Origin: Vulcanimicrobiota bacterium
GTDB lineage: Bacteria; Vulcanimicrobiota; Xenobia; Xenobiales; JADMJV01
Length of the DNA stretch: 64,000 nt
Assembly: GCA_050250895.1 (NCBI GenBank)
Contig: JBFWNU010000001.1
Location: 2,500,891-2,564,890 of the forward strand
Direction of reading: 5' to 3'
Shown one piece after another: positions 1-64,000 of the stretch; within the stretch, counting starts at the first letter, position 1, and the number at the start of each line of letters is the position of its first letter. The position numbers and the translations under genes were made by a program. The notes below the pieces were generated by a model. The model was not told the DNA's origin. It made no database searches and saw only the letters and a list, made by a program, of their open reading frames with translations.

Positions 1-261
1 GTCGGCATAGGTCCCGGTCAAACTGCCCGAGAGGTAGACACGCCTTCCGTCCGGCAAAGTCCCGGCTCCGTCCTTGCCAGGCACATAGGGCAGCTCGGGC
101 AGCCCCGCATAGGCACCGGCCCGAATGTAGGTGTCGACAGGGTTGACGCCGGCCGCGGCCACTTTCACCAGCACTTGCTCGCCCTGGGCCTGAGGGGTCG
201 GTGTCTCTTCATAAGCGAGAACATCCGGGTCTCCGAAAATGTGAACTCGAATTGCGTGCAT
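1..261 (-). CDS. NADPH:quinone reductase (zeta-crystallin/MDR family), 5' part; runs off the window
   Basis: Hand translation from ATG at 261: MHAIRVHIFGDPDVLAYEE...VLVKVAAAGVNPVDTYIRAGAY..LPYVPGKDGAG, a typical Qor N-terminus. Not in the ORF track. Confidence 0.85.
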   Translation of the reverse strand, partial: MHAIRVHIFGDPDVLAYEETPTPQAQGEQVLVKVAAAGVNPVDTYIRAGAYAGLPELPYVPGKDGAGTLPDGRRVYLSGSLTGTYAD

Positions 262-464
262 CCAGGTCCCTTCGCGAGTCGCCGACCCTCTCCCCGCCCC
301 CGAGAGCCTTCTGGTATATGCCCTGTCAGCTTTTTTTGAGGCTCCTTTCAGGCTTTTTTCAGAAAACGAATCCGTCAATAACTTGGAAACATAGTTTCAG
401 GTGTTTTTCAGGTATTCTGTCGATGGAAGCAAACACAAGCAGCAAACAGAAGGAGTAACGTCAA

Positions 465-956
465 ATGTTTCAAGTCGGTATGAAAGTCGTCCATTCTCTC
501 CACGGTCTCGGCCTCGTCGAGGCTCTCGAGGAGAAAACCATTCTCGGGTCGGTTACCCGGATGGCCTCTCTCTCGTTCCAGGATGGTCGCCTCCAGATGA
601 TGGTGAACGTCAGCTCCTCGAACTCGCTCATTCGTCCCGTCATCGACTGCCGCGAAGTAGAAGCCGTGATGGACACTCTGCGCCGCAACCGCACCGACAT
701 TCCTCGTCGGGCCAACGAGCGCTACCCCATCAACCTGGCCAAGATCAAGTCCGGCAACATCCACCAACTGGGCGAAGTGGTCAAAGAACTGACCATCGTC
801 AAGAAAATCACCCCCAAAGAGCACACCATGCTCAAGCAGGCCCGCCGCATTCTCTCTGACGAGCTCGCCTGCGTCACTGGTTGCGATGGCGACGAGATGG
901 AAAAGATCGTCGACCACACCTGCCGCGTCAACGCCGGGGAACTGGTTCTGGTCTAA
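465..956 (+). CDS. CarD family transcriptional regulator
   Basis: MFQVGMKVVHSLHGLGLV N-terminal RNAP-interacting domain, C-terminal 'MLKQARRILSDELA'; RBS AAGGAG upstream. Confidence 0.85.
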   Translation: MFQVGMKVVHSLHGLGLVEALEEKTILGSVTRMASLSFQDGRLQMMVNVSSSNSLIRPVIDCREVEAVMDTLRRNRTDIPRRANERYPINLAKIKSGNIHQLGEVVKELTIVKKITPKEHTMLKQARRILSDELACVTGCDGDEMEKIVDHTCRVNAGELVLV

Positions 957-985
957 GATTTCAAGCCATAAACCGACTGAAGAGG

Positions 986-1009
986 GCCGCCCACCGGGCG
1001 GCTTTTTTT
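986..1009 (+). terminator. Rho-independent terminator
   Basis: GCCGCCC-ACC-GGGCGGC followed by T7, after the CarD gene. Confidence 0.85.
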
Positions 1010-1331
1010 GGTTTCCTGGCCGGTCAGGCGATCTTCGCCAGCGTCGTTGTCCGGCCGGGGTGGACCCTGGCGAGGCGAGTTTGGCCGGGTCGGGGAAGCA
1101 GACAACTACCCCGGGTCGTTGTCTGGGCGGTATTGGCCTGGCGAGGTCGACGTTCCCACCACGATTTCTCGCCGTGAATTCCCGGGGCCACCCTCGACTA
1201 CCGTCTACCGTCTGAAACTCCGTCTGAAAACTACCGTCTGGTCGCCCGACAACAGGTCGCCAGGCGGGTCCAAGCGGGCCAGGGTATCCTGATCGCACGA
1301 CAAAGAATACCTTATCTTTGGGAGGTGTAGG

Positions 1332-2045
1332 GTGAAACGTTTTCTCGCGATATTATCGATGTGTTGTGTGTTGCTCTGTCCGTCAGTTCGAGCGGACGAG
1401 GCGATGGCCGGGGCCGACCAGCCGACCGAGCAGGCCAGTGAGCAAGACCGGGCCCGGGCTCGTGAGGTGCAGGAGGCATCGCTGGCAGCCGAACTGGCTC
1501 ACTATGGAATAGAGGCCGAGTCGGCCGAAGCTTTGATCATGGCCGCCAAAATGATGGCCACCCACCGGGCCAAGGCGCCCGAGGGGAAGTCGGTTCAGGC
1601 CGAGGGGCTCAAAGGCGGAGATGAAAAGGCGGCCAACTCCAATGAAATGACGCCGCTCACGCTCTTGGCCAAAGCCCGCGAACTGGCCTCCGACAACGCC
1701 ACTTTGATGCAGTGGGCCGACGAGGTCGAGAATATGGCTCGCAAATCGTCGCGCAGCCCGGCCCGGGGGCTACTTCAGGGCTATTACGAACTGTTGCCCA
1801 AGTATCGCCACACCATGACCGAGCAGTTTCTCGGTGGCCAGCGCGCCTATGTGCAGGTTCAGGGTGAACCCGGGGCGGCGCTCGACATCTACGTCTTCGA
1901 CGCCAACGGCAACCCGGTGATCTCGTCGGTAGGCCATACCACTTCGGCCTGGGTTTATTGGACTCCGAACTACAACGCCTATTACCAGGTGGTCGTCTAT
2001 AACCGCGGCGGCTGGCCGGTCAACTTCTCGGTCACCATGCAGTAA
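1332..2045 (+). CDS. Secreted protein, helical N-domain plus C-terminal PPC-like beta domain
   Basis: Signal peptide (MKRFLAIL...VRA), RBS GGAGGT, C-terminal 'LDIYVFDANG...YQVVVYN'. Confidence 0.65.
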   Translation: MKRFLAILSMCCVLLCPSVRADEAMAGADQPTEQASEQDRARAREVQEASLAAELAHYGIEAESAEALIMAAKMMATHRAKAPEGKSVQAEGLKGGDEKAANSNEMTPLTLLAKARELASDNATLMQWADEVENMARKSSRSPARGLLQGYYELLPKYRHTMTEQFLGGQRAYVQVQGEPGAALDIYVFDANGNPVISSVGHTTSAWVYWTPNYNAYYQVVVYNRGGWPVNFSVTMQ

Positions 2046-2046
2046 T

Positions 2047-2958
2047 CTAGTCGATCGAGAAATTGATTTTCTGGGCCGCCTGCCGGTCGACGAACAGTTC
2101 GACCGAATAGCGTCCCGGATGGTAGCCGCCGGTGGGCGGGGCGAAGGTGAACAAGCAGTCCTCCTTCGCTCCGCTCGAGTCGACGGTAACGGTACTGACC
2201 ACCTCTTCGGGTTCGAAGTCGGTCACTTTGTCGGCGCGCCACACGGCCCGCACGGGAGTCCCCTCCCGCACGCCCGAGGTGCCTACCACCAGATGGATCG
2301 TTTTGGTGTCGGCGGAGAAGCTGCTTTGCTGCTTTTGGCCCTGCAGGTCCGTGGTCAACCGGGCATAGTCGAGGGGATTTTCGCTGCTGGAGTGACCCAC
2401 GATGGTGAAGGTGGTGGCGCCCAGAACCTCGCCAGCCACCTCGACATGGACGGTGTACTCTCCGTCGAACCAGCCGTTCTTCGGCCGTCGCACCGAAAAG
2501 GTCGGGTTCTCTTCAGAGGTCGAGGCTGAATCCAGCATCTTGGCCTTGGGGTTGGCGGTAGGGAACCAGGTCGTGCGCAACACCTGGCCGGGCTCGACGT
2601 GGTGGGTCTGGACGGTCAGAAAGATCTCTTCGGTGTCGGCACCGAAATAGTCTTTGGTCTCCTGTCTGTCTTCGCTGTCGGAGAGGGCCACCAGATCTAC
2701 CGAGGCATCTTTGGCTAGCTTTGACTTGGGCTTGGGCTGGTCTTTGCCGCGGGCGAAAGGGTTGACCGCCACGGGCCGGCCCACCGGTGGCTTGAAGGGA
2801 GTGGGCTCGACCGCCACGGTTTCTTCGGGGGTGGGGGTGGCCGGCTCGGGGGGCGGGGTCGTCTCGACCACCGTGGGGGTGGAGGATAGCTCGACTCTGG
2901 GCTGTTCCTGGCAGCCCACCGCAAGAAGAACGCAAAGACAAACCGCAATCCAACGCAT
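2047..2958 (-). CDS. Lipoprotein with Pro/Thr linker and two repeated beta-sandwich domains
   Basis: Start MRWIAVCLCVLLAVGC (lipobox); two copies of F.AD...I.L....W.......F....P..G...G.Y.V. Confidence 0.7.
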   Translation of the reverse strand: MRWIAVCLCVLLAVGCQEQPRVELSSTPTVVETTPPPEPATPTPEETVAVEPTPFKPPVGRPVAVNPFARGKDQPKPKSKLAKDASVDLVALSDSEDRQETKDYFGADTEEIFLTVQTHHVEPGQVLRTTWFPTANPKAKMLDSASTSEENPTFSVRRPKNGWFDGEYTVHVEVAGEVLGATTFTIVGHSSSENPLDYARLTTDLQGQKQQSSFSADTKTIHLVVGTSGVREGTPVRAVWRADKVTDFEPEEVVSTVTVDSSGAKEDCLFTFAPPTGGYHPGRYSVELFVDRQAAQKINFSID

Positions 2959-3053
2959 CCTGCTTGGTTCGGTCCGGGCCGTGAGCAACCCTGGCGCCTG
3001 GAAATGAACTCTCGCCCTGGGCGGCGAAAGCCAGTCAAAACTTTCTCAAGGAG

Positions 3054-3782
3054 ATGCCTTTGTCTCGAAGCTCCCGCGCCTCCCTCGACCGTCAGACCAT
3101 CGCCGGCTTGCTAGAGAAGGTGCCGCTCTTCGGCGCCCTCGAACCGGGCGATCGCGAACGACTGGCCGAACTGCTCCACTCCCGGCGCTTCGCCACGGGC
3201 CAGCCTATTTTTCTTCAAGACGACCCCGGCGAAGAGATGTACCTGGTGGTCGAGGGCAAGATTCGCATCAGCTTCGAGTCGATGGGCGGGCGTGAAGTGA
3301 CTCTGGCCATTCTGGGTGAAGGCAGCTTCTTTGGTGACATGGCTTTGCTGGACGGGCATCCTCGTTCGGCCTCGGCCTATGCCGAGACTTCTTGCCTGGC
3401 CCTGGTGCTGCGCAGGGTCGACTTTCACAACTTCCTCGAAGGCTCGCCGGCCGCGGCTCGCAGCCTGTTGGCTTTTTTGTCGATGCGGCTGCGCAAGTCC
3501 AATGACAAGATTCAGGACCTGGCTCTGCTGACGGTGCGCCAGCGCCTGGCTGCGGTGTTGCTCGATCTGGCCGTCAAAGACAGCGAGGTCTTGCCCGAGG
3601 GCGGGGTGTTGTTGGCCAAGACGGTCAATCACCGCGTGCTGGCCGGGCTGCTCGGGACCAGCCGCGAGACGGTCAGTCGCATGGCCGCCGAATTGCGCGA
3701 GCAGGGGCTGGTCGAGCAACGGGGCCGGCGGATCCGGGTCATCGACCTCGACCAGTTGCGGCAGGTAGTGGAAGAGGCCTAA
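3054..3782 (+). CDS. Crp/Fnr family transcriptional regulator
   Basis: cNMP-binding FGDMALLDGHPRSASA and HTH LAGLLGTSRETVSR. Confidence 0.93.
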   Translation: MPLSRSSRASLDRQTIAGLLEKVPLFGALEPGDRERLAELLHSRRFATGQPIFLQDDPGEEMYLVVEGKIRISFESMGGREVTLAILGEGSFFGDMALLDGHPRSASAYAETSCLALVLRRVDFHNFLEGSPAAARSLLAFLSMRLRKSNDKIQDLALLTVRQRLAAVLLDLAVKDSEVLPEGGVLLAKTVNHRVLAGLLGTSRETVSRMAAELREQGLVEQRGRRIRVIDLDQLRQVVEEA

Positions 3783-4966
3783 TTTAGCCAGGCGAGGGCG
3801 GCTTTGAGCGGGTCTGAACCGGCCTGGTCAGGGTCCAGGCCGCGCCCGTGGATGTCGCGTCCCTGCAGGTCGAGATAGCGGCCGGTCGACAGGTTGAGAG
3901 CTCCCCCGCCGGCTAGCGAGTACATCGTCTGAATGCGGGCTTTGCCGAAAGAGCGCTCGCCGAACAGGCGCCGGCCGGGGCGTCCCTGCAAGGCCAGGGC
4001 TACGATCTCGGCGGCGCTGGCCGTGCCCCGGTTGATCAGCACGGCCACCGGGTCGGGATAGAAGGCCTGGCCGGGAGCGCTCAACTGGCTCGCCCCCCCC
4101 ACCCGCTCCACCCGCAAGAAGGGGCCGCTCACGAAGAGGGCGGCGGTTTTGGTGCCTTGCTCGAAGTCGCCGCCCGGGTTGTCGCGCAGGTCCAGGATAA
4201 TGGCCCGGGCCTGACGAGCCTGCAGTTGCTTGAGGGCCCCGTGCACGCGAGCCGCCGTCTGGGGACCGAAATAGCCGATACGCACCAGTCCCACGCCGGG
4301 GGCGGCCAGGCGATAGGTGACTTCGGGCAGTTGCAGTTGGCGGCGGGTGATGGTGATCTCTTTGGCCTGACCGTTGCGCTCGATGGAGAGACGGACTTTC
4401 GACCCGGCCTGACCCAGCAGCAGGTTGCCGGCATCGTAAAAACTCAGAGGGGCGACCGACTTGCCATCGACGGCGAGAATGCGGTCCGAAGGCTCGAGGC
4501 CGCTTTCGGCCGCCGGCGAACCTTCCAGGCAACTAACCACCAACACCCCGTCCCGAAAAGCCAGCTCGACGCCGATGCCGGTAAAAGATCCGGTCTTGCG
4601 CACCTGATCTTCGAACTGTCGCTGGGCTGGAGTCAGCAGGGTCGAGTAGGGGTCTCGCAGGCTGTCGACCATTCCTCGCATGGCCGCTTCGGCCAGGGCG
4701 GCGCTCCGTTGCAGGTCGCCGGTGACGAGGCGCGCTTCCAGCTGTTCCCAACTTTGAGGCTTCCCGGCTCCGGGTAGAAGGGGTTGCATCCTGCGCCAGG
4801 CGGCCTCCAGCAGAGCGGCCCGAGAAGGACGAGCCAGGGCTGATTGGCTCAGGAGTTCGGCAACCTGGCGCGCGCCGGCCACCACCATGGCCTCGCGGGG
4901 GTCGACCTCGGCTCGGGTCAGGACGGGGGCGAACACCAACAGCCAGATGAGAAGCAGCCTTTTCAC
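3779..4966 (-). CDS. S41 C-terminal processing protease (PDZ + peptidase)
   Basis: DPYS, GIGV (PDZ), LDLRDNPGG, TASAAE, GERSFGK. GTG start chosen because it begins a signal peptide. Confidence 0.9.
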   Translation of the reverse strand: MKRLLLIWLLVFAPVLTRAEVDPREAMVVAGARQVAELLSQSALARPSRAALLEAAWRRMQPLLPGAGKPQSWEQLEARLVTGDLQRSAALAEAAMRGMVDSLRDPYSTLLTPAQRQFEDQVRKTGSFTGIGVELAFRDGVLVVSCLEGSPAAESGLEPSDRILAVDGKSVAPLSFYDAGNLLLGQAGSKVRLSIERNGQAKEITITRRQLQLPEVTYRLAAPGVGLVRIGYFGPQTAARVHGALKQLQARQARAIILDLRDNPGGDFEQGTKTAALFVSGPFLRVERVGGASQLSAPGQAFYPDPVAVLINRGTASAAEIVALALQGRPGRRLFGERSFGKARIQTMYSLAGGGALNLSTGRYLDLQGRDIHGRGLDPDQAGSDPLKAALAWLN

Positions 4967-5048
4967 CGGGCCATTATAAAGGCTCACGTGCTTCCCGTCG
5001 AGCGACGGTGGGCAGGAAGCCAGCCGGCCCTTCCAAAACCCTTGAGCG

Positions 5049-6071
5049 GTGAAATCAAAGATTTCCACCCTCTTGCGCGGAGTGGTGGGTGTGCTGATCG
5101 CCGCCTATCTGATTCACCTGGTGGTGGCCCGCGGCCAGGTCGATCTGCTGGCAGAGGTCAAGCAGGCCAACCTCGGGCTACTGGTGTTGGCCTTCTCGCT
5201 GTTTGGTCTGGGGACCCTGATCGGCACCTACCGCTGGCAACTGCTGCTGCGGGTCATCGGCAAAGAGTTGAACCTGGCCACGCTGTTTCGACTGAACATG
5301 ATCGCCTCGTTTTTTGCCCTGGCCATTCCGGGCGGCGTGGGTGGCGACATTACCAAGATCTATTATCTGAGCCGGGAAGAGGACAAGGCCACCGAAGCCA
5401 TCATGACCATCGTCCTGGACCGTTTGATGGGGTTGCTTGGTCTGCTCACCGTCGCCACCATCTCGGTCTGGTCGGCCGGTGACCTGCTGGCTTCGGGCCC
5501 GTCCCAGTTACGGCTGGCCGCCGGAGTGGTGGCCACGGCCGGAGTCGGGGGCCTGCTTTTCGTGGCGACCTTCTATCTCGGCCCTTTGCTGGTCCGCATC
5601 GACCTGTTCAAACGGGCCGGCCAGGATGTCTTGCAACGCCTGCCCGAGTCCATCTCCAAACGGAGCGAGGCGGTGCTGTCGGCTCTCGAGCTGTGTCGCA
5701 CTCGGCCGGCGGTCATGCTGGCCGGGTTGTTGCTGTCGACGGTGCTCCACTCCACCATCGCCACGGGCGTCTACACCATCGGGGTGGCCAGCCACACCGA
5801 GGGCCCTCGCGTTCAGGATTACTTCCTGGCCACCATGGTGGCCAACACGGTGGCTTGTATTCCCCTGACACCCGGCGGCCTGGGCGGCCGCGACCTGGTT
5901 TTGAGCCTGTTTCTCGAGGCGGCCGGCGCCGGGAAGGCCAAAGCCGGCTTCGTGCCGGTGGTGGTCAGCCTGATCTTCATTGGCTGGGGTCTGGTCGGGT
6001 GCGGCTGCTTTATCTTCGAACGCCGCGTCAATCCCGCCGCCATGGGGCTCGTGACCGAGCCGGAGTCTTAA
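5049..6071 (+). CDS. Lysylphosphatidylglycerol synthase TM domain / UPF0104 flippase-like membrane protein
   Basis: RW..LL, PGGVGGD, LDRLMG, IPLTPGGLG motifs; multiple TM segments. Confidence 0.85.
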   Translation: MKSKISTLLRGVVGVLIAAYLIHLVVARGQVDLLAEVKQANLGLLVLAFSLFGLGTLIGTYRWQLLLRVIGKELNLATLFRLNMIASFFALAIPGGVGGDITKIYYLSREEDKATEAIMTIVLDRLMGLLGLLTVATISVWSAGDLLASGPSQLRLAAGVVATAGVGGLLFVATFYLGPLLVRIDLFKRAGQDVLQRLPESISKRSEAVLSALELCRTRPAVMLAGLLLSTVLHSTIATGVYTIGVASHTEGPRVQDYFLATMVANTVACIPLTPGGLGGRDLVLSLFLEAAGAGKAKAGFVPVVVSLIFIGWGLVGCGCFIFERRVNPAAMGLVTEPES

Positions 6072-6688
6072 GGGCCGGAATACTTGCCCAGCGCCAGCTT
6101 GCCCAGGCCACCCACTTCGAGGCGGTAGGCATGGTCGCCGATGCGCCCCAGCGTGACCACCCCGGGCAGACTGCTGTCGGGCAGCAGAATCTCGCCATTA
6201 GCGTCGAAGGCAAAGCTCGCCACCGGCGTGAAATCGTTGGGGGACGAGCCCAGCCCTAATTCGGCTACCAGTCCGGTGAGGTTGGGGACGGCGTCCATGT
6301 CGAACAGGGCGATGTTCTCGAGGCGAACCTCGTCGAGGGTGGCCATGGGGCCCAGCTCCGAAAAGCTGACCAGAGTCGGAACGGCCCCGATGGTCTGGCG
6401 GGTGCGCACGCGCAGGGCCAGATTTTGTTCGCTGGCGCCCGAGGCCACCGAGGTGGCGGCCGGAAATCCGCCGGCGGCCCGAAACGCATCGTCGATGGGA
6501 ACGCCGAAGCCCTTGGCCTTGCCCTGGGCTTGCTGCAGCTCTCCATGAAGGCGGTCGGCGGCGGTGTTGATGGCATTGTTGGACCGCATATAGGCCAGGT
6601 AAGGAATGCCAATGGCAAACAGGATGGCCAGCAGGGCGATGACGCCCAAAAGTTCCAACAGGCTAAAGCCCCGTTTTTCACGCTGCAT
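6068..6688 (-). CDS. Type IV pilin-like (FimT/GspH-like) protein
   Basis: Class III signal peptide KRG|FSLLE followed by a hydrophobic helix. Confidence 0.85.
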   Translation of the reverse strand: MQREKRGFSLLELLGVIALLAILFAIGIPYLAYMRSNNAINTAADRLHGELQQAQGKAKGFGVPIDDAFRAAGGFPAATSVASGASEQNLALRVRTRQTIGAVPTLVSFSELGPMATLDEVRLENIALFDMDAVPNLTGLVAELGLGSSPNDFTPVASFAFDANGEILLPDSSLPGVVTLGRIGDHAYRLEVGGLGKLALGKYSGP

Positions 6689-6762
6689 GGTGAGTCTCTT
6701 CTCTTTGGCCGGTCCGGTTGCCTGTTGAAGGGTCAGAGGTGGACGGCCCCTAAGCTAGCCCC

Positions 6763-7677
6763 ATGCGTGAAGTCATTCGTCTTCTCGCTCGCCCGGTCGA
6801 GCGAGTCTGGGGGGGCCGCCGCCTGGAAGAGCTGCTGGATCGCCGTCTGCCGCCCGGCCCGGTGGGAGAGAGCTGGGAAGTTTATGGCGAACTCGAGGTC
6901 AGTCACGGTCGCTTCGAAGGAGCCACCCTGGATCAGCTGGTGGCGGCCCACGGTGAGGCGCTGGTAGGCAGCCACTGTCGGGGCACCACCACCTTTCCGA
7001 TTTTGACCAAGTGGCTGGATTGTCGCGATTGGCTGTCGGTCCAGGTCCATCCCGATGACCGCCTGGCGCCGGTGTTGAGCGGACAGCAAGATGCCCGCGG
7101 CAAAAGCGAGGCCTGGTATTTTCGGCATGTCGACCCCGGGGCCGAAGTGATCCACGGGGTCTCGCCCCTGGCCCGCCCCAACCGGCTGCAAGTGGCCGAG
7201 GGTGAAGACTGGCTCGACCTGGTCGAGCGGCGGCCCGTGCGCGAGGGGTCTTTCCTGTACACCCCGGCGGGCACCGTCCATGCCCTGGGGCCGGGATTGA
7301 TGCTCTACGAGATTCAGCAGAGCAGCGAGTTGACTTACCGGCTCTATGACTGGGGCCGGGATCGGCCCATTCACCCCGACCTGGCCCGGCGTTGTTTGTT
7401 GGAAGCCGCCGCCAGCGATGACTATCGTGACCGGGGCCAGGTGGTGGGGAGCGTGCGCGGCGGCTGCTCCTATTTCGTGGTCGAGTCCCTTCAGGGGTCG
7501 AGCCAATGGCGGGTCGACCCCGGCAGCTTCGAGATTCTGGCCCTGACCGACGGCCGGGCCAGCCTCGACGGCGCCGAATTGGCTCTGGGTGAGTCGGTGG
7601 TGCTGCCCGCCAGTTACGGCGAGGTCACTCTGGAATGTGACGGTCCGACCCACATCCTGAGGATACGAGTGCCCTGA
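6763..7677 (+). CDS. Class I mannose-6-phosphate isomerase
   Basis: VWGG, GESWE, LSVQVHPDD, GKSEAW, PAGTVHA, EIQQSSELTYRLYDWGR. Confidence 0.92.
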   Translation: MREVIRLLARPVERVWGGRRLEELLDRRLPPGPVGESWEVYGELEVSHGRFEGATLDQLVAAHGEALVGSHCRGTTTFPILTKWLDCRDWLSVQVHPDDRLAPVLSGQQDARGKSEAWYFRHVDPGAEVIHGVSPLARPNRLQVAEGEDWLDLVERRPVREGSFLYTPAGTVHALGPGLMLYEIQQSSELTYRLYDWGRDRPIHPDLARRCLLEAAASDDYRDRGQVVGSVRGGCSYFVVESLQGSSQWRVDPGSFEILALTDGRASLDGAELALGESVVLPASYGEVTLECDGPTHILRIRVP

Positions 7678-7737
7678 ATCGGCCCCACTCTGGGAGGAAA
7701 ACCATCAGATGGCTGGAAACGTTCGAAAAATCCGAGG

Positions 7738-8640
7738 GTGGTGTCGCCTTTGTTCGGCAACAAGCTAAAATCAGGGCCAGAAGCGCTGAGTTTCGGAAAC
7801 ACGTTGTTTCGAATCTCTGAAATTTCCTGGATCAAGGCTCAGGGCCTGACCCTGCCTGAGAAGATCGTCAAAGGGGTGCTACTGGTGCTGGGTGTGGCCT
7901 TTATCTGGGCCATGCAGGTGGCCAAAGGCACCTATTTCAACGTCGAATGGCTGTTGGCCGCGTTGCCGTTGCATCTAGCCTATCTGATCAGCTCGGACCT
8001 TCGCCTGGCCAGCACCGGTGACATCGAAGAGACCTATGAAGAGCGAGTGGGGCGCAGTCGCGGCCTGTTCAACGAGTGGGTCGAGAACCTGTCCAAGCGA
8101 AATCCCGACTGGATTCACCTCAAGGGTCAAGACTACGCCTACCTGATCAACCCCGACCGGATCGCCTGGGTGCGGTCCAAGGTGCAGGTCAGCTTTTATC
8201 CGCTGGCGGTCGGGGCCATCTTCTATGCCTATCATTTCGTGACTGGCCTGGACCTCGATTTCGAGACCACTCCCATCGTGTCCGACCTGCGCATGCTCAC
8301 CTTCGAACCCGGTCAGACGGGCTTGCTGGTGACGATGTGCTACCTGGTGGTGGTCGCCTCGCTGGCCGCCTTTGCGGTTTCGATCAAGCGCTCGCTCGAG
8401 CTTTGCGCCCCCGGTGGCGTGTTCGACAGCCTGCGCGTGTCGGCCGAGGACGAGGCCAAGGTGTTGCTGGCCATCAGCGGCACCAAGACGGCCGCCGAGA
8501 AGATGCTCAAAACCCCGGCCCTCCCGGTCAAGAAGCCCGTTCCGGCCGAGAAGCCGGCCCCGGTCGAGACCAAGGTCGAAGCCAAACCCGCCCCGACGCC
8601 CACTCCCAAGACGCCTCAACCCGCCGCGACCGAGGGCTAG
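7738..8640 (+). CDS. Hypothetical membrane protein with Pro/Lys-rich tail
   Basis: About 4 hydrophobic segments, coding-like codon usage; no family recognised. Confidence 0.6.
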   Translation: MVSPLFGNKLKSGPEALSFGNTLFRISEISWIKAQGLTLPEKIVKGVLLVLGVAFIWAMQVAKGTYFNVEWLLAALPLHLAYLISSDLRLASTGDIEETYEERVGRSRGLFNEWVENLSKRNPDWIHLKGQDYAYLINPDRIAWVRSKVQVSFYPLAVGAIFYAYHFVTGLDLDFETTPIVSDLRMLTFEPGQTGLLVTMCYLVVVASLAAFAVSIKRSLELCAPGGVFDSLRVSAEDEAKVLLAISGTKTAAEKMLKTPALPVKKPVPAEKPAPVETKVEAKPAPTPTPKTPQPAATEG

Positions 8641-9179
8641 GGCGGGGCTTCGAGAGGAGCCAGGGTCGAGGCGAAGCTGGTTTCCAGTCGACAACGGTGA
8701 TCGTCTTTTTGGGCCTCGAGCGTCACCTGGACCACGGAGCCGGCGGTGGCGCACTCGAACTCGCTCAGATTGCGGGCCACCACTCGAGCGGCCGGGTTGT
8801 GGGGCGCGGGTGAGGCTGTCTCGGGATCGGCGGCCCCCAGCGGATCGCTCTGGCGGTGGAGCTTTCCTTCGGCGTCTTTCCAATAGCTGAGGATGGTGGT
8901 CCACCTGGGTTCGCCATCCGGCTCGAAGGCGGGGGGATCGCCCTGGCTCACCAGCACCAACTGGTCGGTGTCCCAGCGCACCGAGCCGGGGGCGGCGCTC
9001 TGAATGTCGACCTTGAGCCAGCGGGCGGCCACGGCCACTGTCTGTTGCGACTCGGCCCGATCCTGGCCGCGGCGGAAGCTGCGCACGGCTGGGCCGAAGA
9101 CCATGACGGCAACGCTGAGAATCAAAGCCAAAAGGCCGGCCACCACCAGGACTTCGGCCAGAGTCATGCCTCTCTTCAT
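8637..9179 (-). CDS. Type IV pilin-like (PilW/GspJ-like)
   Basis: MKRG|MTLAE prepilin motif. Confidence 0.85.
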   Translation of the reverse strand: MKRGMTLAEVLVVAGLLALILSVAVMVFGPAVRSFRRGQDRAESQQTVAVAARWLKVDIQSAAPGSVRWDTDQLVLVSQGDPPAFEPDGEPRWTTILSYWKDAEGKLHRQSDPLGAADPETASPAPHNPAARVVARNLSEFECATAGSVVQVTLEAQKDDHRCRLETSFASTLAPLEAPP

Positions 9180-9538
9180 GGCAGAGCGTCCGAGCTGAAC
9201 CGGCGCAAGCTCATCTCCAGAGGTCTGGCCGCCTCGGGCCAGTTGACGCTAACTCGCCATTCGTAAGTGTGCGTTCCGGTAACCACGGCCTGGCGCGTGG
9301 CCGTGAATTGGGTGCCGTTGAGCTGGGTGGCGAACTGTTCGACCGGGCTGGGAAAACTGGCCGGACGAGGGGCCTCTTCCAGCAGCCTAACCGCATACGC
9401 GTTGGCGGTTTGAACGTTCTCGGCCTGTTTGAGCGAGAGGATTCCGGCTGGAATCAGTCCCAGGATGAACATCACGGCCGCCGCCAACAAAACCACGGCG
9501 ACCACAACTTCTACCAGCGATAACCCCCGCTTGCCCAT
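9176..9538 (-). CDS. Type IV pilin-like (PilV/GspI-like)
   Basis: MGKRG|LSLVE prepilin motif; stop overlaps the start of the next pilin. Confidence 0.8.
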   Translation of the reverse strand: MGKRGLSLVEVVVAVVLLAAAVMFILGLIPAGILSLKQAENVQTANAYAVRLLEEAPRPASFPSPVEQFATQLNGTQFTATRQAVVTGTHTYEWRVSVNWPEAARPLEMSLRRFSSDALP

Positions 9539-9626
9539 TTGCTTAAGTTGGGCGTTGCCGAGCAAACTCCTTCGAGCGGGGATTCGCCCCAGGGCCGCGA
9601 AGTGGCCGCCCGAAAGGAATTACTCC

Positions 9627-9911
9627 ATGGCCTTTAACGACGCGGGCACGCCCGACCAAAAGCTCGACCCTTCGCTGCGCAAACTGTTGCAAGAGCCCGG
9701 GTTGGAAGACACCGTGCCAGTGATCATTCAGACCGTCGACGGTCTGAAAGACGAAGACAAAGAAGTGCTCAAGACCCTCAGGGGCACCTTTAAAGACGAC
9801 CTCTACATCATTAAGGCCTTCAGCGCCGATATTCCCTTGACCAGTCTGGGCACGTTGATTCTGAGTCCGCGGGTGGTCAAGGTCTACCACGACGCCGACG
9901 TCAAGGCTTAG
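9627..9911 (+). CDS. Small protein resembling a subtilase propeptide / I9 inhibitor fold
   Basis: RBS AAAGGA; KLDPSL...VPVIIQ...IIKAFSADIP...L..SPRVVKVYHDADVKA. Confidence 0.6.
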   Translation: MAFNDAGTPDQKLDPSLRKLLQEPGLEDTVPVIIQTVDGLKDEDKEVLKTLRGTFKDDLYIIKAFSADIPLTSLGTLILSPRVVKVYHDADVKA

Positions 9912-9914
9912 CCC

Positions 9915-10355
9915 ATGGCAGGCTTGATTGTCCTGTGCGGCGTGCTGGGAGGCATGGCGGCCGCCCTGCAGGGGCCACTCACCAGCATGATCAGCCAGCG
10001 CCTGGGGGTGCTCGAAGCCGTTTTCATCATCCATTTCGGAGGCGCTCTGGCCGTGCTGCCTCTGATGCTGGGCTTCGGCGGCGGAGCCATTCGCCAATGG
10101 AAGACCGTGCCCTGGTATGCCCTGTGCGCCGGGGCGCTGGGTCTGGTGGTGCTGTGGTCGATCACGTTTTGCATTCCGAAAGTGGGCGTCACCACGACCA
10201 TTACGGCCTTCGTGGCCGGGCAATTGGTGCTGGGAATGGTGCTTGACCACTTCGGTCTGTTCATCCCCGAGCCCCGACCGGCGGACCTGGCCCGAATGGG
10301 AGGCCTGCTGCTGGTCTTTCTAGGCACCTGGTTATTCCTTAAGCCGACGAGTTGA
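9915..10355 (+). CDS. DMT family transporter (YdcZ/DUF606-like)
   Basis: AALQG, VPWYAL.AG.LG, GQLV...LDHFGLF. Confidence 0.88.
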   Translation: MAGLIVLCGVLGGMAAALQGPLTSMISQRLGVLEAVFIIHFGGALAVLPLMLGFGGGAIRQWKTVPWYALCAGALGLVVLWSITFCIPKVGVTTTITAFVAGQLVLGMVLDHFGLFIPEPRPADLARMGGLLLVFLGTWLFLKPTS

Positions 10356-10357
10356 AC

Positions 10358-10999
10358 ATGCGCGACTTTTACAGCCTGACCAAACGCCACAAATGCTGGG
10401 ATGCTTTCACCGAATGGTCCTACATCCAATGGGCTGTGCCCGACAATTGCATCCTGCAGAGTCGAGACGAGCTGGTGGCCCTGTGCGAGTGGATCGAAGA
10501 GCACGAGATTCGGACCTATCTCGAGATTGGCTGCTGGACCGGCAAACTGGCTTCGCTGTTGCATGAGCTGTTCGCTTTTGACAAGCTGGCGGTGTGCGAT
10601 ATCGGATTGTGCAAGAAGTATCAGTTCGACCTCGAGTTGCCGCAAGACGCGGATCTTTTCCTGGGTAGCTCGTTTTCGCCCGAGTTTCTCGAGTGGCGAG
10701 CGGGCCTCGGTCCCGTCGATCTGGTGTTTCTCGATGCCGATCATACCGCTCAAGGGTTGCGCGCCGACCTGGCCAACAACTTGCGCGCTGGCTGCCGTTT
10801 TTTAGCCATCCACGACATCACCAGCGGCCTGACCGGCACCCAGGAGGTGTCGGCCCTGTGGCAGACGCTACCCGGCCCCAAGATCGAGATCGTCAAGCCC
10901 CATAGCGAGTTGGGCCTGGACGATTCCAAGACCGGTATCGGCATCCTGGTGATCGAGAATCGGCCCGAGCGAGTGGAGGAAATCCTGGCTGCCCTATGA
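10358..10999 (+). CDS. Class I SAM-dependent methyltransferase (Methyltransf_24-like)
   Basis: YLEIG..G, DLVFLDADH, IHDI motifs. Confidence 0.75.
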   Translation: MRDFYSLTKRHKCWDAFTEWSYIQWAVPDNCILQSRDELVALCEWIEEHEIRTYLEIGCWTGKLASLLHELFAFDKLAVCDIGLCKKYQFDLELPQDADLFLGSSFSPEFLEWRAGLGPVDLVFLDADHTAQGLRADLANNLRAGCRFLAIHDITSGLTGTQEVSALWQTLPGPKIEIVKPHSELGLDDSKTGIGILVIENRPERVEEILAAL

Positions 11000-11988
11000 T
11001 CGACCGCCGGGTTAGCATCGCCCCGATGATGGGCTGCACCGACCGTCATGAACGCTTTTTCCTCAGGCGTCTGACCCACCATGCCCTGCTCTATACCGAG
11101 ATGATCGCTCCCGGAGCCATTCTTTTCGGCAACCGGCGGCGCTTTCTGGGCTTTGACCCGTGCGAGCACCCGGTGGCCCTGCAGCTGGGCGATCACGACC
11201 CCGGCCGCCTGGCCACCTGCGCCGCCCTGGCCGAAGAATGGGGCTTTGACGAGGTGAACCTCAACGTGGGCTGCCCCAGCGAACGAGGCACCGATCGTCG
11301 CTTTGGCGCCTGTCTCATGGGCGAGCCCGAGACAGTGGCCGCCTGCGTGACGGCTATGCAGGCCGCTACCAGCCTGCCGGTCACGGTCAAGACCCGGGTG
11401 GGCATCGATCGTCAGGATAGCTACGAACTTTTTCGTGCCTTCATCGACGTGGTGGCCGAGGCCGGCTGCCGCACCTTTATTGTCCACGCTCGCAAGGCCT
11501 GGCTCGAGGGGCTGAGTCCCAAAGACAATCGCGAAGTGCCGCCGTTGCGCTATGAATACGTCTATCGGCTCAAGCAAGAGCTGCCCGAGTTGACGGTGGT
11601 GATCAACGGAGGCATTCGAGACTGGAAGTCGGCCCGCGGCCATCTCGACTATGTCGACGGCGTGATGATCGGGCGCGAGGCCTACGAGAACCCTTATTTT
11701 CTGGCCACTCTCGACCGCGACTTCTACGGCGATGACCATCCCATCCTGACCCGGGAAGAGGCCTTAGAGAGCTTCTTGCCTTACATCGAGAGAAATCTGG
11801 CCGAGGGAGTGCCGCTGTTCAAGATGGCTCGCCATCTCATCGGCCTCTATCGCAACGAGCCCCGGGCCCGGGCCTGGCGCCGGCACCTTACCGAAGGCAG
11901 CGTCCCTCGCGACGCCGGACTCGAGGTGCTCCACCAGGGACTCAAGATTGCATCGGGAAGATTCCTGTCAAAATCAACCAGGGAGTAA
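10996..11988 (+). CDS. dusA: tRNA dihydrouridine(20/20a) synthase
   Basis: APMM..TDRH.R, EHPVALQLG, NLNVGCPS, VHARKAWL.GLSPK.NREVPPL. Confidence 0.95.
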   Translation: MIDRRVSIAPMMGCTDRHERFFLRRLTHHALLYTEMIAPGAILFGNRRRFLGFDPCEHPVALQLGDHDPGRLATCAALAEEWGFDEVNLNVGCPSERGTDRRFGACLMGEPETVAACVTAMQAATSLPVTVKTRVGIDRQDSYELFRAFIDVVAEAGCRTFIVHARKAWLEGLSPKDNREVPPLRYEYVYRLKQELPELTVVINGGIRDWKSARGHLDYVDGVMIGREAYENPYFLATLDRDFYGDDHPILTREEALESFLPYIERNLAEGVPLFKMARHLIGLYRNEPRARAWRRHLTEGSVPRDAGLEVLHQGLKIASGRFLSKSTRE

Positions 11989-11991
11989 GGT

Positions 11992-12438
11992 ATGTATTCC
12001 AAGATCCTCGTTCCTCTTGATGGTTCAGAACTGGCCGAGCAGGCCCTCGTGCCCGCGGCCGAACTGGCGCGCCGCTTCGGAGCCGAGCTTTACCTGGTAC
12101 GGGTGTTTCTGCCCCCGGTGGTCTCGCCGGCGGCCTGGACCTCCATCGATATGACCAGGATTCGGGCGGAAGAAGAGAAGTTCCTGAGAACCTATCTCGA
12201 CGAGCGCAAAGTCGAGGGGATCGTGTGCCATCGTCTATTGGTCGAGGGCGAGGCGGCCGACGCTCTGATGCACACCGCCAAGGAACAGGGGATCGACCTG
12301 ATCGTCATGACTTCTCACGGGCGCACTGGTTTGAACCGCTGGCTCTTCGGGAGTGTGGCCGAGCGGGTGGTCAGGCACTCACCCTGTCCTGTCCTGACCA
12401 TCGGCCCGGATAGCCTCAAGCGCGAACCGTCGGCCTGA
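11992..12438 (+). CDS. Universal stress protein
   Basis: ILVPLDGS, DLIVMTSHGRTG..GSVAERVVRHSPCPVL. Confidence 0.95.
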   Translation: MYSKILVPLDGSELAEQALVPAAELARRFGAELYLVRVFLPPVVSPAAWTSIDMTRIRAEEEKFLRTYLDERKVEGIVCHRLLVEGEAADALMHTAKEQGIDLIVMTSHGRTGLNRWLFGSVAERVVRHSPCPVLTIGPDSLKREPSA

Positions 12439-13918
12439 AGCGGGGGGCACCCACCGCGAACTCCGGCTCAAGCCCGAGACTCCGCAAGCAGATCGGCGCC
12501 ACATCGACCGCCCGAGTTACCTCGGGCAACTCCAGGCTACCGCCAAAGCCGGCCACGAAGAGCGGTGAAGTCGAATCCAGCCGGTGGAGCGAGCCGTGCG
12601 AACCCCCGCTCTGGTGGATGGAAGTGTCGCCGGTCATGAACTCATAGCCCGGTTGGCTGGTCACCCACATCTGGCCGCCGTCGCGATTGTCGAGCCCACC
12701 CACGATCCGTTCCAGGGCGTTGGGATAGTCGCCATACTGGATCTGACCGTCTCGCACCGAGGCGTCCACGACTTCCAGGTCACCTTCGAAATCCCAGCCA
12801 CCCCCGTAGGCATCGTTGGCTTTGTCTCCCGGCCGAAAGGTCAGGCGTTGGTCGCCCCGAGCAACCTGGAAGCCCTGCTGGTCGCGCCACAGCACCTGGT
12901 CGACTCTGGGGTCGTCGAGCAGGCAGTTGAGCACCTCGCTGAAGACCTGCTGTTCGCGGAAATAGAGCTGAGCCGTTCGCATGTCGGGGCAAACCTTGAG
13001 CCGGCACTCTTGAGGCCAACTGCCGGGCGGGGCCACCTTGAAGTCGGCCAGCATCTGGTCGAGGGCGATGCCAGCCTCGCTGTCTCTCATCTTGCTCTGG
13101 GAATGGTCGCCGGTGACTACCACGGTGAGGTCCTCGAGCGCCTGCTCCAGTCCGCCCAGGCGTTCGAAGAAGGCCGCCAGGGCCTGATCCACTTCATCGA
13201 TCTGTTCCAGACCCGCCTCGGGGCCGTGCTTGTGGCAGTGATAGTCGTGATCGGGAAAGTAGGCCAGGGTGAAGTCGGGTAGTTCGTCCTGGTCGGCCAG
13301 ATGCAGTAGCAGCCGGGCCGTGTTGTCGTCGTTGAATCCGAAGCGCCCCAACAGACCCCCTTTTCGATCGGGCGATTCCTGGTCGCGCTCGCGGTCGCTA
13401 TCGACCATGTCTCCAAAATACAGAATCTTTGGGCCAGAGACCGACTGCTCGGCCTCGACGCTGGGGTGCCAAGAAAACCACAGAGGGACCTCGACCTGGT
13501 GAGGCTGATCGCCGTGAAACATGAGATAGTTGAGCGAGGCGGCTCGCATTCCCCGACCCTCGGCCATCTGGAAGAGAGTGGGAAGGCGCAGGCGCGAGCC
13601 GTTGAGTTTCTTGAGGCACTCCTCGAAGAACTCGCCAAAGCCGAGCTTGGCCACCACCCAGAAGTCGTCGCCATAGTAGACATCCTGCTTGTTGTCCTGA
13701 TCGTACCAGTGGAAGCCGAGGATATTGTGTCGACTCGGGTAGCCACCGGTCACCAGGGTCGAGGTGGCGGCCGGCGTTAGCGACGGAAAGATCGAGATGC
13801 TCTGGCGGCGCAGCTGCCCGAGTTCGGCCAGCCCGGCCAGGGTCGGAAAGCGCTGGAGTTCCGGCAGCAGGGTCTGGGAGTTCAGGGCGTCGATGACAAC
13901 CAGGAGTGTTTTCTTCAT
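12416..13918 (-). CDS. Alkaline phosphatase superfamily / nucleotide pyrophosphatase
   Basis: VVIDAL, FPSLTP, D...H..G, GDHSQ, GGSHGS; start MKKTLL. Confidence 0.85.
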   Translation of the reverse strand: MKKTLLVVIDALNSQTLLPELQRFPTLAGLAELGQLRRQSISIFPSLTPAATSTLVTGGYPSRHNILGFHWYDQDNKQDVYYGDDFWVVAKLGFGEFFEECLKKLNGSRLRLPTLFQMAEGRGMRAASLNYLMFHGDQPHQVEVPLWFSWHPSVEAEQSVSGPKILYFGDMVDSDRERDQESPDRKGGLLGRFGFNDDNTARLLLHLADQDELPDFTLAYFPDHDYHCHKHGPEAGLEQIDEVDQALAAFFERLGGLEQALEDLTVVVTGDHSQSKMRDSEAGIALDQMLADFKVAPPGSWPQECRLKVCPDMRTAQLYFREQQVFSEVLNCLLDDPRVDQVLWRDQQGFQVARGDQRLTFRPGDKANDAYGGGWDFEGDLEVVDASVRDGQIQYGDYPNALERIVGGLDNRDGGQMWVTSQPGYEFMTGDTSIHQSGGSHGSLHRLDSTSPLFVAGFGGSLELPEVTRAVDVAPICLRSLGLEPEFAVGAPRFRPTVRA

Positions 13919-13989
13919 GTCTTCAGGATAGGGCAGGCTGAACTCTGGCAGGAGGTCTTCAAGGCTAATGGGGGGGCACCCGAACAGAC

Positions 13990-14448
13990 CTATTTCGCGC
14001 CCTCTTGCTCGCGACCACAGAGCGAGCAAAAGCGGGCGGTGGGCTTGAGGCGATGGTTGCAGAACACGCAGTTTCGCTCGCTGGATTCGGCCGGGGAAGG
14101 CTCTTCCTTAAGTTGAGCCAGGCCTTGAATATCGAGTTCGATGCCCATCAGGACCTCGCCCAGGCGGGCGAAGGGGGTGGCCAGGAATGGATGGCTGCGC
14201 ATCTCGGCAAAGAGAGCGTTATAGCCTTCGAGGTCGCGAAACTCACAAATGACGAAATCGCTGAACTCACCCGTCCAGGCATCTCCGTCAAAGATCTGGC
14301 AGTGGACCCCGGGGTGGCGTCGCAGGATTTCGAAGAGTTGGCTGCCATAGTCCTGGCGGGTGAGTACATCGAGTTCATACCAGCGCGGCAACAGCTGCAG
14401 CTCGATGAGAGCGACAAAGGCTGGTTGCTCGCTAATGCTCCTGATCAT
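13990..14448 (-). CDS. Darcynin-like protein with C-terminal zinc ribbon
   Basis: W..L....R, FD.DAWTG.FSDF...E; C-terminal CVFC...FCSLCG. Confidence 0.6.
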   Translation of the reverse strand: MIRSISEQPAFVALIELQLLPRWYELDVLTRQDYGSQLFEILRRHPGVHCQIFDGDAWTGEFSDFVICEFRDLEGYNALFAEMRSHPFLATPFARLGEVLMGIELDIQGLAQLKEEPSPAESSERNCVFCNHRLKPTARFCSLCGREQEGAK

Positions 14449-14776
14449 CGGCCTCCTCCTCGCTCTTTTGATAGTCAGGATTGGGCATGCCCAGCGTCAC
14501 GCGGTCCAGGCGCGCGTGGGCGTCGAGAAAAATGGGGTGCTCGCGCACATCGTTCCAGAGCTTCCAGTAGTCGTGAAGGTTGGAAAACTCGCACACGAAG
14601 AACTCGGCCACTCGCCCCATCCAGGGGGCCGAGTCAAACCACCGGCAGCGAACGTTGTCGCGCGATAGGAGAAGCTCAGCCAGATGGGCCCGCAATCGGG
14701 TTCGCTCGTCGGCGGCCAGCCGATACCACGAAGGCTCGAGGGTGATCCTCACAACGGCCGTGATCTTCACCCTCAA
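14432..14776 (-). CDS. Darcynin-like protein
   Basis: Similar to the neighbouring ORF (WYRL...R, WFDSAPWMGRVAEFFVCEF). Confidence 0.6.
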   Translation of the reverse strand: MRVKITAVVRITLEPSWYRLAADERTRLRAHLAELLLSRDNVRCRWFDSAPWMGRVAEFFVCEFSNLHDYWKLWNDVREHPIFLDAHARLDRVTLGMPNPDYQKSEEEADDQEH

Positions 14777-14792
14777 ATCTTCGAAAGCAAGC

Positions 14793-17783
<2,991 letters not shown>

Positions 17784-17888
17784 GTCAAAACTCCTAAAGG
17801 CTCGTGATTGGAGGCTTGCCTTTCTCCAAGGGGCAAAGTCCACCCTTTTGACGGGCGTGTGATGCTCAGGTGGTTTGCTGAGATGGCT

Positions 17889-18716
17889 ATGAATGTCGAT
17901 ACGAATCGAGCCTTTCGATACAGTGCCCCCCCGCGTGGGGCCCACTCGGGTCAGCCCGAAGCCGTGGATTTGCCGGACCGCTTCGACGCTCGACCTCCAA
18001 AAAGCCACGACTGGAGGCCCCTGGCTCTCGGGGCCCTGGGAATGGTCGCCCTCACCCCGATGGTCGCGCAGGCCGCCCAGGCCGAGCCTTGCACCCTCGA
18101 TGTCGGCCCGTCGCTCCAGCAACTGCAAGAGCTCTCCACCGCTCGCAGCAGCGATGACCCCATCAGCGCCAAGTTGCGCGGCTACCTGGCCGAGAAGCTC
18201 GAGGAAGTGGGCAAGACCACCAAGGGTTTCGAGCGCGACTTCCGCCAACTCCACCAACTCGGCCAACGACTCGAGCAGCACCGGGAATTGGGCGAAGGCA
18301 CTCACTTCGTAGCCGGGCAACTCATTACGGTCACGCCTGACCAGGTCACCGTTCTCCAAGAAGATCTGCGCTGGGTGTCCCAGAACGGGGGCCAGGAGGT
18401 GCGGGTCGAAGACCCCGATCAAACCGTCCTGCAGCGTCTCTCCATGGGCGACACGACGGTGGTCGAAGGCGAGCGCGGCAAGCTGACCCGCTTTGCCAAC
18501 GGCGCCCTCGAAGTCCAGGCCAACGGCGAGGCCATCAAAATCGACGGCAACACCTTCAGCCGCACCACCATCGACGCTTCCGACGAGGGCTCGCGCATCG
18601 TCGAAGAAAAGCTCACCGCCAGTCCCGAGGACGTTCGCGCCACCTCGGTCATCGAGACTCGCGACGCCGACGAAAAGCCTCTGCTGCGCATCGAGATCGA
18701 GATGCGGGCCGGATAG
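17889..18716 (+). CDS. Hypothetical protein with one hydrophobic segment
   Basis: Coding-like codon usage; start uncertain (17808-17889). Confidence 0.55.
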
Positions 18717-18819
18717 TTTTTCATCTCTTGCGATAGTTTGTTACATTCGTCGCGCGCGGGTCAGGGGCAGATCAGCCACCCGGGCTATCCTTATGGAAAC
18801 ACCACCAAGGAGCCCACCG

Positions 18820-19734
18820 ATGAGTCTGTCCGTTCTCTCTCCCGCCCTGGCCACCACCAATCTGCAGCGCGCCTACCAATCCTATGCCGCCCCAGCCGCA
18901 GGCCCGAGCGGTCCGGTCGATAGCGGCATCTCTCCCGCTCGGGGCGCCAACCTGTCGCTAGAAGACGGTTGGTCGGCGGTGGGCCAGGGTCACACCGCCC
19001 CGGCCGTGCGCGATGGCGGCGCCGTCGAGGCCAAGGCCCAGGGGGGACCGACCTCGCCACAGACGGCCTTCCTCGACGGGATGCGCGAAGCCGGCATCCA
19101 GGCCAGCAATCCTCCCACCGAGGCCCAGCTCAAGAAATACTTCGGCACCTTCAACAATGCCAAGCACCGCGGCGAAGCTCCGGCCAAGTTCCAGGAATAC
19201 AGCCAGGCCTTCCACGTGCACGAAGCCGAGACCGGCCACGGCGATGTCCAATATAGCAAAGAGACCAACTATATGTTGGGCAATAAGTTCTACAAGAACG
19301 AGGCCGAGGTCCAGAAAGCGGCCGATAAAGCCCAGAAAGAGTGGGATTACGTCGAGACCGCCGACGCCAGCAGCTGGAAGGACATCAAGGGCGCCGACCA
19401 GCATACCGATGGCCGCCTCATCCAGGACTGCGAAGGCTTTGCCTTCATGGGGCAAGAGCTATTGGGCGCGGCCGGCTACAAGACTTCGCAAGTGGCCACC
19501 TGGGGCGACAACGGAACCGCCCACGCCATGGCCGTACTCGAGGACCCCAACGGCGGCCCGTCGGCCGTGGTCAGCAACGATCGCGTCTTCCAGGGTAACG
19601 ACAAGACCGAACTGCTCGACCAGGGTTGGGGCTATGCCACCGGCAACGACGGCAGCGGTCACGGGGCCTACTTCGAGGACACCACCCAGGCGCGGGCCCA
19701 GACCCGCATGACCCTGGGGCGCTCTAGAAACTAA
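18820..19734 (+). CDS. Hypothetical protein with putative papain/transglutaminase-like Cys-His-Asn/Asp domain
   Basis: RBS AGGAG before ATG 18820; low-complexity N-terminus; QDCEGFA...HAMAV...VSND. Confidence 0.55.
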   Translation: MSLSVLSPALATTNLQRAYQSYAAPAAGPSGPVDSGISPARGANLSLEDGWSAVGQGHTAPAVRDGGAVEAKAQGGPTSPQTAFLDGMREAGIQASNPPTEAQLKKYFGTFNNAKHRGEAPAKFQEYSQAFHVHEAETGHGDVQYSKETNYMLGNKFYKNEAEVQKAADKAQKEWDYVETADASSWKDIKGADQHTDGRLIQDCEGFAFMGQELLGAAGYKTSQVATWGDNGTAHAMAVLEDPNGGPSAVVSNDRVFQGNDKTELLDQGWGYATGNDGSGHGAYFEDTTQARAQTRMTLGRSRN

Positions 19735-21691
19735 TGGCCCAACTGGGGTGGCCGCGGCCGATGCCCTGCAGCAAGGTGCGTCGACCGCTGCCATCGACGG
19801 CGCTGACCTCCAGATCGCCCCAGCCGTGGGCCAGCACGAATTCGCCATCTGGGCTGGGACGGGCTCCGCAGGCGGGGGTGTAGCTGTCGTTGAGCAGTTG
19901 GGGCGGCGACGAGGTCAGGTCGAGCCGACCGCGGTGGATCGACTCACCGCCCCCGGCATCGGTGGCGAAGATGATCTCGTCGGTTCCGGGCAAAAAGTTG
20001 GGGCTGTGGACCAGAGCCCCGGTATAGTTGGTGATGTTGGTCCAGGTGCCGGTGGCTACCTCGACTACGTAGAGGTTGCTGCGGTAGTCGACCGTTTCGC
20101 CCTGGCCGTTGAGTCGATACTCGGTGGGACCGCCCTCGGCCAGAATGAATTGGCCGCTCGGATCCCAGACATGGTAGTTGACCATGCTCACTGGATCGGT
20201 CATGCCGCTGACACCCAGTTGGCGAAGGCCGGTGACGCCTCCGACGGGAGCCTGACCCAGGGGAGTGGGATCGCTACCGTCGACCTTGACCACGAAGAGC
20301 TCGAAGGTGCTACCCACCTGGGCGCTAAAGCAGATGTAGTTGCCGGTGGGGTCGAACTCGGGATTGAAGGCCTGGTTGAGACCGTGGGCCCCCGAGTTCA
20401 CCACCTCTTGCAGTTGGCTGCCGTCGGGATTCATCGTGTAGATGTTCCAACGCCCTCCGCGCAGCGACGAGAAGGTGATCAGGCTGCCATCGGGAGACCA
20501 GCTCGGATCGGTGTCGGGGCCCGGAAAGTTGGTGAGGTTAGTGAGGTCGGTGCCATCGGCGTTGAGGGCGCAGATCTCGGCGTTGCCCTCGCCGTTGGGA
20601 TCGGCCGCAATCACGATACGGCCTCGGGGCAAGACCGAGATTTTACCGGTCAATCCCACCACTCCAGAGGCTTGCCCTCCGCGCTGATCGACCACTTCAT
20701 ACTCCAGGGTGAATTCCTGGTTGGGCACGGCGTCGTTGGGAGGTCGCCATTCATGGAGAGAGGTCCAGTGCTGGTTGACCGGATCCCACTGCATCTCGGT
20801 AAGTTCCGCCTGCGAGAACGTGCCCCCGTCAGGGCTGGTCCAACGGCTGTAGAGGGTGTCGCCGTCCTCGTCTTCGGCCTCGAGGCGCAGGCTCACGAAG
20901 CCCTTGAGTTTGACCGTGCCCGAGGCGCCGGCCGGCAGCGTGGCGGCATTGGGATTGGGAAAGAGCTCGGCCGTGGCCGTCGGAATCTCGTTGGCGGGCG
21001 TGGCGGCGGCCAGGGCGGGGGCGCAAGCCGAAGCGGGCGGATAGGGGTCGCGCATCGGCACACTGCCGTCGACCAGCCCGCGAATGATTTCTACCTGCCC
21101 GGTAGTGGCGACGCGCACGGTGAAAGGCCGAGCCACCTCGGTCAAGCGGGCGAAACTTTGCCCTCCCACGCTGCCGGATCCGAGGGTCAAGCCGTCGCAA
21201 CAGACGATGTGCCGGGCGTGGTCGAAGACGACTCCGTTGGTGACCATGGCCCCCGAGGGTAGAAAGACCAGCATGTCGAGGTCGGGTGGGGGTTGCCAGG
21301 CGAGCAAGTCGAACTCGCTACCGCCATTGAACAGAGTGGAATCGTCCCCCACTTGCTGGGGCTTGGGGACATCCCAGAAGCCATAAAAAAGATAGCTTCC
21401 GCGCATGTCGCGGCCAAGGTTGACCACCCGCTCGACGCGGGGCTTGAAATTGCCCTGCACCACCGCCAGGCTCTGGGAAAAGCCGGTGGCCTGGGCGGGA
21501 AAGACCACGGCCGTGGGGATGCCGGTGGCTAGAGCCCGTTCTCGGGCAGCCTTGATTTCGCCCGCTACCACCTGGGCCATCCGCTCGGCCGAGCCCTGCC
21601 TGGGACGCAGGTTGAGGGTGAACAGGCCGAAGGTCAACAGGACCAGCCCCAGGGCGAACATCAACTCGACCAGCGAAAAACCGCGCTTCAA
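19724..21691 (-). CDS. Pilin-like protein fused to Ig-like and TolB/PD40 beta-propeller domains
   Basis: TTG start KRG|FSLVE; DEDGDTL, PSWSPDGS.I.FSS.R.G...IY.MN.DG. Confidence 0.85.
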   Translation of the reverse strand: MKRGFSLVELMFALGLVLLTFGLFTLNLRPRQGSAERMAQVVAGEIKAARERALATGIPTAVVFPAQATGFSQSLAVVQGNFKPRVERVVNLGRDMRGSYLFYGFWDVPKPQQVGDDSTLFNGGSEFDLLAWQPPPDLDMLVFLPSGAMVTNGVVFDHARHIVCCDGLTLGSGSVGGQSFARLTEVARPFTVRVATTGQVEIIRGLVDGSVPMRDPYPPASACAPALAAATPANEIPTATAELFPNPNAATLPAGASGTVKLKGFVSLRLEAEDEDGDTLYSRWTSPDGGTFSQAELTEMQWDPVNQHWTSLHEWRPPNDAVPNQEFTLEYEVVDQRGGQASGVVGLTGKISVLPRGRIVIAADPNGEGNAEICALNADGTDLTNLTNFPGPDTDPSWSPDGSLITFSSLRGGRWNIYTMNPDGSQLQEVVNSGAHGLNQAFNPEFDPTGNYICFSAQVGSTFELFVVKVDGSDPTPLGQAPVGGVTGLRQLGVSGMTDPVSMVNYHVWDPSGQFILAEGGPTEYRLNGQGETVDYRSNLYVVEVATGTWTNITNYTGALVHSPNFLPGTDEIIFATDAGGGESIHRGRLDLTSSPPQLLNDSYTPACGARPSPDGEFVLAHGWGDLEVSAVDGSGRRTLLQGIGRGHPSWAISF

Positions 21692-21692
21692 C

Positions 21693-22169
21693 TTACAGAC
21701 TCCCTTCATCGACGATGCGCAACCAGCGAAAATAGGTGGGATTGCTGGCTGCATCCCCCCGCAGGTCGAGAGTCGCCCGCAACAGCCTTCGGGCTCGGGG
21801 CTCGGTCAGACTGCCCACCAGACCCAGCGACTCGACTTCGATGAAACGGTAAGGGTCGTATTTGTGACTCACTTCTAGACGGACCATGTAATACCCCGCC
21901 ACCTCGATACCATCCGGGGCCAGGACCTCTTCGACCACCTGATACTCAGGCTGGTCTTCGGCCGCCTGAGGCGGAAAGTTGTAATCATGCACCAGTCGCA
22001 CTCGCGTCTCTTCCAACCCGGCCATGGCCAGTTCGCGAGCCGTGGCCGAGAGGGCGCTAGCCTTGACCCCGCGATAGGTGCCGGCCCGGGCCGCCAGCAG
22101 GGTGCCGCCGGCCACCAGCAACAGGGCGCACATCAGCAGCGTCACGATCAGAGCCGAGCCTCGCTTCAT
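21693..22169 (-). CDS. PilX-like minor pilin
   Basis: MKRG|SALIV (no Glu+5), A..LA.AGLE motif. Confidence 0.75.
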   Translation of the reverse strand: MKRGSALIVTLLMCALLLVAGGTLLAARAGTYRGVKASALSATARELAMAGLEETRVRLVHDYNFPPQAAEDQPEYQVVEEVLAPDGIEVAGYYMVRLEVSHKYDPYRFIEVESLGLVGSLTEPRARRLLRATLDLRGDAASNPTYFRWLRIVDEGSL

Positions 22170-22672
22170 GGGCGCCACACCTCGGCTCGATAGGGACTGC
22201 TGCCGATGAGGTTGAGGGCCAGGTGAAGATTGCCGTTGGGCCGGATCTCGGCAGCGAAGCCGTTCACCTGGTTGGTGATGGCCAATTTCTCTCCGCCATC
22301 GACCTGGCGGAACAGGACCTCACCCTCCACCGCAAAGGTCACCTCTTCCGTGGTCACGGCGCTGAAGGTCCAGCCGGACGGGGCGGGATAGGCCGGACTG
22401 GGGAACTCGTAGTCGGCTCGGATGCGCTCGAACACCAGGCGCGAACTGGTTCCGGTCCCGCTGGGGTCGGGCTCGATGAGTCGAATCGAGCTGTCGACCT
22501 CGTGACGCACCCGGTTGAGGGCGGCCATGGCCTCGAGCGCCCGGTCGCTCTCGTCGGAATGCTTGATGGTGCGCTGGGCCTGGCTGAGCAGGTCGGTGAC
22601 CGTGCCCAGCACCAGAAAGATCAAAGCCAGCGAGACCAGGGCTTCCAGCAGGGTCAAGCCACGACGGTTCAT
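22166..22672 (-). CDS. PilW-like minor pilin
   Basis: MNRRG|LTLLE prepilin motif. Confidence 0.85.
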   Translation of the reverse strand: MNRRGLTLLEALVSLALIFLVLGTVTDLLSQAQRTIKHSDESDRALEAMAALNRVRHEVDSSIRLIEPDPSGTGTSSRLVFERIRADYEFPSPAYPAPSGWTFSAVTTEEVTFAVEGEVLFRQVDGGEKLAITNQVNGFAAEIRPNGNLHLALNLIGSSPYRAEVWRP

Positions 22673-23475
22673 GTGCCCCCCAGAATGATGACGGGAGAGT
22701 CACCGCTCATCTCGATGCCGTTGTAGACAGCCGTGGCTCGCAGCTGGATATTGCCTGGCTGCACTCCCCAGGTCCCCAGGATGTGGTTGTAATGATACTT
22801 GTTCTGCAACTTAATCCACTTGCCCGAACGGTGACTGTCGTCGTGCAGGATGACGGCGTTGCCACCGTCGGGAACCACCGACCAGGAGAAGGTGACACCC
22901 TCGATCTCGCCTCCGCTGGTGTCGAACACCCTGGCCTGGTAATCGCACAGACCATCGCGAGGCACCGGTTCGCCCGGGCCGCTCACCTTGGTGACGGTCA
23001 AGGCAGTGGCCGGGTCCACCTGGCGCACGGCCGCGCCCACGTAGCTGGTCAAGACGAACTCGTCGCCCGGAAAGCTGACCCGGCAACGCACCGGGACCAA
23101 ACCGGCTGGAATCGAGCGGCGGTCGGCCTCGGCAAAGGGTTGCTCGAGGTTGGTCGAGGGAGTGTAAACGGTGCGTCCCCCCGAGTCGACTTCGAAAGCG
23201 ACCTGAAAGCCGGGGTGGTCGGGGTCGGTCACGCTACCGCTAAACGGCCCCCAGCCCGACGCATAGTTGCCAGGGTTTTCGGCCCAGGCTCGACAGCGGG
23301 CCATAGCGTTTTCGGCCACCAGGGCGGCCTCGTTGAGCTGGCGCGTCTTCTTCTGGTAGATGAGGCTCTGGTTGAACAGCAAGAGGACGATGAAGCCGGC
23401 GCTCACCAAAATGAATATCGCCACTACCGTCTCGACGAGACTGGTCGCTCTGACTCCCGCCCCTCGCGTCCTCAC
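22669..23475 (-). CDS. PilV-like minor pilin with C-terminal Ig-like domain
   Basis: RA|TSLVET plus hydrophobic helix; similar to 38109-38852. Confidence 0.75.
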   Translation of the reverse strand: MRTRGAGVRATSLVETVVAIFILVSAGFIVLLLFNQSLIYQKKTRQLNEAALVAENAMARCRAWAENPGNYASGWGPFSGSVTDPDHPGFQVAFEVDSGGRTVYTPSTNLEQPFAEADRRSIPAGLVPVRCRVSFPGDEFVLTSYVGAAVRQVDPATALTVTKVSGPGEPVPRDGLCDYQARVFDTSGGEIEGVTFSWSVVPDGGNAVILHDDSHRSGKWIKLQNKYHYNHILGTWGVQPGNIQLRATAVYNGIEMSGDSPVIILGGT

Positions 23476-23479
23476 GCCT

Positions 23480-24280
23480 TTATGATAGCAGATGGTCCGG
23501 GTCTTTTCCTACTTGAAAGGCGAACCAGGCCTCGCCCCACCGGCGCCGGCCTTCCATCAACAGCGCCGCTCGGCCTGCGCTGGTGAGCTTCGCCCGCTGC
23601 TGGTCCAGCCACTGTGGCAGGCGGTCAGGGTGGCAGGGAACGGCCAGCAGTTCGGTTTGCTCCCAGCTGCCTTCGCGGGGCCGGGCCAACATGGTGGCCA
23701 GTCGTACGCGCGTCTGACAGCTGGCCACCAGCATCTTGACGGCGAACCGCTCGGCGTGGACCAGACCCAGGCAGACCAGGTTCTCGAGCTCGTCTGCCTC
23801 GAGCCCTAGCTCCTCGTGGGCCTCGGCCAGCAAGGTCTGGGCCAGGCTCTGGGGAGGCGGCACCGTGCCCGCCGGAGCGATGTGATAGGCTCCGGGCTGG
23901 GCGGCCACCCGCTGACTGCGGCGCTCGACCACGAAGCCGTCGGGGCAACCCACGACACAGGCCGCGGCCAGCACATCGACCCGGTTGGGCCACTCGGGAT
24001 GCTCGCGAAAGGCCACGTGCTGGCCATAGTCGGTGAGGCCCAGCTCTAGCTCGAGGCAGCCCTCTTGTACGGTTGACGCGAGCACACTGTAGAGCGGATT
24101 GGCCTCGACCACCACCCCCCGCTGGCGCAGGGCCAGGCAGGCCGCCTGCATCGTCTCGGTCTGCCCTTCATCGAGCTGAGGCCGCCGGTCAGTCTGGCGG
24201 ATGACCACGCTCTCTAAGGCAAGCTCTCCCACGGCCACGATGCGACCCTCGTCATCCCCCAGAAAGCAGGCTTCCATCAC
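23480..24280 (-). CDS. NUDIX-like hydrolase
   Basis: RRS..V...PG...PAG and AEAHEELGL partial Nudix box. Confidence 0.7.
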   Translation of the reverse strand: MMEACFLGDDEGRIVAVGELALESVVIRQTDRRPQLDEGQTETMQAACLALRQRGVVVEANPLYSVLASTVQEGCLELELGLTDYGQHVAFREHPEWPNRVDVLAAACVVGCPDGFVVERRSQRVAAQPGAYHIAPAGTVPPPQSLAQTLLAEAHEELGLEADELENLVCLGLVHAERFAVKMLVASCQTRVRLATMLARPREGSWEQTELLAVPCHPDRLPQWLDQQRAKLTSAGRAALLMEGRRRWGEAWFAFQVGKDPDHLLS

Positions 24281-24337
24281 GCCGTTGGCTTCCTCGGCCG
24301 CCTGGCTCCGCCTGCGAGGCGATGATATAATCTGGAC

Positions 24338-24922
24338 ATGCTCGATCCGCCAGCCCGCCAGCGCCGCTTCTGGCGTCGCCTGGTCATGCGCGCCTTTCTC
24401 TACAGCTTCGGGCTGGCGGTGGTCGGTCTCGAGTTGCTGGCCATCGGCTGTCTGCTCGGCTCGCCCCTACCAGACCGACTCGAGCCGGCCGATGGTCGCT
24501 GGGTCTCGTTTGAGACTCTCGACCCGGAGGTGCAGGCGCTACTGCGGTCCGAGGTCAACCACCCGTGGTTAGTAGCCCGTCAACTGGAGCCCTGGCCGCC
24601 GAGCTGTGAGCGCATCCTGGCGCGGGGAGCCGTGCTCCATTTGACTGTCAATGAATCGAATCTGTGGGACCTCTACGCCAGCCACAGCTTGTTGCGCTAT
24701 GCCGAGCGGCCCTGGGACGTTCGTCTGGAAGACGCTCTACTGATGCGTTACGCCGCGGTCCGGAAGGCTGACTTGATACGGGTGTTCCATCAGGGAGGAG
24801 TCAGCCCTCTGCGCTACCGCGAGGTCCTGGCCACTTTGCGAGCCGAACGACGCACGCCAGCGGAGCAATTCGACGCTCTGCGCCGCCAGGTCGGGTATCA
24901 CTGGCCGGCCGAATATTACTAA
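24338..24922 (+). CDS. Hypothetical protein with N-terminal TM helix
   Basis: ORF preceded by extended -10 TGATATAAT 6 nt upstream of the ATG. Confidence 0.55.
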   Translation: MLDPPARQRRFWRRLVMRAFLYSFGLAVVGLELLAIGCLLGSPLPDRLEPADGRWVSFETLDPEVQALLRSEVNHPWLVARQLEPWPPSCERILARGAVLHLTVNESNLWDLYASHSLLRYAERPWDVRLEDALLMRYAAVRKADLIRVFHQGGVSPLRYREVLATLRAERRTPAEQFDALRRQVGYHWPAEYY

Positions 24923-25131
24923 AAAGAAAATACCCCGGTGGCAGTACCGGGGTCGCTTTGAGGAGTTTTCCAACCTTCGCTGAGTATAGCCGGGCTCTGG
25001 TCGGGCGAATGTGACGGTTGATCCGAACGTCGCGACTGGCGGCGGGGCAGGACTTTGCGGGTGCAAAAAAGTAGTTGGGGGAGCCCCGCCCGCGTGGTGG
25101 CGGGATTGCTGGAAAGAAAAGAGGTTCTCCT

Positions 25132-28014
25132 GTGTCCAACACTCTCACCCAAGAATGGCGTGCCAAGCTGACCGACGGCAAAGCGACCTACAGCTTTGAA
25201 GAAGGCAAAGCCGATATGAAAGGCATCCTCGGCGGCAAAGGCGCCAACCTGGCCGAGATGACTCGCCTGGGCTTCCCCGTGCCCCCCGGTTTCACCATCA
25301 CCACCGAAGTTTGCAATGTTTATCAGGCCACCAGGAAGATGCCCGAGGGGCTGGCCGAAGAGATTCGCGATCGCATGAAATCGCTCGAAGAGCAGATGGG
25401 CAAGGGCTTCGGCGACAACAAGAACCCCCTGCTGGTCTCGGTTCGTTCGGGCGCCAAGTTCTCGATGCCGGGAATGATGGACACCGTTTTAAACCTGGGT
25501 CTCAACGACCAGGCCGTCGAGGGCCTGGCCAAACTCTCGGGAGATCCCCGTTTTGCTTACGACGCCTATCGTCGCTTTATTCAGATGTTCTCGGATGTGG
25601 TGATGGGCCTGCCCAAGCACGAGTTCGAGCATATCTTGCGCCACAAGAAAGAGGCCGAGGGCGTCACCGAGGACGCGAAGCTCACGCCCAAAGCACTCCA
25701 AGAGTTGGTGGCCGATTTCAAGAAGAAGTTCAAAGAAGAAGCCGGCCGCGACTTCCCCACCGATGTGCACGAGCAGCTGCTGCTGGCTGTCGAAGCGGTT
25801 TTCAAATCCTGGAACAACCCGCGCGCCATCGTCTATCGCGACAAAGAGAGAATTGCCCACGACCTGGGCACGGCCGTCAACGTCCAGTCGATGGTCTTCG
25901 GCAACATGGGTGGCGACAGCGGGACCGGCGTGGCCTTTACCCGCAACTACAACACCGGCGAGAAGAAGCCGGTGGGCGACTACCTCATCAACGCCCAGGG
26001 CGAAGATGTGGTGGCCGGTATCCGCACTCCGCTGCCGCTCGAGGCGCTCGAGAAAGAGCATCCCGAGCTGTGGAAACAGTTGCTCGACATCAGCCATAAG
26101 CTCGAGCAGCACTACGGCGATATGCAAGACATGGAGTTCACCATCGAAAAGGGACGCCTGTTCATGCTGCAGACCCGCACCGGCAAGCGCACCGCCCAGT
26201 CGGCTGTCAAGATCGCCGTAGACATGGTCGAAGAAGGTCTGATCACCGAAGAGCGGGCCGTGCTGCGGCTGGCCCCTTCGCAGCTCGACCGGTTGCTGCA
26301 CCCCTTCATTCCCGATGATGCCAAGAAGGAGGCCATCGACGCCAAGCGGATGCTGGCCAAAGGCACTGGCGCCTCCCCCGGAGCCGCCTGCGGGCAAGTG
26401 GTTTTCGAAGCTGACGACGCGGTCACGAGGGCCGGCGAAGGCAAAGCCGTCATTCTGGTGCGTCCCGAGACTACTCCCGATGACGCCCACGGCATGGCCG
26501 TGGCCAAAGGCATCCTGACCAGCACCGGCGGACCGTCCTCGCATGCCGCGCTGGTGGCCCGCGGTTGGGGCATTCCATGTATCGTCGGCTGTGAAGCTCT
26601 GCGTATCGATCTCGACGCCAAAAAGGTCACGGTCGGCTCGACCACCTTCGGCGAAGGCGATGTCATTACCATCGACGGCGGCACCGGCGAGGTGATGATG
26701 GGCGAACTGCCGCTCCACGAACCCACCGACCTCTCGCCCGAAACCAAGACGATCCTGGGTTGGGCCGACAAGTTCCGCAAACTGGGCGTGTATGCCAATG
26801 CCGATACGCCCCACGACGCCGCCCGCGCCCGCACCTTCGGGGCCGAGGGCATCGGGCTGTGCCGCACCGAGCACATGTTCATGGAGAAAGACCGCATTCC
26901 CATCGTGCAAGAGATGATCATGGTGGCCACCCAGGCCGAGCAGCGCAAGCGCCGGGTGGAAGTGCTCGAGCAAGAGATGGTCGGATTGCCTCAGGAAGGC
27001 CGCCAATATCGCGAGGCCAAAGCCCGCTATGACGAGGCCTTCGCGGGCATGGAAGGCCCCTGGAACAAGTATCGCGAGTTGCTCGACAAGCTGCTGCCCA
27101 TCCAGCGCGAGGACTTCCGCGGCATCTTGCAGTCGATGGAGGGCCTGTGGGTGATCATCCGGCTGCTCGACCCGCCGCTGCACGAGTTCTTGCCCGGGCA
27201 CTCCGAGTTGCTGGTCGACGTGACCCGCCTGCGCACCCTCAAAGAGGTTTCGCAGACCGCCTTTGACAAGGCCCTCGGCGACATCCGGCATCGCCGCGGC
27301 AAAGAGGCCACTCTCGAGAGTCTCGAAGAGCTTTTGGGCCGGGTCGAGAGCATGAAGGAGTTCAACCCCATGCTCGGCCTGCGTGTGTGCCGTCTGGGCA
27401 TCGTCTATCCCGAGATCTACAAGATGCAGGTCCGGGCCATCTTCGAGGCCGCTTGCCAGCTGAAGAAGGCCGGTATCGACGTCAAGCCCGAGATCATGAT
27501 CCCGGGCGTGGGAACACTGGCCGAGATGCAGCACACTCGCCGTCTGGTCGAGGCCGTCGGGGCCGAGGTCCAGAAAGAGAACGGAGTCGAAGTGACCCAC
27601 AAGATCGGCACCATGATCGAGTTGCCCCGCGCCACCACCGTGGCCGGCGACCTGGCCACCGCCGCCGACTTCTTCAGCTTCGGCACCAACGACCTGACCC
27701 AGACCACCTACGGCTACTCGCGCGACGATGCGGCCGGCACGTTCATGCCGGTCTATCTCGAGTCGGGTATCCTCAAGGTCGACCCTTTCACCGTGGTCGA
27801 CCGCCAGGGCGTCGGCCGCCTGATGAAGATGGCCGTCGAAGAGGGTCGTCAGACCAACGCCGACCTCGAGGTGGGCATCTGCGGTGAGCACGGCGGTGAC
27901 CCCGAGTCGGTGGAGTTCTGCCACCTGCTCGGCCTCAACTACGTCTCTTGCTCGCCCTTCCGCGTGCCCATCGCCCGCCTGGCCGCCGCGCAGGCTGCCT
28001 TGAACAACAAGTAA
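25132..28014 (+). CDS. ppdK: Pyruvate, phosphate dikinase
   Basis: GGKGANLAEM, SVRSGA..SMPGMMDT, SHAA, GIGLCRTEHMF, GICGEHGGDP; GTG start after GAGG. Confidence 0.97.
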   Translation: MSNTLTQEWRAKLTDGKATYSFEEGKADMKGILGGKGANLAEMTRLGFPVPPGFTITTEVCNVYQATRKMPEGLAEEIRDRMKSLEEQMGKGFGDNKNPLLVSVRSGAKFSMPGMMDTVLNLGLNDQAVEGLAKLSGDPRFAYDAYRRFIQMFSDVVMGLPKHEFEHILRHKKEAEGVTEDAKLTPKALQELVADFKKKFKEEAGRDFPTDVHEQLLLAVEAVFKSWNNPRAIVYRDKERIAHDLGTAVNVQSMVFGNMGGDSGTGVAFTRNYNTGEKKPVGDYLINAQGEDVVAGIRTPLPLEALEKEHPELWKQLLDISHKLEQHYGDMQDMEFTIEKGRLFMLQTRTGKRTAQSAVKIAVDMVEEGLITEERAVLRLAPSQLDRLLHPFIPDDAKKEAIDAKRMLAKGTGASPGAACGQVVFEADDAVTRAGEGKAVILVRPETTPDDAHGMAVAKGILTSTGGPSSHAALVARGWGIPCIVGCEALRIDLDAKKVTVGSTTFGEGDVITIDGGTGEVMMGELPLHEPTDLSPETKTILGWADKFRKLGVYANADTPHDAARARTFGAEGIGLCRTEHMFMEKDRIPIVQEMIMVATQAEQRKRRVEVLEQEMVGLPQEGRQYREAKARYDEAFAGMEGPWNKYRELLDKLLPIQREDFRGILQSMEGLWVIIRLLDPPLHEFLPGHSELLVDVTRLRTLKEVSQTAFDKALGDIRHRRGKEATLESLEELLGRVESMKEFNPMLGLRVCRLGIVYPEIYKMQVRAIFEAACQLKKAGIDVKPEIMIPGVGTLAEMQHTRRLVEAVGAEVQKENGVEVTHKIGTMIELPRATTVAGDLATAADFFSFGTNDLTQTTYGYSRDDAAGTFMPVYLESGILKVDPFTVVDRQGVGRLMKMAVEEGRQTNADLEVGICGEHGGDPESVEFCHLLGLNYVSCSPFRVPIARLAAAQAALNNK

Positions 28015-28035
28015 AGCTGGCTAGCCAGACCGATT

Positions 28036-28066
28036 GCGGCCCTCCTCACGGAGGGCCGCTTTCTTT
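28036..28066 (+). terminator. Rho-independent terminator
   Basis: GCGGCCCTCC-TCAC-GGAGGGCCGC followed by TTTCTTT. Confidence 0.85.
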
Positions 28067-28598
28067 AGACGGAGACGTCGACGATCGGCAGACGGGCCAG
28101 GCTCTCGTCGTCGATGTCGAAAACTCGGCGTGGTTCATCGTAGATGAAGTTGTAGGGTGAGACGAACTGCACGTGCTCGCATTTGGGATCGTATCCCACC
28201 AGCCAGTAGAAGAAGCCTTGAGCGACATCCCCACCCTCATTGACGAGGGCTTCGCACAGGATGTAGGGGTCGGTCTTTTGTTTCTTGAGATTGGCGCGCA
28301 AACGCGATTCAAGCCGCTCAAGATAGCTTTCTTGACCGGATTTCTCGTCCGCGACCTCCTCCAGCGAGATGACCAGGGCTGGAGGATAGCGCTCGCTTGA
28401 AACGAGCAACCGGGTGAGTTCATGAGAGAGCACCCGGAGGCCGGCCAGATTCTCGCTGGAGACATTGCCCCAGAGTTGAAACAGCCCCCAGTCGAAGTCG
28501 CCGGGGTGGGCCACAAACTCGCCTTCGACTCCCTCCGGAAACTGAGGGAACTGGTAGTCGCCTTCGGTGCGGTAGGGGACGAGGGCGTAGACTCTCAT
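28065..28598 (-). CDS. Hypothetical protein
   Basis: 177-aa acidic ORF downstream of the LprI-like gene. Confidence 0.6.
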   Translation of the reverse strand: MRVYALVPYRTEGDYQFPQFPEGVEGEFVAHPGDFDWGLFQLWGNVSSENLAGLRVLSHELTRLLVSSERYPPALVISLEEVADEKSGQESYLERLESRLRANLKKQKTDPYILCEALVNEGGDVAQGFFYWLVGYDPKCEHVQFVSPYNFIYDEPRRVFDIDDESLARLPIVDVSV

Positions 28599-28606
28599 GG
28601 CAGGCG

Positions 28607-28948
28607 CTAGTGCGAGACCTCTTCAAGCCACTCGCGCAGCACAGCCGTGCGGGCGCGGGTGGTGGTGGCCATGCTGGCGTAGTAGATCATCGGCGCCATG
28701 CTCCCGCCCTCATAGAGTGCCTGCCGGGCCTTGGCCTCGGCATCGCGGTACTTGATCCAGATGAGCTGAGCGTCCACCAGCTTCTCCCGCACCGAGGCTC
28801 CGAGTTGGGGCTTAAGCTCTTGCCAGACCTGGTTGAGTTCGCGGTCGGCGGCTTCGTAGTCTTGCAGAGCCCGGGCGTTGAGTTCGTGTTGGTTCTGGGC
28901 GAAGGTCGGGACGGTGAGGAGAATCAACAGGGCTAGAAGGTATCTCAT
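28607..28948 (-). CDS. LprI/DUF1311 family secreted protein
   Basis: Signal peptide; AD.ELN.VW, L..AQ..WIKYRDAE, GGSM.P. Confidence 0.85.
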   Translation of the reverse strand: MRYLLALLILLTVPTFAQNQHELNARALQDYEAADRELNQVWQELKPQLGASVREKLVDAQLIWIKYRDAEAKARQALYEGGSMAPMIYYASMATTTRARTAVLREWLEEVSH

Positions 28949-29010
28949 CGGTATTGCTTCCTCCGCCCGGCGCTACGCCCTGCCAAGCCGCCCGCTGAGC
29001 CCGGGCCTTG

Positions 29011-30150
29011 GCTCCCACGGAATCCCGGGAGCGTGCTCCCACAAAACCCGGGAGCTGGCCGCCGCCCGCCATGGCGCGCACCCCAGCCCGCCGCGGCAAC
29101 CCGCCGCTGCCGGGCCGGGCCGAGGCTGTGCTCCCACGAAATCCCGGAGCATGCTCCCACAAAACCTGGGAGCCGGTCGCCGCCCGCCGTGGCGCGCACC
29201 CCAGCCCGCCGCGGCAACCCGCTGCCGGGCCGGGGCTGTGCTCCCACGAAATCCCGGAGCATGCTCCCACAATACCCGGGAGCTGGCCGCCGCCCGCCCG
29301 CGCTCCAGCCCGCCAGGGCGCGCTCCCGCCCGCCGAGGCAACCCGCCGCTGAGGGGCCGAGGCTGTGCTCCCACGAAATCCCGGAGCATGCTCCCACAAA
29401 ACCTGGGAGCCGGTCGCCGCCCGCCACGGCGCGCACCCCAGCCCGCCGCGGCAACCCGCCGCTGCCGGGCCGGGGCTGTGCTCCCACGAAATCCCGGAGC
29501 ATGCTCCCGCAAAACCTGGGAGCCGGCCGCAACCCGTCGAGCCTGGGCCCTGGCTCCCACGGAATCCCGGAGCATGCTCCCCCAAAACCTGGGAGCCGGT
29601 CGCCGCCCGCCGGGCCTGGGCCCTGGCTCCCACGAAATCCCGGAGCATGCTCCCGCAAAACCCGGGAGCCGGCCGCCGCCCGCCCGCGCTCCAGCCCGCC
29701 ACGGCGCGCACCCCAGCCCGCCGCGGCAACCCGCCGCTGCCGGGCCGAGGCTGTGCTCCCACGAAATCCCGGAGCATGCTCCCCCAAAACCTGGGAGCCG
29801 GTCGCCGCCCGCCATGGCGCGCACCCCAGCCCGCCGCGGCAACCCGCCCGCCGGGCCGGGGCTGTGCTCCCACGAAATCCCGGAGCATGCTCCCACAAAC
29901 CTGGGAGCCGGCCGCCGCCCGCCAGGGCGCGCACTCCAGCCCGCCGCGGCAACCCGCCGTTCGCCGGCCGCCGCCCGCCACGGCGCGCTCCCGCCCGCCG
30001 CTCCGGCCGCAACCCGTCGTTCGCCGGACCGGCCGCCGCCCGCCCCGTCGCGCACTCCAGCCCGCGCGGCAACCCGCCGCTCGCCGACCGCTGCCCGCCA
30101 CGCCGCGCTCCAGCAACTGCGCCAGCCCGCCGCCGCCGCCGCACGCCTGG
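29011..30150. repeat. Degenerate tandem array of 9 palindromic cores with related GC-rich linkers
   Basis: Core GCTCCCACGAAATCCCGGAGCATGCTCCC.CAAAACCTGGGAGC starts at 29011, 29130, 29240, 29367, 29480, 29553, 29626, 29755 and 29866. Linkers share CCAGCCCGCCGCGGCAACCCG and decay to ~30150. Confidence 0.92.
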
Positions 30151-30187
30151 CCACGGCCAGCCAGCGAAACAAAATTTGAAATAGGGG

Positions 30188-30216
30188 TTGACACCGGCAA
30201 ATATCAGTCGTATACT
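30188..30216 (+). promoter_or_regulatory. Sigma70-type promoter
   Basis: TTGACA (30188-30193), 17-nt spacer, TATACT (30211-30216); AT-rich UP-like tract at 30167-30183. Confidence 0.88.
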
Positions 30217-30419
30217 CTCAACAGCAAATATTGCTAAAGCAGCGAAGAACTATGTATCTCGATAACACCAACATAATGATCGAAAGCCCGTTTACGGGCT
30301 GCTCGTCCCACGTCCCCGGCAAACCCGGCGTTATGCGGCGCGGTTGGGAACTAGGACAAACTCGATCGATGGCAGGGGTGCAAGCCTTGTAAAAATGGGC
30401 TTGAATATCGGTTCCGCCG

Positions 30420-30460
30420 AAACCCGCCACTGCCGCGACTATCGCCCTGGCGGGTTTTTT
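30420..30460 (+). terminator. Terminator/attenuator hairpin in the operon leader
   Basis: AAACCCGCCA...TGGCGGGTTTTTT, ending 22 nt before the ATG at 30483. Confidence 0.6.
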
Positions 30461-30482
30461 AATTCAACAAAGGAGAACAAAG

Positions 30483-30689
30483 ATGATGACCATTCACGTG
30501 CGTTTTGAGGGCAAGAGCTTTGATCTCGACGGCCGGAACCTGAGCCTGAACACTCAGGCCAGCGACCGCGAGATTCGCAACAGCTTGGCTCGTTACCTGG
30601 AGGTCGAGGTCGGTCGCTTCCAGGACTACGTAATCGACCGGCGTCCTAGCGGCGCTGTGGTCGTGCGACCCGAAGCCGTCTACGGCTAA
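30483..30689 (+). CDS. Putative ubiquitin-like (beta-grasp) protein with C-terminal Gly
   Basis: Strong RBS AAGGAG; 68 aa; apparent beta-beta-alpha-beta-beta pattern; ends RPEAVYG. The fold call is inference. Confidence 0.65.
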   Translation: MMTIHVRFEGKSFDLDGRNLSLNTQASDREIRNSLARYLEVEVGRFQDYVIDRRPSGAVVVRPEAVYG

Positions 30690-30810
30690 CTCCGAGCAAC
30701 CCCAACGGGTCGCTGGTTCGGTTCGCCTCCCCCTCCTGTAGCCGAACCACAGACTGACCATGCCAACCCTCGATGTGGGGTGCCCGGGTTCGCCCGGGCA
30801 CCCCGGCCCA

Positions 30811-30987
30811 AAAGTCTTATCGCTTCGCGACCCTATCTCTGAAGCTTACATACCTCTTGAAGAGCAGTTTGATCGAAAGATCCTGTAGGTTCGAATCCTA
30901 CCAACTCGACTATCGAGTTGTGGCGAAATTGGTAAACGCGACTGTTGGTTACTGCGCTTTAGTAACTTGCGCGAAGCGACATTCTTT
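30811..30987 (+). ncRNA. Circularly permuted tRNA-like RNA 1 (YrlA/Y-RNA-like)
   Basis: Order: variable arm GATC-GAAA-GATC; T-arm GTAGG-TTCGAAT-CCTAC (30885-30901); closed acceptor CAACTCG-ACTAT-CGAGTTG; Leu-like D-arm TGGCGAAATTGGTAAACGC. Outer stem 30820-29/30970-79. Confidence 0.8.
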
Positions 30988-31150
30988 GTCCCGGTCGGGC
31001 CGCGCGCCCTTACCGATGAAGCATACATACTGGTAAAAACGACTTCCAATCGTTAGTAGGTTCGAATCCTGCCACCTCCACCACATGGGGGTGTGCAACG
31101 GGCCGCAAGGCCCACTGCTTTGTGAACTCGCGCGATGGCCTGGTCGGGAC
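30988..31150 (+). ncRNA. Circularly permuted tRNA-like RNA 2 (YrlA/Y-RNA-like)
   Basis: T-arm GTAGG-TTCGAAT-CCTGC (31056-72); closed acceptor CACCTCC-ACCACAT-GGGGGTG; GGGCC-GCAA-GGCCC in the D-arm position; outer stem GTCCCG...CGGGAC. Confidence 0.75.
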
Positions 31151-31177
31151 TATTTTTGCAGAACGGAGGTGCACGAG

Positions 31178-31261
31178 ATGAGACATAACCTGGGGAACAT
31201 GTGGGGCGATCGCTCCGGCGTGCGCCCGCCCATCTTCTATCCGACCGCAGGTCGCGGTTGA
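31178..31261 (+). CDS. Putative 27-aa small ORF
   Basis: GGAGGT RBS 7 nt upstream; MRHNLGNMWGDRSGVRPPIFYPTAGRG. Confidence 0.35.
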   Translation: MRHNLGNMWGDRSGVRPPIFYPTAGRG

Positions 31262-31267
31262 GTTGAC

Positions 31268-31373
31268 CCGCCTGGTCCCGTAGGGAAGGGCGAGCAGAAT
31301 AGGGGTTCGACTCCCCCCATCCCGAGCCACCGGGGTGGTCCCGTGGGTGGCGGGTAGCACTCGTCCAGGCAGG
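31268..31373 (+). ncRNA. Circularly permuted tRNA-like RNA 3
   Basis: GGGG-TTCGACT-CCCC (31302-16); CCATCCCG-AGCCAC-CGGGGTGG; D-like CCCG-TGGGTGG-CGGG; closed by GGCGAG/CTCGTC and GCCTG/CAGGC. Confidence 0.65.
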
Positions 31374-31400
31374 CATCCAGTTCGATTTTAGGAGGCCCTC

Positions 31401-31553
31401 GTGGCGATACGACGACGCGTCGTTGCCGGGCGGCCCCTGGCTCACCGATACAATCACCAGCGTTGGACCAGCACCTGGCAGTTAACCAGGCAGCGCGAGC
31501 TCGTCTATCGTTTGGTCAGGGCCAGGCGCCGTCCGCGCCGACGCACACCATGA
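31401..31553 (+). CDS. Putative 50-aa Arg-rich small protein
   Basis: AGGAGG RBS then GTG; 16 of 50 residues are Arg. Confidence 0.4.
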   Translation: MAIRRRVVAGRPLAHRYNHQRWTSTWQLTRQRELVYRLVRARRRPRRRTP

Positions 31554-31629
31554 GAGACGGTCGCCGCTAGACGGCAGACCGTAGAGAGTTTCCGGGAACG
31601 GCCACGGCCCGCGCCGGGCAGAGTTATGA

Positions 31630-33087
<1,458 letters not shown>

Positions 33088-33214
33088 GCTGTCGTTCCGG
33101 CCGCGGTGACAGGGGCGGGAGAGCAATCTCCCGCCCCGTTCCCCGGCCGGGCGACGGTAACAACGGTCTCTTTAGAGTGCCGGCACACGGCCTTGTTTTC
33201 GTCCCTGAGTCCTT

Positions 33215-33455
33215 GGACCGGTAGCTCAGCGGTTAGAGTGCTGCACTGTTGAGGGTGACGCAGACAGGGTCTCCCGTCGCCAGACGTGCCCTTCTTCCGC
33301 CATGCGGACCGTCGCTTCTTGGGAAGTAGAACTAGCTACTACCGCAAGAAGACGCCAATCCGCCTGTCGAAAGAATTGCTACGTCTGGCTCGGTCCGACC
33401 CCGTCAGCGGCCCCCTATGCAGAAGTCGTGGGTTCGAATCCCATCCGGTTCGCCA
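33215..33455 (+). ncRNA. tRNA-Asn-like RNA with ~165-nt structured insertion in the anticodon loop
   Basis: Acceptor GGACCGG/CCGGTTC + GCCA; D-arm GCTC-AGCGGTTA-GAGT; anticodon stem CTGCA/TGCAG enclosing 172 nt; T-arm GTGGG-TTCGAAT-CCCAT. Confidence 0.85.
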
Positions 33456-33576
33456 AAGAAACACTGGAAAACAGATTGGAGGAGATAATCGGCCCGGGTC
33501 CGCGCCCGGGCCTGGTCCATTTCTCTAGAGTAGATCGGTGGCCGGCCTCGAAAGCCGGCACTCTAGGAGGTGAGAG

Positions 33577-37161
<3,585 letters not shown>

Positions 37162-37165
<4 letters not shown>

Positions 37166-37608
37166 AATCCACCTCCGTCGCGGAAGGTCGCAACGACACC
37201 GGGCAGGACCATTTCTGCTTCGACCACGGCTCTGGCGCTGGGGGAGTTCGCCGGTCCTACCAGGCCTACGCTGGTGACTCTGTACAATCCATCTTCGAGG
37301 TTGTCGTTGGCAACTCTTTCAAGGCTGACCTGATAGCTGCCTGTGGTGAGCTGTTCGGCGTAGGCGAAGGTGGTCTGCCCCTCGAGCCAGGGCGGAAAGT
37401 CATAGAGTTTGAGCATCTTCACACGAGCGTCCTCCAGGCCGGATTCGGCCAGGGTCAGGGCCTGAGCCGACTCGCGCAGATGGCGGGCGGCCTGATATTG
37501 CGAGCGTCTCGAGGCCAGGAAACCGAGGCCCACCAGCAACATGATCACTCCGATCAACAGCGCTCCGATGATCATCGAGCCTCGCTCTCGCTTCAAGGCG
37601 CCACCCAC
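37162..37608 (-). CDS. PilX-like minor pilin
   Basis: RERG|SMIIG, A..LAESGLE; paralog of 21693-22169. Confidence 0.75.
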
Positions 37609-38090
37609 TGGAAAGCCACCTGGCGCAGCGTCGTGACCTTGGTCTTCTGGACCAGAGTCACGGTGATCTCGTGGCGCTGTCCGGCGCTCGCCACGCCGAA
37701 CCCGTTCAGACCCTCGCTGAGGACCTCAGAGCCCCCGGTTTGTCGCCACAAGCGCTGCCCGTCGAAGCGATACACGACCGTCACCTGGCGGGAAGGGTCG
37801 GCCGGGTCGAACCCCACCGGGATGGGCGCCGCTGGGATAGGAAGATTGGGTGCTGGCTTGACCAGCGTCACCGTGTTGGCGGCCGGAGTCACCTGGCTGC
37901 TCTCGCTGATCTCGCGGGCCACCCGGTCGAGGACATAGCGAGCGACTTCTAGTTCGCGATCTTTGGCCGCCGAATGGCGCATCAGCTCGGCATAGCCGTT
38001 GAACATCCGGGCCGTGGCGGCCAACACCAACGAGGCCAGAGCCAGAGCCAGCATCGTCTCTAGCAGCGTAAAACCTCGCATCCCTGTCAT
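37593..38090 (-). CDS. PilW-like minor pilin
   Basis: RG|FTLLE prepilin motif. Confidence 0.85.
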   Translation of the reverse strand: MTGMRGFTLLETMLALALASLVLAATARMFNGYAELMRHSAAKDRELEVARYVLDRVAREISESSQVTPAANTVTLVKPAPNLPIPAAPIPVGFDPADPSRQVTVVYRFDGQRLWRQTGGSEVLSEGLNGFGVASAGQRHEITVTLVQKTKVTTLRQVAFQWVAP

Positions 38091-38108
38091 GCTAGCAGAC
38101 TCCTGCTC

Positions 38109-38852
38109 TCACGGCAATGTAATGGGCGGTGTAGTGGCTTCCACCGGTTGTCCGGCGTAGAGCGCACGAGCCGTGACCTGAACGGTGTTGCTTGCCGACA
38201 GTGGTAGGCCGGTGACGGGCAGAGCCACCAGGCGGGCCGCGCTACCCATTCGATCGTTGGGAGTAATGGTTGCGGTCGCCACCGTCCCCGGGTCGAGTTC
38301 CCAGCGAAACGAGACATCGTCGATGGGATTGCCTCCGGCGTCCAGCAGTTGGGCGGTCAGGTCGATTCCCGGCGCACTATAGCTGGGGACGGCCGGGGTG
38401 ATGACGAGGGTCGGCGTTGGACGGGTGGGTTCGGCCACCAGTCCCTCGACTTCCACGGCCTGGGCCGGGTCGACGCCGGGCCAGGTGACACGCACCCGGG
38501 CCAGCCAGGCCGAGTTGGTCAACAGTCGAGGGTCGCTCTTGGTGCTTTCGAGTTGAGTGCTGGGGGCATAGAGGGCCTGGGCCACCACGGTGGTGGTGGC
38601 CGTGAACGAACCCACCTGGTAAGTGGCGGCCGAGTAGGCCGTCAGGCCAGCCGCGAAGGTCGGATAGTCCAGCGCCGCTGTTCGGATATTGGCCATGACG
38701 TCGCGAGCCACGCCGGCCGCCTGGCTGCGTTGCTCGATGGTGTTGAAGTAGGCTAGAGAGCGGTGGAAGATGGCGGCCAGGATGACCATGGAGGCGATCA
38801 GGATCAGCATACCCGCGACCGTCTCCATCAAGCTCAAACCCCGCCGTTGCAC
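38109..38852 (-). CDS. PilV-like minor pilin with C-terminal Ig-like domain
   Basis: RRG|LSLME prepilin motif. Confidence 0.8.
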   Translation of the reverse strand: MQRRGLSLMETVAGMLILIASMVILAAIFHRSLAYFNTIEQRSQAAGVARDVMANIRTAALDYPTFAAGLTAYSAATYQVGSFTATTTVVAQALYAPSTQLESTKSDPRLLTNSAWLARVRVTWPGVDPAQAVEVEGLVAEPTRPTPTLVITPAVPSYSAPGIDLTAQLLDAGGNPIDDVSFRWELDPGTVATATITPNDRMGSAARLVALPVTGLPLSASNTVQVTARALYAGQPVEATTPPITLP

Positions 38853-38932
38853 CTCTCCATGTTCGCATGTCAGAGCAGACTCCCTGGCTTTCGTGGTCAG
38901 AATTTAACAGGGTCGGGCCAGACCGCTGGCAA

Positions 38933-40045
38933 TTAGCTCAGCTGAGTGAGTAAACTTTGCATCGGCATCAGCAGGCCGATCACGCAAAAGGCCACCAGCA
39001 CGGCCATGGCGCTCAGCACCAACGGCTCGAGGGCGGCGGTAAGCACGTCGATGCGGTGTTGGGCTTCTTGATGGTAGAGATCGGCCAGGAACGGTAGCAC
39101 CTGAGGCAGCCGGCCGGTCTCTTCGCCCACGGCGAAGAGGCTGGCCACTACGCCAGGAAAAACCTCAGGAAAGCCCTCTACCATCTGGTGCAGCGAGTTA
39201 CCTTGCTCGAGCTCGCTCACCAGATGTTTGCCAACCTCTTCGAGGATGGGATCGCCTGAGGCCGAGCAAGCCAGGCGCAGAGCGTTGCGCATCTCGAGCC
39301 CGACCATCAGCAAGGTGCCCAGCGTCGAGGTGAACCCGTGCAGGGCCAGGCTGATGTAGAGTGGGCCGATGAGCGGCAGTTGGCGATAAACCTGAGCCAA
39401 CCGCTTGCGTCCCTCCTCGGTGTCGCGAATCTTGTTAAAGAGCAGGGCCAGGTGCCCGAGCACTCCAATCAGCACCAACCAGGCCAGCGGGCGGGTAGCC
39501 AGATCCGAGGCCCAGAGCAAGGTGCGGGTCGTCCAGTGCAAGGGGGCGTCGAAAGCGGTGACCGCCTCGAGCAATCGCGGCAGCAGCAGGGTGCAGATCC
39601 CCATGGTGCCCACCAGCGCGAACACCAGCACCAGCAGGGGATAAGTCATGGCCGCCTTGACCTTTTGCACGAGTTCCCGACGTTGCTCGAGCCAGCGAGC
39701 CGCCTGATCGAGGGTTTCTACCAGCATGCCACTGTTTTCTCCCGATAGCACCAGGGCCAGAACCGGGCGTGGAAAGAGTTCGGGAAAGTCGCTCAGGGCT
39801 CGAGAAAAGGTTTGGCCCGAGCGGACCGAGTCGGCCACATCCAGAGCTACCTCGGCGAAGACTGGATCATCGGTCTGATAGCCCAGCACGTCCACTGCCT
39901 GCAACAGGGGCACTCCGTTGGCCAGCATGGTGGTGGTATTGCGAAGAAAGAGCACCGGAGAGAGTGCCTGGGTTCGGACCTTCTTGACGTGGGCAAGTCG
40001 CCGGCGAGCCATAACCGGATCTTCGCCCTCGGTGACCAGCTTCAT
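38933..40045 (-). CDS. Type II secretion system F / PilC platform protein
   Basis: NGVPLLQA, SGENSGML, AMTYP, VGEETGRL, ALEP motifs. Confidence 0.9.
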   Translation of the reverse strand: MKLVTEGEDPVMARRRLAHVKKVRTQALSPVLFLRNTTTMLANGVPLLQAVDVLGYQTDDPVFAEVALDVADSVRSGQTFSRALSDFPELFPRPVLALVLSGENSGMLVETLDQAARWLEQRRELVQKVKAAMTYPLLVLVFALVGTMGICTLLLPRLLEAVTAFDAPLHWTTRTLLWASDLATRPLAWLVLIGVLGHLALLFNKIRDTEEGRKRLAQVYRQLPLIGPLYISLALHGFTSTLGTLLMVGLEMRNALRLACSASGDPILEEVGKHLVSELEQGNSLHQMVEGFPEVFPGVVASLFAVGEETGRLPQVLPFLADLYHQEAQHRIDVLTAALEPLVLSAMAVLVAFCVIGLLMPMQSLLTQLS

Positions 40046-40081
40046 CCTGGGAGATTTGGTTCGAGGGGCGAAGTCTGGGGG

Positions 40082-40603
40082 GTGCCGGTCTTCCGATTCA
40101 GGGTGTCTGAGGGAGCGCGGATTCGTCGTGGCAAGTTAGAAGCCGCCGACGAACCCCAGGCTCGCGCGCTGCTGGCCGAGCGCGGTCTGATCGTGCTCGA
40201 GTTGCGCTCGGATCAGGCCGCGGCGCCCCAGGACGGATTCGAATGGGACCGGCCGAAGCTGGCCTGGTTATGCAATGCTCTGATCGTGCTGGGTCTGGTG
40301 GGGCTGATGCTTTCCCGGGGTCGTCCGCAACCTGCGCCGACCCCGACGGTCTGGCAAGTGACCGTGCAAATAAAAGGCGAGGTTGGGCCCGAATTGGTGG
40401 GGCAGCCGGTGCAACTGCACTTTCCCGATATTCCTCTGACCGAGCACATCACCCCAACGGAGCGCACTTTCGAGGTGGAATACCGTTGGGAACTGAGCCG
40501 GTTGCCGGGCCGTGTCCAGGCGCTCTCCGAGCAGGGCGAGGCCCTCTCGCCCGAGGTCGTCTTAGAAGGAACCGAGGTCTTGCGGGCTCGCTTGACTCTC
40601 TAG
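40082..40603 (+). CDS. Membrane protein beginning with a PilC N-terminal-like domain
   Basis: MPVFRFRV...RGKLEAADEPQARALLAERGLIVLEL, then a TM helix and a beta domain. Confidence 0.6.
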   Translation: MPVFRFRVSEGARIRRGKLEAADEPQARALLAERGLIVLELRSDQAAAPQDGFEWDRPKLAWLCNALIVLGLVGLMLSRGRPQPAPTPTVWQVTVQIKGEVGPELVGQPVQLHFPDIPLTEHITPTERTFEVEYRWELSRLPGRVQALSEQGEALSPEVVLEGTEVLRARLTL

Positions 40604-40606
40604 GCC

Positions 40607-41353
40607 CTAAAGATGCTTGATCAGCATCCAGATGGCCATGCCCGCCATCATGAGGTTCTCGGTGAGCGAGATGAAGCCCAGCGGCACGTTGCTGTTGCCG
40701 CCCACACAGGCGCACTTGAGTTCGCGTTTGTCGATGTAGACGGCTTTGACGACCGAGACGGCCCCGACGGTCCCGATGAAGAGCGCCAGCGGGGCTGCAG
40801 TGACTACGAGTTCTGGAACGGCCGTGATCATGGCCACGCCGGCCAGCGCCTCGATGAACGGATAGATATAGGCATAGGGTACCCATTTCATGGCCAGCAG
40901 GTCGTAAGTAATGAACTGGTTGGAAAAGGAATAGAGGTCTCTGAGTTTGAGGATGGCCAGGACGGCCATGCTGAAGGCCACGAACAGTTCGACAACGGGC
41001 AGCCATTGCAAAGCCTGACCCACCCGCCACACGGTGGCTAGCGCGAAGAGCAAGGTGACCGCGAAGACGGCGACCACCGGTTGGTAGGTCGTTTCGTCCT
41101 GGTCGGTCTGCTTTCGCTCCTTGCCGAAATAGGCGCGCAGGTCGTCATAACCACCGATACGCTCGCCATCGATGAACGTCTGGGGAGTAGTCTTTACTCC
41201 GTGTTTTTCTCGGAACGCATCCGCCTCTTGTTTGGTGTCGAAGGTGTGGTCGTCGACTTCAAAGCCTCGTCTTTGGAGCAGGTCCTTAGACTTGAGTCCG
41301 TAGGGGCAGATGTGGTCGTCGGTGACCATTCGGTATAGAGTGGCAGTCTTCAT
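40607..41353 (-). CDS. Glutaredoxin-MauE/DoxX fusion protein
   Basis: HICPYG, TTPQTFIDGERIGGYDDL, CACVGG.SNVPLGFISLTEN; RBS AGGAGG. Confidence 0.9.
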   Translation of the reverse strand: MKTATLYRMVTDDHICPYGLKSKDLLQRRGFEVDDHTFDTKQEADAFREKHGVKTTPQTFIDGERIGGYDDLRAYFGKERKQTDQDETTYQPVVAVFAVTLLFALATVWRVGQALQWLPVVELFVAFSMAVLAILKLRDLYSFSNQFITYDLLAMKWVPYAYIYPFIEALAGVAMITAVPELVVTAAPLALFIGTVGAVSVVKAVYIDKRELKCACVGGNSNVPLGFISLTENLMMAGMAIWMLIKHL

Positions 41354-41475
41354 GGGGCCTCCTGGTAAAAGGGTAGGGGCCCGTCCGGCGGCATGGAAAC
41401 TCACGATCGTATAAGTCGGGGACATCCAGACGACCCTCTTCACGAGTGTTTCAGGCCGCCAAGGTTGAATGAGGA

Positions 41476-41766
41476 ATGCTAAGCTTTACGCCTGTAAACG
41501 GTGCACCCAGGCCCATCTCCACCTCTCGCCCCGCGGGGCCAGCATCCAAAGCGCCAGAGCTGCCCGGCGAGACCTTGGGAACGGCCTCACAAGTGTTGGA
41601 CCTGACTGGTGGCGACGCCGGGACCGGAGTGGGACTCAACGACCAGGGCGAGTTCGTCATCTCGGGCTGGCGCGGCACGGTGGCCGGTCAAATCGAGGAT
41701 AACGGCGAGGTTCACTTCGCCGCGGTGACCCACGGCCAACAGCGAGGTTTCGTCGCAACCAGATAG
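41476..41766 (+). CDS. Small hypothetical protein
   Basis: GAGGA RBS; 96 aa. Confidence 0.45.
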   Translation: MLSFTPVNGAPRPISTSRPAGPASKAPELPGETLGTASQVLDLTGGDAGTGVGLNDQGEFVISGWRGTVAGQIEDNGEVHFAAVTHGQQRGFVATR

Positions 41767-41826
41767 CTGAGACCAGCGTTGATCCCGGTCATTCCAGATT
41801 CGAGGGCCGGGACCTATGCTGGTGGC

Positions 41827-44307
41827 ATGAGCTCGCGATGCATCTGGTTGATTCTCCTTCTGACGGTGCCGCTCTGGGCCCAGACTCCGGCCGGCACCGC
41901 CGAGCATCCGCTGGCCCGCGACGAACGGGTGGCACGCAAGTATGCCTATAGCTCGTCAAACAAGAACGTGCAAGCCATGATGAAAGCCGACGGCTTTCGC
42001 GAAGTGGACAAGATCCATTACGGCGAGGATGAAGCGTTTTTGTTCAAGGACGAAAACACTGGCGAATACGTGATCGCCTTTCGTGGCACCGAACTGAGTT
42101 ATGCCGAATGGGAAGGCAACGCCACCGACCTGGCCGGCGGCACCTCGAGCGTGGGGGAGTACGCTTATCTGCAGATGAAGGAGCAACTGGGAGAATGGGT
42201 CCGGGACTATGGCCGGACCCGGAAGTTGCGGGTGGTTGGCCACAGCAAAGGGGGCGGGTTGGCGCTCCATTTCACCGCCGACTACTACGCTTCGGTCAGT
42301 CGCACCCTGGCTCTCAATGCTCCTGCTCAGAGCGAGGCCCTGGCCGATCAATACGCCCAGCGCATGGCTCGCACCGACCCGGACGACCAGCCGGAGGTGG
42401 TGGTGGCTGTTTCTGCCTATGACAAAGTTTCGGACAACGGGGACGACTATGTGGGAGCCGACCGACTGCGCGTAGTGGTGGGCACCGGCACCGATATGGG
42501 GTCGGAGACGAAGTGGGGTCACAGCGCCTGGTTGTTCGCCAACCCCGACACGCGCGACGAAAACGGGGCTTTGCTGCGCCGGTCCGACGACGGGCGCATC
42601 ATCACCGAGTTGCTCCCAGCGGACTGGAAGAGCTTTCGCCGTCGTGGCAAGGGTGACGAGGCCGACTTGCGAGTGAAGAGGGACGGAACCGACCCCACCC
42701 AGCCCGGGTGGGAGGTTCGGTTTGGACGTCCTCCGCTAGTAAAGTTGGAGGCCCCGGGTCTCATCAATCCGGACACTCCCTTCGAAGTGGTGGCTCGGGT
42801 CGAACTGGGCCTGCCCGATTATCGTTACGCCTGGACTCTTGATGGCAAGCCCCTCAAGGCCACGAGCAGCAGCCTCAAGGGCAGACTGGACACGGTGCCT
42901 CCCGGGGTTCATCGCTTTGGCGTCACGGTCACCGACCGGGTCGGCCATCAGGGCAGCGACGAATGCGACCTCGAGTTGTTGGGCAACGCTCTGACGGTCA
43001 GCCTCAAGGATGGCCAGGGCAGACCCCTCCAAGGCAACGTCACGACCCGGGTCGCCCAGCGTTCGACCACGGTCGAGGTGAATGGAACGAGGACTTTTGC
43101 AATTCCCATCGGTCCTTTCATCAAGGTCGAGGCTCGGTCCGACGGCCATCCGGTGGTGACCAAGGATGTCACCGTCTATGGCGGGATGGCCAGCGTCGAG
43201 TTCGTCTTCGGGGCCGATTTGCCGATTCAGCTATCGTCTTCGGCCCGAAGCGTGGTGCAGGGTGAGCGGGTGAAGGTCACCGCGCGTCTGGCCGAGGGCA
43301 AGCCCCCCTTCGAGACCCGCTGGAGGCTCGATGGCGTGGATTTACCTAAGGCCAATGGCCGTCTCGATGTTCAGGGCGTGCTCAAAGAGCCCGGCCAACA
43401 CCAGTTCGAGGTGGAGGTGCGCGACGCCGACCAGCGCAGCGGCCGAGCGGCGTTGACGGTGGAGGCCGCGGCCGCGGGGGTTCTCGAGGTGACCGTCACC
43501 GACCGGGCCACTGGGGCGCCGGTTGCCGGGGCAGTCGTGGTGGTCGGGGAGCAGAGTTTTCAGGCCGATGGCCAGGGCCGCCTGCGCTTGAGCTTGCCCC
43601 CCGACCAACCGGTTGGCCTGGTAGTCAAAGCCAACGGCTACAAGGACCGCACCGCTCGCGGCAGCGTGGCCGCCGGTCAGGTCAAGCCGTATCCCTGCCA
43701 ACTCGAGCGCGAAGCGGCCGCGGCCCAACCAGCCACCGGTTCGCGCGACCCAGCGGCTTATGGCTTGCCGGCCGGTTGCGTCTGGAGATACGGCTATCCT
43801 GGCGGGGCTGGCAGCGTCAGCGAGGAAACCTATCGCAAGCGCCTGGTGACGAACCCCGAACTCAAGATCGATGTCAAGATGTCGGTTCGCATGTTGGCCA
43901 AGAACGATTGGGAGCGCCATGGACCGTATTTGCGGCTGTTCGAAGACGGCTCGCTCTGGGCAGTCTCTTATTTCAACCACGACAAGCCGGCCCCCGGCAC
44001 CCCGGTGCTGGACTGGTGGCCCAACGGCAATCTGCGCAACGAGGGGCCGGACGGCTACGGACTGGTGGGGGGCAAGGTGGTGCGGCAGGGGGTGTGGCGA
44101 GAGTATCGCCGCGACGGAACCCTCGACGATGAATACCACTACACCTCAGACCCCAACTGGAAGTCCTCTCATGGTCCGGGGCCGCTGGTGAAGTGGGTCG
44201 ACTTCGATAGTCAGGGGCAAAAGTATGAAGAGACCTATTATGGCCCGGATGGCCGGGCCATCAAGATCTGGAACCGGGTGAACGGCTGGCGAGAACTCAA
44301 GCGTTAG
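41827..44307 (+). CDS. Secreted lipase-like alpha/beta hydrolase with PKD/Ig-like, carboxypeptidase-regulatory-like and MORN-like domains
   Basis: Signal peptide; IAFRGTE and GHSKGG; Y.W.LDG Ig-like repeats; HGPY..FEDG, G.WREY..DG. Confidence 0.75.
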   Translation: MSSRCIWLILLLTVPLWAQTPAGTAEHPLARDERVARKYAYSSSNKNVQAMMKADGFREVDKIHYGEDEAFLFKDENTGEYVIAFRGTELSYAEWEGNATDLAGGTSSVGEYAYLQMKEQLGEWVRDYGRTRKLRVVGHSKGGGLALHFTADYYASVSRTLALNAPAQSEALADQYAQRMARTDPDDQPEVVVAVSAYDKVSDNGDDYVGADRLRVVVGTGTDMGSETKWGHSAWLFANPDTRDENGALLRRSDDGRIITELLPADWKSFRRRGKGDEADLRVKRDGTDPTQPGWEVRFGRPPLVKLEAPGLINPDTPFEVVARVELGLPDYRYAWTLDGKPLKATSSSLKGRLDTVPPGVHRFGVTVTDRVGHQGSDECDLELLGNALTVSLKDGQGRPLQGNVTTRVAQRSTTVEVNGTRTFAIPIGPFIKVEARSDGHPVVTKDVTVYGGMASVEFVFGADLPIQLSSSARSVVQGERVKVTARLAEGKPPFETRWRLDGVDLPKANGRLDVQGVLKEPGQHQFEVEVRDADQRSGRAALTVEAAAAGVLEVTVTDRATGAPVAGAVVVVGEQSFQADGQGRLRLSLPPDQPVGLVVKANGYKDRTARGSVAAGQVKPYPCQLEREAAAAQPATGSRDPAAYGLPAGCVWRYGYPGGAGSVSEETYRKRLVTNPELKIDVKMSVRMLAKNDWERHGPYLRLFEDGSLWAVSYFNHDKPAPGTPVLDWWPNGNLRNEGPDGYGLVGGKVVRQGVWREYRRDGTLDDEYHYTSDPNWKSSHGPGPLVKWVDFDSQGQKYEETYYGPDGRAIKIWNRVNGWRELKR

Positions 44308-44358
44308 GCCCGGGAACCCAAATAGCGGAAACGGCCAGGCCGGGTCGAAGTCGCGGGT

Positions 44359-45201
44359 ATGGATGTTCGCCGCCTCATCGACGATCTGGCCGACCAGGAG
44401 GAGCGCTTTCGCCAGCAGTTATTCGTGGCTCCGGCCATCGCCCGGGGCAAGGTGAGAGCCAGAGTGGCGGGTTTGGTACAAAGCTTCGTCACCCACCCGC
44501 GATCGTTCGAGGGCTGGGGTGTCTTTCAAGCCAACCAGAGCCATCAGGCCGTGCTCCAAGAAGAGGCCGGTCCGGCCCAACGCGAGGCCTACTTGCGCCT
44601 GCTCAAGCCGCTGCGGCTGAGGCTTGTCATGCACCTGTTCGGCTCGCTCTGGCTGGCCTATCCCAGCAACGAGTCCGATGCTCGCCAACGCTTCGGCCTG
44701 TGCCAGCCCCTGCCGGTGGCTCTGGTGAGCGAGGGGCAGGCCTTCGAAGCCATCATCGCCCGCCACGACGGAAGCGGCTTCTGGTTTGACCAGCTCGACC
44801 GTCGCGAGCACCCGCGCCACGCCGAGAATCTGCGGCAGGCGCTGGCTCAGGGGAGCCTTGGGGAAGAGCTGAACTGGACCGATTTGACCCCCGAGATGAC
44901 GACCGTCTACTCGATGGTGGCCGAACGCTTGCGCAGCCTCGGCCAGGGTCGGGATGAGGCCCGGCTCAAGCGGGCCCTGGCGACGGGGGGTGGAGAGCTG
45001 CTGGGCTTCACCGAGCGCGACGAACACTGGGTGGTGGAGTGGGTCGATGGTCGCGGCCAGCGACATACTTCGGCCATTTCTCGGGCCGACCTGACCGTGC
45101 TCTCGGCCGGCATCTGCCTGGCCGGCGAAGACCAGAAGTTCGACCTCGAGTCGCTGGTGGGGGTGGTCGAGGGCAGTGACGAGTGGGACGATTATGACTG
45201 A
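44359..45201 (+). CDS. Hypothetical protein with putative E2-like C-terminal Cys motif
   Basis: C-terminal HTS......LTVLSAGICLAG; stop overlaps the ThiF start. Confidence 0.6.
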   Translation: MDVRRLIDDLADQEERFRQQLFVAPAIARGKVRARVAGLVQSFVTHPRSFEGWGVFQANQSHQAVLQEEAGPAQREAYLRLLKPLRLRLVMHLFGSLWLAYPSNESDARQRFGLCQPLPVALVSEGQAFEAIIARHDGSGFWFDQLDRREHPRHAENLRQALAQGSLGEELNWTDLTPEMTTVYSMVAERLRSLGQGRDEARLKRALATGGGELLGFTERDEHWVVEWVDGRGQRHTSAISRADLTVLSAGICLAGEDQKFDLESLVGVVEGSDEWDDYD

Positions 45202-45832
45202 CCGAACCTACCATGAACGCCTCTTTCGCGGCGGGCCCAACATGGAGCGCCTCAAAGGCTGCAAGATCACCATCTGTGGGGCCGGCGCGCTGGGGGCCAA
45301 TCTGGTCGAGAATCTGGCTCGAGCGGGCTTTGAGTCCTTGACCGTCATCGACCGGGATCGGGTAGAAGAGCGGAATCTGTCGACCCAGCCTTACTACCGG
45401 GCCGATGTGGGAGCCCACAAAGCGACCATTCTGGCCAACGCCGTCTATCGGGCCGTGGGGGTCTCGGTGGAAGGGGTGGCCAGCGAGTTGCTGGAGCGCA
45501 ACGTCAAGAAACTGCTCAAGGGAGCCGACCTGGTGGTCGATTGTTTTGACAACAGTCCGTCTCGCCAGCTGGTGACCGACCATTGCGCCAAGAGCGGCCA
45601 GGCCTGCCTGCATGCGGGCCTGGCCGCCGACTATGCCGAGGTGCTCTGGAACGAGGTGTATCGCGTCCCTTCGCCGGCTCAAGACGACCTCTGCGACTAT
45701 CCCCTGGCCCGCAATCTGGTGATGCTGACGGTGGCCGTGGCCAGCGAAGTGGTCGTCGGCTATGTCCTTGGTGGCAGCCGCCGCAACCTGACCATCACCC
45801 TGGCTGATCTAGCTGTGCGTGACTTCGTCTAA
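45194..45832 (+). CDS. ThiF/E1 family adenylyltransferase
   Basis: GAGALG, IDRDRVEERNLSTQ, K, VVDCFDN; ATG 45194 overlaps the upstream gene by 8 nt. Confidence 0.92.
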   Translation: MTDRTYHERLFRGGPNMERLKGCKITICGAGALGANLVENLARAGFESLTVIDRDRVEERNLSTQPYYRADVGAHKATILANAVYRAVGVSVEGVASELLERNVKKLLKGADLVVDCFDNSPSRQLVTDHCAKSGQACLHAGLAADYAEVLWNEVYRVPSPAQDDLCDYPLARNLVMLTVAVASEVVVGYVLGGSRRNLTITLADLAVRDFV

Positions 45833-45862
45833 TCCATCGTGGACGGCCATGGTTAGCCTCTT

Positions 45863-46811
45863 CTAATGCCGCACCAGCCAGGCCGTGACCTCGGCACCGT
45901 TGTGGTAAAGCTGTTTTAGTCTGGGAATGCGATAGGCCGGGCGCAAGATGCGCAGAGCGTGGTCGGCCGCGGGTTCCTACTTTGAGGGTCATCACGGCCG
46001 AGGTGCCGGAGGCCAGGTGGGCAGCGCAAGCGACCATAAGGCGAGCCGACTCTTGCGGAGCCAGGATCATGTCGTTGGTGACGAAGTCGAAGCGGTCCTG
46101 GTTGTCAGCCAGAAACTGCTGGGCCGTCATGGGGCGATGGTCGAGTTCGAGGCTGGGATGCGGGGGTTGGGGATCGACCGCCGTTACCTGCAGGCCGAGA
46201 CCGAGGAGCACTCGACTCCACCCGCCCAGGGATGAGCCGAGGTCGAGGGCGCGGCCGCGAGGATGCAGCCCGAAGACCTCGAGGGCCTCCAACAGCTTGG
46301 GTTCGGCCTTGCTAAAACGTCCGGGGTCGGGGGGGAAGTAGGGGCAGCCTCCCGACCAGGGCGAGAGGTTGTAGGCAGGCGGGTCGACACCCACCAGTAA
46401 TTGGTCGCCCACCAGCAGGGCCGACACGATGGCTTGGGGGGCGTGCTGAGCGACGGGTCTTAGCCGGGCCAGGGACCGTTCGAGATAGATGGCCAGGTCG
46501 GGGCGCGGTCCTTCAAGGCTGCGGAACTGCAGCGCGAAATTGGCAAAACGGTGCAGACGGCCGGCCACCTTGCCGGGGTTGGGACGAGCGGCCGACATCT
46601 GATAGTCGAGGCGAAAGAGATGATGCAGGTAGATCGGCGGTCGCAAGGCCCAGTGCTCGCGCAACGGACGGTAGGGGCCGGACAGGTCGATGCGGGTCAG
46701 TCCGCGGGCTAGTGGGTTGGCACGAAACTCCACCCGACGGGCCACTTCGTGCATGGCCTGAGCCTGGAAATCGGGGGAGTGAGACAGGATGAGCGAGACT
46801 CCGGCATTCAT
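45863..46811 (-). pseudogene. RlmM/FtsJ-like SAM methyltransferase with a frameshift near the C-terminus
   Basis: SKAE.KL.EAL, ALDLGSSLGGWS, VTAVDP, NDM, MTLK. The expected tail KQLYHNGAEVTAW lies in a different frame after ~45976. Confidence 0.7.
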
Positions 46812-46989
46812 TGGCGGAGCTGGCTCGCAACCTCCGTTTGCATGAGATGCGGCTTGATATCAAGGCCTCAAGCTGGGCGCTGGAGATGAGCCCAGAATAC
46901 CATTGCTCGCTGTCGAGGGCAAGCGGACTCTCCCCTCGCCGCCCGGCGGATGGCGCCCGGGTCCTGGGTGTAGTATAATTGCGATTATA

Positions 46990-47217
46990 ATGGGACAGAT
47001 CACGATTTACCTAGATGATGAACTCGAGAAGAAGCTCCGCGCCGCCAGCGAGCGGGCCAAAACATCCCGGAGCCGCTGGATCGCTGACGTGATCCGCCAG
47101 CATCTCGACAACGAGTGGCCGGCCGAGGTGCGAGAGGCCGCTGGCAGCTGGGGGGACTTTCCTGAGTCCGACCGGCTTCGCTCCGGTATGAGCTACGAAA
47201 CTCGTGAGGAGTTCTGA
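46990..47217 (+). CDS. RHH/CopG-type antitoxin (VapB)
   Basis: MGQITIYLDDE...SRSRWIA...AGSWGDFP, directly upstream of a PIN toxin. Confidence 0.85.
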   Translation: MGQITIYLDDELEKKLRAASERAKTSRSRWIADVIRQHLDNEWPAEVREAAGSWGDFPESDRLRSGMSYETREEF

Positions 47218-47223
47218 CCGATC

Positions 47224-47619
47224 TTGCTCTATGTGCTCGACACCAACACGGCGATCTACTACTTCAAAGGCGTGGGGCGGGTCGCTTCGCATCTGCTGGC
47301 CCAGGCTCCGCGCCAGATTGGGCTGTCCGCCGTGGTCGAATACGAGCTACTGGTGGGGATCGAGAAGTCGACCTCCTCTGCCCGCAGACGCCTTCAACTC
47401 CAGGCCCTCAAGTCGGCCGTGACCTATCTTCCTTTCGCTGAAGAAGAGGCTCGCCAGGCAGCTCGGCTAAGGGCCCGGCTCGAAAAATCCGGCACTCCCA
47501 TCGGCCCCTACGACGTGTTGATCGCCGCCAGCGCGTTGGCCCGGGGGGCGACCCTGGTGACCCACAACCTCAAGGAGTTCTCAAGAGTCCCCAGCCTCCA
47601 AACCGTAGACTGGTTCTGA
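47224..47619 (+). CDS. vapC: VapC PIN-domain toxin
   Basis: LDTN, EL..G, GTPIGPYDVLIAA.A, LVTHN.KEF.RVP.L...DW. Confidence 0.93.
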   Translation: MLYVLDTNTAIYYFKGVGRVASHLLAQAPRQIGLSAVVEYELLVGIEKSTSSARRRLQLQALKSAVTYLPFAEEEARQAARLRARLEKSGTPIGPYDVLIAASALARGATLVTHNLKEFSRVPSLQTVDWF

Positions 47620-47664
47620 CCACTCCAGGGCTACCCGGCCAAGGTGCCGAATGGCGGGGGCGCT

Positions 47665-48183
47665 ATGGAAGTTCTCGAGCAAACCCGCCTGGCCGAAGTC
47701 GTCTTCGGCGGAGGTGACGACTTCTTCGACCTGCGTCGCTGCAGCGTCTTTCTGGCCGGACTCGACGGCATCTGCGTAGAGGATTGTCCCCTCAATGAAG
47801 CGGCCTGGATTGCCGCCCAGACGGCCGCTCGCCGCCCGGTCACCATCCGCTACCACGAAGAAGAGAGCGGCACTCGGCGCTTCCAGGGACTGGTCTTTCG
47901 CCACCACCAGCCCGAGACGATCGCCTATGATAACCGGGGTCCCGAGGATGATGCGGGCGACCCCGAGCTTTATTCCTATCGCCATTGCCTGGTCGAGGTG
48001 ACGGTGGGTCTCGAGCAGACCAGTTTGCATTTCCACCAGCCCGAGTTCACCTTCGAAGGGGTTCCCGCCGCGGTGGCCCGGGCCATCGGCGCCTACACTG
48101 CTCAGGGTCTCAAGTCGGTGGTGATCTTCCAGCGAGGGCGAATCCGCACCGTGCGACTGCGCATGAACCCCGACCGCGTCTAG
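47665..48183 (+). CDS. Hypothetical protein
   Basis: ORF fills the gap in the same orientation as its neighbours; no motif recognised. Confidence 0.5.
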   Translation: MEVLEQTRLAEVVFGGGDDFFDLRRCSVFLAGLDGICVEDCPLNEAAWIAAQTAARRPVTIRYHEEESGTRRFQGLVFRHHQPETIAYDNRGPEDDAGDPELYSYRHCLVEVTVGLEQTSLHFHQPEFTFEGVPAAVARAIGAYTAQGLKSVVIFQRGRIRTVRLRMNPDRV

Positions 48184-48218
48184 AGGAGCTGGCCCCAAAG
48201 CGCGGAAAGTCAACCACT

Positions 48219-49868
48219 ATGTGGCGTTACGGCTGGTGTTTGGCTTTGCTCTTGTTGTTCGGGTGCCAGCCCCCCGAGCCTGACCACCCCGGCCCGACTC
48301 GAACGCCGTTGGTAATTTCGACTCCGAGTCCCACTCCCAGAGTCACTCCCCGTCCCGAGGCGACTCCAAGCCCGGCCGACAGCGGCGATTTCGTGTCTGC
48401 TATCGTGTGCCAGGACGAGGCGGGCGAGTCCACCAGCGAGTTTACCTCCGACGTCGACGAGATTTTCGTGCGCTTCGAGGTCGAAGAGGTTCCCGTCGAC
48501 ACGATGCTGCGCTCGCACTGGATCTATACCGGTCAAGACGCCGAGTTCGAGGCTTTCGACAACCAGCTGGCCGATGGCAGCGAGGGCTTCTTCAGTCTGG
48601 GGCGGCCCCCCGAAGGGTGGTTGATCGGGGACTATCGGGTGGCCCTGTTTGTGGGGCCCCGACGCCTGCGGCAACTGAGCTTTTCGATCCAGGCCCCGGC
48701 GGCCTCGGTGCCCGACACTCCCGAGCCGACCGAACTCACCGCCCTGGCGCGCCAACTGGTTCAGGGTAAGACCAGCGACCAGGAGAAAGCCCTGGCCCTA
48801 TACAGCTGGCTGGGCCAGAACATCGCTTACGACGTAGAGGGTTTTCTCAAAGGCGAGTATGGCGACTGCTCGGCCGAGGCGGTCTTTGCCCGGCGGGTCA
48901 CGGTTTGCTCGGGCTACGCCAATCTCTTCAAAGCCATGGCCGACGAGGTCGGGCTCGAGAGCGAGGTGGTCGACGGCTTCGCCAAAGGCTATGGCTATCA
49001 AGCCGGCAAGACCCCCGACCCCCAACCCAACCACGCCTGGAACGCGGTCAAAGTCGACGGCCGCTGGCAGTTGCTCGACGCCACCTGGGGTGCCGGCAAC
49101 ATCGAAGGGCGCAAGTTCAAGCGGGAGCCCAATCGCGATTGGTTTTTGGTCAAGCCCGAGCAATTCATCTACTCCCACTTTCCCAGCCAGCCAAAGTGGC
49201 AGCTTCTGACCGAATCGCTGGGACGGAGAGACTTCGAGCAACTGCCCCAGGTCAAAGCCGATTTTTTTAGCCTCGGTCTTAATCTCGAGAGTCACAATCA
49301 GGCGGTGATCGAAAGCGAGGGCGAACTGGTGGTGAAGGTCTCGAGCCAGGCCGACTGCCTGCTCTCGGCCGCCCTCGAACAAAATGGCTCACGGCTTGAA
49401 GGCGCTTATACCCTGGTGCGACGCCAGGGACGTAATCATACAGTCGAGGCGGTGTTTCCCAGGGCCGGCAGCTATACTTTGCTGGTGTTCGGTCGCCGCC
49501 CCGGAGACACCAGCGGGCAGGCGGTGGTCAGTTACGCCGTGAGGGCCAGCCGAGGGGCGCCCGAGCTACCCAGGACCTATTCATCCTTCGCCGAGCGCCA
49601 GGTCGAGTTGCTCGCTCCTCGCCGGGGTGAACTCCAGGCGGGCCACCCGGTAAGAATCCGCTTGAAGGCCCCGGGAGCGCGCGAACTCTTCGCCCAGACC
49701 GACAGCGGTCAGGTCAGGTTCGAGTCCAAAGGGGGGGAGTTTGTGGCCGACCTCTCGCCTACCGGAAATACGGTCACCGTCTTCGCCATCTATGGCGACG
49801 GGCATCGAGGGGAAGGTTTGCTCGAATACCGCCTGGCCTCAACCAGGAATCCGAGCCAACCTGACTAA
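48219..49868 (+). CDS. Lipoprotein with transglutaminase-like (CYK3/kyphoscoliosis peptidase) domain
   Basis: Lipobox LLFGC; VCSGYA, HAWNAV, LLDATWGAG catalytic triad. Confidence 0.88.
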   Translation: MWRYGWCLALLLLFGCQPPEPDHPGPTRTPLVISTPSPTPRVTPRPEATPSPADSGDFVSAIVCQDEAGESTSEFTSDVDEIFVRFEVEEVPVDTMLRSHWIYTGQDAEFEAFDNQLADGSEGFFSLGRPPEGWLIGDYRVALFVGPRRLRQLSFSIQAPAASVPDTPEPTELTALARQLVQGKTSDQEKALALYSWLGQNIAYDVEGFLKGEYGDCSAEAVFARRVTVCSGYANLFKAMADEVGLESEVVDGFAKGYGYQAGKTPDPQPNHAWNAVKVDGRWQLLDATWGAGNIEGRKFKREPNRDWFLVKPEQFIYSHFPSQPKWQLLTESLGRRDFEQLPQVKADFFSLGLNLESHNQAVIESEGELVVKVSSQADCLLSAALEQNGSRLEGAYTLVRRQGRNHTVEAVFPRAGSYTLLVFGRRPGDTSGQAVVSYAVRASRGAPELPRTYSSFAERQVELLAPRRGELQAGHPVRIRLKAPGARELFAQTDSGQVRFESKGGEFVADLSPTGNTVTVFAIYGDGHRGEGLLEYRLASTRNPSQPD

Positions 49869-49877
49869 GGCGCCCCC

Positions 49878-50345
49878 ATGCGATGGTTAGTATTGGCAAT
49901 GCTGTTGGTGGCACCCGCCTGGGCCGACCTGCCGGTCGAGCATCAGGGAAAGGTGCTGGTGACCTTCGATGTGCCGGGTCTCGAAGAGAGTGGTCGTCGC
50001 GACGGCAAGACCTCGAGAATCACCTACACTCGCGCGATCGAGGACGGGACCCTGCAGGTGACTGTCAGCGTGCGCCGCTGGCTCGGCGTCGATATCAACA
50101 AGCAATTCTTCAAAGATAGAGACGCTCGGCGCGAGAACCCCCACGCCCGACTGGTCCAGGATATCGAGGTGGAGGGAACCAAAAGGGCCCTGGCCTTTCG
50201 GACTTCAGAGCCCTTTGATGGTTACACTCTCGTGCTCTACACCGATGACTTCCGGTGTGAGTTCTTGATCACAGGTTCCAAGCAGGCTTCCGACGCGATC
50301 GAACCGACCTTCCAGCAACTGGTCAAGTCGGTCAAGATTCACTAG
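49878..50345 (+). CDS. Secreted hypothetical protein (possibly PsbP-like)
   Basis: Signal peptide AWA|D; C-terminal 'FQQLVKSVKI'. Confidence 0.6.
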   Translation: MRWLVLAMLLVAPAWADLPVEHQGKVLVTFDVPGLEESGRRDGKTSRITYTRAIEDGTLQVTVSVRRWLGVDINKQFFKDRDARRENPHARLVQDIEVEGTKRALAFRTSEPFDGYTLVLYTDDFRCEFLITGSKQASDAIEPTFQQLVKSVKIH

Positions 50346-50674
50346 GCCGCGCCTAGCAGCTTGTCGAGGGCCTGAGACAACGGGCCCGGGGGGACGAAGC
50401 CGGTCTCGGCGGCCACGGGTTGACCATCCTGAAAGACCACCAGGGTCGGAAGGCCGCGGACGCCAAGCCGGCCAGCCCAGAGCTGGTCACTGTCGCTGTC
50501 GATTTTCACGAACTTGATGCGACCTTCGTATTTCTCGGCCAGGTCTTCGAGCACCGGTGCCAGGCGTTTGCACGGTCCGCACCAGTCAGCATAGAAGTCG
50601 ACCAGAACCGGGATGGAACTTCCCAGCACCTCGGCTTCGAACTGTGAATCCTCAATTTTGTTTACGCGATGCAT
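50342..50674 (-). CDS. trxA: Thioredoxin
   Basis: VDFYADWCGPCK. Confidence 0.93.
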   Translation of the reverse strand: MHRVNKIEDSQFEAEVLGSSIPVLVDFYADWCGPCKRLAPVLEDLAEKYEGRIKFVKIDSDSDQLWAGRLGVRGLPTLVVFQDGQPVAAETGFVPPGPLSQALDKLLGAA

Positions 50675-50767
50675 CGGGGCACCTCTTCCTTCGTTTTGCG
50701 TTCATGAGGTTAGATGCATGATCGGACGAAAAGGATTCATGTTTACCCAAAGAAGAATTTAACTTTG

Positions 50768-51313
50768 ATGCCCGAGCTACTGACGCGCGCCCGCCAGGGC
50801 GATGTCGCTGCTTTTGAAGAGCTGGTGGTAACTCACGCCCCGGCCGTCTTCGGCCTGATTCGGCGTTTCGTGCGCGACCCCCAAGCGGCCGAAGAGGTGC
50901 TTCAAGAGACCTTTATTAAGGCCTATCAAAAGCTCGACACCTTCCGGCAAGAGGCCGACTTCAAGACCTGGCTTTCGCGCATCGCCATCAACCAGGCCCT
51001 GATGCATCAGCGCGCAGAGCGGCCGCCGCTTGTGGATGGCGAGCTGGTTCCCAAGAAGCTGGCCGATTGGAGCGAAGATCCCCAAGAGCTCTACGCCGAG
51101 GTCGAGCTGCGCGACCTGCTGCATAACGCTTTGGAGAAGTTGCCGATCGGTCTGCAACAAGTCTTCTGGCTAAAAGAGGTCGAGGGGTTCAGCAATCCCG
51201 AGATCGCTCGCCTGTTGGGCCTTTCGCTGGCGGCCGTCAAGTCCAGGTTGTTGCGAGCGCGATTGGGCCTGCGAGAAGAACTGGCGGGCTACTTCGCGAA
51301 AGGAGAGAAGTGA
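50768..51313 (+). CDS. ECF RNA polymerase sigma factor
   Basis: GD..AFEELV, QETFIKAY, FKTWLSRIA.N, EIA.LLG.S..AVKSRL.RAR. Confidence 0.92.
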   Translation: MPELLTRARQGDVAAFEELVVTHAPAVFGLIRRFVRDPQAAEEVLQETFIKAYQKLDTFRQEADFKTWLSRIAINQALMHQRAERPPLVDGELVPKKLADWSEDPQELYAEVELRDLLHNALEKLPIGLQQVFWLKEVEGFSNPEIARLLGLSLAAVKSRLLRARLGLREELAGYFAKGEK

Positions 51314-51561
51314 TGAGTTGCTGTGGCCGTATCAAAGAGCTGCTGGCCGAATATCTCGATCAAGAGTTGCCCGACGACCTTTGTGCCGAACTCGAGACCC
51401 ATCTTTCTCATTGTCGGCCCTGTCAGGTGGTGGTCGATACCACCCGCACCACCATCGCTTTCTATCGCGAACTCGAGCCCATGCCGTTGCCCGAAGGGGT
51501 CGAACGGCGCCTGCTGTCATGCTTGCGCGGGGACATTAACAAGTCGTTCAAAGAGGATTAA
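51310..51561 (+). CDS. Zinc-binding anti-sigma factor (zf-HC2)
   Basis: HLSHCRPC (HxxxCxxC) motif, overlapping the sigma factor stop. Confidence 0.9.
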   Translation: MMSCCGRIKELLAEYLDQELPDDLCAELETHLSHCRPCQVVVDTTRTTIAFYRELEPMPLPEGVERRLLSCLRGDINKSFKED

Positions 51562-51880
51562 CCCCCAGCGGCTAAGCTCGCCGGGTTATGCTCGCCAGAA
51601 ATACGACTGGCCAACCACGCTCGCTCCCACTCCAGGGGCCGGACTTCAGGGTATCGCCGTCACCCGTCGAGGGGACCGGATCGAGAGCGACGGTTATGGA
51701 TTGGCCGGTGACGTGACCATCCGCACTCCGTTCGACCTCGACCCGGTAGCCTGGGAGGCCCAACTCGGCCTCAAGGCTGAAGGTTGGAACATCTTGTCCA
51801 AGTGGTTTCAAGAAGGCCAGCCGAGCCTGGAAGACCTGGTGGTGGTCACCGAGACCGGCCAGCTTCGGCTGCTAGACACG

Positions 51881-52894
51881 CTATTGGTTTAAGTAGCCAA
51901 GGATGTTGTCGCGATAGAGCGAGTTGACCTGGCCAACTCTATGGACCAGACTGGCGAAGCCCGCTTGTTGGCGCAGGTTGGTGGCCTGATACTCGAAGAA
52001 CTGTTGCACCGGGAAGGTCTCCCACAGGTTCTCGCTGCCGGCGTAGAAGTCGGTCACGGCTCGGGCGGTAGTTTCGTCGACGTTCGAGCCGACAGCCAGG
52101 GCCAACACGGCCTGACGGCGATTGGCCACCTGGCTGTCGTGTTGCATCTTGTCCACCAGAAAGCCGCGAATGCGGGTGGCGGTTTCGACTCCGATGGCGC
52201 CGCTGTCCAGCGAGTTCATCACGCCTAGCAAAGCCAGAGTTTCGCGTTTGGGCAGGCGGGTGTAGTCGCTCATCAGCTGGCGGGCGGCCTGGTCGACTTG
52301 ACCGTTGATGCCCAGTTCGGCCAGGATGGCCCGCTGATCGGCGGCGCTCAGACGAGCCACCGAACGGTCGTCGAGGCCCCGGTAGTAGGCCACTTCCTGG
52401 CCGGCTCGGTCCCAGACCTTGAGCACTCCGGCCTGGTTGCCGACGGCCAGACGCTTGAGTTCGCGCGAGGCTTCAAACACCTGCGGTAACGAGCCTTCGG
52501 CCGAGGCCACCACGACCGCCTGGCGGTTGGCCTGCCACTCGACTCGGGCTCCTAGAGCCTGGGCCACGAAGCGAAGGGGAACGTAAGTGGCTCCGTTGAT
52601 CAGCTGGGCGGGCGATTCTAGCAGCACTGCTTGGCCGTCGACTCTGGCCTGGCTCTGATTGAGGGTCAGCTCGATGTTGCGGGCACCCTTGTGGGCCGAG
52701 ACCTGACCGTGCTGATAGCCGACCTGGGCGCCCAGGGCCGAGAAGATGGCCCGCAGGGGAACGAGGATGCGCCCGTTCTGGTTGACCGGGGCCGGCTCGG
52801 CCGCCAGCGGCCTTCCGTCGACTTCGATGGTAACGGCGCTAGCGGCCAGACTGCCGGCCAGCAAGAAAGCAAACACGTGAGTGAGAAATCGCAA
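51881..52894 (-). CDS. Copper amine oxidase N-terminal domain protein
   Basis: NGRILVPLRAIF.ALGA.V and NG.TYVPLRFVAQALGA.V.W; TTG start after AGGAGG. Confidence 0.88.
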   Translation of the reverse strand: MRFLTHVFAFLLAGSLAASAVTIEVDGRPLAAEPAPVNQNGRILVPLRAIFSALGAQVGYQHGQVSAHKGARNIELTLNQSQARVDGQAVLLESPAQLINGATYVPLRFVAQALGARVEWQANRQAVVVASAEGSLPQVFEASRELKRLAVGNQAGVLKVWDRAGQEVAYYRGLDDRSVARLSAADQRAILAELGINGQVDQAARQLMSDYTRLPKRETLALLGVMNSLDSGAIGVETATRIRGFLVDKMQHDSQVANRRQAVLALAVGSNVDETTARAVTDFYAGSENLWETFPVQQFFEYQATNLRQQAGFASLVHRVGQVNSLYRDNILGYLNQ

Positions 52895-53037
52895 GGTCCT
52901 ACCTCCTGTTTGGTGGGTTTCCGGGGTTGAGCATAGCCGAACCGCCACTGACCCACGGGACAATCTCTGACAGGGCTCCCATGAATGTCCTATAGGAGAA
53001 GCTCGGGCGAGGGTGAAGGAGATTAACGGGGCAAAAG

Positions 53038-53487
53038 ATGGATCTCAAGGAATACAAAGTCATACTGGCTGAAACAGCGCAAGAAGAAGACATCCGCCGG
53101 GCACTCAAGCTGGCGCTGCGAGAATTGCCAGCGGAGCGAGGGTGTCTCCTCTTGAACCTCGACCAAACCGAGGTCTTTCTATACGTCGGCGACGAAAGTC
53201 TGCGGGACAAGTATCCCTTCAGCCGTGAGGTGGTCTGCCACGTCCTGCAAGACGGCTTAGGATTGGTCGACTTTAGCGCCCGCGGTGGGGGCGAGCTGCC
53301 CGAGAGCGTCTCGATCAAGGCCCTGGGTCTGCGCTCGGCCCTGTGCGTGCCCATCCTGCATCTGGGCTCGACGGCCGGCTTTCTCTACTTCGACACGCGG
53401 GCCAAGATGGACGCCTTCGAGCCCGAGCATGTCGACTTTGCCCGCGATCTCGCTCAGGAGATCTACGAGCGCGTCATGAAGCGCTGA
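53038..53487 (+). CDS. Stand-alone GAF domain protein
   Basis: SI..LGLRSALCVPI.....GFLYFD....F. Confidence 0.8.
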   Translation: MDLKEYKVILAETAQEEDIRRALKLALRELPAERGCLLLNLDQTEVFLYVGDESLRDKYPFSREVVCHVLQDGLGLVDFSARGGGELPESVSIKALGLRSALCVPILHLGSTAGFLYFDTRAKMDAFEPEHVDFARDLAQEIYERVMKR

Positions 53488-53806
53488 TCGCCAGGCTGGC
53501 GCCACTCTCTTGAGCGATCTCGTGGACTTCCAGTTTGACGGGCCCGGTGAAGGCCTCGGCCCCTAGTTTTCGGTTGCCAGCATGCTGGGCTTTGAAGTTG
53601 TCCGACTCGGTCCAGGCCCGAAACGAGGCTTCATCTCGCCAGAAGGTCATCACCACGTAGGGATCTCCTTCTTTGGTGGGCCGCAGCAGTCGATAGGCCA
53701 CGAAGCCGGGCATGCTGTCCACCGCACCGAGGCGTTCGGCGAACCGCTGCTCGAAAGCTTCGGCGAAGTCAGGGTGAACGGGAATTCGGTTGGCTACAGT
53801 AATCAT
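53474..53806 (-). CDS. ABM/IsdG-like monooxygenase
   Basis: NRI.V, FE.RF..R, PGF, W.DE..F.AWT.S..F..QH. Confidence 0.88.
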   Translation of the reverse strand: MITVANRIPVHPDFAEAFEQRFAERLGAVDSMPGFVAYRLLRPTKEGDPYVVMTFWRDEASFRAWTESDNFKAQHAGNRKLGAEAFTGPVKLEVHEIAQESGASLAISAS

Positions 53807-53869
53807 GGCGGGCTGTTTCTAGCCTTCCCCGGTTCGGGCCTCCCTGGTATTTTTCAACTAGTCCAGCCA

Positions 53870-54197
53870 GCCTTGGGAGCGTAGTAACTCTATTAGCGGC
53901 TCGCCACCGTTGCCCAGCGAGCAACAGTTCGGCGTCCTCCCAGGCTTCTTGTCCCAGCCCCAATCGGAATACCCTCGAGTTGGATGTCCTGGACGATGCG
54001 TCTTTCGTGGTCGACCAGACTCTGATACTGGGACTCGTCCATGATCAGCGGAGAGATGTCGAGCACGTAACGGGTCTCAAGGCAGAGATCGGTGGCCGCG
54101 TCGATGATTTCGTAGCGGGTGGGCCTATCGGCTCGGTCGATGAGCACAAGAGGCGGCGTCGATACTCCCGAGCCAGTTGCCACTCCAATTCGTTCAC
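53870..54197 (-). pseudogene. Degraded MNT-HEPN toxin-antitoxin remnant
   Basis: Fragments MNELEWQLAREYRRRL / LVLID...DISPLIM...IQLEGIPI (MNT-like, catalytic GS/DxD segment absent) and EAWEDAELLLAGQRWRAANR-(shift)-YYA (HEPN-like start). Confidence 0.55.
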
Positions 54198-54236
54198 TTT
54201 GGAGGTTCTCTGGGTGGCTTGGGCCTGGCCCTGTCA

Positions 54237-54884
54237 CTAGCGGCGTAGCCCTCGCAGCCGTTCGGCCAGGTTGTGCTGCAGAGCTTCGAGGTTGTCGTCG
54301 GTCAGGCCCAGGAATTTGCCCCCGCACAGAAACTTGCCCTGGAGTTCTTCAACCCTTAGCAGGATCAGCTCGAGACCGCTCAGTTCAGCGGACTCGTCGA
54401 GGTTGAGTTCGACCAGCTCACCGGGCAGAAACTCGTCGGAGGCGACGAAACAGGCGCCTCCCAGGCTCACGTCGACCACCGTACAGGGCAACCAGTCTCC
54501 GTCGCGACAAAGTAGCGCCCGCACCTGGCTGGGCACGCGCACCAGTTGGCGATGGTCGAGCATCTCGGTCTCGCCCGGGGGGATCGCCTCGGCCAGCCAG
54601 CTGCGCCAGAAGTCACGACTGCTGCCTTTGAAGGTCAGGCCGCAGAGCAGGCCTTCTTGTTCGGCCCAGGCCACTTCGTAGGGCAGTGGAATGACCGCTT
54701 CGTCGGGACGGTGGAAACGGTTGGGGGTCAAGGCGACGCGGCCTCCGCTCAAGGGGGATTCCAGCTGAACGCAAGCTCCGCCCAAACCGAAATCGACCAT
54801 TCGCCCATAGACGAAGCCATCGGCAGTCACCACAATGATGGGCAATTGAGTGGGGAGGCGGCGGAAGACGCGTCTGTTTTCCAC
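54237..54884 (-). CDS. Tandem PilZ domain protein
   Basis: RRVFRR...DFGLGG and RQLVR...DVSLGG. Confidence 0.85.
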   Translation of the reverse strand: MENRRVFRRLPTQLPIIVVTADGFVYGRMVDFGLGGACVQLESPLSGGRVALTPNRFHRPDEAVIPLPYEVAWAEQEGLLCGLTFKGSSRDFWRSWLAEAIPPGETEMLDHRQLVRVPSQVRALLCRDGDWLPCTVVDVSLGGACFVASDEFLPGELVELNLDESAELSGLELILLRVEELQGKFLCGGKFLGLTDDNLEALQHNLAERLRGLRR

Positions 54885-54930
54885 CTGCCAGCATTCGGGA
54901 AAGGTCTACCGACCCCCTTTGCAGCAAGGT

Positions 54931-57393
54931 TTAGGGACGGATCAGCACCCTGGTTTTCTTACCCTTTTTGACGGTCGAGCCATAGGCTACGACCATCTTT
55001 CCCCCGCCCTCGAGAGCCACCAGTACGCCGTCGTCCTGGAGTGACACCACCTGGCCACGCAAGCCGCCGGGTAGTTTGAGCTTGTGACCGGGCTCGGCCA
55101 GTAGGAGGTTTTTGGGAGGTCGCGGCGGCTCGAGTTGCTTGAGAAAGGGCGATGCCTCGCCCTGATTGGCCAGGATGAGTAGCTGGGAGCGGGCCCGGGT
55201 GATGGCCACATGAAAGACCCGGCGTTCCTCTTCTTTGTCTTCGGCCAGTCGATGGGGCATCAGCCCATTGTTGGCGGCGTAGAGGAGCACCGCCGGCCAC
55301 TCCAGTCCTTTGACCCGGTGGATGCTCGAGAGCCGGATGCGGCCCCGCTGCTCGCGCGAGGCCGTCAAGCTCGCTCGCAGCCACTCTTCGAAGCTGGCCG
55401 GATGGGGATGCAAAGAGGCTAACTGCACCAGCGACTGCAGATCGTCGTTGTGACTGCCGGCCCAGCCCGAGTCGCGATCGAGGCTGTCCATGTCGTAGGC
55501 AAGACCCACTTCCAGGCGCACATATTCGAGAGCCGGGCCCACCCCGCCTCGATGCAGCAAGCGGTGCACTTGCTTGAGATCGCGACGATAGTCTTGAAAG
55601 CCCTCCCGCTCCCAATCGAGCCAACCAGCGGCCAACTGCTGCACCTCGGACAGCGACCAATCGGCCCTGGCCTCGAGCGGCTCGAGGGCCACCCGCCGGA
55701 GCTTGCGACTGGGGCGGCGCAGACTCTCGAGCAGGGTGGTGGTGGGAAGGCGACCTTTGAGCGCGTAGGCGGCCCGGAGATAAGCCAACGCGGTGCGGAT
55801 GCCGGTGCGCTCGAGTACCCCCACATCGAGGGGCGCGGTGGTGGCCAGGCCCGCTTCGAACAGGGCCAGTTGCAAAGGCAGCAGGGTGGCGTTGACCCTG
55901 GTCAAGAGAGCGAGGTCTTCGGGTGGGCGGCTGGCGAGCTGGCCCTGGACCCAGCGCACGGCCCGCAGAGCCATCTCGGCCGGGGGAGCCAGTTCGATGT
56001 GAAACTCGCCGGCGGCCTGTTCGGGCGGGCTGAGGATGGTCTTTTTGACCCGCTGACGATTGCGGCTCAACAGGTGCGAAGCAGCGGTGGTGATCGCGGG
56101 CGGGCAGCGATAGTTGACCTCGAGGGCGTAGCCGCTGGCCCCGGGGAAATAGGCCTCGAAGTTGACCAGAAATTTCGGGCTGGCCCCGGCGTAGCCGTAA
56201 ATGACCTGATCGTCATCCCCGACTCCGAACACCTGATAGGCCGGAGCACTGAGCAGGCGAACCAGCAGCAACTGGGCCGGAGTCAGGTCCTGGAATTCGT
56301 CGACCAGCAGGTGTCGGCAGGCTTTGCGCGCCCAGTCGCGAGCCTCGGGCGAAGCCAGCAAATACTCGATGGCGCCATAGATCTGTTCGTCGTGGTCGAT
56401 AGCCCCTTGCTGGCGCAGTCGCTCGCGATAACGCTCGAACGCTCTGGCGAAGCCGGGGATATCGGTGCGCGACGCCTCCACCTGGGCGGGTTGGCGCAAG
56501 CCCATTCTGACCAGGCTCAAGGCCTCGAGATAGGGGCCCAGCGGATCGCGCGAGTATTCGCGGGGCGGTTCCACCAGCCGCGAAAGGAGGCCGCGAATGT
56601 GACGGGCCTCCAGCAGTTGGGCTCCGCCCCGGTGGCGGCAGATGGCGTAGCCCAGAGCGTGAAGGGTCGCCACGCGAGGCTCGAAGTCGCGAGTGCGGTG
56701 GCGCAGCTCCTGGGCGGCCCTTCGGTTGTAGGCGACGGCCGTGACCAGCTCGGATTCGACCCCGCGGTCCACCAGCAGATGGCGTAGACGAGCGGTCAGG
56801 ACTCTGGTCTTGCCCGAGCCGGCCGGCGCGATGATGCGGGCCGGGCCGGCTTTATGCTCGACGGCCGCCAGTTGATCCGGAGCCAGTTCCTGGGGGCGTC
56901 GAGGGCGGGGCTGGACCGTCAGGCGCCCCAGAGCCAGGCTTTCGCGATGAACGCTCGGCAGCGAGAGGGGTTGGCGGGGTCCACCGTCGAGCCACAGGTC
57001 CAGACCCTGGACGCGACAATCGGCCTGCTCCGAAGGGTGAGCTCCCAATCGGGCCGCGGCGCGACTCAGGCGCCAGACGGGTGCTGGGCCCAGCAGGTCG
57101 TAGTTGTTGGCCCACACCAGAAAGAACAGGCGTTCGCTGACAAACTCGAAGTCAGGCTCCAACTCGTAGGGCTCGACCAGTCGTTTGGGGCGCTCGAGCA
57201 ACGCCGCCTCGGCCAGCTCGAGTTCGACCACCAGCCGGCGCCGCTCCAACCAATGGGCACTCAGTGCAGAGAGCACCGACGGCGGGGGATCGGCTGTGAC
57301 TCGCAGGCGGGGATGGGCCTCCCAGCCGGGCGGCACGGCTCCGCCGGGCCGGACCACGATCCCCCGACCCAATTCGTCGGGTCCGGGAAACAC
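54931..57393 (-). CDS. UvrD/REP family ATP-dependent helicase
   Basis: APAGSGKT, VDEFQD, GDDDQVIYGY.GA, NYR, IHRVKGLEW, EERRVFHVAITRA. Confidence 0.93.
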   Translation of the reverse strand: MFPGPDELGRGIVVRPGGAVPPGWEAHPRLRVTADPPPSVLSALSAHWLERRRLVVELELAEAALLERPKRLVEPYELEPDFEFVSERLFFLVWANNYDLLGPAPVWRLSRAAARLGAHPSEQADCRVQGLDLWLDGGPRQPLSLPSVHRESLALGRLTVQPRPRRPQELAPDQLAAVEHKAGPARIIAPAGSGKTRVLTARLRHLLVDRGVESELVTAVAYNRRAAQELRHRTRDFEPRVATLHALGYAICRHRGGAQLLEARHIRGLLSRLVEPPREYSRDPLGPYLEALSLVRMGLRQPAQVEASRTDIPGFARAFERYRERLRQQGAIDHDEQIYGAIEYLLASPEARDWARKACRHLLVDEFQDLTPAQLLLVRLLSAPAYQVFGVGDDDQVIYGYAGASPKFLVNFEAYFPGASGYALEVNYRCPPAITTAASHLLSRNRQRVKKTILSPPEQAAGEFHIELAPPAEMALRAVRWVQGQLASRPPEDLALLTRVNATLLPLQLALFEAGLATTAPLDVGVLERTGIRTALAYLRAAYALKGRLPTTTLLESLRRPSRKLRRVALEPLEARADWSLSEVQQLAAGWLDWEREGFQDYRRDLKQVHRLLHRGGVGPALEYVRLEVGLAYDMDSLDRDSGWAGSHNDDLQSLVQLASLHPHPASFEEWLRASLTASREQRGRIRLSSIHRVKGLEWPAVLLYAANNGLMPHRLAEDKEEERRVFHVAITRARSQLLILANQGEASPFLKQLEPPRPPKNLLLAEPGHKLKLPGGLRGQVVSLQDDGVLVALEGGGKMVVAYGSTVKKGKKTRVLIRP

Positions 57394-58640
57394 TAGATCA
57401 ACTCGACTCGGACCTTGTTGATGATGTAGTCCAGAGCGTCTTCCACCACGCTGGTTTGGGGATGACGAATCAGCACGAAGCCCTCGCCTTCATAAGTGGT
57501 GCCGGCCGCCTGGCCGGGCTGAGGAATACTGACATCGGTGACCATATCGCCGAGGTCGAGTAGCACCTCGTCGATACCGTGTACATCCTTGACCCTGCCT
57601 CCGCCCAGGCCTCGCAAGAAGGCGGTGCCACAGGCATACTGGCGTTCGGCGGGGAGGGTCAGTTCGCCATAGATCATCAGCTTTGACCAGATGACGAAAA
57701 TGTCGATGTCATTGGCCCGGTTCATCATGGTCACGATCTGGGCTCCGGGCGGGCGGGCAGCCACTTCGCCGATGGCCAGGCTGCCATCAGCCCGGCGAAA
57801 CCACTCGAGGTGGGTGAGGCCGGTCTCCATCCCCAGGGCGTCGAGAGCGGCTCGGCCGGCGGCTCGAATGTCGTCATAGACCGGGGCATCGATCTCGCGG
57901 GGAAGAACGATCTTCCATTGGATCCACGGGTTAGAGACCACGTTGAGAGGAGTGGGATGATAGTGGGTCAGCGAGTGCCAACGGTGCTCTCCTCCCAGCG
58001 AGAGCGTCTCGAACGAATGCTCTTCGCCCACCACGAACTCTTCGATCTGCAAGGGGCGTTCGGCGCTGGGGCCGCTGGCCCGCAGAATTTCGCGAAAGTC
58101 ATCTCCGCCGTCCACGCGAAAAGTGGCCTGGGCGGCCGCCCCGTCGACGGGCTTGACACACACCGGAAAGCCAACCTCTTCGATGAACTCCCAGGCTTCT
58201 TCAGCCGAAGTCGCCGAACGATGGCGGGCGCAGGGCACACCGGCTTCGCGAAAGCGGCTCTTCATCCGCCCTTTGTCGCGAAAGTCGCGAATGACCTCCG
58301 TCGACATGCCTTCGACGCCCAGGCGGGCCCGAACTTCGGCCACTGGCACCTGGATCTGCTCGTTGACGGCCAGGATGCGGTGGACGCGGCCGAAGCGTGA
58401 AGCCAGCCGTTCGGCCGCCCAGGTGAGGTGGTCGGCCGACAGCGAGTCGGCGACCTGTTGGTAGGCTACCCGATGGCGCAGCCAGTGGGGAAGGGCGTCA
58501 GGGGGGTCCTGGCTGATGACGGCCAGAGTCACGTCAGGCAGATTCACGGCCGCCTCGACGAACTGCCCAACGCTCGCTTTATAGAAGGGTGAGGCAAAGA
58601 TTACCAGCATCCCCGGCCATTCGGCGGGGAGCGGAAACAT
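57393..58640 (-). CDS. ATP-grasp domain protein
   Basis: RDK..MK, GFP..VKP..G, EEFV.GEE.S, HLEWF, EVAARPPG; start may be 58610. Confidence 0.85.
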   Translation of the reverse strand: MFPLPAEWPGMLVIFASPFYKASVGQFVEAAVNLPDVTLAVISQDPPDALPHWLRHRVAYQQVADSLSADHLTWAAERLASRFGRVHRILAVNEQIQVPVAEVRARLGVEGMSTEVIRDFRDKGRMKSRFREAGVPCARHRSATSAEEAWEFIEEVGFPVCVKPVDGAAAQATFRVDGGDDFREILRASGPSAERPLQIEEFVVGEEHSFETLSLGGEHRWHSLTHYHPTPLNVVSNPWIQWKIVLPREIDAPVYDDIRAAGRAALDALGMETGLTHLEWFRRADGSLAIGEVAARPPGAQIVTMMNRANDIDIFVIWSKLMIYGELTLPAERQYACGTAFLRGLGGGRVKDVHGIDEVLLDLGDMVTDVSIPQPGQAAGTTYEGEGFVLIRHPQTSVVEDALDYIINKVRVELI

Positions 58641-58643
58641 CCC

Positions 58644-59546
58644 TCACCGCCAGTTAGACAAAGGAAACCTCTTGTGATAGGCCTGGTCGTTGAAGCTCTG
58701 GCCGGCGGCGGTCATGATCTTGCGGGTCATCTCTTCGTGGCAAACCGGACAGTAGCTGCCTTCTTGCGAGGACCGCATGACGCATCGATAACTGGGCCGC
58801 CACACGTCGACGCTGCGATAGTAGCCGCCCTGATAGGCGCTCACCAGAGGAAAAGCACCCGGCAGTTCGAGGAAGTGCCCCCACTTGGCCGTCTTGGCGA
58901 TGGTCTTCTGGTCGGTGGGGTCGATGAACTCCGACGTGGTCAGGTTGGCTGGCGCCAGATCGCGACCGCTGGGAATGGGCCGGCGGTCATTGAGGTGCTG
59001 GCTCGAATCGTATTCGTCGCCCAGGTCGCCCACCGAGTGGCCCATCTCGTGGGCCACGGCGTCGTGTCCATTGGTGGTCAGAACCACTAGATTGCCCTGG
59101 CCGTGGGCCCGCCCGGTCAAGGTCGTGAGCAAAATGATGACATCGGCCTTGGGAGCGTTCGCGGCCGCTTTGCGCACCTCGGCCTGACCTTTGATGCTGA
59201 CGTGGTTGCCTGAGGACTCCTCGGAGCCGAAGGCGAAGAGCGTGCTTCGCCCGGCCGCACTACCCGACCCCGTCCCGCGCAGGGACTCGACATAGACCAG
59301 ATGGACCGAAAAGCAGTTGCGCAGTTCTTTGAACGGCGAGACCGACCAGAGGCGATTGAGGGCTCGAGTAGCGTCTTGCTCGAAGACACCCTCGTCCTTC
59401 TTGAGATAGCCGTCGCCGAGCACCACCAGATGGATGGCTCCCCCTTTCTGGACCGTCTTGGTGCGCAGGCCATCGTACTTGAACTGGGGCTCGGCCCAGG
59501 CGCTCGAGCCAAAGAGCAGCAGTAAGAACAGCGTTAGGATTCGCAC
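58644..59546 (-). CDS. M64 (IgA peptidase-like) metallopeptidase, secreted
   Basis: LGDGY, HEMGHSVGDLGDEY, RP...C.MR.....YCPVC. Confidence 0.88.
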   Translation of the reverse strand: MRILTLFLLLLFGSSAWAEPQFKYDGLRTKTVQKGGAIHLVVLGDGYLKKDEGVFEQDATRALNRLWSVSPFKELRNCFSVHLVYVESLRGTGSGSAAGRSTLFAFGSEESSGNHVSIKGQAEVRKAAANAPKADVIILLTTLTGRAHGQGNLVVLTTNGHDAVAHEMGHSVGDLGDEYDSSQHLNDRRPIPSGRDLAPANLTTSEFIDPTDQKTIAKTAKWGHFLELPGAFPLVSAYQGGYYRSVDVWRPSYRCVMRSSQEGSYCPVCHEEMTRKIMTAAGQSFNDQAYHKRFPLSNWR

Positions 59547-59627
59547 GAACTTTCTTCTCCAATCGTGGTAGGCCTCTCTTCTAGGCGGGTTGCGTTTCCC
59601 TGCCCGGTGTGTAAGAATCGGGCGGTC

Positions 59628-60713
59628 ATGACCCTGGAAGTTTTGCAGCGCGAGCTGCTCAAAGTCGGAGGCGTGAGCTTTACCGCGCTGGGATTGATGA
59701 CCGCGGCGGTCAGCTTCATCCTGGTTTTTGTCTTCGCCATTCTGGTCAACCGCCTGCTGGCCCGTGGACTGTCGAAGGTTGCCATCGTGGAAGAGAGCGA
59801 GCGCTACGCCATTTCGCGCATCGCCTACTATCTCATCATCATCTTTGGGGCGCTCGCCTGCCTTGAAGGCCTGGGAATCGCCATCGGTCGACCGTTTCTC
59901 ACGCTCGGCGGAACGAGCATTTCGCTGTTTAGCCTGTCGACCTTTGCCGCGCTGACCGCCCTGGTGCTGGTGGGCTCACAGATCGCCGGCCGGGCCGTGG
60001 CCAACCAGCTGCTCAACCGGTCTCACTTCGACGAAGGCCTGCGCTACGCCATCGGGCGAATTACCTACTACGTCTTACTGGTCACTGGCATGATGGCCGC
60101 CCTGCAGACCATCGGGGTTCAACTGGGTAGCCTCACCGTCTTGATCGGCGCCCTGGGCGTCGGTATCGGCTTCGGCCTGCAAAACATCGTCAATAACTTC
60201 GTCAGCGGTCTGATCTTGTTGATCGAGCGCCCCATCAAGGTGGGCGACTGGGTGGACCTTTCGGGCACCTCGGGCCGGGTCACCAACATCGGGGCCCGCA
60301 GCACCACCGTGGTGACTCCCGACAACATCACCATCATCTTGCCCAACGGCGATTGTCTGGCTAATCAGATCATCAACTGGAGCTTCGGCGACACCCGCAT
60401 TCGCTTCCGTATTCCCGTCGGGGTTGCCTATGGTAGCGATATGGACAAAGTCCAGAAGGCGCTGCTCGAGGCCGGCGCCAAGCACCCCAGTGTGCTCGAG
60501 GACCCGGCTCCCAAGGTGCTCTTCGACGCCTTTGGCGACTCGTCACTCAACCTCGAACTGGCCGTCTGGATCAAGGCAGGCAGCATCGGAGCCCAGCAAT
60601 TGCGAAGCGATCTCAACTTCGCCATCGACAGAAACTTTCGGGCCGCCGACATCGAGATTCCCTTCCCCCAGCGCGATCTCCATTTCCGCAACCTGCTCAA
60701 CCTGTCGAACTAA
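59628..60713 (+). CDS. MscS mechanosensitive channel
   Basis: GALGVGIGFGLQNIVNNFVSGLILL.ERPIKVGD, GVAYGSD, IPFPQRDLH. Confidence 0.93.
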   Translation: MTLEVLQRELLKVGGVSFTALGLMTAAVSFILVFVFAILVNRLLARGLSKVAIVEESERYAISRIAYYLIIIFGALACLEGLGIAIGRPFLTLGGTSISLFSLSTFAALTALVLVGSQIAGRAVANQLLNRSHFDEGLRYAIGRITYYVLLVTGMMAALQTIGVQLGSLTVLIGALGVGIGFGLQNIVNNFVSGLILLIERPIKVGDWVDLSGTSGRVTNIGARSTTVVTPDNITIILPNGDCLANQIINWSFGDTRIRFRIPVGVAYGSDMDKVQKALLEAGAKHPSVLEDPAPKVLFDAFGDSSLNLELAVWIKAGSIGAQQLRSDLNFAIDRNFRAADIEIPFPQRDLHFRNLLNLSN

Positions 60714-60714
60714 G

Positions 60715-61644
60715 TTACTTGGTTTGCCAGCGGTCTTTGGGTTCCATCAACCGGCGGGGAGCCTCGCTCTTGAGCCATGCCTTGGCGGCCGGATCGCCTT
60801 TGAGATAAGCGTCCCAGAAGGCGGTCGAGAGCGCCAGGATGACGCGATGGTGGTTGGGATTACGCCCTTCACCGGGCAAAGACCGATCCGAGAAGGCGCT
60901 GTGTTCGGCGCCCTCGAGCACCAGCTCGTACTTGTCGCCGGCAGGCAGAGCCGGATAGACGCCCAGCCGGGATTCGAGGTCGGCCCCGCCGATGCGCCCG
61001 ATGTCTTTGGTGCCGGTCATCAGCATCCAGGGCAGCTTGACCGTGGCAAAGGCTTGTTTGGGGTTGCCTCTTCGGGGCGTGGACGGACTCATGGCCAGAG
61101 CGGCGTCGATGCGCGGGTCGCCGAAGGTTCGTCCCATAAAGTTCTGGCCGCCCTGGGCCTGGGTGGTCTGGGCCCCGAAGGAATGTCCGCTCATGCCCAC
61201 GCGGGTGAGGTCGGCTCGCTCTTTGAGCGGACCGCGGGCCAGGCCGTCGAGGACGGCCGGAATGTCCTTGACCCGGGCCACATAGTTCTCGAGAGTGGCT
61301 CCGGTTTGGAGGGCGGCCATCCGCTGTCCGACCGGTTCATCGCGCCACAGCGATTCGTCCGAACCGGGATGTTGCACGAAGATGGCCAGATAACCGCGGC
61401 GGGCCCAGTGCTCGCCCAGATACTTGTCGGCGGCCCGAGAGCCGCCCAGGCCGTGGCTGAACAAGACGACGGGCGCAAGCCCGGCGCCGGGCGGGAGATA
61501 GGCCCGGATGGGCAGGTCCCGGTCCCGGCTGGCGTCGGTGATGGTCAGATCGAGGGTTTTCACCGGGGCGGGCGTGGCCTCGAGGGGGTCATAGGCAAAG
61601 GCGGGCGTCAGCGCCAGCAGGCAAAGTAGAAGAACTCTCATCAC
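60715..61644 (-). CDS. Secreted alpha/beta hydrolase (dienelactone hydrolase/PAF-AH-like)
   Basis: FSHGLGGS, GHSFG, TG..D, HSAF. Confidence 0.85.
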   Translation of the reverse strand: MMRVLLLCLLALTPAFAYDPLEATPAPVKTLDLTITDASRDRDLPIRAYLPPGAGLAPVVLFSHGLGGSRAADKYLGEHWARRGYLAIFVQHPGSDESLWRDEPVGQRMAALQTGATLENYVARVKDIPAVLDGLARGPLKERADLTRVGMSGHSFGAQTTQAQGGQNFMGRTFGDPRIDAALAMSPSTPRRGNPKQAFATVKLPWMLMTGTKDIGRIGGADLESRLGVYPALPAGDKYELVLEGAEHSAFSDRSLPGEGRNPNHHRVILALSTAFWDAYLKGDPAAKAWLKSEAPRRLMEPKDRWQTK

Positions 61645-61672
61645 CGGTTGGGACCGGCGAGCCGGCCAGATG

Positions 61673-62011
61673 TTACACCAGGCGACTGCCGTTGGGCACG
61701 GGCCGCTCAGGAACGGCCAGCACCACCGCCCCGTCGGGCTGGTGAAAGCCGGTGACCAGGCACTCGCTCATCATCGGCCCGATCTGCTTGGGCGCGAAAT
61801 TGACTACCGCCACCACCTGTCGGCCCACCAGTTCTTCGGGTTGATAGAGGTCGGTGATCTGGGCGCTCGATTTTTTCTCGCCCAGGTCGGGACCAAAGTC
61901 CACCCGCAGCCGATAGGCAGGCTTTCGGGCCTCGGCAAAGACCTCGCAGGCGACCACCGTTCCTACCCGCAACTCGACCTTCAAGAAATCGTCCCAACTG
62001 ATGAAATCCAT
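61673..62011 (-). CDS. csaA: CsaA tRNA-binding protein / export chaperone
   Basis: [39 protein letters not shown]. Confidence 0.92.
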
Positions 62012-62068
62012 GGGGGTCTCCTACCCCTTTCAGCCGGTTTTCAGTCGGTTCGTCTAGAGTCGAAGGTG

Positions 62069-64000
62069 GTGAATCAGCCTAACTCCATTGCGGCGGGAAC
62101 GTTGCGCTATCAGGCTCGTCTCGGTCTCGAGGCTGCCGATAAGCGCTATTGGCGCTTCTGGAAGGCCAACGAGCTGCGGACCGAAGCGGTCGAGCAGGTC
62201 GTCGACCGCCTGGAGAGTTGCGCCCAGGCGAACCAGGATGACGACGCTTTGCGGGTGCTGGCCTGGGCTCGCCAGAGCGGCAGCCTGCCGGCCTATCGCA
62301 AGACCCTCTCGGCTCTGGCGACCGGAGCCGCGGCCGGGGTCGAGCAGCAGGCCGGACTGGCGCTGGCCCTGGCCGCAGGAGACGAAGAAAGGGCCGGGGA
62401 CTATCTCCGTTCACTGGGCCAGCAGCAAGAGTTACCGCGGGCCAGCCAGCACCTGGAACTCTTGCATCGACCGCCGGTCGATGATCGAGAGCTGGCCCAA
62501 CGCTGGCTCGGCTACAACGGCGACCCGCTGCTTGGCCTGAGCCACCTGCAGAGACCTTGCGAGCTGCCGGATGCCTTGAGTGGTGGGGCCGCGGCCCAGC
62601 TGGCCGGCGACCTGATGACCGGGGTGGCCCAGGGCCGTCAGGAGACGCCGCTCGAGCAATCGGTACGCTGGGTTCGCAATCTCGACCTTCCCAGGGGTGA
62701 TGCCATCAAGGTGGCCCGGGATGCGCTTTCCCACACCGGCGCCTGGAAAGACTGGCACCAGAATCTAGAGGCCCGACTCGGTCCGCTTTTCGACCGGCTA
62801 CGCCTGGCTCGTGAAGTGATCGGGTCGGCCGCGCTGGGGCTGGTGCCAGACAGGGATGAGAAGGCGCGGGTGGCGGCCCGGCTGATGCGTCTGGCCGACG
62901 AGCCCGATGTCAGAGTCCTGGGGCAAGCGATGCTGGATCCGGCCGACGGCTGGACTCGCTTCACGGCTTCGGCCACGGCCACGGTGGCCAACGGCAGGAT
63001 ACTGGCCGACGCCATTGGCGCCGGACTAGACCTGTCTGAGCCGAGCGAGCGAATTCGGGCTACAGGGCTTTCTCTAGCCCGGTCGGTCGACTCGCTGGAA
63101 GAGCGAACCCACCTGGCTGCGGGCACTCTCGACGTGCTCAAGGGGCTGGCCGAAGAACAGGTGGCCGGCACGCTCGACCGCTTTCAGCAGCAGATCCTGG
63201 CCATCCAAGACCCGGCCTGGCGAGCGGACCTGCTGTGCGAACTGGCCTCGAGCCGAGTCGAGCCGGGCCCTTTGGGGGCGCTGCGTCTGGCCAGCGGGCT
63301 TTTCTATCAGGGGGCCGGGGTGGTGGCTACCCACGACCGGGAGAGTCTGGTCAAAGCGGGTCTCGAGCGCGCGCTCGAGCTTGACGGCGGACACATTCTG
63401 GCGCCCGCCCTGCGGGAGGCGCTGGCCCATGAACGGCCCTCGCAAAGGCTGGCCCCGATCCTGGCCCTGACCGAGTCGTCGGTATACCAGGTCAGCCAGG
63501 GGGCCGAACAAGGTGACCTCAAGGTCGAGGACGCCTGGGTCGATATCAACGGGATCGAGGTGGCCATCGCCGACAGCGAGCCCAGCCAGGCCGCTCCTGC
63601 GGCCGGCCAGATGCCGGTGCGCACGTCACGCCAGGTTGCCTTCGAGATTCCGCCTCTGGCCGCGGGCTCTCGCACCCGGCTAGACCACAGCAGCCTCAGT
63701 CAACAGCGCCTGGAGGCTGCCCTGGCCAGGGCCTCCCAGCTCGACGCCAACTATAGCAGCAAGACTTCAGCCGTCTTCACAGCGGCCGCCCTGACCAACC
63801 CTGAGCGCATCGATGAGGCCGCCGCCCTGGGAGAACGACTGGACGCCAATTACAGCACCAAAAGCCGCTCCGTTTTCACCCTGGCCGCGGCCGTGAATCC
63901 GGACTTCGCCGATCAGGCCGGCAGTCTGGGGGAAGAGTTCGACGGCGACTACAGCACCAAGACTCGCGCCTACTTCACTCTGGCAGCGGCCCTGGCGGGT
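62069..64000 (+). CDS. Large helical hypothetical protein with 33-aa tandem repeats; runs off the window
   Basis: Hand translation shows no stop from GTG 62066/62069 to the window end; repeats start at 63740, 63839 and 63938. Absent from the ORF track because it has no stop. Confidence 0.75.
   Translation, partial: MNQPNSIAAGTLRYQARLGLEAADKRYWRFWKANELRTEAVEQVVDRLESCAQANQDDDALRVLAWARQSGSLPAYRKTLSALATGAAAGVEQQAGLALALAAGDEERAGDYLRSLGQQQELPRASQHLELLHRPPVDDRELAQRWLGYNGDPLLGLSHLQRPCELPDALSGGAAAQLAGDLMTGVAQGRQETPLEQSVRWVRNLDLPRGDAIKVARDALSHTGAWKDWHQNLEARLGPLFDRLRLAREVIGSAALGLVPDRDEKARVAARLMRLADEPDVRVLGQAMLDPADGWTRFTASATATVANGRILADAIGAGLDLSEPSERIRATGLSLARSVDSLEERTHLAAGTLDVLKGLAEEQVAGTLDRFQQQILAIQDPAWRADLLCELASSRVEPGPLGALRLASGLFYQGAGVVATHDRESLVKAGLERALELDGGHILAPALREALAHERPSQRLAPILALTESSVYQVSQGAEQGDLKVEDAWVDINGIEVAIADSEPSQAAPAAGQMPVRTSRQVAFEIPPLAAGSRTRLDHSSLSQQRLEAALARASQLDANYSSKTSAVFTAAALTNPERIDEAAALGERLDANYSTKSRSVFTLAAAVNPDFADQAGSLGEEFDGDYSTKTRAYFTLAAALAG

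Follow-up and report, generated by a model that had tools for sequence, protein, structure and literature searches.

The three tandem tRNA-like elements at positions 30811-31373 of the window (the whole 64,000-nucleotide stretch of DNA analysed here) are probably bacterial Y RNAs of the YrlA type, with a far-diverged homolog of Ro60/Rsr, encoded downstream, as their partner. Since the units lie just upstream of a distant relative of Ro60, we consider the array RNAs to be a variant of the known bacterial Y RNAs rather than a novel type of RNA. Covariation supports the fold, and the RNA family co-occurs with the Ro-like protein, the RNA genes lying upstream; binding of the array RNAs by this protein we infer from position and co-occurrence.

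Architecture of the array

An earlier note on this DNA had proposed an array of three circularly permuted tRNA mimics, and the proposal is borne out: the letters show three units in the + orientation, at distances of 284-840 nt from the Ro-like gene that follows at 31657, each with a T-arm followed by a closed acceptor hairpin of 7-8 bp and then by a D-like arm. The bodies differ as described there, unit 1 being Leu-like with a variable arm, unit 2 having a GCAA hairpin for the D-arm and unit 3 being compact. The four-letter words also stand where the note had placed them (ACTA at 30909-30912, ACCA at 31080-31083 and GCCA at 31326-31329, in units 1, 2 and 3, respectively). In unit 2 the NCCA stands exactly at positions 73-76, in unit 3 the CCA is one base past them, and in unit 1 the acceptor loop reads CTA instead of CCA.

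30817..30984, +, unit 1, predicted Y-RNA-like RNA (R1 model, fold, ortholog, covariation)
30820-30830/30969-30979, +, unit 1 scaffold helix P1
30839-30845/30956-30962, +, unit 1 scaffold helix P2
30871-30882, +, unit 1 variable-arm hairpin GATC-GAAA-GATC of a permuted Leu-like tRNA module
30885-30901, +, unit 1 T-arm GTAGG-TTCGAAT-CCTAC
30902-30920, +, unit 1 closed acceptor CAACTCGA-CTA-TCGAGTTG, loop CTA
30923-30939, +, unit 1 D-arm GCG..CGC
30988..31150, +, unit 2, predicted Y-RNA-like RNA (R1 model, fold, orthologs, partial Rfam match)
30988-31007 with 31133-31150, +, unit 2 long P1, with three G.U pairs that are possible on the + strand only
ATGAAGC/GCTTTGT, +, unit 2 P2
31038-31054, +, unit 2 anticodon-arm-like hairpin, loop CTTCCAA
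31056-31072, +, unit 2 T-arm
31073-31079, +, unit 2 acceptor 3' strand CACCTCC, followed by ACCA and CAT
31087-31093, +, unit 2 acceptor 5' strand GGGGGTG, with G3.U70 and A73
31100-31113, +, unit 2 hairpin GGGCC-GCAA-GGCCC in the place of the D-arm
31270..31370, +, unit 3, putative compact permuted tRNA-like element without the family scaffold (motif, one ortholog)
GCCTGG/CCAGGC, +, unit 3 outer stem, plus a small hairpin
31301-31317, +, unit 3 T-arm, 4 bp plus A.C
31318-31337, +, unit 3 closed acceptor, loop AGCCAC
31318-31324, +, unit 3 acceptor 3' strand CATCCCG, followed by A, GCCA and C
31331-31337, +, unit 3 acceptor 5' strand CGGGGTG, followed by a D-like hairpin

When the genome (9.5 Mb, both strands) was scanned strictly for a 5-bp T-arm with a TTCRANN loop, continued directly by a perfect 7-bp hairpin, there were three matches genome-wide: unit 1, unit 2 and C1:2597555, the latter being a member of the same RNA family as units 1 and 2. 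Of the scanners for known RNAs, ARAGORN found no tRNA gene in the window, and in the array a normal-order cloverleaf (RF00005) was represented neither by an ARAGORN gene nor by an Rfam match at or above the gathering score, all Rfam matches there being partial and below threshold. One of these, a tRNA match of 23 bits (gathering 29), is a chimera of the 5' half of unit 1 and the 3' half of unit 2; the corresponding reading of both units as a single tRNA with a 106-nt insert was rejected, with two of its seven acceptor pairs broken and the pairing within each unit perfect.

Folding alone supports the units unevenly. The z-scores are -3.25 for unit 1, -5.36 for unit 2 (equalled by 0 of 200 shuffles) and -1.28 for unit 3 (24 of 200 shuffles being equally good), so that unit 3 is not supported by folding energies, nor do these energies tell the strands apart. 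Consensus scans returned no promoter and one terminator-like site, which lies inside unit 2, a count below the shuffle mean. A search of RNA runs yielded eight metatranscriptome runs from two studies, each with 9-15% of the sampled words; contigs from four of these, at 95% likeness, fell on 30700-30770, on the first Ro-like gene and on 33121-33514, and none on 30797-31766. These contigs come from a related strain and are therefore silent, either way, on expression of the array.

Unit 1 matches the R1 model over its full length (113.9 bits) and has an ortholog in a genome of the same genus, G001 (L005:930-1091, 101.2 bits). Unit 2 scores 97.4 bits against the same model (30994-31145), and its orthologs L008, L009, L010 and L012 keep NCCA at 73-76, with stems and linker (3 to 34 nt) that vary. 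Unit 3 is a weaker case than units 1 and 2, the evidence for it consisting of the motif and one ortholog. It has no match to the R1 model and, among 40 relatives, a DNA homolog in G001 only (L005:1233); a two-sequence consensus fold with that homolog retains the T-arm, the acceptor and the outer stem, the acceptor showing two compensatory changes and one half change.

An RNA family with a conserved scaffold

A large RNA family includes units 1 and 2. Its conserved scaffold has two helices and consists of P1, an internal loop CCYNAC/AACUU, P2 (GAAGC/GCUUU) and then UACAUAC; the conserved words are CCYNAC, GAAGC-UACAUAC and GCUUU-N-AACUUGCGCG. Covariation was counted in an alignment (A4) of 22 permuted units from several phyla. 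Pairing is found in 90.1% of cells versus 72.3% in shuffles, both-sided change occurs in 26 of 34 pairs (reached by 0 of 500 shuffles), and the covariation score is 0.514 versus 0.196 for shuffled alignments and 0.096-0.124 with slid partners, all these contrasts being inflated because the structure was drawn from the very sequences that were counted and the sequences are related. Covariation backs all five helices, including 6/6 pairs of the main acceptor helix and 9/11 pairs of the terminal stem P1. For units 1 and 2, the reading as circularly permuted tRNA mimics has gained covariation in every helix across the 22 related units and a conserved site next to a Ro60-like gene.

The R1 model, built from these 22 units, matches at full length 103 times in 57 sources, and 100 of the matches are distinct. 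The copies form arrays of 2-9, mostly upstream of a gene for a Ro-like protein of ~470-480 aa: in 23 named loci, 49 of 64 matches are upstream of the Ro-like gene on its strand, 13 are upstream on the opposite strand (in two Chloroflexota loci) and 2 are downstream. Among 61 relatives, a full-length RNA match and the protein are found together in 20, the protein alone in 6, the RNA alone in 2 and neither in 33. The two RNA-only genomes are 82-88% complete. This genome has four further full-length copies, which lie away from Ro-like genes, beside unrelated genes that have nothing in common. A looser search with the scaffold pattern produced 25 genome sites, most of them unconfirmed by R1.

In other members of the family, the same scaffold carries a tRNA-like module in normal order, or a mere hairpin. 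The parser that sorted the modules was crude, leaving 59 of 100 units unclassified and missing unit-1-type modules with 5-bp acceptors; three normal-order units that it called permuted (L018, L019, L020) were dropped before NCCA was counted. Among the 22 permuted modules kept by this strict parser, NCCA stands exactly at 73-76 in eight, from about four lineages, and the linkers behind CCA in this set are 3 nt to 34 nt long. At L048:2178-2471, outside the parser-kept set, the linker is ~190 nt. Of the 25 modules classed as permuted by the parser, of which three were judged false, 14 lack CCA, and therefore a free CCA end cannot be a general property of these RNAs.

A tRNA-like element in normal order is found in the window as well.

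33215..33452, +, tRNA-like element in normal order between two Ro-like genes (Rfam tRNA 44.5 bits, above gathering)

It comprises an acceptor, a D-arm, a T-arm and encoded GCCA, with an arm of ~165 nt at the site of the anticodon loop, and folds with a z of -5.95; among 30 relatives, no DNA homolog extends past the T-arm. An ordinary tRNA-Asn(GTT) is present elsewhere in the genome.

The downstream gene encodes a distant Ro60/Rsr homolog

31657..33087, +, Ro60/Rsr-like protein 1, 476 aa, predicted helical TROVE-like ring and C-terminal vWA domain with a MIDAS motif
33936..35345, +, Ro60/Rsr-like protein 2, 469 aa, paralog of protein 1

By sequence profile and predicted structure, the protein of ~470-480 aa encoded downstream of the array is a far-diverged homolog of Ro60/Rsr. 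Annotation by family models passes it by: Pfam TROVE (PF05731) matched neither paralog of the window and nothing genome-wide, the same search finding matches in 2 of 14 named genomes as a control; the only Pfam match of protein 1 is to VWA_2, at 18.6 bits (cut-off 27); NCBIfam did not detect it as Ro60/Rsr, and PADLOC offered no defence model. In contrast to these family models, a profile of 45 homologs retrieved from the PDB human Ro60 (9nen, 1.7e-16), a phage TROVE protein (9l5y/9kop, 2e-13), Xenopus Ro (1yvp, 2e-12) and Rsr (2nvo, 9e-7), and phmmer with protein 2 reached 9l5y at E 0.0024. The AF2 model of protein 1 has a pLDDT of 90.5, and the first 12 Foldseek matches listed for it are all Ro60, Rsr or TROVE proteins (TM 0.54-0.67). 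Compared with Ro60 and Rsr (1yvp, 2nvo, 9nen, 9l5y), there is a full-length structural match, the same order of the two domains and a MIDAS motif, whose residues D300, S302, S304, T362 and D386 are invariant in 45 sequences; the Ro-like protein differs in being ~50 residues shorter, only 13-17% identical and missed by Pfam TROVE and NCBIfam.

The two proteins of the window are 61% identical over 471 residues, and the genome has four such paralogs. The clade comprises 952 cluster representatives at E<=0.001 and is ~60% identical across records labelled as cyanobacteria, Candidatus Xenobia/Eremiobacterota, Acidobacteriota and Chloroflexota.

The position of the units raises the question of whether they are free RNAs or, instead, belong to the 5' leader of the Ro-like gene and act in cis, as autoregulatory binding sites or by sensing a tRNA-binding factor. 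In favour of a leader, they immediately precede the gene on its own strand, with the closest unit 59-160 nt away from the start codon in many loci; between units and gene there is no match to a promoter or terminator consensus; and a 45-nt block between unit 3 and the gene (31461-31505) is 96% identical in G001. Such leaders, however, would hardly be expected in arrays of up to nine units reaching up to 2.9 kb from the gene, on the opposite strand as in the two Chloroflexota loci, or without linkage to any Ro-like gene as in the four additional copies of this genome. Moreover, in Mycobacterium smegmatis, YrlA and YrlB are made as one precursor upstream of rsr that is processed into free RNAs, as described in PMC4201824, and co-transcription is therefore compatible with free RNAs. 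We consider the leader explanation unlikely.

A cassette with a predicted ubiquitin-like protein and a ThiF-family enzyme

Three more genes accompany the array and the Ro-like gene.

30483..30689, +, small protein of 68 aa, predicted beta-grasp (ubiquitin-like), first gene of the cassette, C-terminal ...VRPEAVYG
44359..45201, +, conserved protein of 280 aa, no family found (ORF clustering; tblastn of the proteins of relatives on the present genome)
45176..45832, +, ThiF-family adenylating enzyme (E1-like), 218 aa, last gene of the cassette (Pfam ThiF 114.6 bits)

For the 68-aa protein, tblastn gave 34 locus rows in which it precedes the RNA array, and ORF clustering gave 31 loci; its G68 is invariant in an alignment of 27 sequences (A6). 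Pfam, NCBIfam and PADLOC returned nothing for it; its AF2 model (pLDDT 91.3) has the order beta-beta-alpha-beta-beta, and Foldseek gave no match at E<=0.001, the top ones being FAT10, NEDD8, ubiquitin and SUMO with TM ~0.5. The 280-aa protein, for which Pfam, NCBIfam, PADLOC and Atlas gave no lead, is encoded directly after the Ro-like gene in 25 related loci and here ~9 kb further downstream. The ThiF-family enzyme is present in 21 related loci.

A complex model of the 68-aa protein with the ThiF-family enzyme scored 0.82, versus 0.01 for the best control, by a mark at which 58 of 80 solved complexes pass, as do 2 of 110 mismatched pairs; the runs shared at least 100% of contacts, with a partner pLDDT of at least 90. 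Complexes of like kind, MoaD-MoeB and ThiS-ThiF, have been solved, and the score may therefore show likeness only. The model places the C-terminal tail of the small protein (residues 62-68) at the nucleotide-binding region of the enzyme. As in ThiS-ThiF, MoaD-MoeB, TtuB-TtuC and the bacterial Bil/Bub systems, the ThiF-family enzyme has as its neighbour a small protein, here a predicted beta-grasp, with a C-terminal glycine, and the tail is modelled in the active-site region; unlike in those systems, the last two residues are YG or FG instead of GG. The cassette contains no recognisable E2, JAB or sulfur-transfer partner, and the literature searched (TROVE/Ro60 with ThiF, ubiquitin-like, RNA repair, cyanobacteria) did not contain its link to a Ro-like protein and tRNA-like RNAs. 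The neighbouring genes suggest that the Ro/RNA particle acts together with a step of ubiquitin-like activation or sulfur relay.

This suggestion can be turned around: the RNAs could primarily be substrates or cofactors of the ubiquitin-like/ThiF pair, for instance in T-loop thiolation by a sulfur-carrier relay, with the Ro-like protein as a platform only. The retention of both genes in the cassette and the modelled contact of the tail speak for this, as does the precedent of Thermus TtuB/TtuC, a ubiquitin-like/E1 pair that brings sulfur to tRNA position 54. Yet no gene for a tRNA thiolase (PP-loop) was recognised in the cassette, the 280-aa protein being without a family, the small protein ends in a single G, and nothing found links the ThiF enzyme to RNA. 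We regard this role for the RNAs as quite improbable.

Relation to known permuted RNAs

Several properties tie the array to YrlA (RF02553; PMC4201824; 10.1101/312249). Both are encoded upstream of a Ro60-type gene on the same strand, often with more than one RNA per gene; for YrlA, the distance to the Ro60 gene is at most 4 kb (PMC4201824). Binding by the Ro60 ortholog in vivo and modification of the T and D loops by TruB and DusA are further marks of YrlA. The 5' and 3' ends of the family RNAs pair into a long stem, and the order of T-arm, closed acceptor-like stem-loop and D-arm is shared, fully so in unit 1; compared with the tRNA-like domain of YrlA, unit 2 has its GCAA hairpin for the D-arm and unit 3 a D-like hairpin. 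The Rfam YrlA consensus has AaAcUuG in the 3' strand, where the window family has AACUUG.

Other properties set the array apart from YrlA. The check with Infernal models that the earlier note had suggested turned out negative for YrlA itself, the units of the window (30000-34000 and 30780-31420 searched) being unmatched at E<=10; six related permuted units elsewhere score 29.7-43.3 bits with E down to 2e-6, below the threshold of 69. The motif GNCGAAN0-1G, published as the Ro-binding element of the YrlA terminal stem, is absent from the stems of units 1-3 on reading the sequence. The family scaffold has two helices, a conserved loop of its own and the UACAUAC box, and carries normal-order modules or just a hairpin in other members; unit 2 and several relatives have an anticodon-arm-like hairpin, which is not found in Salmonella Typhimurium YrlA, together with an exact encoded NCCA. 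Further, the partner protein belongs to a clade missed by Pfam TROVE, and the cassette includes a predicted ubiquitin-like protein and a ThiF enzyme, in contrast to the Salmonella rsr operon with RtcB/RtcA.

The likeness to two-piece tmRNA, also raised earlier, extends to the acceptor and the T-arm and ends there. Unit 2 gives a partial Rfam match to tmRNA_permuted (26.8 bits, gathering 47) at 31056-31093, covering model positions 36-93 of 213; shared with two-piece tmRNA (RF04321) are the T-arm, the CCACCUCCACCA-type alanine acceptor strand, a linker and the 5' strand GGGGGUG. Unlike two-piece tmRNA, the array has neither a tag reading frame nor pseudoknots, and the genome has an ordinary one-piece tmRNA (C3:741155-741536, tag ANDNVVQFRGRAPQRALALAA).

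The units might also be functionless, namely decayed tRNA genes or junctions of tandem tRNAs. The tRNA genes of this genome encode CCA, and a tandem junction would therefore read T-arm, acceptor strand, NCCA, spacer, acceptor strand, D-arm; indeed, partial R1 matches (model positions 44-127 only) are seen at apparent tandem tRNA genes in small genomes without the protein, and such junctions may be the origin of the permuted modules. As an account of the present array, decay seems very improbable: units 1 and 2 sit in a cross-phylum scaffold with covarying helices and are flanked by no complete tRNA, the site beside the Ro-like gene is conserved, and the genome is already supplied with 64 ordinary tRNA genes, Gly-UCC, Asn-GUU and the Leu set among them.

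The permuted tRNA genes of Cyanidioschyzon merolae (Soma et al. 2007, per 10.1101/312249), which are opened by RNase P or RNase Z and yield decoding tRNAs by splicing-type ligation, likewise have the 3' half first and the acceptor closed by a linker, whereas the ends of the array RNAs form a conserved, putatively protein-binding scaffold. That the units are true permuted tRNA genes giving decoding tRNAs through a circular intermediate appears extremely improbable: they share the order 3' half, linker, 5' half and have anticodon-arm-like hairpins (loop CUUCCAA in unit 2, CUGUUAA in copy C1:2597494), but unit 2 is without a D-arm, the ends form a long scaffold with no splice motif, equivalents of the splicing endonuclease are unreported in bacteria according to 10.1101/312249, and normal tRNA genes with the same anticodons are present in the genome.

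A possible route of processing

If the array RNAs are Y RNAs, as we favour, they would be stable non-coding RNAs with 5' and 3' ends joined in a protein-binding stem and a middle folded as a permuted tRNA. The conserved scaffold (P1, the CCYNAC/AACUU loop, P2 and UACAUAC) would then be the site of the Ro-like protein, and the tRNA-like module would be shown to a tRNA-recognising factor or would shield the RNA, as proposed for YrlA. In unit 2, and possibly in unit 1, RNase P might open the 5' side of the acceptor, with trimming to the encoded CCA, leaving a two-piece RNA joined by the scaffold, as in M. smegmatis YrlA. The idea of such processing, put forward in the earlier note, has a precedent: according to PMC4201824, M. 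smegmatis YrlA, with an acceptor of 7 bp, is cleaved by RNase P and acquires CCA in vivo. Unit 2 shows the features that this paper names, a 7-bp acceptor and encoded ACCA.

One can go further and imagine that RNAs of the unit 2 type, opened by RNase P and Ro-bound in two pieces, are then charged at the free ACCA end. Alanine is conceivable because G3.U70 together with A73, the alanine identity set, is present in unit 2 and three relatives; alternatively, the ThiF-type enzyme could activate the ubiquitin-like protein, whose C-terminal glycine would then be the charge. The complete chain of events is a speculation to which we give a very small chance; if true, the product of the cassette would be a mark, aminoacyl or protein, that is linked to RNA and set on a Ro-like platform.

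Implications

Bacterial Y RNAs have so far been sought only beside TROVE-annotated proteins (PMC4201824), and the Ro-like clade described here escapes that annotation; members of the RNA family could already stand in species tables S1 and S2 of Chen et al. 2014. The cassette occurs in cultured cyanobacteria, with records titled Spirulina or Microcoleus among the carriers, and is therefore within reach of experiment. Whether enzymes that process or charge tRNAs also act on Y RNAs, a question that Chen et al. (PMC4201824) left open for the M. smegmatis RNA, could be tested cleanly on those units that combine a 7-bp acceptor with an exact encoded CCA. If our interpretation is true, Ro/Y-RNA particles would be more widespread and more varied than in the current census, with Y RNAs in arrays of 2-9 that bear tRNA-like modules of both gene orders on one scaffold, and would be tied to a ubiquitin-like/E1 pair, a link not found in the literature searched.

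An array of permuted tRNA-like RNAs next to a Ro-like gene

Three small RNA elements stand in tandem at 30811-31373 (+), each running from a T-arm (GGTTCGAATCC type) through a hairpin of 7-8 perfect pairs to a D-arm or its substitute. An earlier note had described them as circularly permuted tRNA mimics with NCCA-like words in the closed acceptor loop. When read from the sequence, all three words are where it placed them; the permuted structure holds for units 1 and 2, and for unit 3 it is rated plausible. The array and its surroundings are as follows.

30817-30984 (+), unit 1; ACTA at 30909-30912 (+), CTA in place of CCA
30988-31150 (+), unit 2; ACCA at 31080-31083 (+), exactly tRNA positions 73-76
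31270-31370 (+), unit 3; GCCA at 31326-31329 (+), CCA one base beyond the 73-76 position
31657-33087 (+), Ro-like protein 1, 476 aa
33215-33452 (+), normal-order tRNA-like element between the two Ro-like genes
33936-35345 (+), Ro-like protein 2, 469 aa

Standard scanners see little of this: ARAGORN makes no call in the whole window, and the sole Rfam report at gathering thresholds is a tRNA match at 33215-33452. With E-values, the tmRNA_permuted model partly matches unit 2 (26.8 bits, gathering threshold 47) and a tRNA match at 23 bits is a chimera of units 1 and 2. The array is real and not a chance pattern: in all 9.5 Mb of the genome, a strict pattern scan detects the arrangement just three times, in units 1 and 2 and at C1:2597555, on a contig of the same genome.

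A common scaffold with exchangeable inserts

Related loci were supplied by 26 of the 61 related genomes and also by 25 named contigs, whose titles give cyanobacteria, Candidatus Xenobia/Eremiobacterota, Acidobacteriota and Chloroflexota, among others. Their upstream regions share a scaffold: a terminal helix, P1, ends in CGCGC/GCGCG; CCYNAC (5' strand) faces AACUU (3' strand) across an internal loop; and a second helix, P2 (GAAGC/GCUUU), is followed by a box UACAUAC. Three kinds of insert occur within it. Units 1 and 2 carry the first, a tRNA-like module in permuted order; the second is a normal-order module (Rfam tRNA, 28-59 bits), to which ARAGORN assigns odd identities (such as 73-nt "Leu" and "Tyr", one "Stop", one four-base anticodon), and the third is a small hairpin alone. 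A short hairpin at 10751-10798 (+), GCGCGCC-GACCU...AACUUGCGCGC, echoes P1 and the internal-loop words, the insert being absent; it may be due to chance, given its weak match (12 bits, E 0.37) to R1, the covariance model of the family.

Covariation was counted in an alignment (A4) of 22 permuted units, with shuffle and slid-partner controls, and is seen in five helices. Bearing in mind that the structure was derived from the same 22 sequences, which are related to one another, 90.1% of the pairing cells pair (72.3% in shuffles), both sides change in 26 of 34 pairs, a count reached by none of 500 shuffles, and the covariation score is 0.514 versus 0.196 for shuffled and 0.096-0.124 for slid partners.

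Pairs with changes on both sides, by helix (alignment A4)
P1: 9 of 11
P2: 4 of 7
T-arm: 3 of 5
Acceptor: 6 of 6, plus the closing pair
D-arm: 3 of 4

R1, built from this alignment, gives 113.9 bits for unit 1 and 97.4 bits for unit 2, and yields 103 full-length matches (100 distinct) in 57 sources. The 23 named loci hold 64 matches in arrays of 2 to 9 units; 49 are upstream on the strand of the Ro-like gene, 13 upstream on the opposite strand (two Chloroflexota loci) and two downstream. Loci L050 (titled Ktedonobacterales) and L052 (Chloroflexia) have arrays of 8 and 5 units upstream on the minus strand, divergent from the Ro-like gene, which sets them apart from the other loci with their same-strand order. 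The co-occurrence of RNA and protein among the relatives is to be read as an association and carries no statistical test, the genomes being kin and not independent.

Ro-like protein and full-length RNA match in 61 relatives
Both present: 20
Protein present, no full-length RNA match: 6
RNA match, protein not found: 2 (both genomes incomplete)
Neither: 33

These counts leave out partial R1 matches, confined to model positions 44-127, that occur in small genomes lacking the protein. In small f3-family genomes, among them G017, G021 and G034, such matches come in adjacent pairs and resemble the places where tandem tRNA genes meet. In any permuted-tRNA search they would be a class of false positives; it is possible that tandem tRNA junctions were the evolutionary source of permuted modules.

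The genome itself holds six full-length copies, namely units 1 and 2 and four outside the array, none of which adjoins a Ro-like gene, their neighbours being unrelated.

C1:2597494-2597650, permuted copy, 93.1 bits; complete tRNA mimic, GCCA at 73-76, anticodon-like loop CUGUUAA
C1:1894731-1894866, normal-order copy, 58.6 bits
C4:33169-33251 (-), minimal copy, 57.7 bits
C1:3292867-3292948 (-), minimal copy, 46.4 bits

Unit 3 and the element between the Ro-like genes

Unit 3 has the permuted motif and lacks the family scaffold; R1 does not match it, and a search of 40 relatives found a homolog only in the same-genus genome G001. The consensus fold of these two sequences keeps the outer stem, T-arm and acceptor with two compensatory changes, while the folding energy is unremarkable (z -1.28). 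Unit 3 is probably a third tRNA-like RNA, of another class, although we are less confident of it than of units 1 and 2. Between it and the Ro-like gene, a 45-nt block (31461-31505, +) is 96% identical to G001 amid diverged flanks and contains the hairpin CCUGG-CAGUUAA-CCAGG, which resembles an anticodon arm.

The element at 33215-33452 (Rfam tRNA 44.5 bits, fold z -5.95) combines a 7-bp acceptor free of mismatches with D- and T-arms and an encoded GCCA, and an arm of ~165 nt replaces the anticodon loop. It lacks the family scaffold, and in 30 relatives the homolog search returned nothing past the T-arm; it may be the RNA partner of the second Ro-like paralog.

The Ro-like proteins

The two proteins (61% identity) give a sub-threshold VWA_2 match in Pfam and nothing in NCBIfam or PADLOC; Pfam TROVE has no match in the whole genome. 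Among 45 homologs the MIDAS residues of the vWA domain never vary, and the profile of these homologs hits human Ro60 at 1.7e-16, a phage TROVE protein at 2e-13, Xenopus Ro at 2e-12 and D. radiodurans Rsr at 9e-7. With the AlphaFold model (pLDDT 90.5), the first 12 Foldseek matches listed are all Ro60, Rsr or TROVE, full length, at TM 0.54-0.67 and 13-17% identity. Taken together, these data identify a far-diverged Ro60/Rsr homolog. Its clade comprises 2431 proteins at E<=0.001 among 8000 candidates scored, and also 952 cluster representatives; members are called hypothetical or VWA domain-containing protein where the source gives a name.

A predicted ubiquitin-like protein and a ThiF enzyme

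The array belongs to a cassette whose other members in the window are:

30483-30689, 68-aa ORF just before the array; same place in 31 loci
44359-45201, protein of the ~290-aa type, of no known family
45176-45832, ThiF-family enzyme

Elsewhere the ~290-aa protein (25 loci) and the ThiF enzyme (21 loci) lie downstream of the Ro-like gene; the window copies are ~9 kb further on. The 68-aa protein has an invariant C-terminal glycine and a predicted beta-beta-alpha-beta-beta fold (pLDDT 91.3), and the nearest structures are ubiquitin-like domains, none at E<=0.001. A model of its complex with the ThiF enzyme scores 0.82, versus 0.01 for the best of 3 controls (58 of 80 solved complexes pass the mark used, as do 2 of 110 mismatched pairs), with run agreement of at least 100% of contacts and partner pLDDT of at least 90; the tail (residues 62-68) is placed against residues 35-40, 123-127 and 147-155 of the enzyme. 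The model supports a predicted binding of the 68-aa protein by the ThiF protein; since similar complexes have been solved, it may show no more than likeness to a ubiquitin-like/E1 pair and is no proof of binding. The literature searched, incomplete in coverage, yielded no published link of Ro60/TROVE proteins to such a pair. Upstream of the 68-aa ORF lies one of 433 aa (28878-30179, +) with strong internal repeats and no Pfam family; the genome has several paralogs of it that also bear repeats. An overlapping ORF in another frame makes this gene call uncertain.

Encoded CCA and processing

A strict parser called 25 modules permuted, of which three were judged false and dropped. Eight of the remaining 22 carry NCCA exactly at 73-76: unit 2, its orthologs L008, L009 and L010 (almost the same sequence among themselves), L012, the C1:2597494 copy and two Chloroflexota units. 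They come from some four lineages. By chance, CCA would fall on a given site once in 64 cases. In unit 2 and its orthologs the CCA is constant while its surroundings change: the discriminator is A or G, the stem differs, and the linker that follows reads CAU or CGU or extends to 34 nt and forms a hairpin of its own. A fixed CCA before a linker of free length would be expected if the linker were removed. Against generality, 14 of the 25 parser-called modules have no CCA and unit 1 has CTA. In an acidobacterial contig titled Blastocatellia bacterium (L048:2178-2471), ~190 nt with many GGACTGA-type short repeats separate ACCA from the 5' strand of a permuted unit.

G3.U70 and A73, together the alanine identity set, occur in unit 2, L012, L050:266 and L048:2178, as well as in the genome's own tRNA-Ala genes and tmRNA; the partial tmRNA_permuted match of unit 2 is due to this combination. 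That RNase P would open unit 2 and expose its encoded CCA is about an even bet. In RNA runs, contigs of a related strain cover the Ro-like gene and none lies on the array, which has no bearing on the array's expression.

Relation to YrlA

The units are built as published for YrlA, the bacterial Y RNA that resembles a tRNA; hence, the anatomy proposed in the earlier note is right, and the kind of RNA is already known. Chen et al. (2014, PMC4201824) placed YrlA-like RNAs no more than 4 kb from Ro60 orthologs, on the same strand, defined a GNCGAAN0-1G motif and confined their search to genomes with an annotated TROVE protein. In their study, M. smegmatis YrlA (7-bp acceptor) is cut in vitro by RNase P at the predicted site and exists in vivo as two halves, the 5' half with an added CA completing CCA, so that the cutting idea has precedent.

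The differences are several. The window units give no match to Rfam YrlA (RF02553) in an E-value search, the check that the earlier note had proposed, while six related permuted units reach 29.7-43.3 bits, below the threshold of 69. The window units lack the GNCGAA motif, the scaffold having conserved words of its own; unit 2 has an anticodon-arm-like hairpin, AACGA-CUUCCAA-UCGUU, retained in its orthologs with a changed stem (UCAGA/UCUGA); one scaffold carries the tRNA-like module in both gene orders; and the partner protein clade escapes TROVE models. We consider it likely, as the best explanation, that the array encodes Y RNAs of the YrlA type, which would be part of a divergent Ro-like particle. 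The value of the finding lies in an unrecognised Ro-like clade, in arrays with both module orders, and in the tie to a predicted ubiquitin-like/ThiF pair.

Follow-up and report, generated by a model that had tools for sequence, protein, structure and literature searches.

In tmRNA, an acceptor and T-arm module is combined with a long irregular helix (P2) that takes the place of the anticodon arm. Bacterial Y RNAs, for their part, are known as tRNA mimics in permuted form, and in the account of the YrlA RNA of M. smegmatis given by Chen et al. (2014, RNA 20:1715), this RNA, in its Rsr-bound state, is cleaved by RNase P and has CCA added, the resulting molecule having an open-acceptor topology made of two pieces. 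Engineered tRNA scaffolds are reported to protect the RNAs inserted in them (Ponchon and Dardel, 2007, as cited in PMC10424219), and the latter source credits the tRNA body of the scaffold with both correct processing and protection from RNases.

Here we describe an element located at positions 33215-33455 (forward strand) of the window, that is, of the whole stretch of 64,000 nucleotides analysed, which consists of a complete tRNA cloverleaf with a 165-nt insert at position 37/38. Like tmRNA, it joins an acceptor/T-arm module to a long helix standing for the anticodon arm, but it has a full D arm, no pseudoknots and no tag reading frame. With YrlA as described by Chen et al. (2014) it shares a neighbouring Ro60-type gene encoded in the same direction, the mimicry of D and T arms with tRNA tertiary contacts, and a long stem that replaces the anticodon arm; its open-acceptor topology is also that of the cleaved, CCA-added YrlA of M. 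smegmatis. In contrast to YrlA of that description, however, the element is an unpermuted RNA of one piece that has a genuine 7-bp acceptor stem, a discriminator and an encoded CCA, and the hairpin formed by its insert (hereafter the rod) is closed by a loop, whereas the ends of the YrlA RNA sit in the Ro-binding stem; its neighbours, moreover, are not recognised by Pfam as TROVE proteins, and its match to the binding motif GNCGAAN0-1G is not significant. As in the tRNA scaffolds of PMC10424219, a structured RNA occupies the place of the anticodon loop, with the difference that the scaffold is a laboratory design and the element would be a natural gene, known here from its sequence. The insert could also be placed at 37/38 as in intron-bearing tRNA genes (bacterial group I introns; archaeal and eukaryal introns at 37/38), but it comes with no group I match, no splicing endonuclease gene and no bulge-helix-bulge, and the spliced product would have G37. 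We group the element with the bacterial Y-RNA-type tRNA mimics, a membership that is unproven. At the level of titles and abstracts, no literature was found on such an element or on the Ro60-like family and RNA module described below, and the supplement of Chen et al. (2014) may list members.

A complete tRNA body with a divided anticodon loop

The tRNA model of Rfam (RF00005) aligned to 33215-33452 along its entire length (model positions 1-71 of 71), scoring 44.5 bits where the gathering score is 29, with an E-value of 3.3e-6 in the search space of the 64-kb window. The alignment and the sequence confirmed what a sequence-only reading of this DNA had proposed, namely canonical acceptor, D and T arms followed by a G discriminator and an encoded CCA (Table 1), an ending also found in 48 of the 64 tRNA calls of the genome. 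The nucleotides U8, A14, G15:C48, G18G19, G26:A44, G46 and G53:C61 are in place, and every stem and tertiary-contact position of the tRNA body is intact. The arms are ordered as in a standard tRNA and the acceptor end is open, unlike the permuted order of V, T, closed acceptor hairpin and D. The body is a copy of none of the resident tRNAs, the best of which matched it at 58 of 73 positions. From a decoding tRNA it departs in two features: the anticodon loop is split by 165 nt, and U36 is followed by G37.

No tRNA was called in the window by standard ARAGORN, while its intron mode, applied to the element, returned a tRNA-Asn(gtt) of 76 nt with a 165-nt intron at 37/38. This mode is noisy, giving 40 long-intron calls across the 9.5-Mb genome, and is unfit as a census tool. 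A strict scan for long inserts, in which a T arm, 7/7 acceptor pairs and 4/4 D-stem pairs were required, yielded 11 rows in the whole genome, the element among them; one of the other rows is a merger of two neighbouring tRNAs and the remainder, examined by eye, have no tRNA-like D-arm sequence. The genome-wide Rfam tRNA search returned only matches of normal length and missed the element itself, and therefore cannot count tRNAs with long inserts.

Table 1. Positions in the window of the parts of the element and of the features surrounding it.
Feature	Position	Strand	Basis or remark
Sigma-70-like promoter, strong (11/12), heads the locus	30188..30216	+	
Upstream Y-like RNA 1: basal stem, GAAGCUUACAUAC, permuted tRNA-like domain, then ACUUGCGCG	30820..30990	+	
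Upstream Y-like RNA 2: permuted T arm; acceptor hairpin loop holds ACCA	31004..31133	+	R1 27.1 bits
Ro60-like paralogue 1, 476 aa; predicted helical ring and vWA domain with DxSxS	31657..33087	+	AlphaFold, Foldseek
12-nt arm, perfectly complementary to 33554-33565	33173..33184	+	Pairing in centroid fold
Acceptor stem, 5' strand GGACCGG	33215..33221	+	7/7 pairs with 33445-33451, one G-U; Rfam alignment
D arm GCUC / AGCGGUUA / GAGU, with A14, G15, G18G19 and A21	33224..33239	+	
Anticodon stem, 5' strand CUGCA	33241..33245	+	Pairs with 33418-33422
Anticodon loop, 5' part C32 U33 G34 U35 U36 G37; GUU = Asn	33246..33251	+	ARAGORN intron mode
165-nt insert, imperfect hairpin (rod) stacked on the anticodon stem	33252..33416	+	Apical loop at about 33330-33335
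GTCGAAAG, literal match to GNCGAAN0-1G in the 3' strand of the rod	33366..33373	+	Motif as defined in Chen et al. (2014)
A38, anticodon stem 3' strand UGCAG, variable loop AAGUC (A44, G46, C48)	33417..33427	+	
T arm GUGGG-UUCGAAU-CCCAU	33428..33444	+	
Acceptor 3' strand CCGGUUC, discriminator G, encoded CCA	33445..33455	+	
Partner of the 12-nt arm, ends just 5' of the GGAGG of the 119-aa ORF	33554..33565	+	
119-aa ORF, signal-peptide-like N terminus; stop overlaps the start of paralogue 2	33577..33936	+	
Ro60-like paralogue 2, 469 aa	33936..35345	+	61% identical to paralogue 1

Structure of the rod

The insert is predicted to fold as a single hairpin of about 80 bp which continues the 5-bp anticodon stem. 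The four rod helices named in the sequence-only reading (33279-87/33381-89, GCGGA/UCCGC, CUUCUUG/CAAGAAG and AGUAG/CUACU) were all recovered in the predicted fold. A further pairing suggested there, of CUGUUGA with UCAGCGG, is possible with seven pairs, two of them wobble, but is absent from both the MFE and the cloverleaf-constrained fold. The whole element folds with -112.6 kcal/mol (z -5.95) and the insert alone with -84.3 kcal/mol (z -8.2), values equalled by 0 of 200 shuffles in either case.

When the two arms of the rod are aligned, 62 matches, 17 mismatches and 4 gaps are obtained. The sense strand has four A.C mismatches and one G.U; the A.C sites turn into G.U on the antisense strand, where the insert folds better (-103.4 kcal/mol, z -10.3). 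This pattern gives no support to selection on the sense RNA, the five informative sites being too few to decide. The types of mismatch differ from what is expected of simple palindrome decay, since 13 of the 17 are of the transversion type, mostly pyrimidine-pyrimidine. Searches of the genome for further copies of the insert or of the element returned the self match only, and short-word BLAST of the rod with its flanks, which was among these searches, found no target either. A MITE or dispersed palindromic repeat was considered and rejected, because no second genomic copy was found.

Ro60-like proteins flanking the element

The proteins encoded on both sides, noticed in the sequence-only reading as vWA proteins, are predicted to be of Ro60 fold from an AlphaFold model and Foldseek. 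The AlphaFold model of paralogue 1 has a pLDDT of 82, and its top 12 Foldseek matches are all Ro60, Rsr or TROVE proteins aligned over the full length (E 2e-12 to 3e-9, TM 0.58-0.70); as modelled, the protein has the Ro60 fold, with a TROVE ring and a vWA domain. Paralogue 2 is taken as Ro60-like from its sequence identity to paralogue 1. The DxSxS motif of the vWA domain is invariant in the family alignment. Pfam recognised the flanking proteins by a weak VWA_2 match only and returned no TROVE match in the genome, these two proteins included, while the control genomes do give TROVE matches; sequence and profile searches of the PDB with the flanking proteins found nothing relevant. The genome holds four paralogues of the family. 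The element thus lies beside Ro60-fold genes on the same strand, as Y RNAs do, with neighbours that are not Pfam-TROVE proteins. The predicted Ro60 fold of the neighbours makes a Y-RNA reading of the element reasonable; that it functions with a Ro protein as partner is plausible but unproven.

The Ro60-like system further includes a conserved partner ORF of 68 aa.

Y-like RNAs in this and related loci

The two RNAs encoded upstream of paralogue 1 are of the YrlA type: as in YrlA, a long basal stem bears a permuted tRNA-like domain, which comprises a T arm, a closed acceptor hairpin and a D arm. Across related loci, where such RNAs are arrayed ahead of the genes of the protein family, a common module was recognised, formed by helix P1, CCCUAAC, helix P2, UUACAUAC, a variable apical part and ACUUGCGCG, which closes P1. 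The pairs of P1 and P2 covary, with double changes in 12 of 15 pairs and 90.5% of the cells paired, values that 0 of 500 shuffles reached, while slid controls had 28-53% of cells paired. A model of the module (R1), built from 42 minimal copies, gave 247 matches in 78 loci at E<=0.001, all of them on the gene strand (72/78 loci, by table reading); about 42 of these matches are training sequences and the E-values are rough. The two upstream RNAs scored 27.1 and 15.4 bits with R1. Rfam had no match to the module.

The apical part takes one of three forms: a plain hairpin, a tRNA-like domain in standard order or a permuted one. In the standard-order domains, which score 41-58 bits with the Rfam tRNA model, the acceptor begins with a conserved UACAUAC, and a scan of 81 loci for permuted tRNA-like elements found 55 on the gene strand and 0 on the opposite one. 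In six cyanobacterial loci (6/6 aligned), an outer tRNA body with an invariant 7-bp acceptor, a D hairpin and a T arm encloses the Y module and an inner tRNA-like domain. These six RNAs have the same build as the element, an outer tRNA plus an insert, but theirs holds a Y module and that of the element is a plain rod. With the R1-module family at large, the element shares the operon, the strand and the theme of a tRNA-like domain, whereas its rod is devoid of the module of P1, CCCUAAC, P2 and UUACAUAC ... ACUUGCGCG. Three strong R1 matches lie elsewhere in this genome, so that paralogue 2 has other candidate partners and need not depend on the element. Ordinary tRNA-gene arrays are frequent in the related loci.

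The proposal of a non-permuted Y-like RNA, made in the sequence-only reading, stands as regards the tRNA body, the rod and the Ro60-fold neighbours, but not as regards the Rsr-binding motif, and R1 has no match on the rod. In the rod, GTCGAAAG does fit GNCGAAN0-1G, a motif placed in YrlA near the 5' end of the Ro-binding stem, and lies on the strand leading toward the T arm, as had been claimed; however, the motif is missing from the upstream Y-like RNAs, none being listed within 30800-31450. The window has 80 occurrences of the N1 form of the motif where 56 are expected, and with a motif so common by chance a single match within a 165-nt rod is unremarkable. The upstream Y-like RNAs use another conserved module, and the argument from the Rsr motif is not supported. 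When R1 was run over the whole window with filters off, both upstream RNAs were found and 33215-33455 gave no match at E<=10; the exact family motifs (CCCUAAC, UUACAUAC and ACUUGCGCG) are likewise absent from the element. A degenerate Y module (ACGUGCCCUU ... GAAUUGCUACGU) had been suspected in the rod by eye and was abandoned when R1 gave it no support. Without an R1 match and with a motif this common by chance, the sequence offers no positive sign of a Ro-type binding site, and since the rod does not carry the protein-binding module of the family, any binding by paralogue 2 would need another surface or the 3' end.

Expression, strain variation and distribution

Contigs covering the element were found in two metatranscriptome libraries from two studies, with the reservation that contigs of RNA libraries may include DNA, may mix strains and cannot show the ends of an RNA. 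Record 14 of X11 runs without gaps over 33229-33435, both insert junctions included, with one difference in 207 positions, and record 21 of X12 covers 33121-33299, from the spacer into the rod. None of 4 runs shows a joint across the insert, as in a spliced form, although contigs cannot prove its absence. In the adjoining gene, X11 has 44/983 and 19/356 differences; if the X11 contigs belong to one strain, this would suggest that the element is constrained and much more conserved than the adjacent coding sequence, but mixed strains are evident in X2 and the low divergence of the element is therefore only suggestive. Cover by RNA contigs is lacking at 30770-31683 and past 33457, and these parts are not counted as evidence.

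Near-identical DNA is present in sludge and wastewater metagenome runs (18 rows, 10 studies), and a DNA contig of 2894 nt, about 4% diverged, spans the Y-like RNAs, paralogue 1 and the element up to 33522. A DNA search of 16 family genomes found no homologue of the element, a 30-nt match in G006 being discarded as a chance match inside a coding ORF. Among 20 order-level loci, no tRNA with a long insert was called by Rfam, and an exact 22-nt pattern of the 3' end had 0 matches in metagenome contigs. When metagenomes were scanned with the paralogue-2 protein as anchor, no relative exceeded 64% identity, and the long-insert tRNA scan had no result in the 29 loci so obtained. Synteny with the sister genome stops directly after the paralogue-1 orthologue (72%) and unrelated sequence follows; the paralogue-2 orthologue (69%, with one in-frame TGA) is inverted and lies upstream, and the region upstream of it has tandem repeats and no tRNA-like element. 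The element is a singleton at a lineage-specific junction.

Operon context

The promoter that heads the locus is the sole promoter-like site recognised within 30100-34000, the minus strand having none there. Between 30216 and 34000, downstream of it, the search for a promoter or terminator consensus gave nothing but a weak site at 31100. The element is flanked on both sides by the arms of a perfect 12-nt inverted repeat. The 119-aa ORF that follows has a gene-like GC content by codon position (0.58/0.45/0.75) and no homologue among the related loci compared.

Possible nature and origin of the element

Our findings suggest that the element is a real, probably expressed tRNA mimic. The explanation that we favour, tentatively and at slightly less than an even chance, is that it represents a non-decoding tRNA-shaped RNA, with a full L-shaped body resembling tRNA-Asn, derived from the transcript of the Ro60-like operon, in which the rod is retained and the tRNA body gives defined ends and stability. 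This explanation builds on the structure of the element, the predicted Ro60 fold of its neighbour, the family-wide association with RNAs and the unspliced form found in RNA libraries, all of them observed or computed; processing, stability and contact with the Ro-like proteins are what we infer. The operon, element included, would be transcribed from the promoter at 30188, and the enzymes that mature tRNA ends would set those of the RNA, with RNase P acting at 33215 and 3' trimming proceeding to the encoded CCA at 33455. The tRNA body would serve as a handle for processing and stability and also as a tRNA-mimicking module, the rod would remain in place with no splicing, and the resulting topology would be that of a one-piece, unpermuted counterpart of the YrlA-type Y RNAs. 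A bolder hypothesis, which we consider unlikely, is that of a natural 'tRNA scaffold', a stable, RNase-P-processed and CCA-ended one-piece Y RNA that works with a divergent Ro60 paralogue; its 3' end could, for instance, be threaded into the Ro ring, or the rod could be presented, and tRNA enzymes may recognise it, modify it and even charge it through the exposed GUU and the discriminator G.

It is very improbable that the locus is instead a functional tRNA-Asn gene whose intron is removed to give a 76-nt decoding tRNA, even though ARAGORN in intron mode reads such a tRNA-Asn(GUU) by placing the insert at the canonical 37/38 site, the discriminator G and the GUU are shared with the resident tRNA-Asn, and genes of RtcB-family ligases are present elsewhere in the genome. 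The Rfam models of group I introns, small ribozymes and tmRNA had no match on the element at the gathering score (window), and none at E<=1 within 26000-40000, a search of imperfect sensitivity to long-insert alignments, as it failed to relist the tRNA match of the element itself. ARAGORN -m found no tmRNA on the element either, and a standard tmRNA is present elsewhere in the genome. The absence of a group I intron and of a 3-4-3 bulge-helix-bulge, both stated in the sequence-only reading, agrees with these results and with the predicted fold, in which the insert is a single hairpin and no bulge-helix-bulge occurs. The domain of the tRNA-splicing endonuclease (PF01974) has 0 matches in the genome, which is 99.6% complete. 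Of the 16 tRNA calls with U36 in the genome, 14 have A37, and the two with G37 are without a CCA end. Furthermore, a normal tRNA-Asn(GUU) of 76.1 bits is encoded on another contig, and the contigs of RNA libraries show the unspliced form only. G37, the lack of a known splicing route and the presence of this normal tRNA-Asn make a decoding role unlikely. A cis-acting role in the transcript has also to be weighed: the tRNA-like fold, perhaps with the rod as an RNase III site, would direct a cut between the Ro-like cistrons, on which the stability or the translation of the downstream 119-aa ORF and of paralogue 2 would depend. The intercistronic position on the same strand, with no promoter or terminator consensus nearby except the weak site at 31100, is consistent with this, as are the bracketing 12-nt repeat that ends beside the downstream ribosome-binding site, the continuity of record 21 of X12 from the spacer into the element, and a 119-aa ORF of coding appearance that overlaps the paralogue-2 start. 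Such a signal would, however, need no more than a plain tRNA-like fold, leaving the 165-nt rod unexplained unless RNase III acts, and the arrangement is not conserved in the 20 order-level loci or in the sister genome; we regard this role as unlikely, but together with the relic considered next it is a serious rival of the explanation that we favour.

The element could also be a functionless relic, that is, a tRNA gene, captured or duplicated, which received a palindromic insertion in its anticodon loop and is carried passively in the operon transcript, an origin that appears somewhat unlikely to us. Its singleton status, its location at a lineage-specific junction absent from the sister genome and the G37 after U36 are in line with such an origin, for which the tRNA-gene arrays of related loci are a possible source, and the rod is indeed close to a DNA palindrome, with 62 matched positions, a single sense G.U and a better fold on the antisense strand. 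Against a relic stands a body that is intact at all stem and tertiary positions and that copies no resident tRNA (58/73 at best), and the transversion-type mismatches (13/17) are unlike simple palindrome decay; no second copy of the insert is present, and the divergence of the element is low compared with that of the neighbouring gene in the metagenome contigs. The better antisense fold (z -10.3, against z -8.2 for the plus strand) and the four A.C mismatches that become G.U on the minus strand would equally suit a functional antisense hairpin to which the tRNA-like body is incidental. The counts are small, four against one, the minus strand has no promoter-like site in 30100-34000, and the tRNA body is strand-specific and intact, which makes an antisense RNA hardly probable.

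If the non-decoding, rod-retaining RNA that we favour is confirmed, the logic of tRNA mimicry in Y RNAs could also be built in an unpermuted topology, and the element would offer a simple test handle for RNase P, the CCA enzyme, modification enzymes and synthetases. More important than the element itself may be the system around it, with a Ro60-fold family missed by Pfam TROVE, a 68-aa ORF and arrays of covarying RNA modules with tRNA-like domains; no match to it was found in Rfam or, at the level of titles and abstracts, in the literature. Members of the Ro60-like family, at about 60% identity, occur widely, mostly in cyanobacteria, with others in entries titled Armatimonadota and Acidobacteriota.

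Y-like RNAs and Their tRNA-Like Domains

The Ro60-like genes are accompanied by a Y-like RNA module that is both conserved and covarying, and that consists of P1, CCCUAAC, P2 and UUACAUAC ... ACUUGCGCG. At the apex, some copies have a hairpin and others a tRNA-like domain, in either standard or permuted form. The module had no match in Rfam. Upstream of the Ro60-like genes it forms arrays of up to ~8 copies, in every case on the gene strand. The source genome also holds three strong matches remote from all four of its Ro60-like paralogues; within one of these matches, a tRNA-like sequence scored 42.7 bits with Rfam.

Locations of the features described (L, related loci carrying Ro60-like genes; G000, source genome; G001, sister genome, with its locus L083)
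Feature	Location	Strand	Remarks
Leader, ~250 nt	window 30217-30465		3' of strong promoter
68-aa ORF	window 30483-30689		strong ribosome-binding site; upstream of Y-like RNAs
Y-like module copies	window 30820-30990 and 31004-31133; 72/78 related loci	gene strand	
Y-like module, strong matches	G000 C1:3292870-3292945 (-); C4:33172-33248 (-); C1:1894734-1894863 (+)	as given	52-60 bits
Third permuted T-arm and acceptor hairpin	window 31290-31350; L083:1215-1270		conserved between both
Ro60-like family members	window 31657-33087 and 33936-35345; loci L003-L140		
119-aa ORF	window 33577-33936		stop overlaps paralogue 2 start
"tRNA within tRNA" RNAs, cyanobacteria	L062:2927-3138; L063:1366-1578; L065:1417-1628; L067:2385-2594; L071:1151-1363; L081:1729-1940		
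Paralogue 2 orthologue, sister genome	G001:C259:582-1994		one in-frame TGA
Tandem repeats before this orthologue	L083:100-380	-	3 or 4 copies, ~40 nt
CRISPR direct-repeat match	L062:7524-7547		Rfam CRISPR-DR28, 36.8 bits

In cyanobacteria, the module can itself lie inside an outer tRNA-like body while enclosing an inner tRNA-like domain, a build that we refer to as "tRNA within tRNA"; the inner domains scored 41-57 bits with the Rfam tRNA model.

In the third permuted T-arm and acceptor hairpin, the acceptor loop contains GCCAC or ACCAC, that of the second upstream Y-like RNA has ACCA too, and the latter RNA gave a partial match, below threshold, to the Rfam permuted tmRNA (26.8 bits). These features suggest an opening of the RNase P/CCA type, which would resemble that of M. 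smegmatis YrlA, a bacterial Y RNA.

Ro60-Like Proteins and Neighboring Elements

The ~477-aa proteins form a widespread family whose predicted Ro60 fold combines a TROVE ring with a vWA domain. The family occurs in cyanobacteria and in MAGs titled Armatimonadota and Acidobacteriota, with ~60% identity across this range. It was not recognized by Pfam TROVE, and its members are annotated at source only as "hypothetical" or "vWA".

Relatives of the 68-aa ORF were found by tblastn in 71 of the related loci examined, with identity down to ~52% among the 12 best matches listed, and neither Pfam nor NCBIfam matched it. Directly 5' of this ORF, the leader ends in a terminator-like hairpin and T run; the sister genome has a similar stretch, ATCGATGGCAG and the terminator being common to both. 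Possible identities for the leader are a riboswitch and a small RNA. The 119-aa ORF, for which no homologue was detected across the related loci examined or elsewhere in the source genome, begins with a signal-peptide-like sequence, and the distribution of GC over its codons is gene-like.

Each sister-genome tandem repeat terminates in GGUUCAGGU(N)GACUUG. The CRISPR-DR28 match lies downstream of a cyanobacterial Ro60-like locus. In several loci (L041, L043, L045, L124 and L125), the Y-like RNAs and the Ro60-like gene are directly preceded by an array of ordinary-looking tRNA genes, numbering from 3 to ~17.
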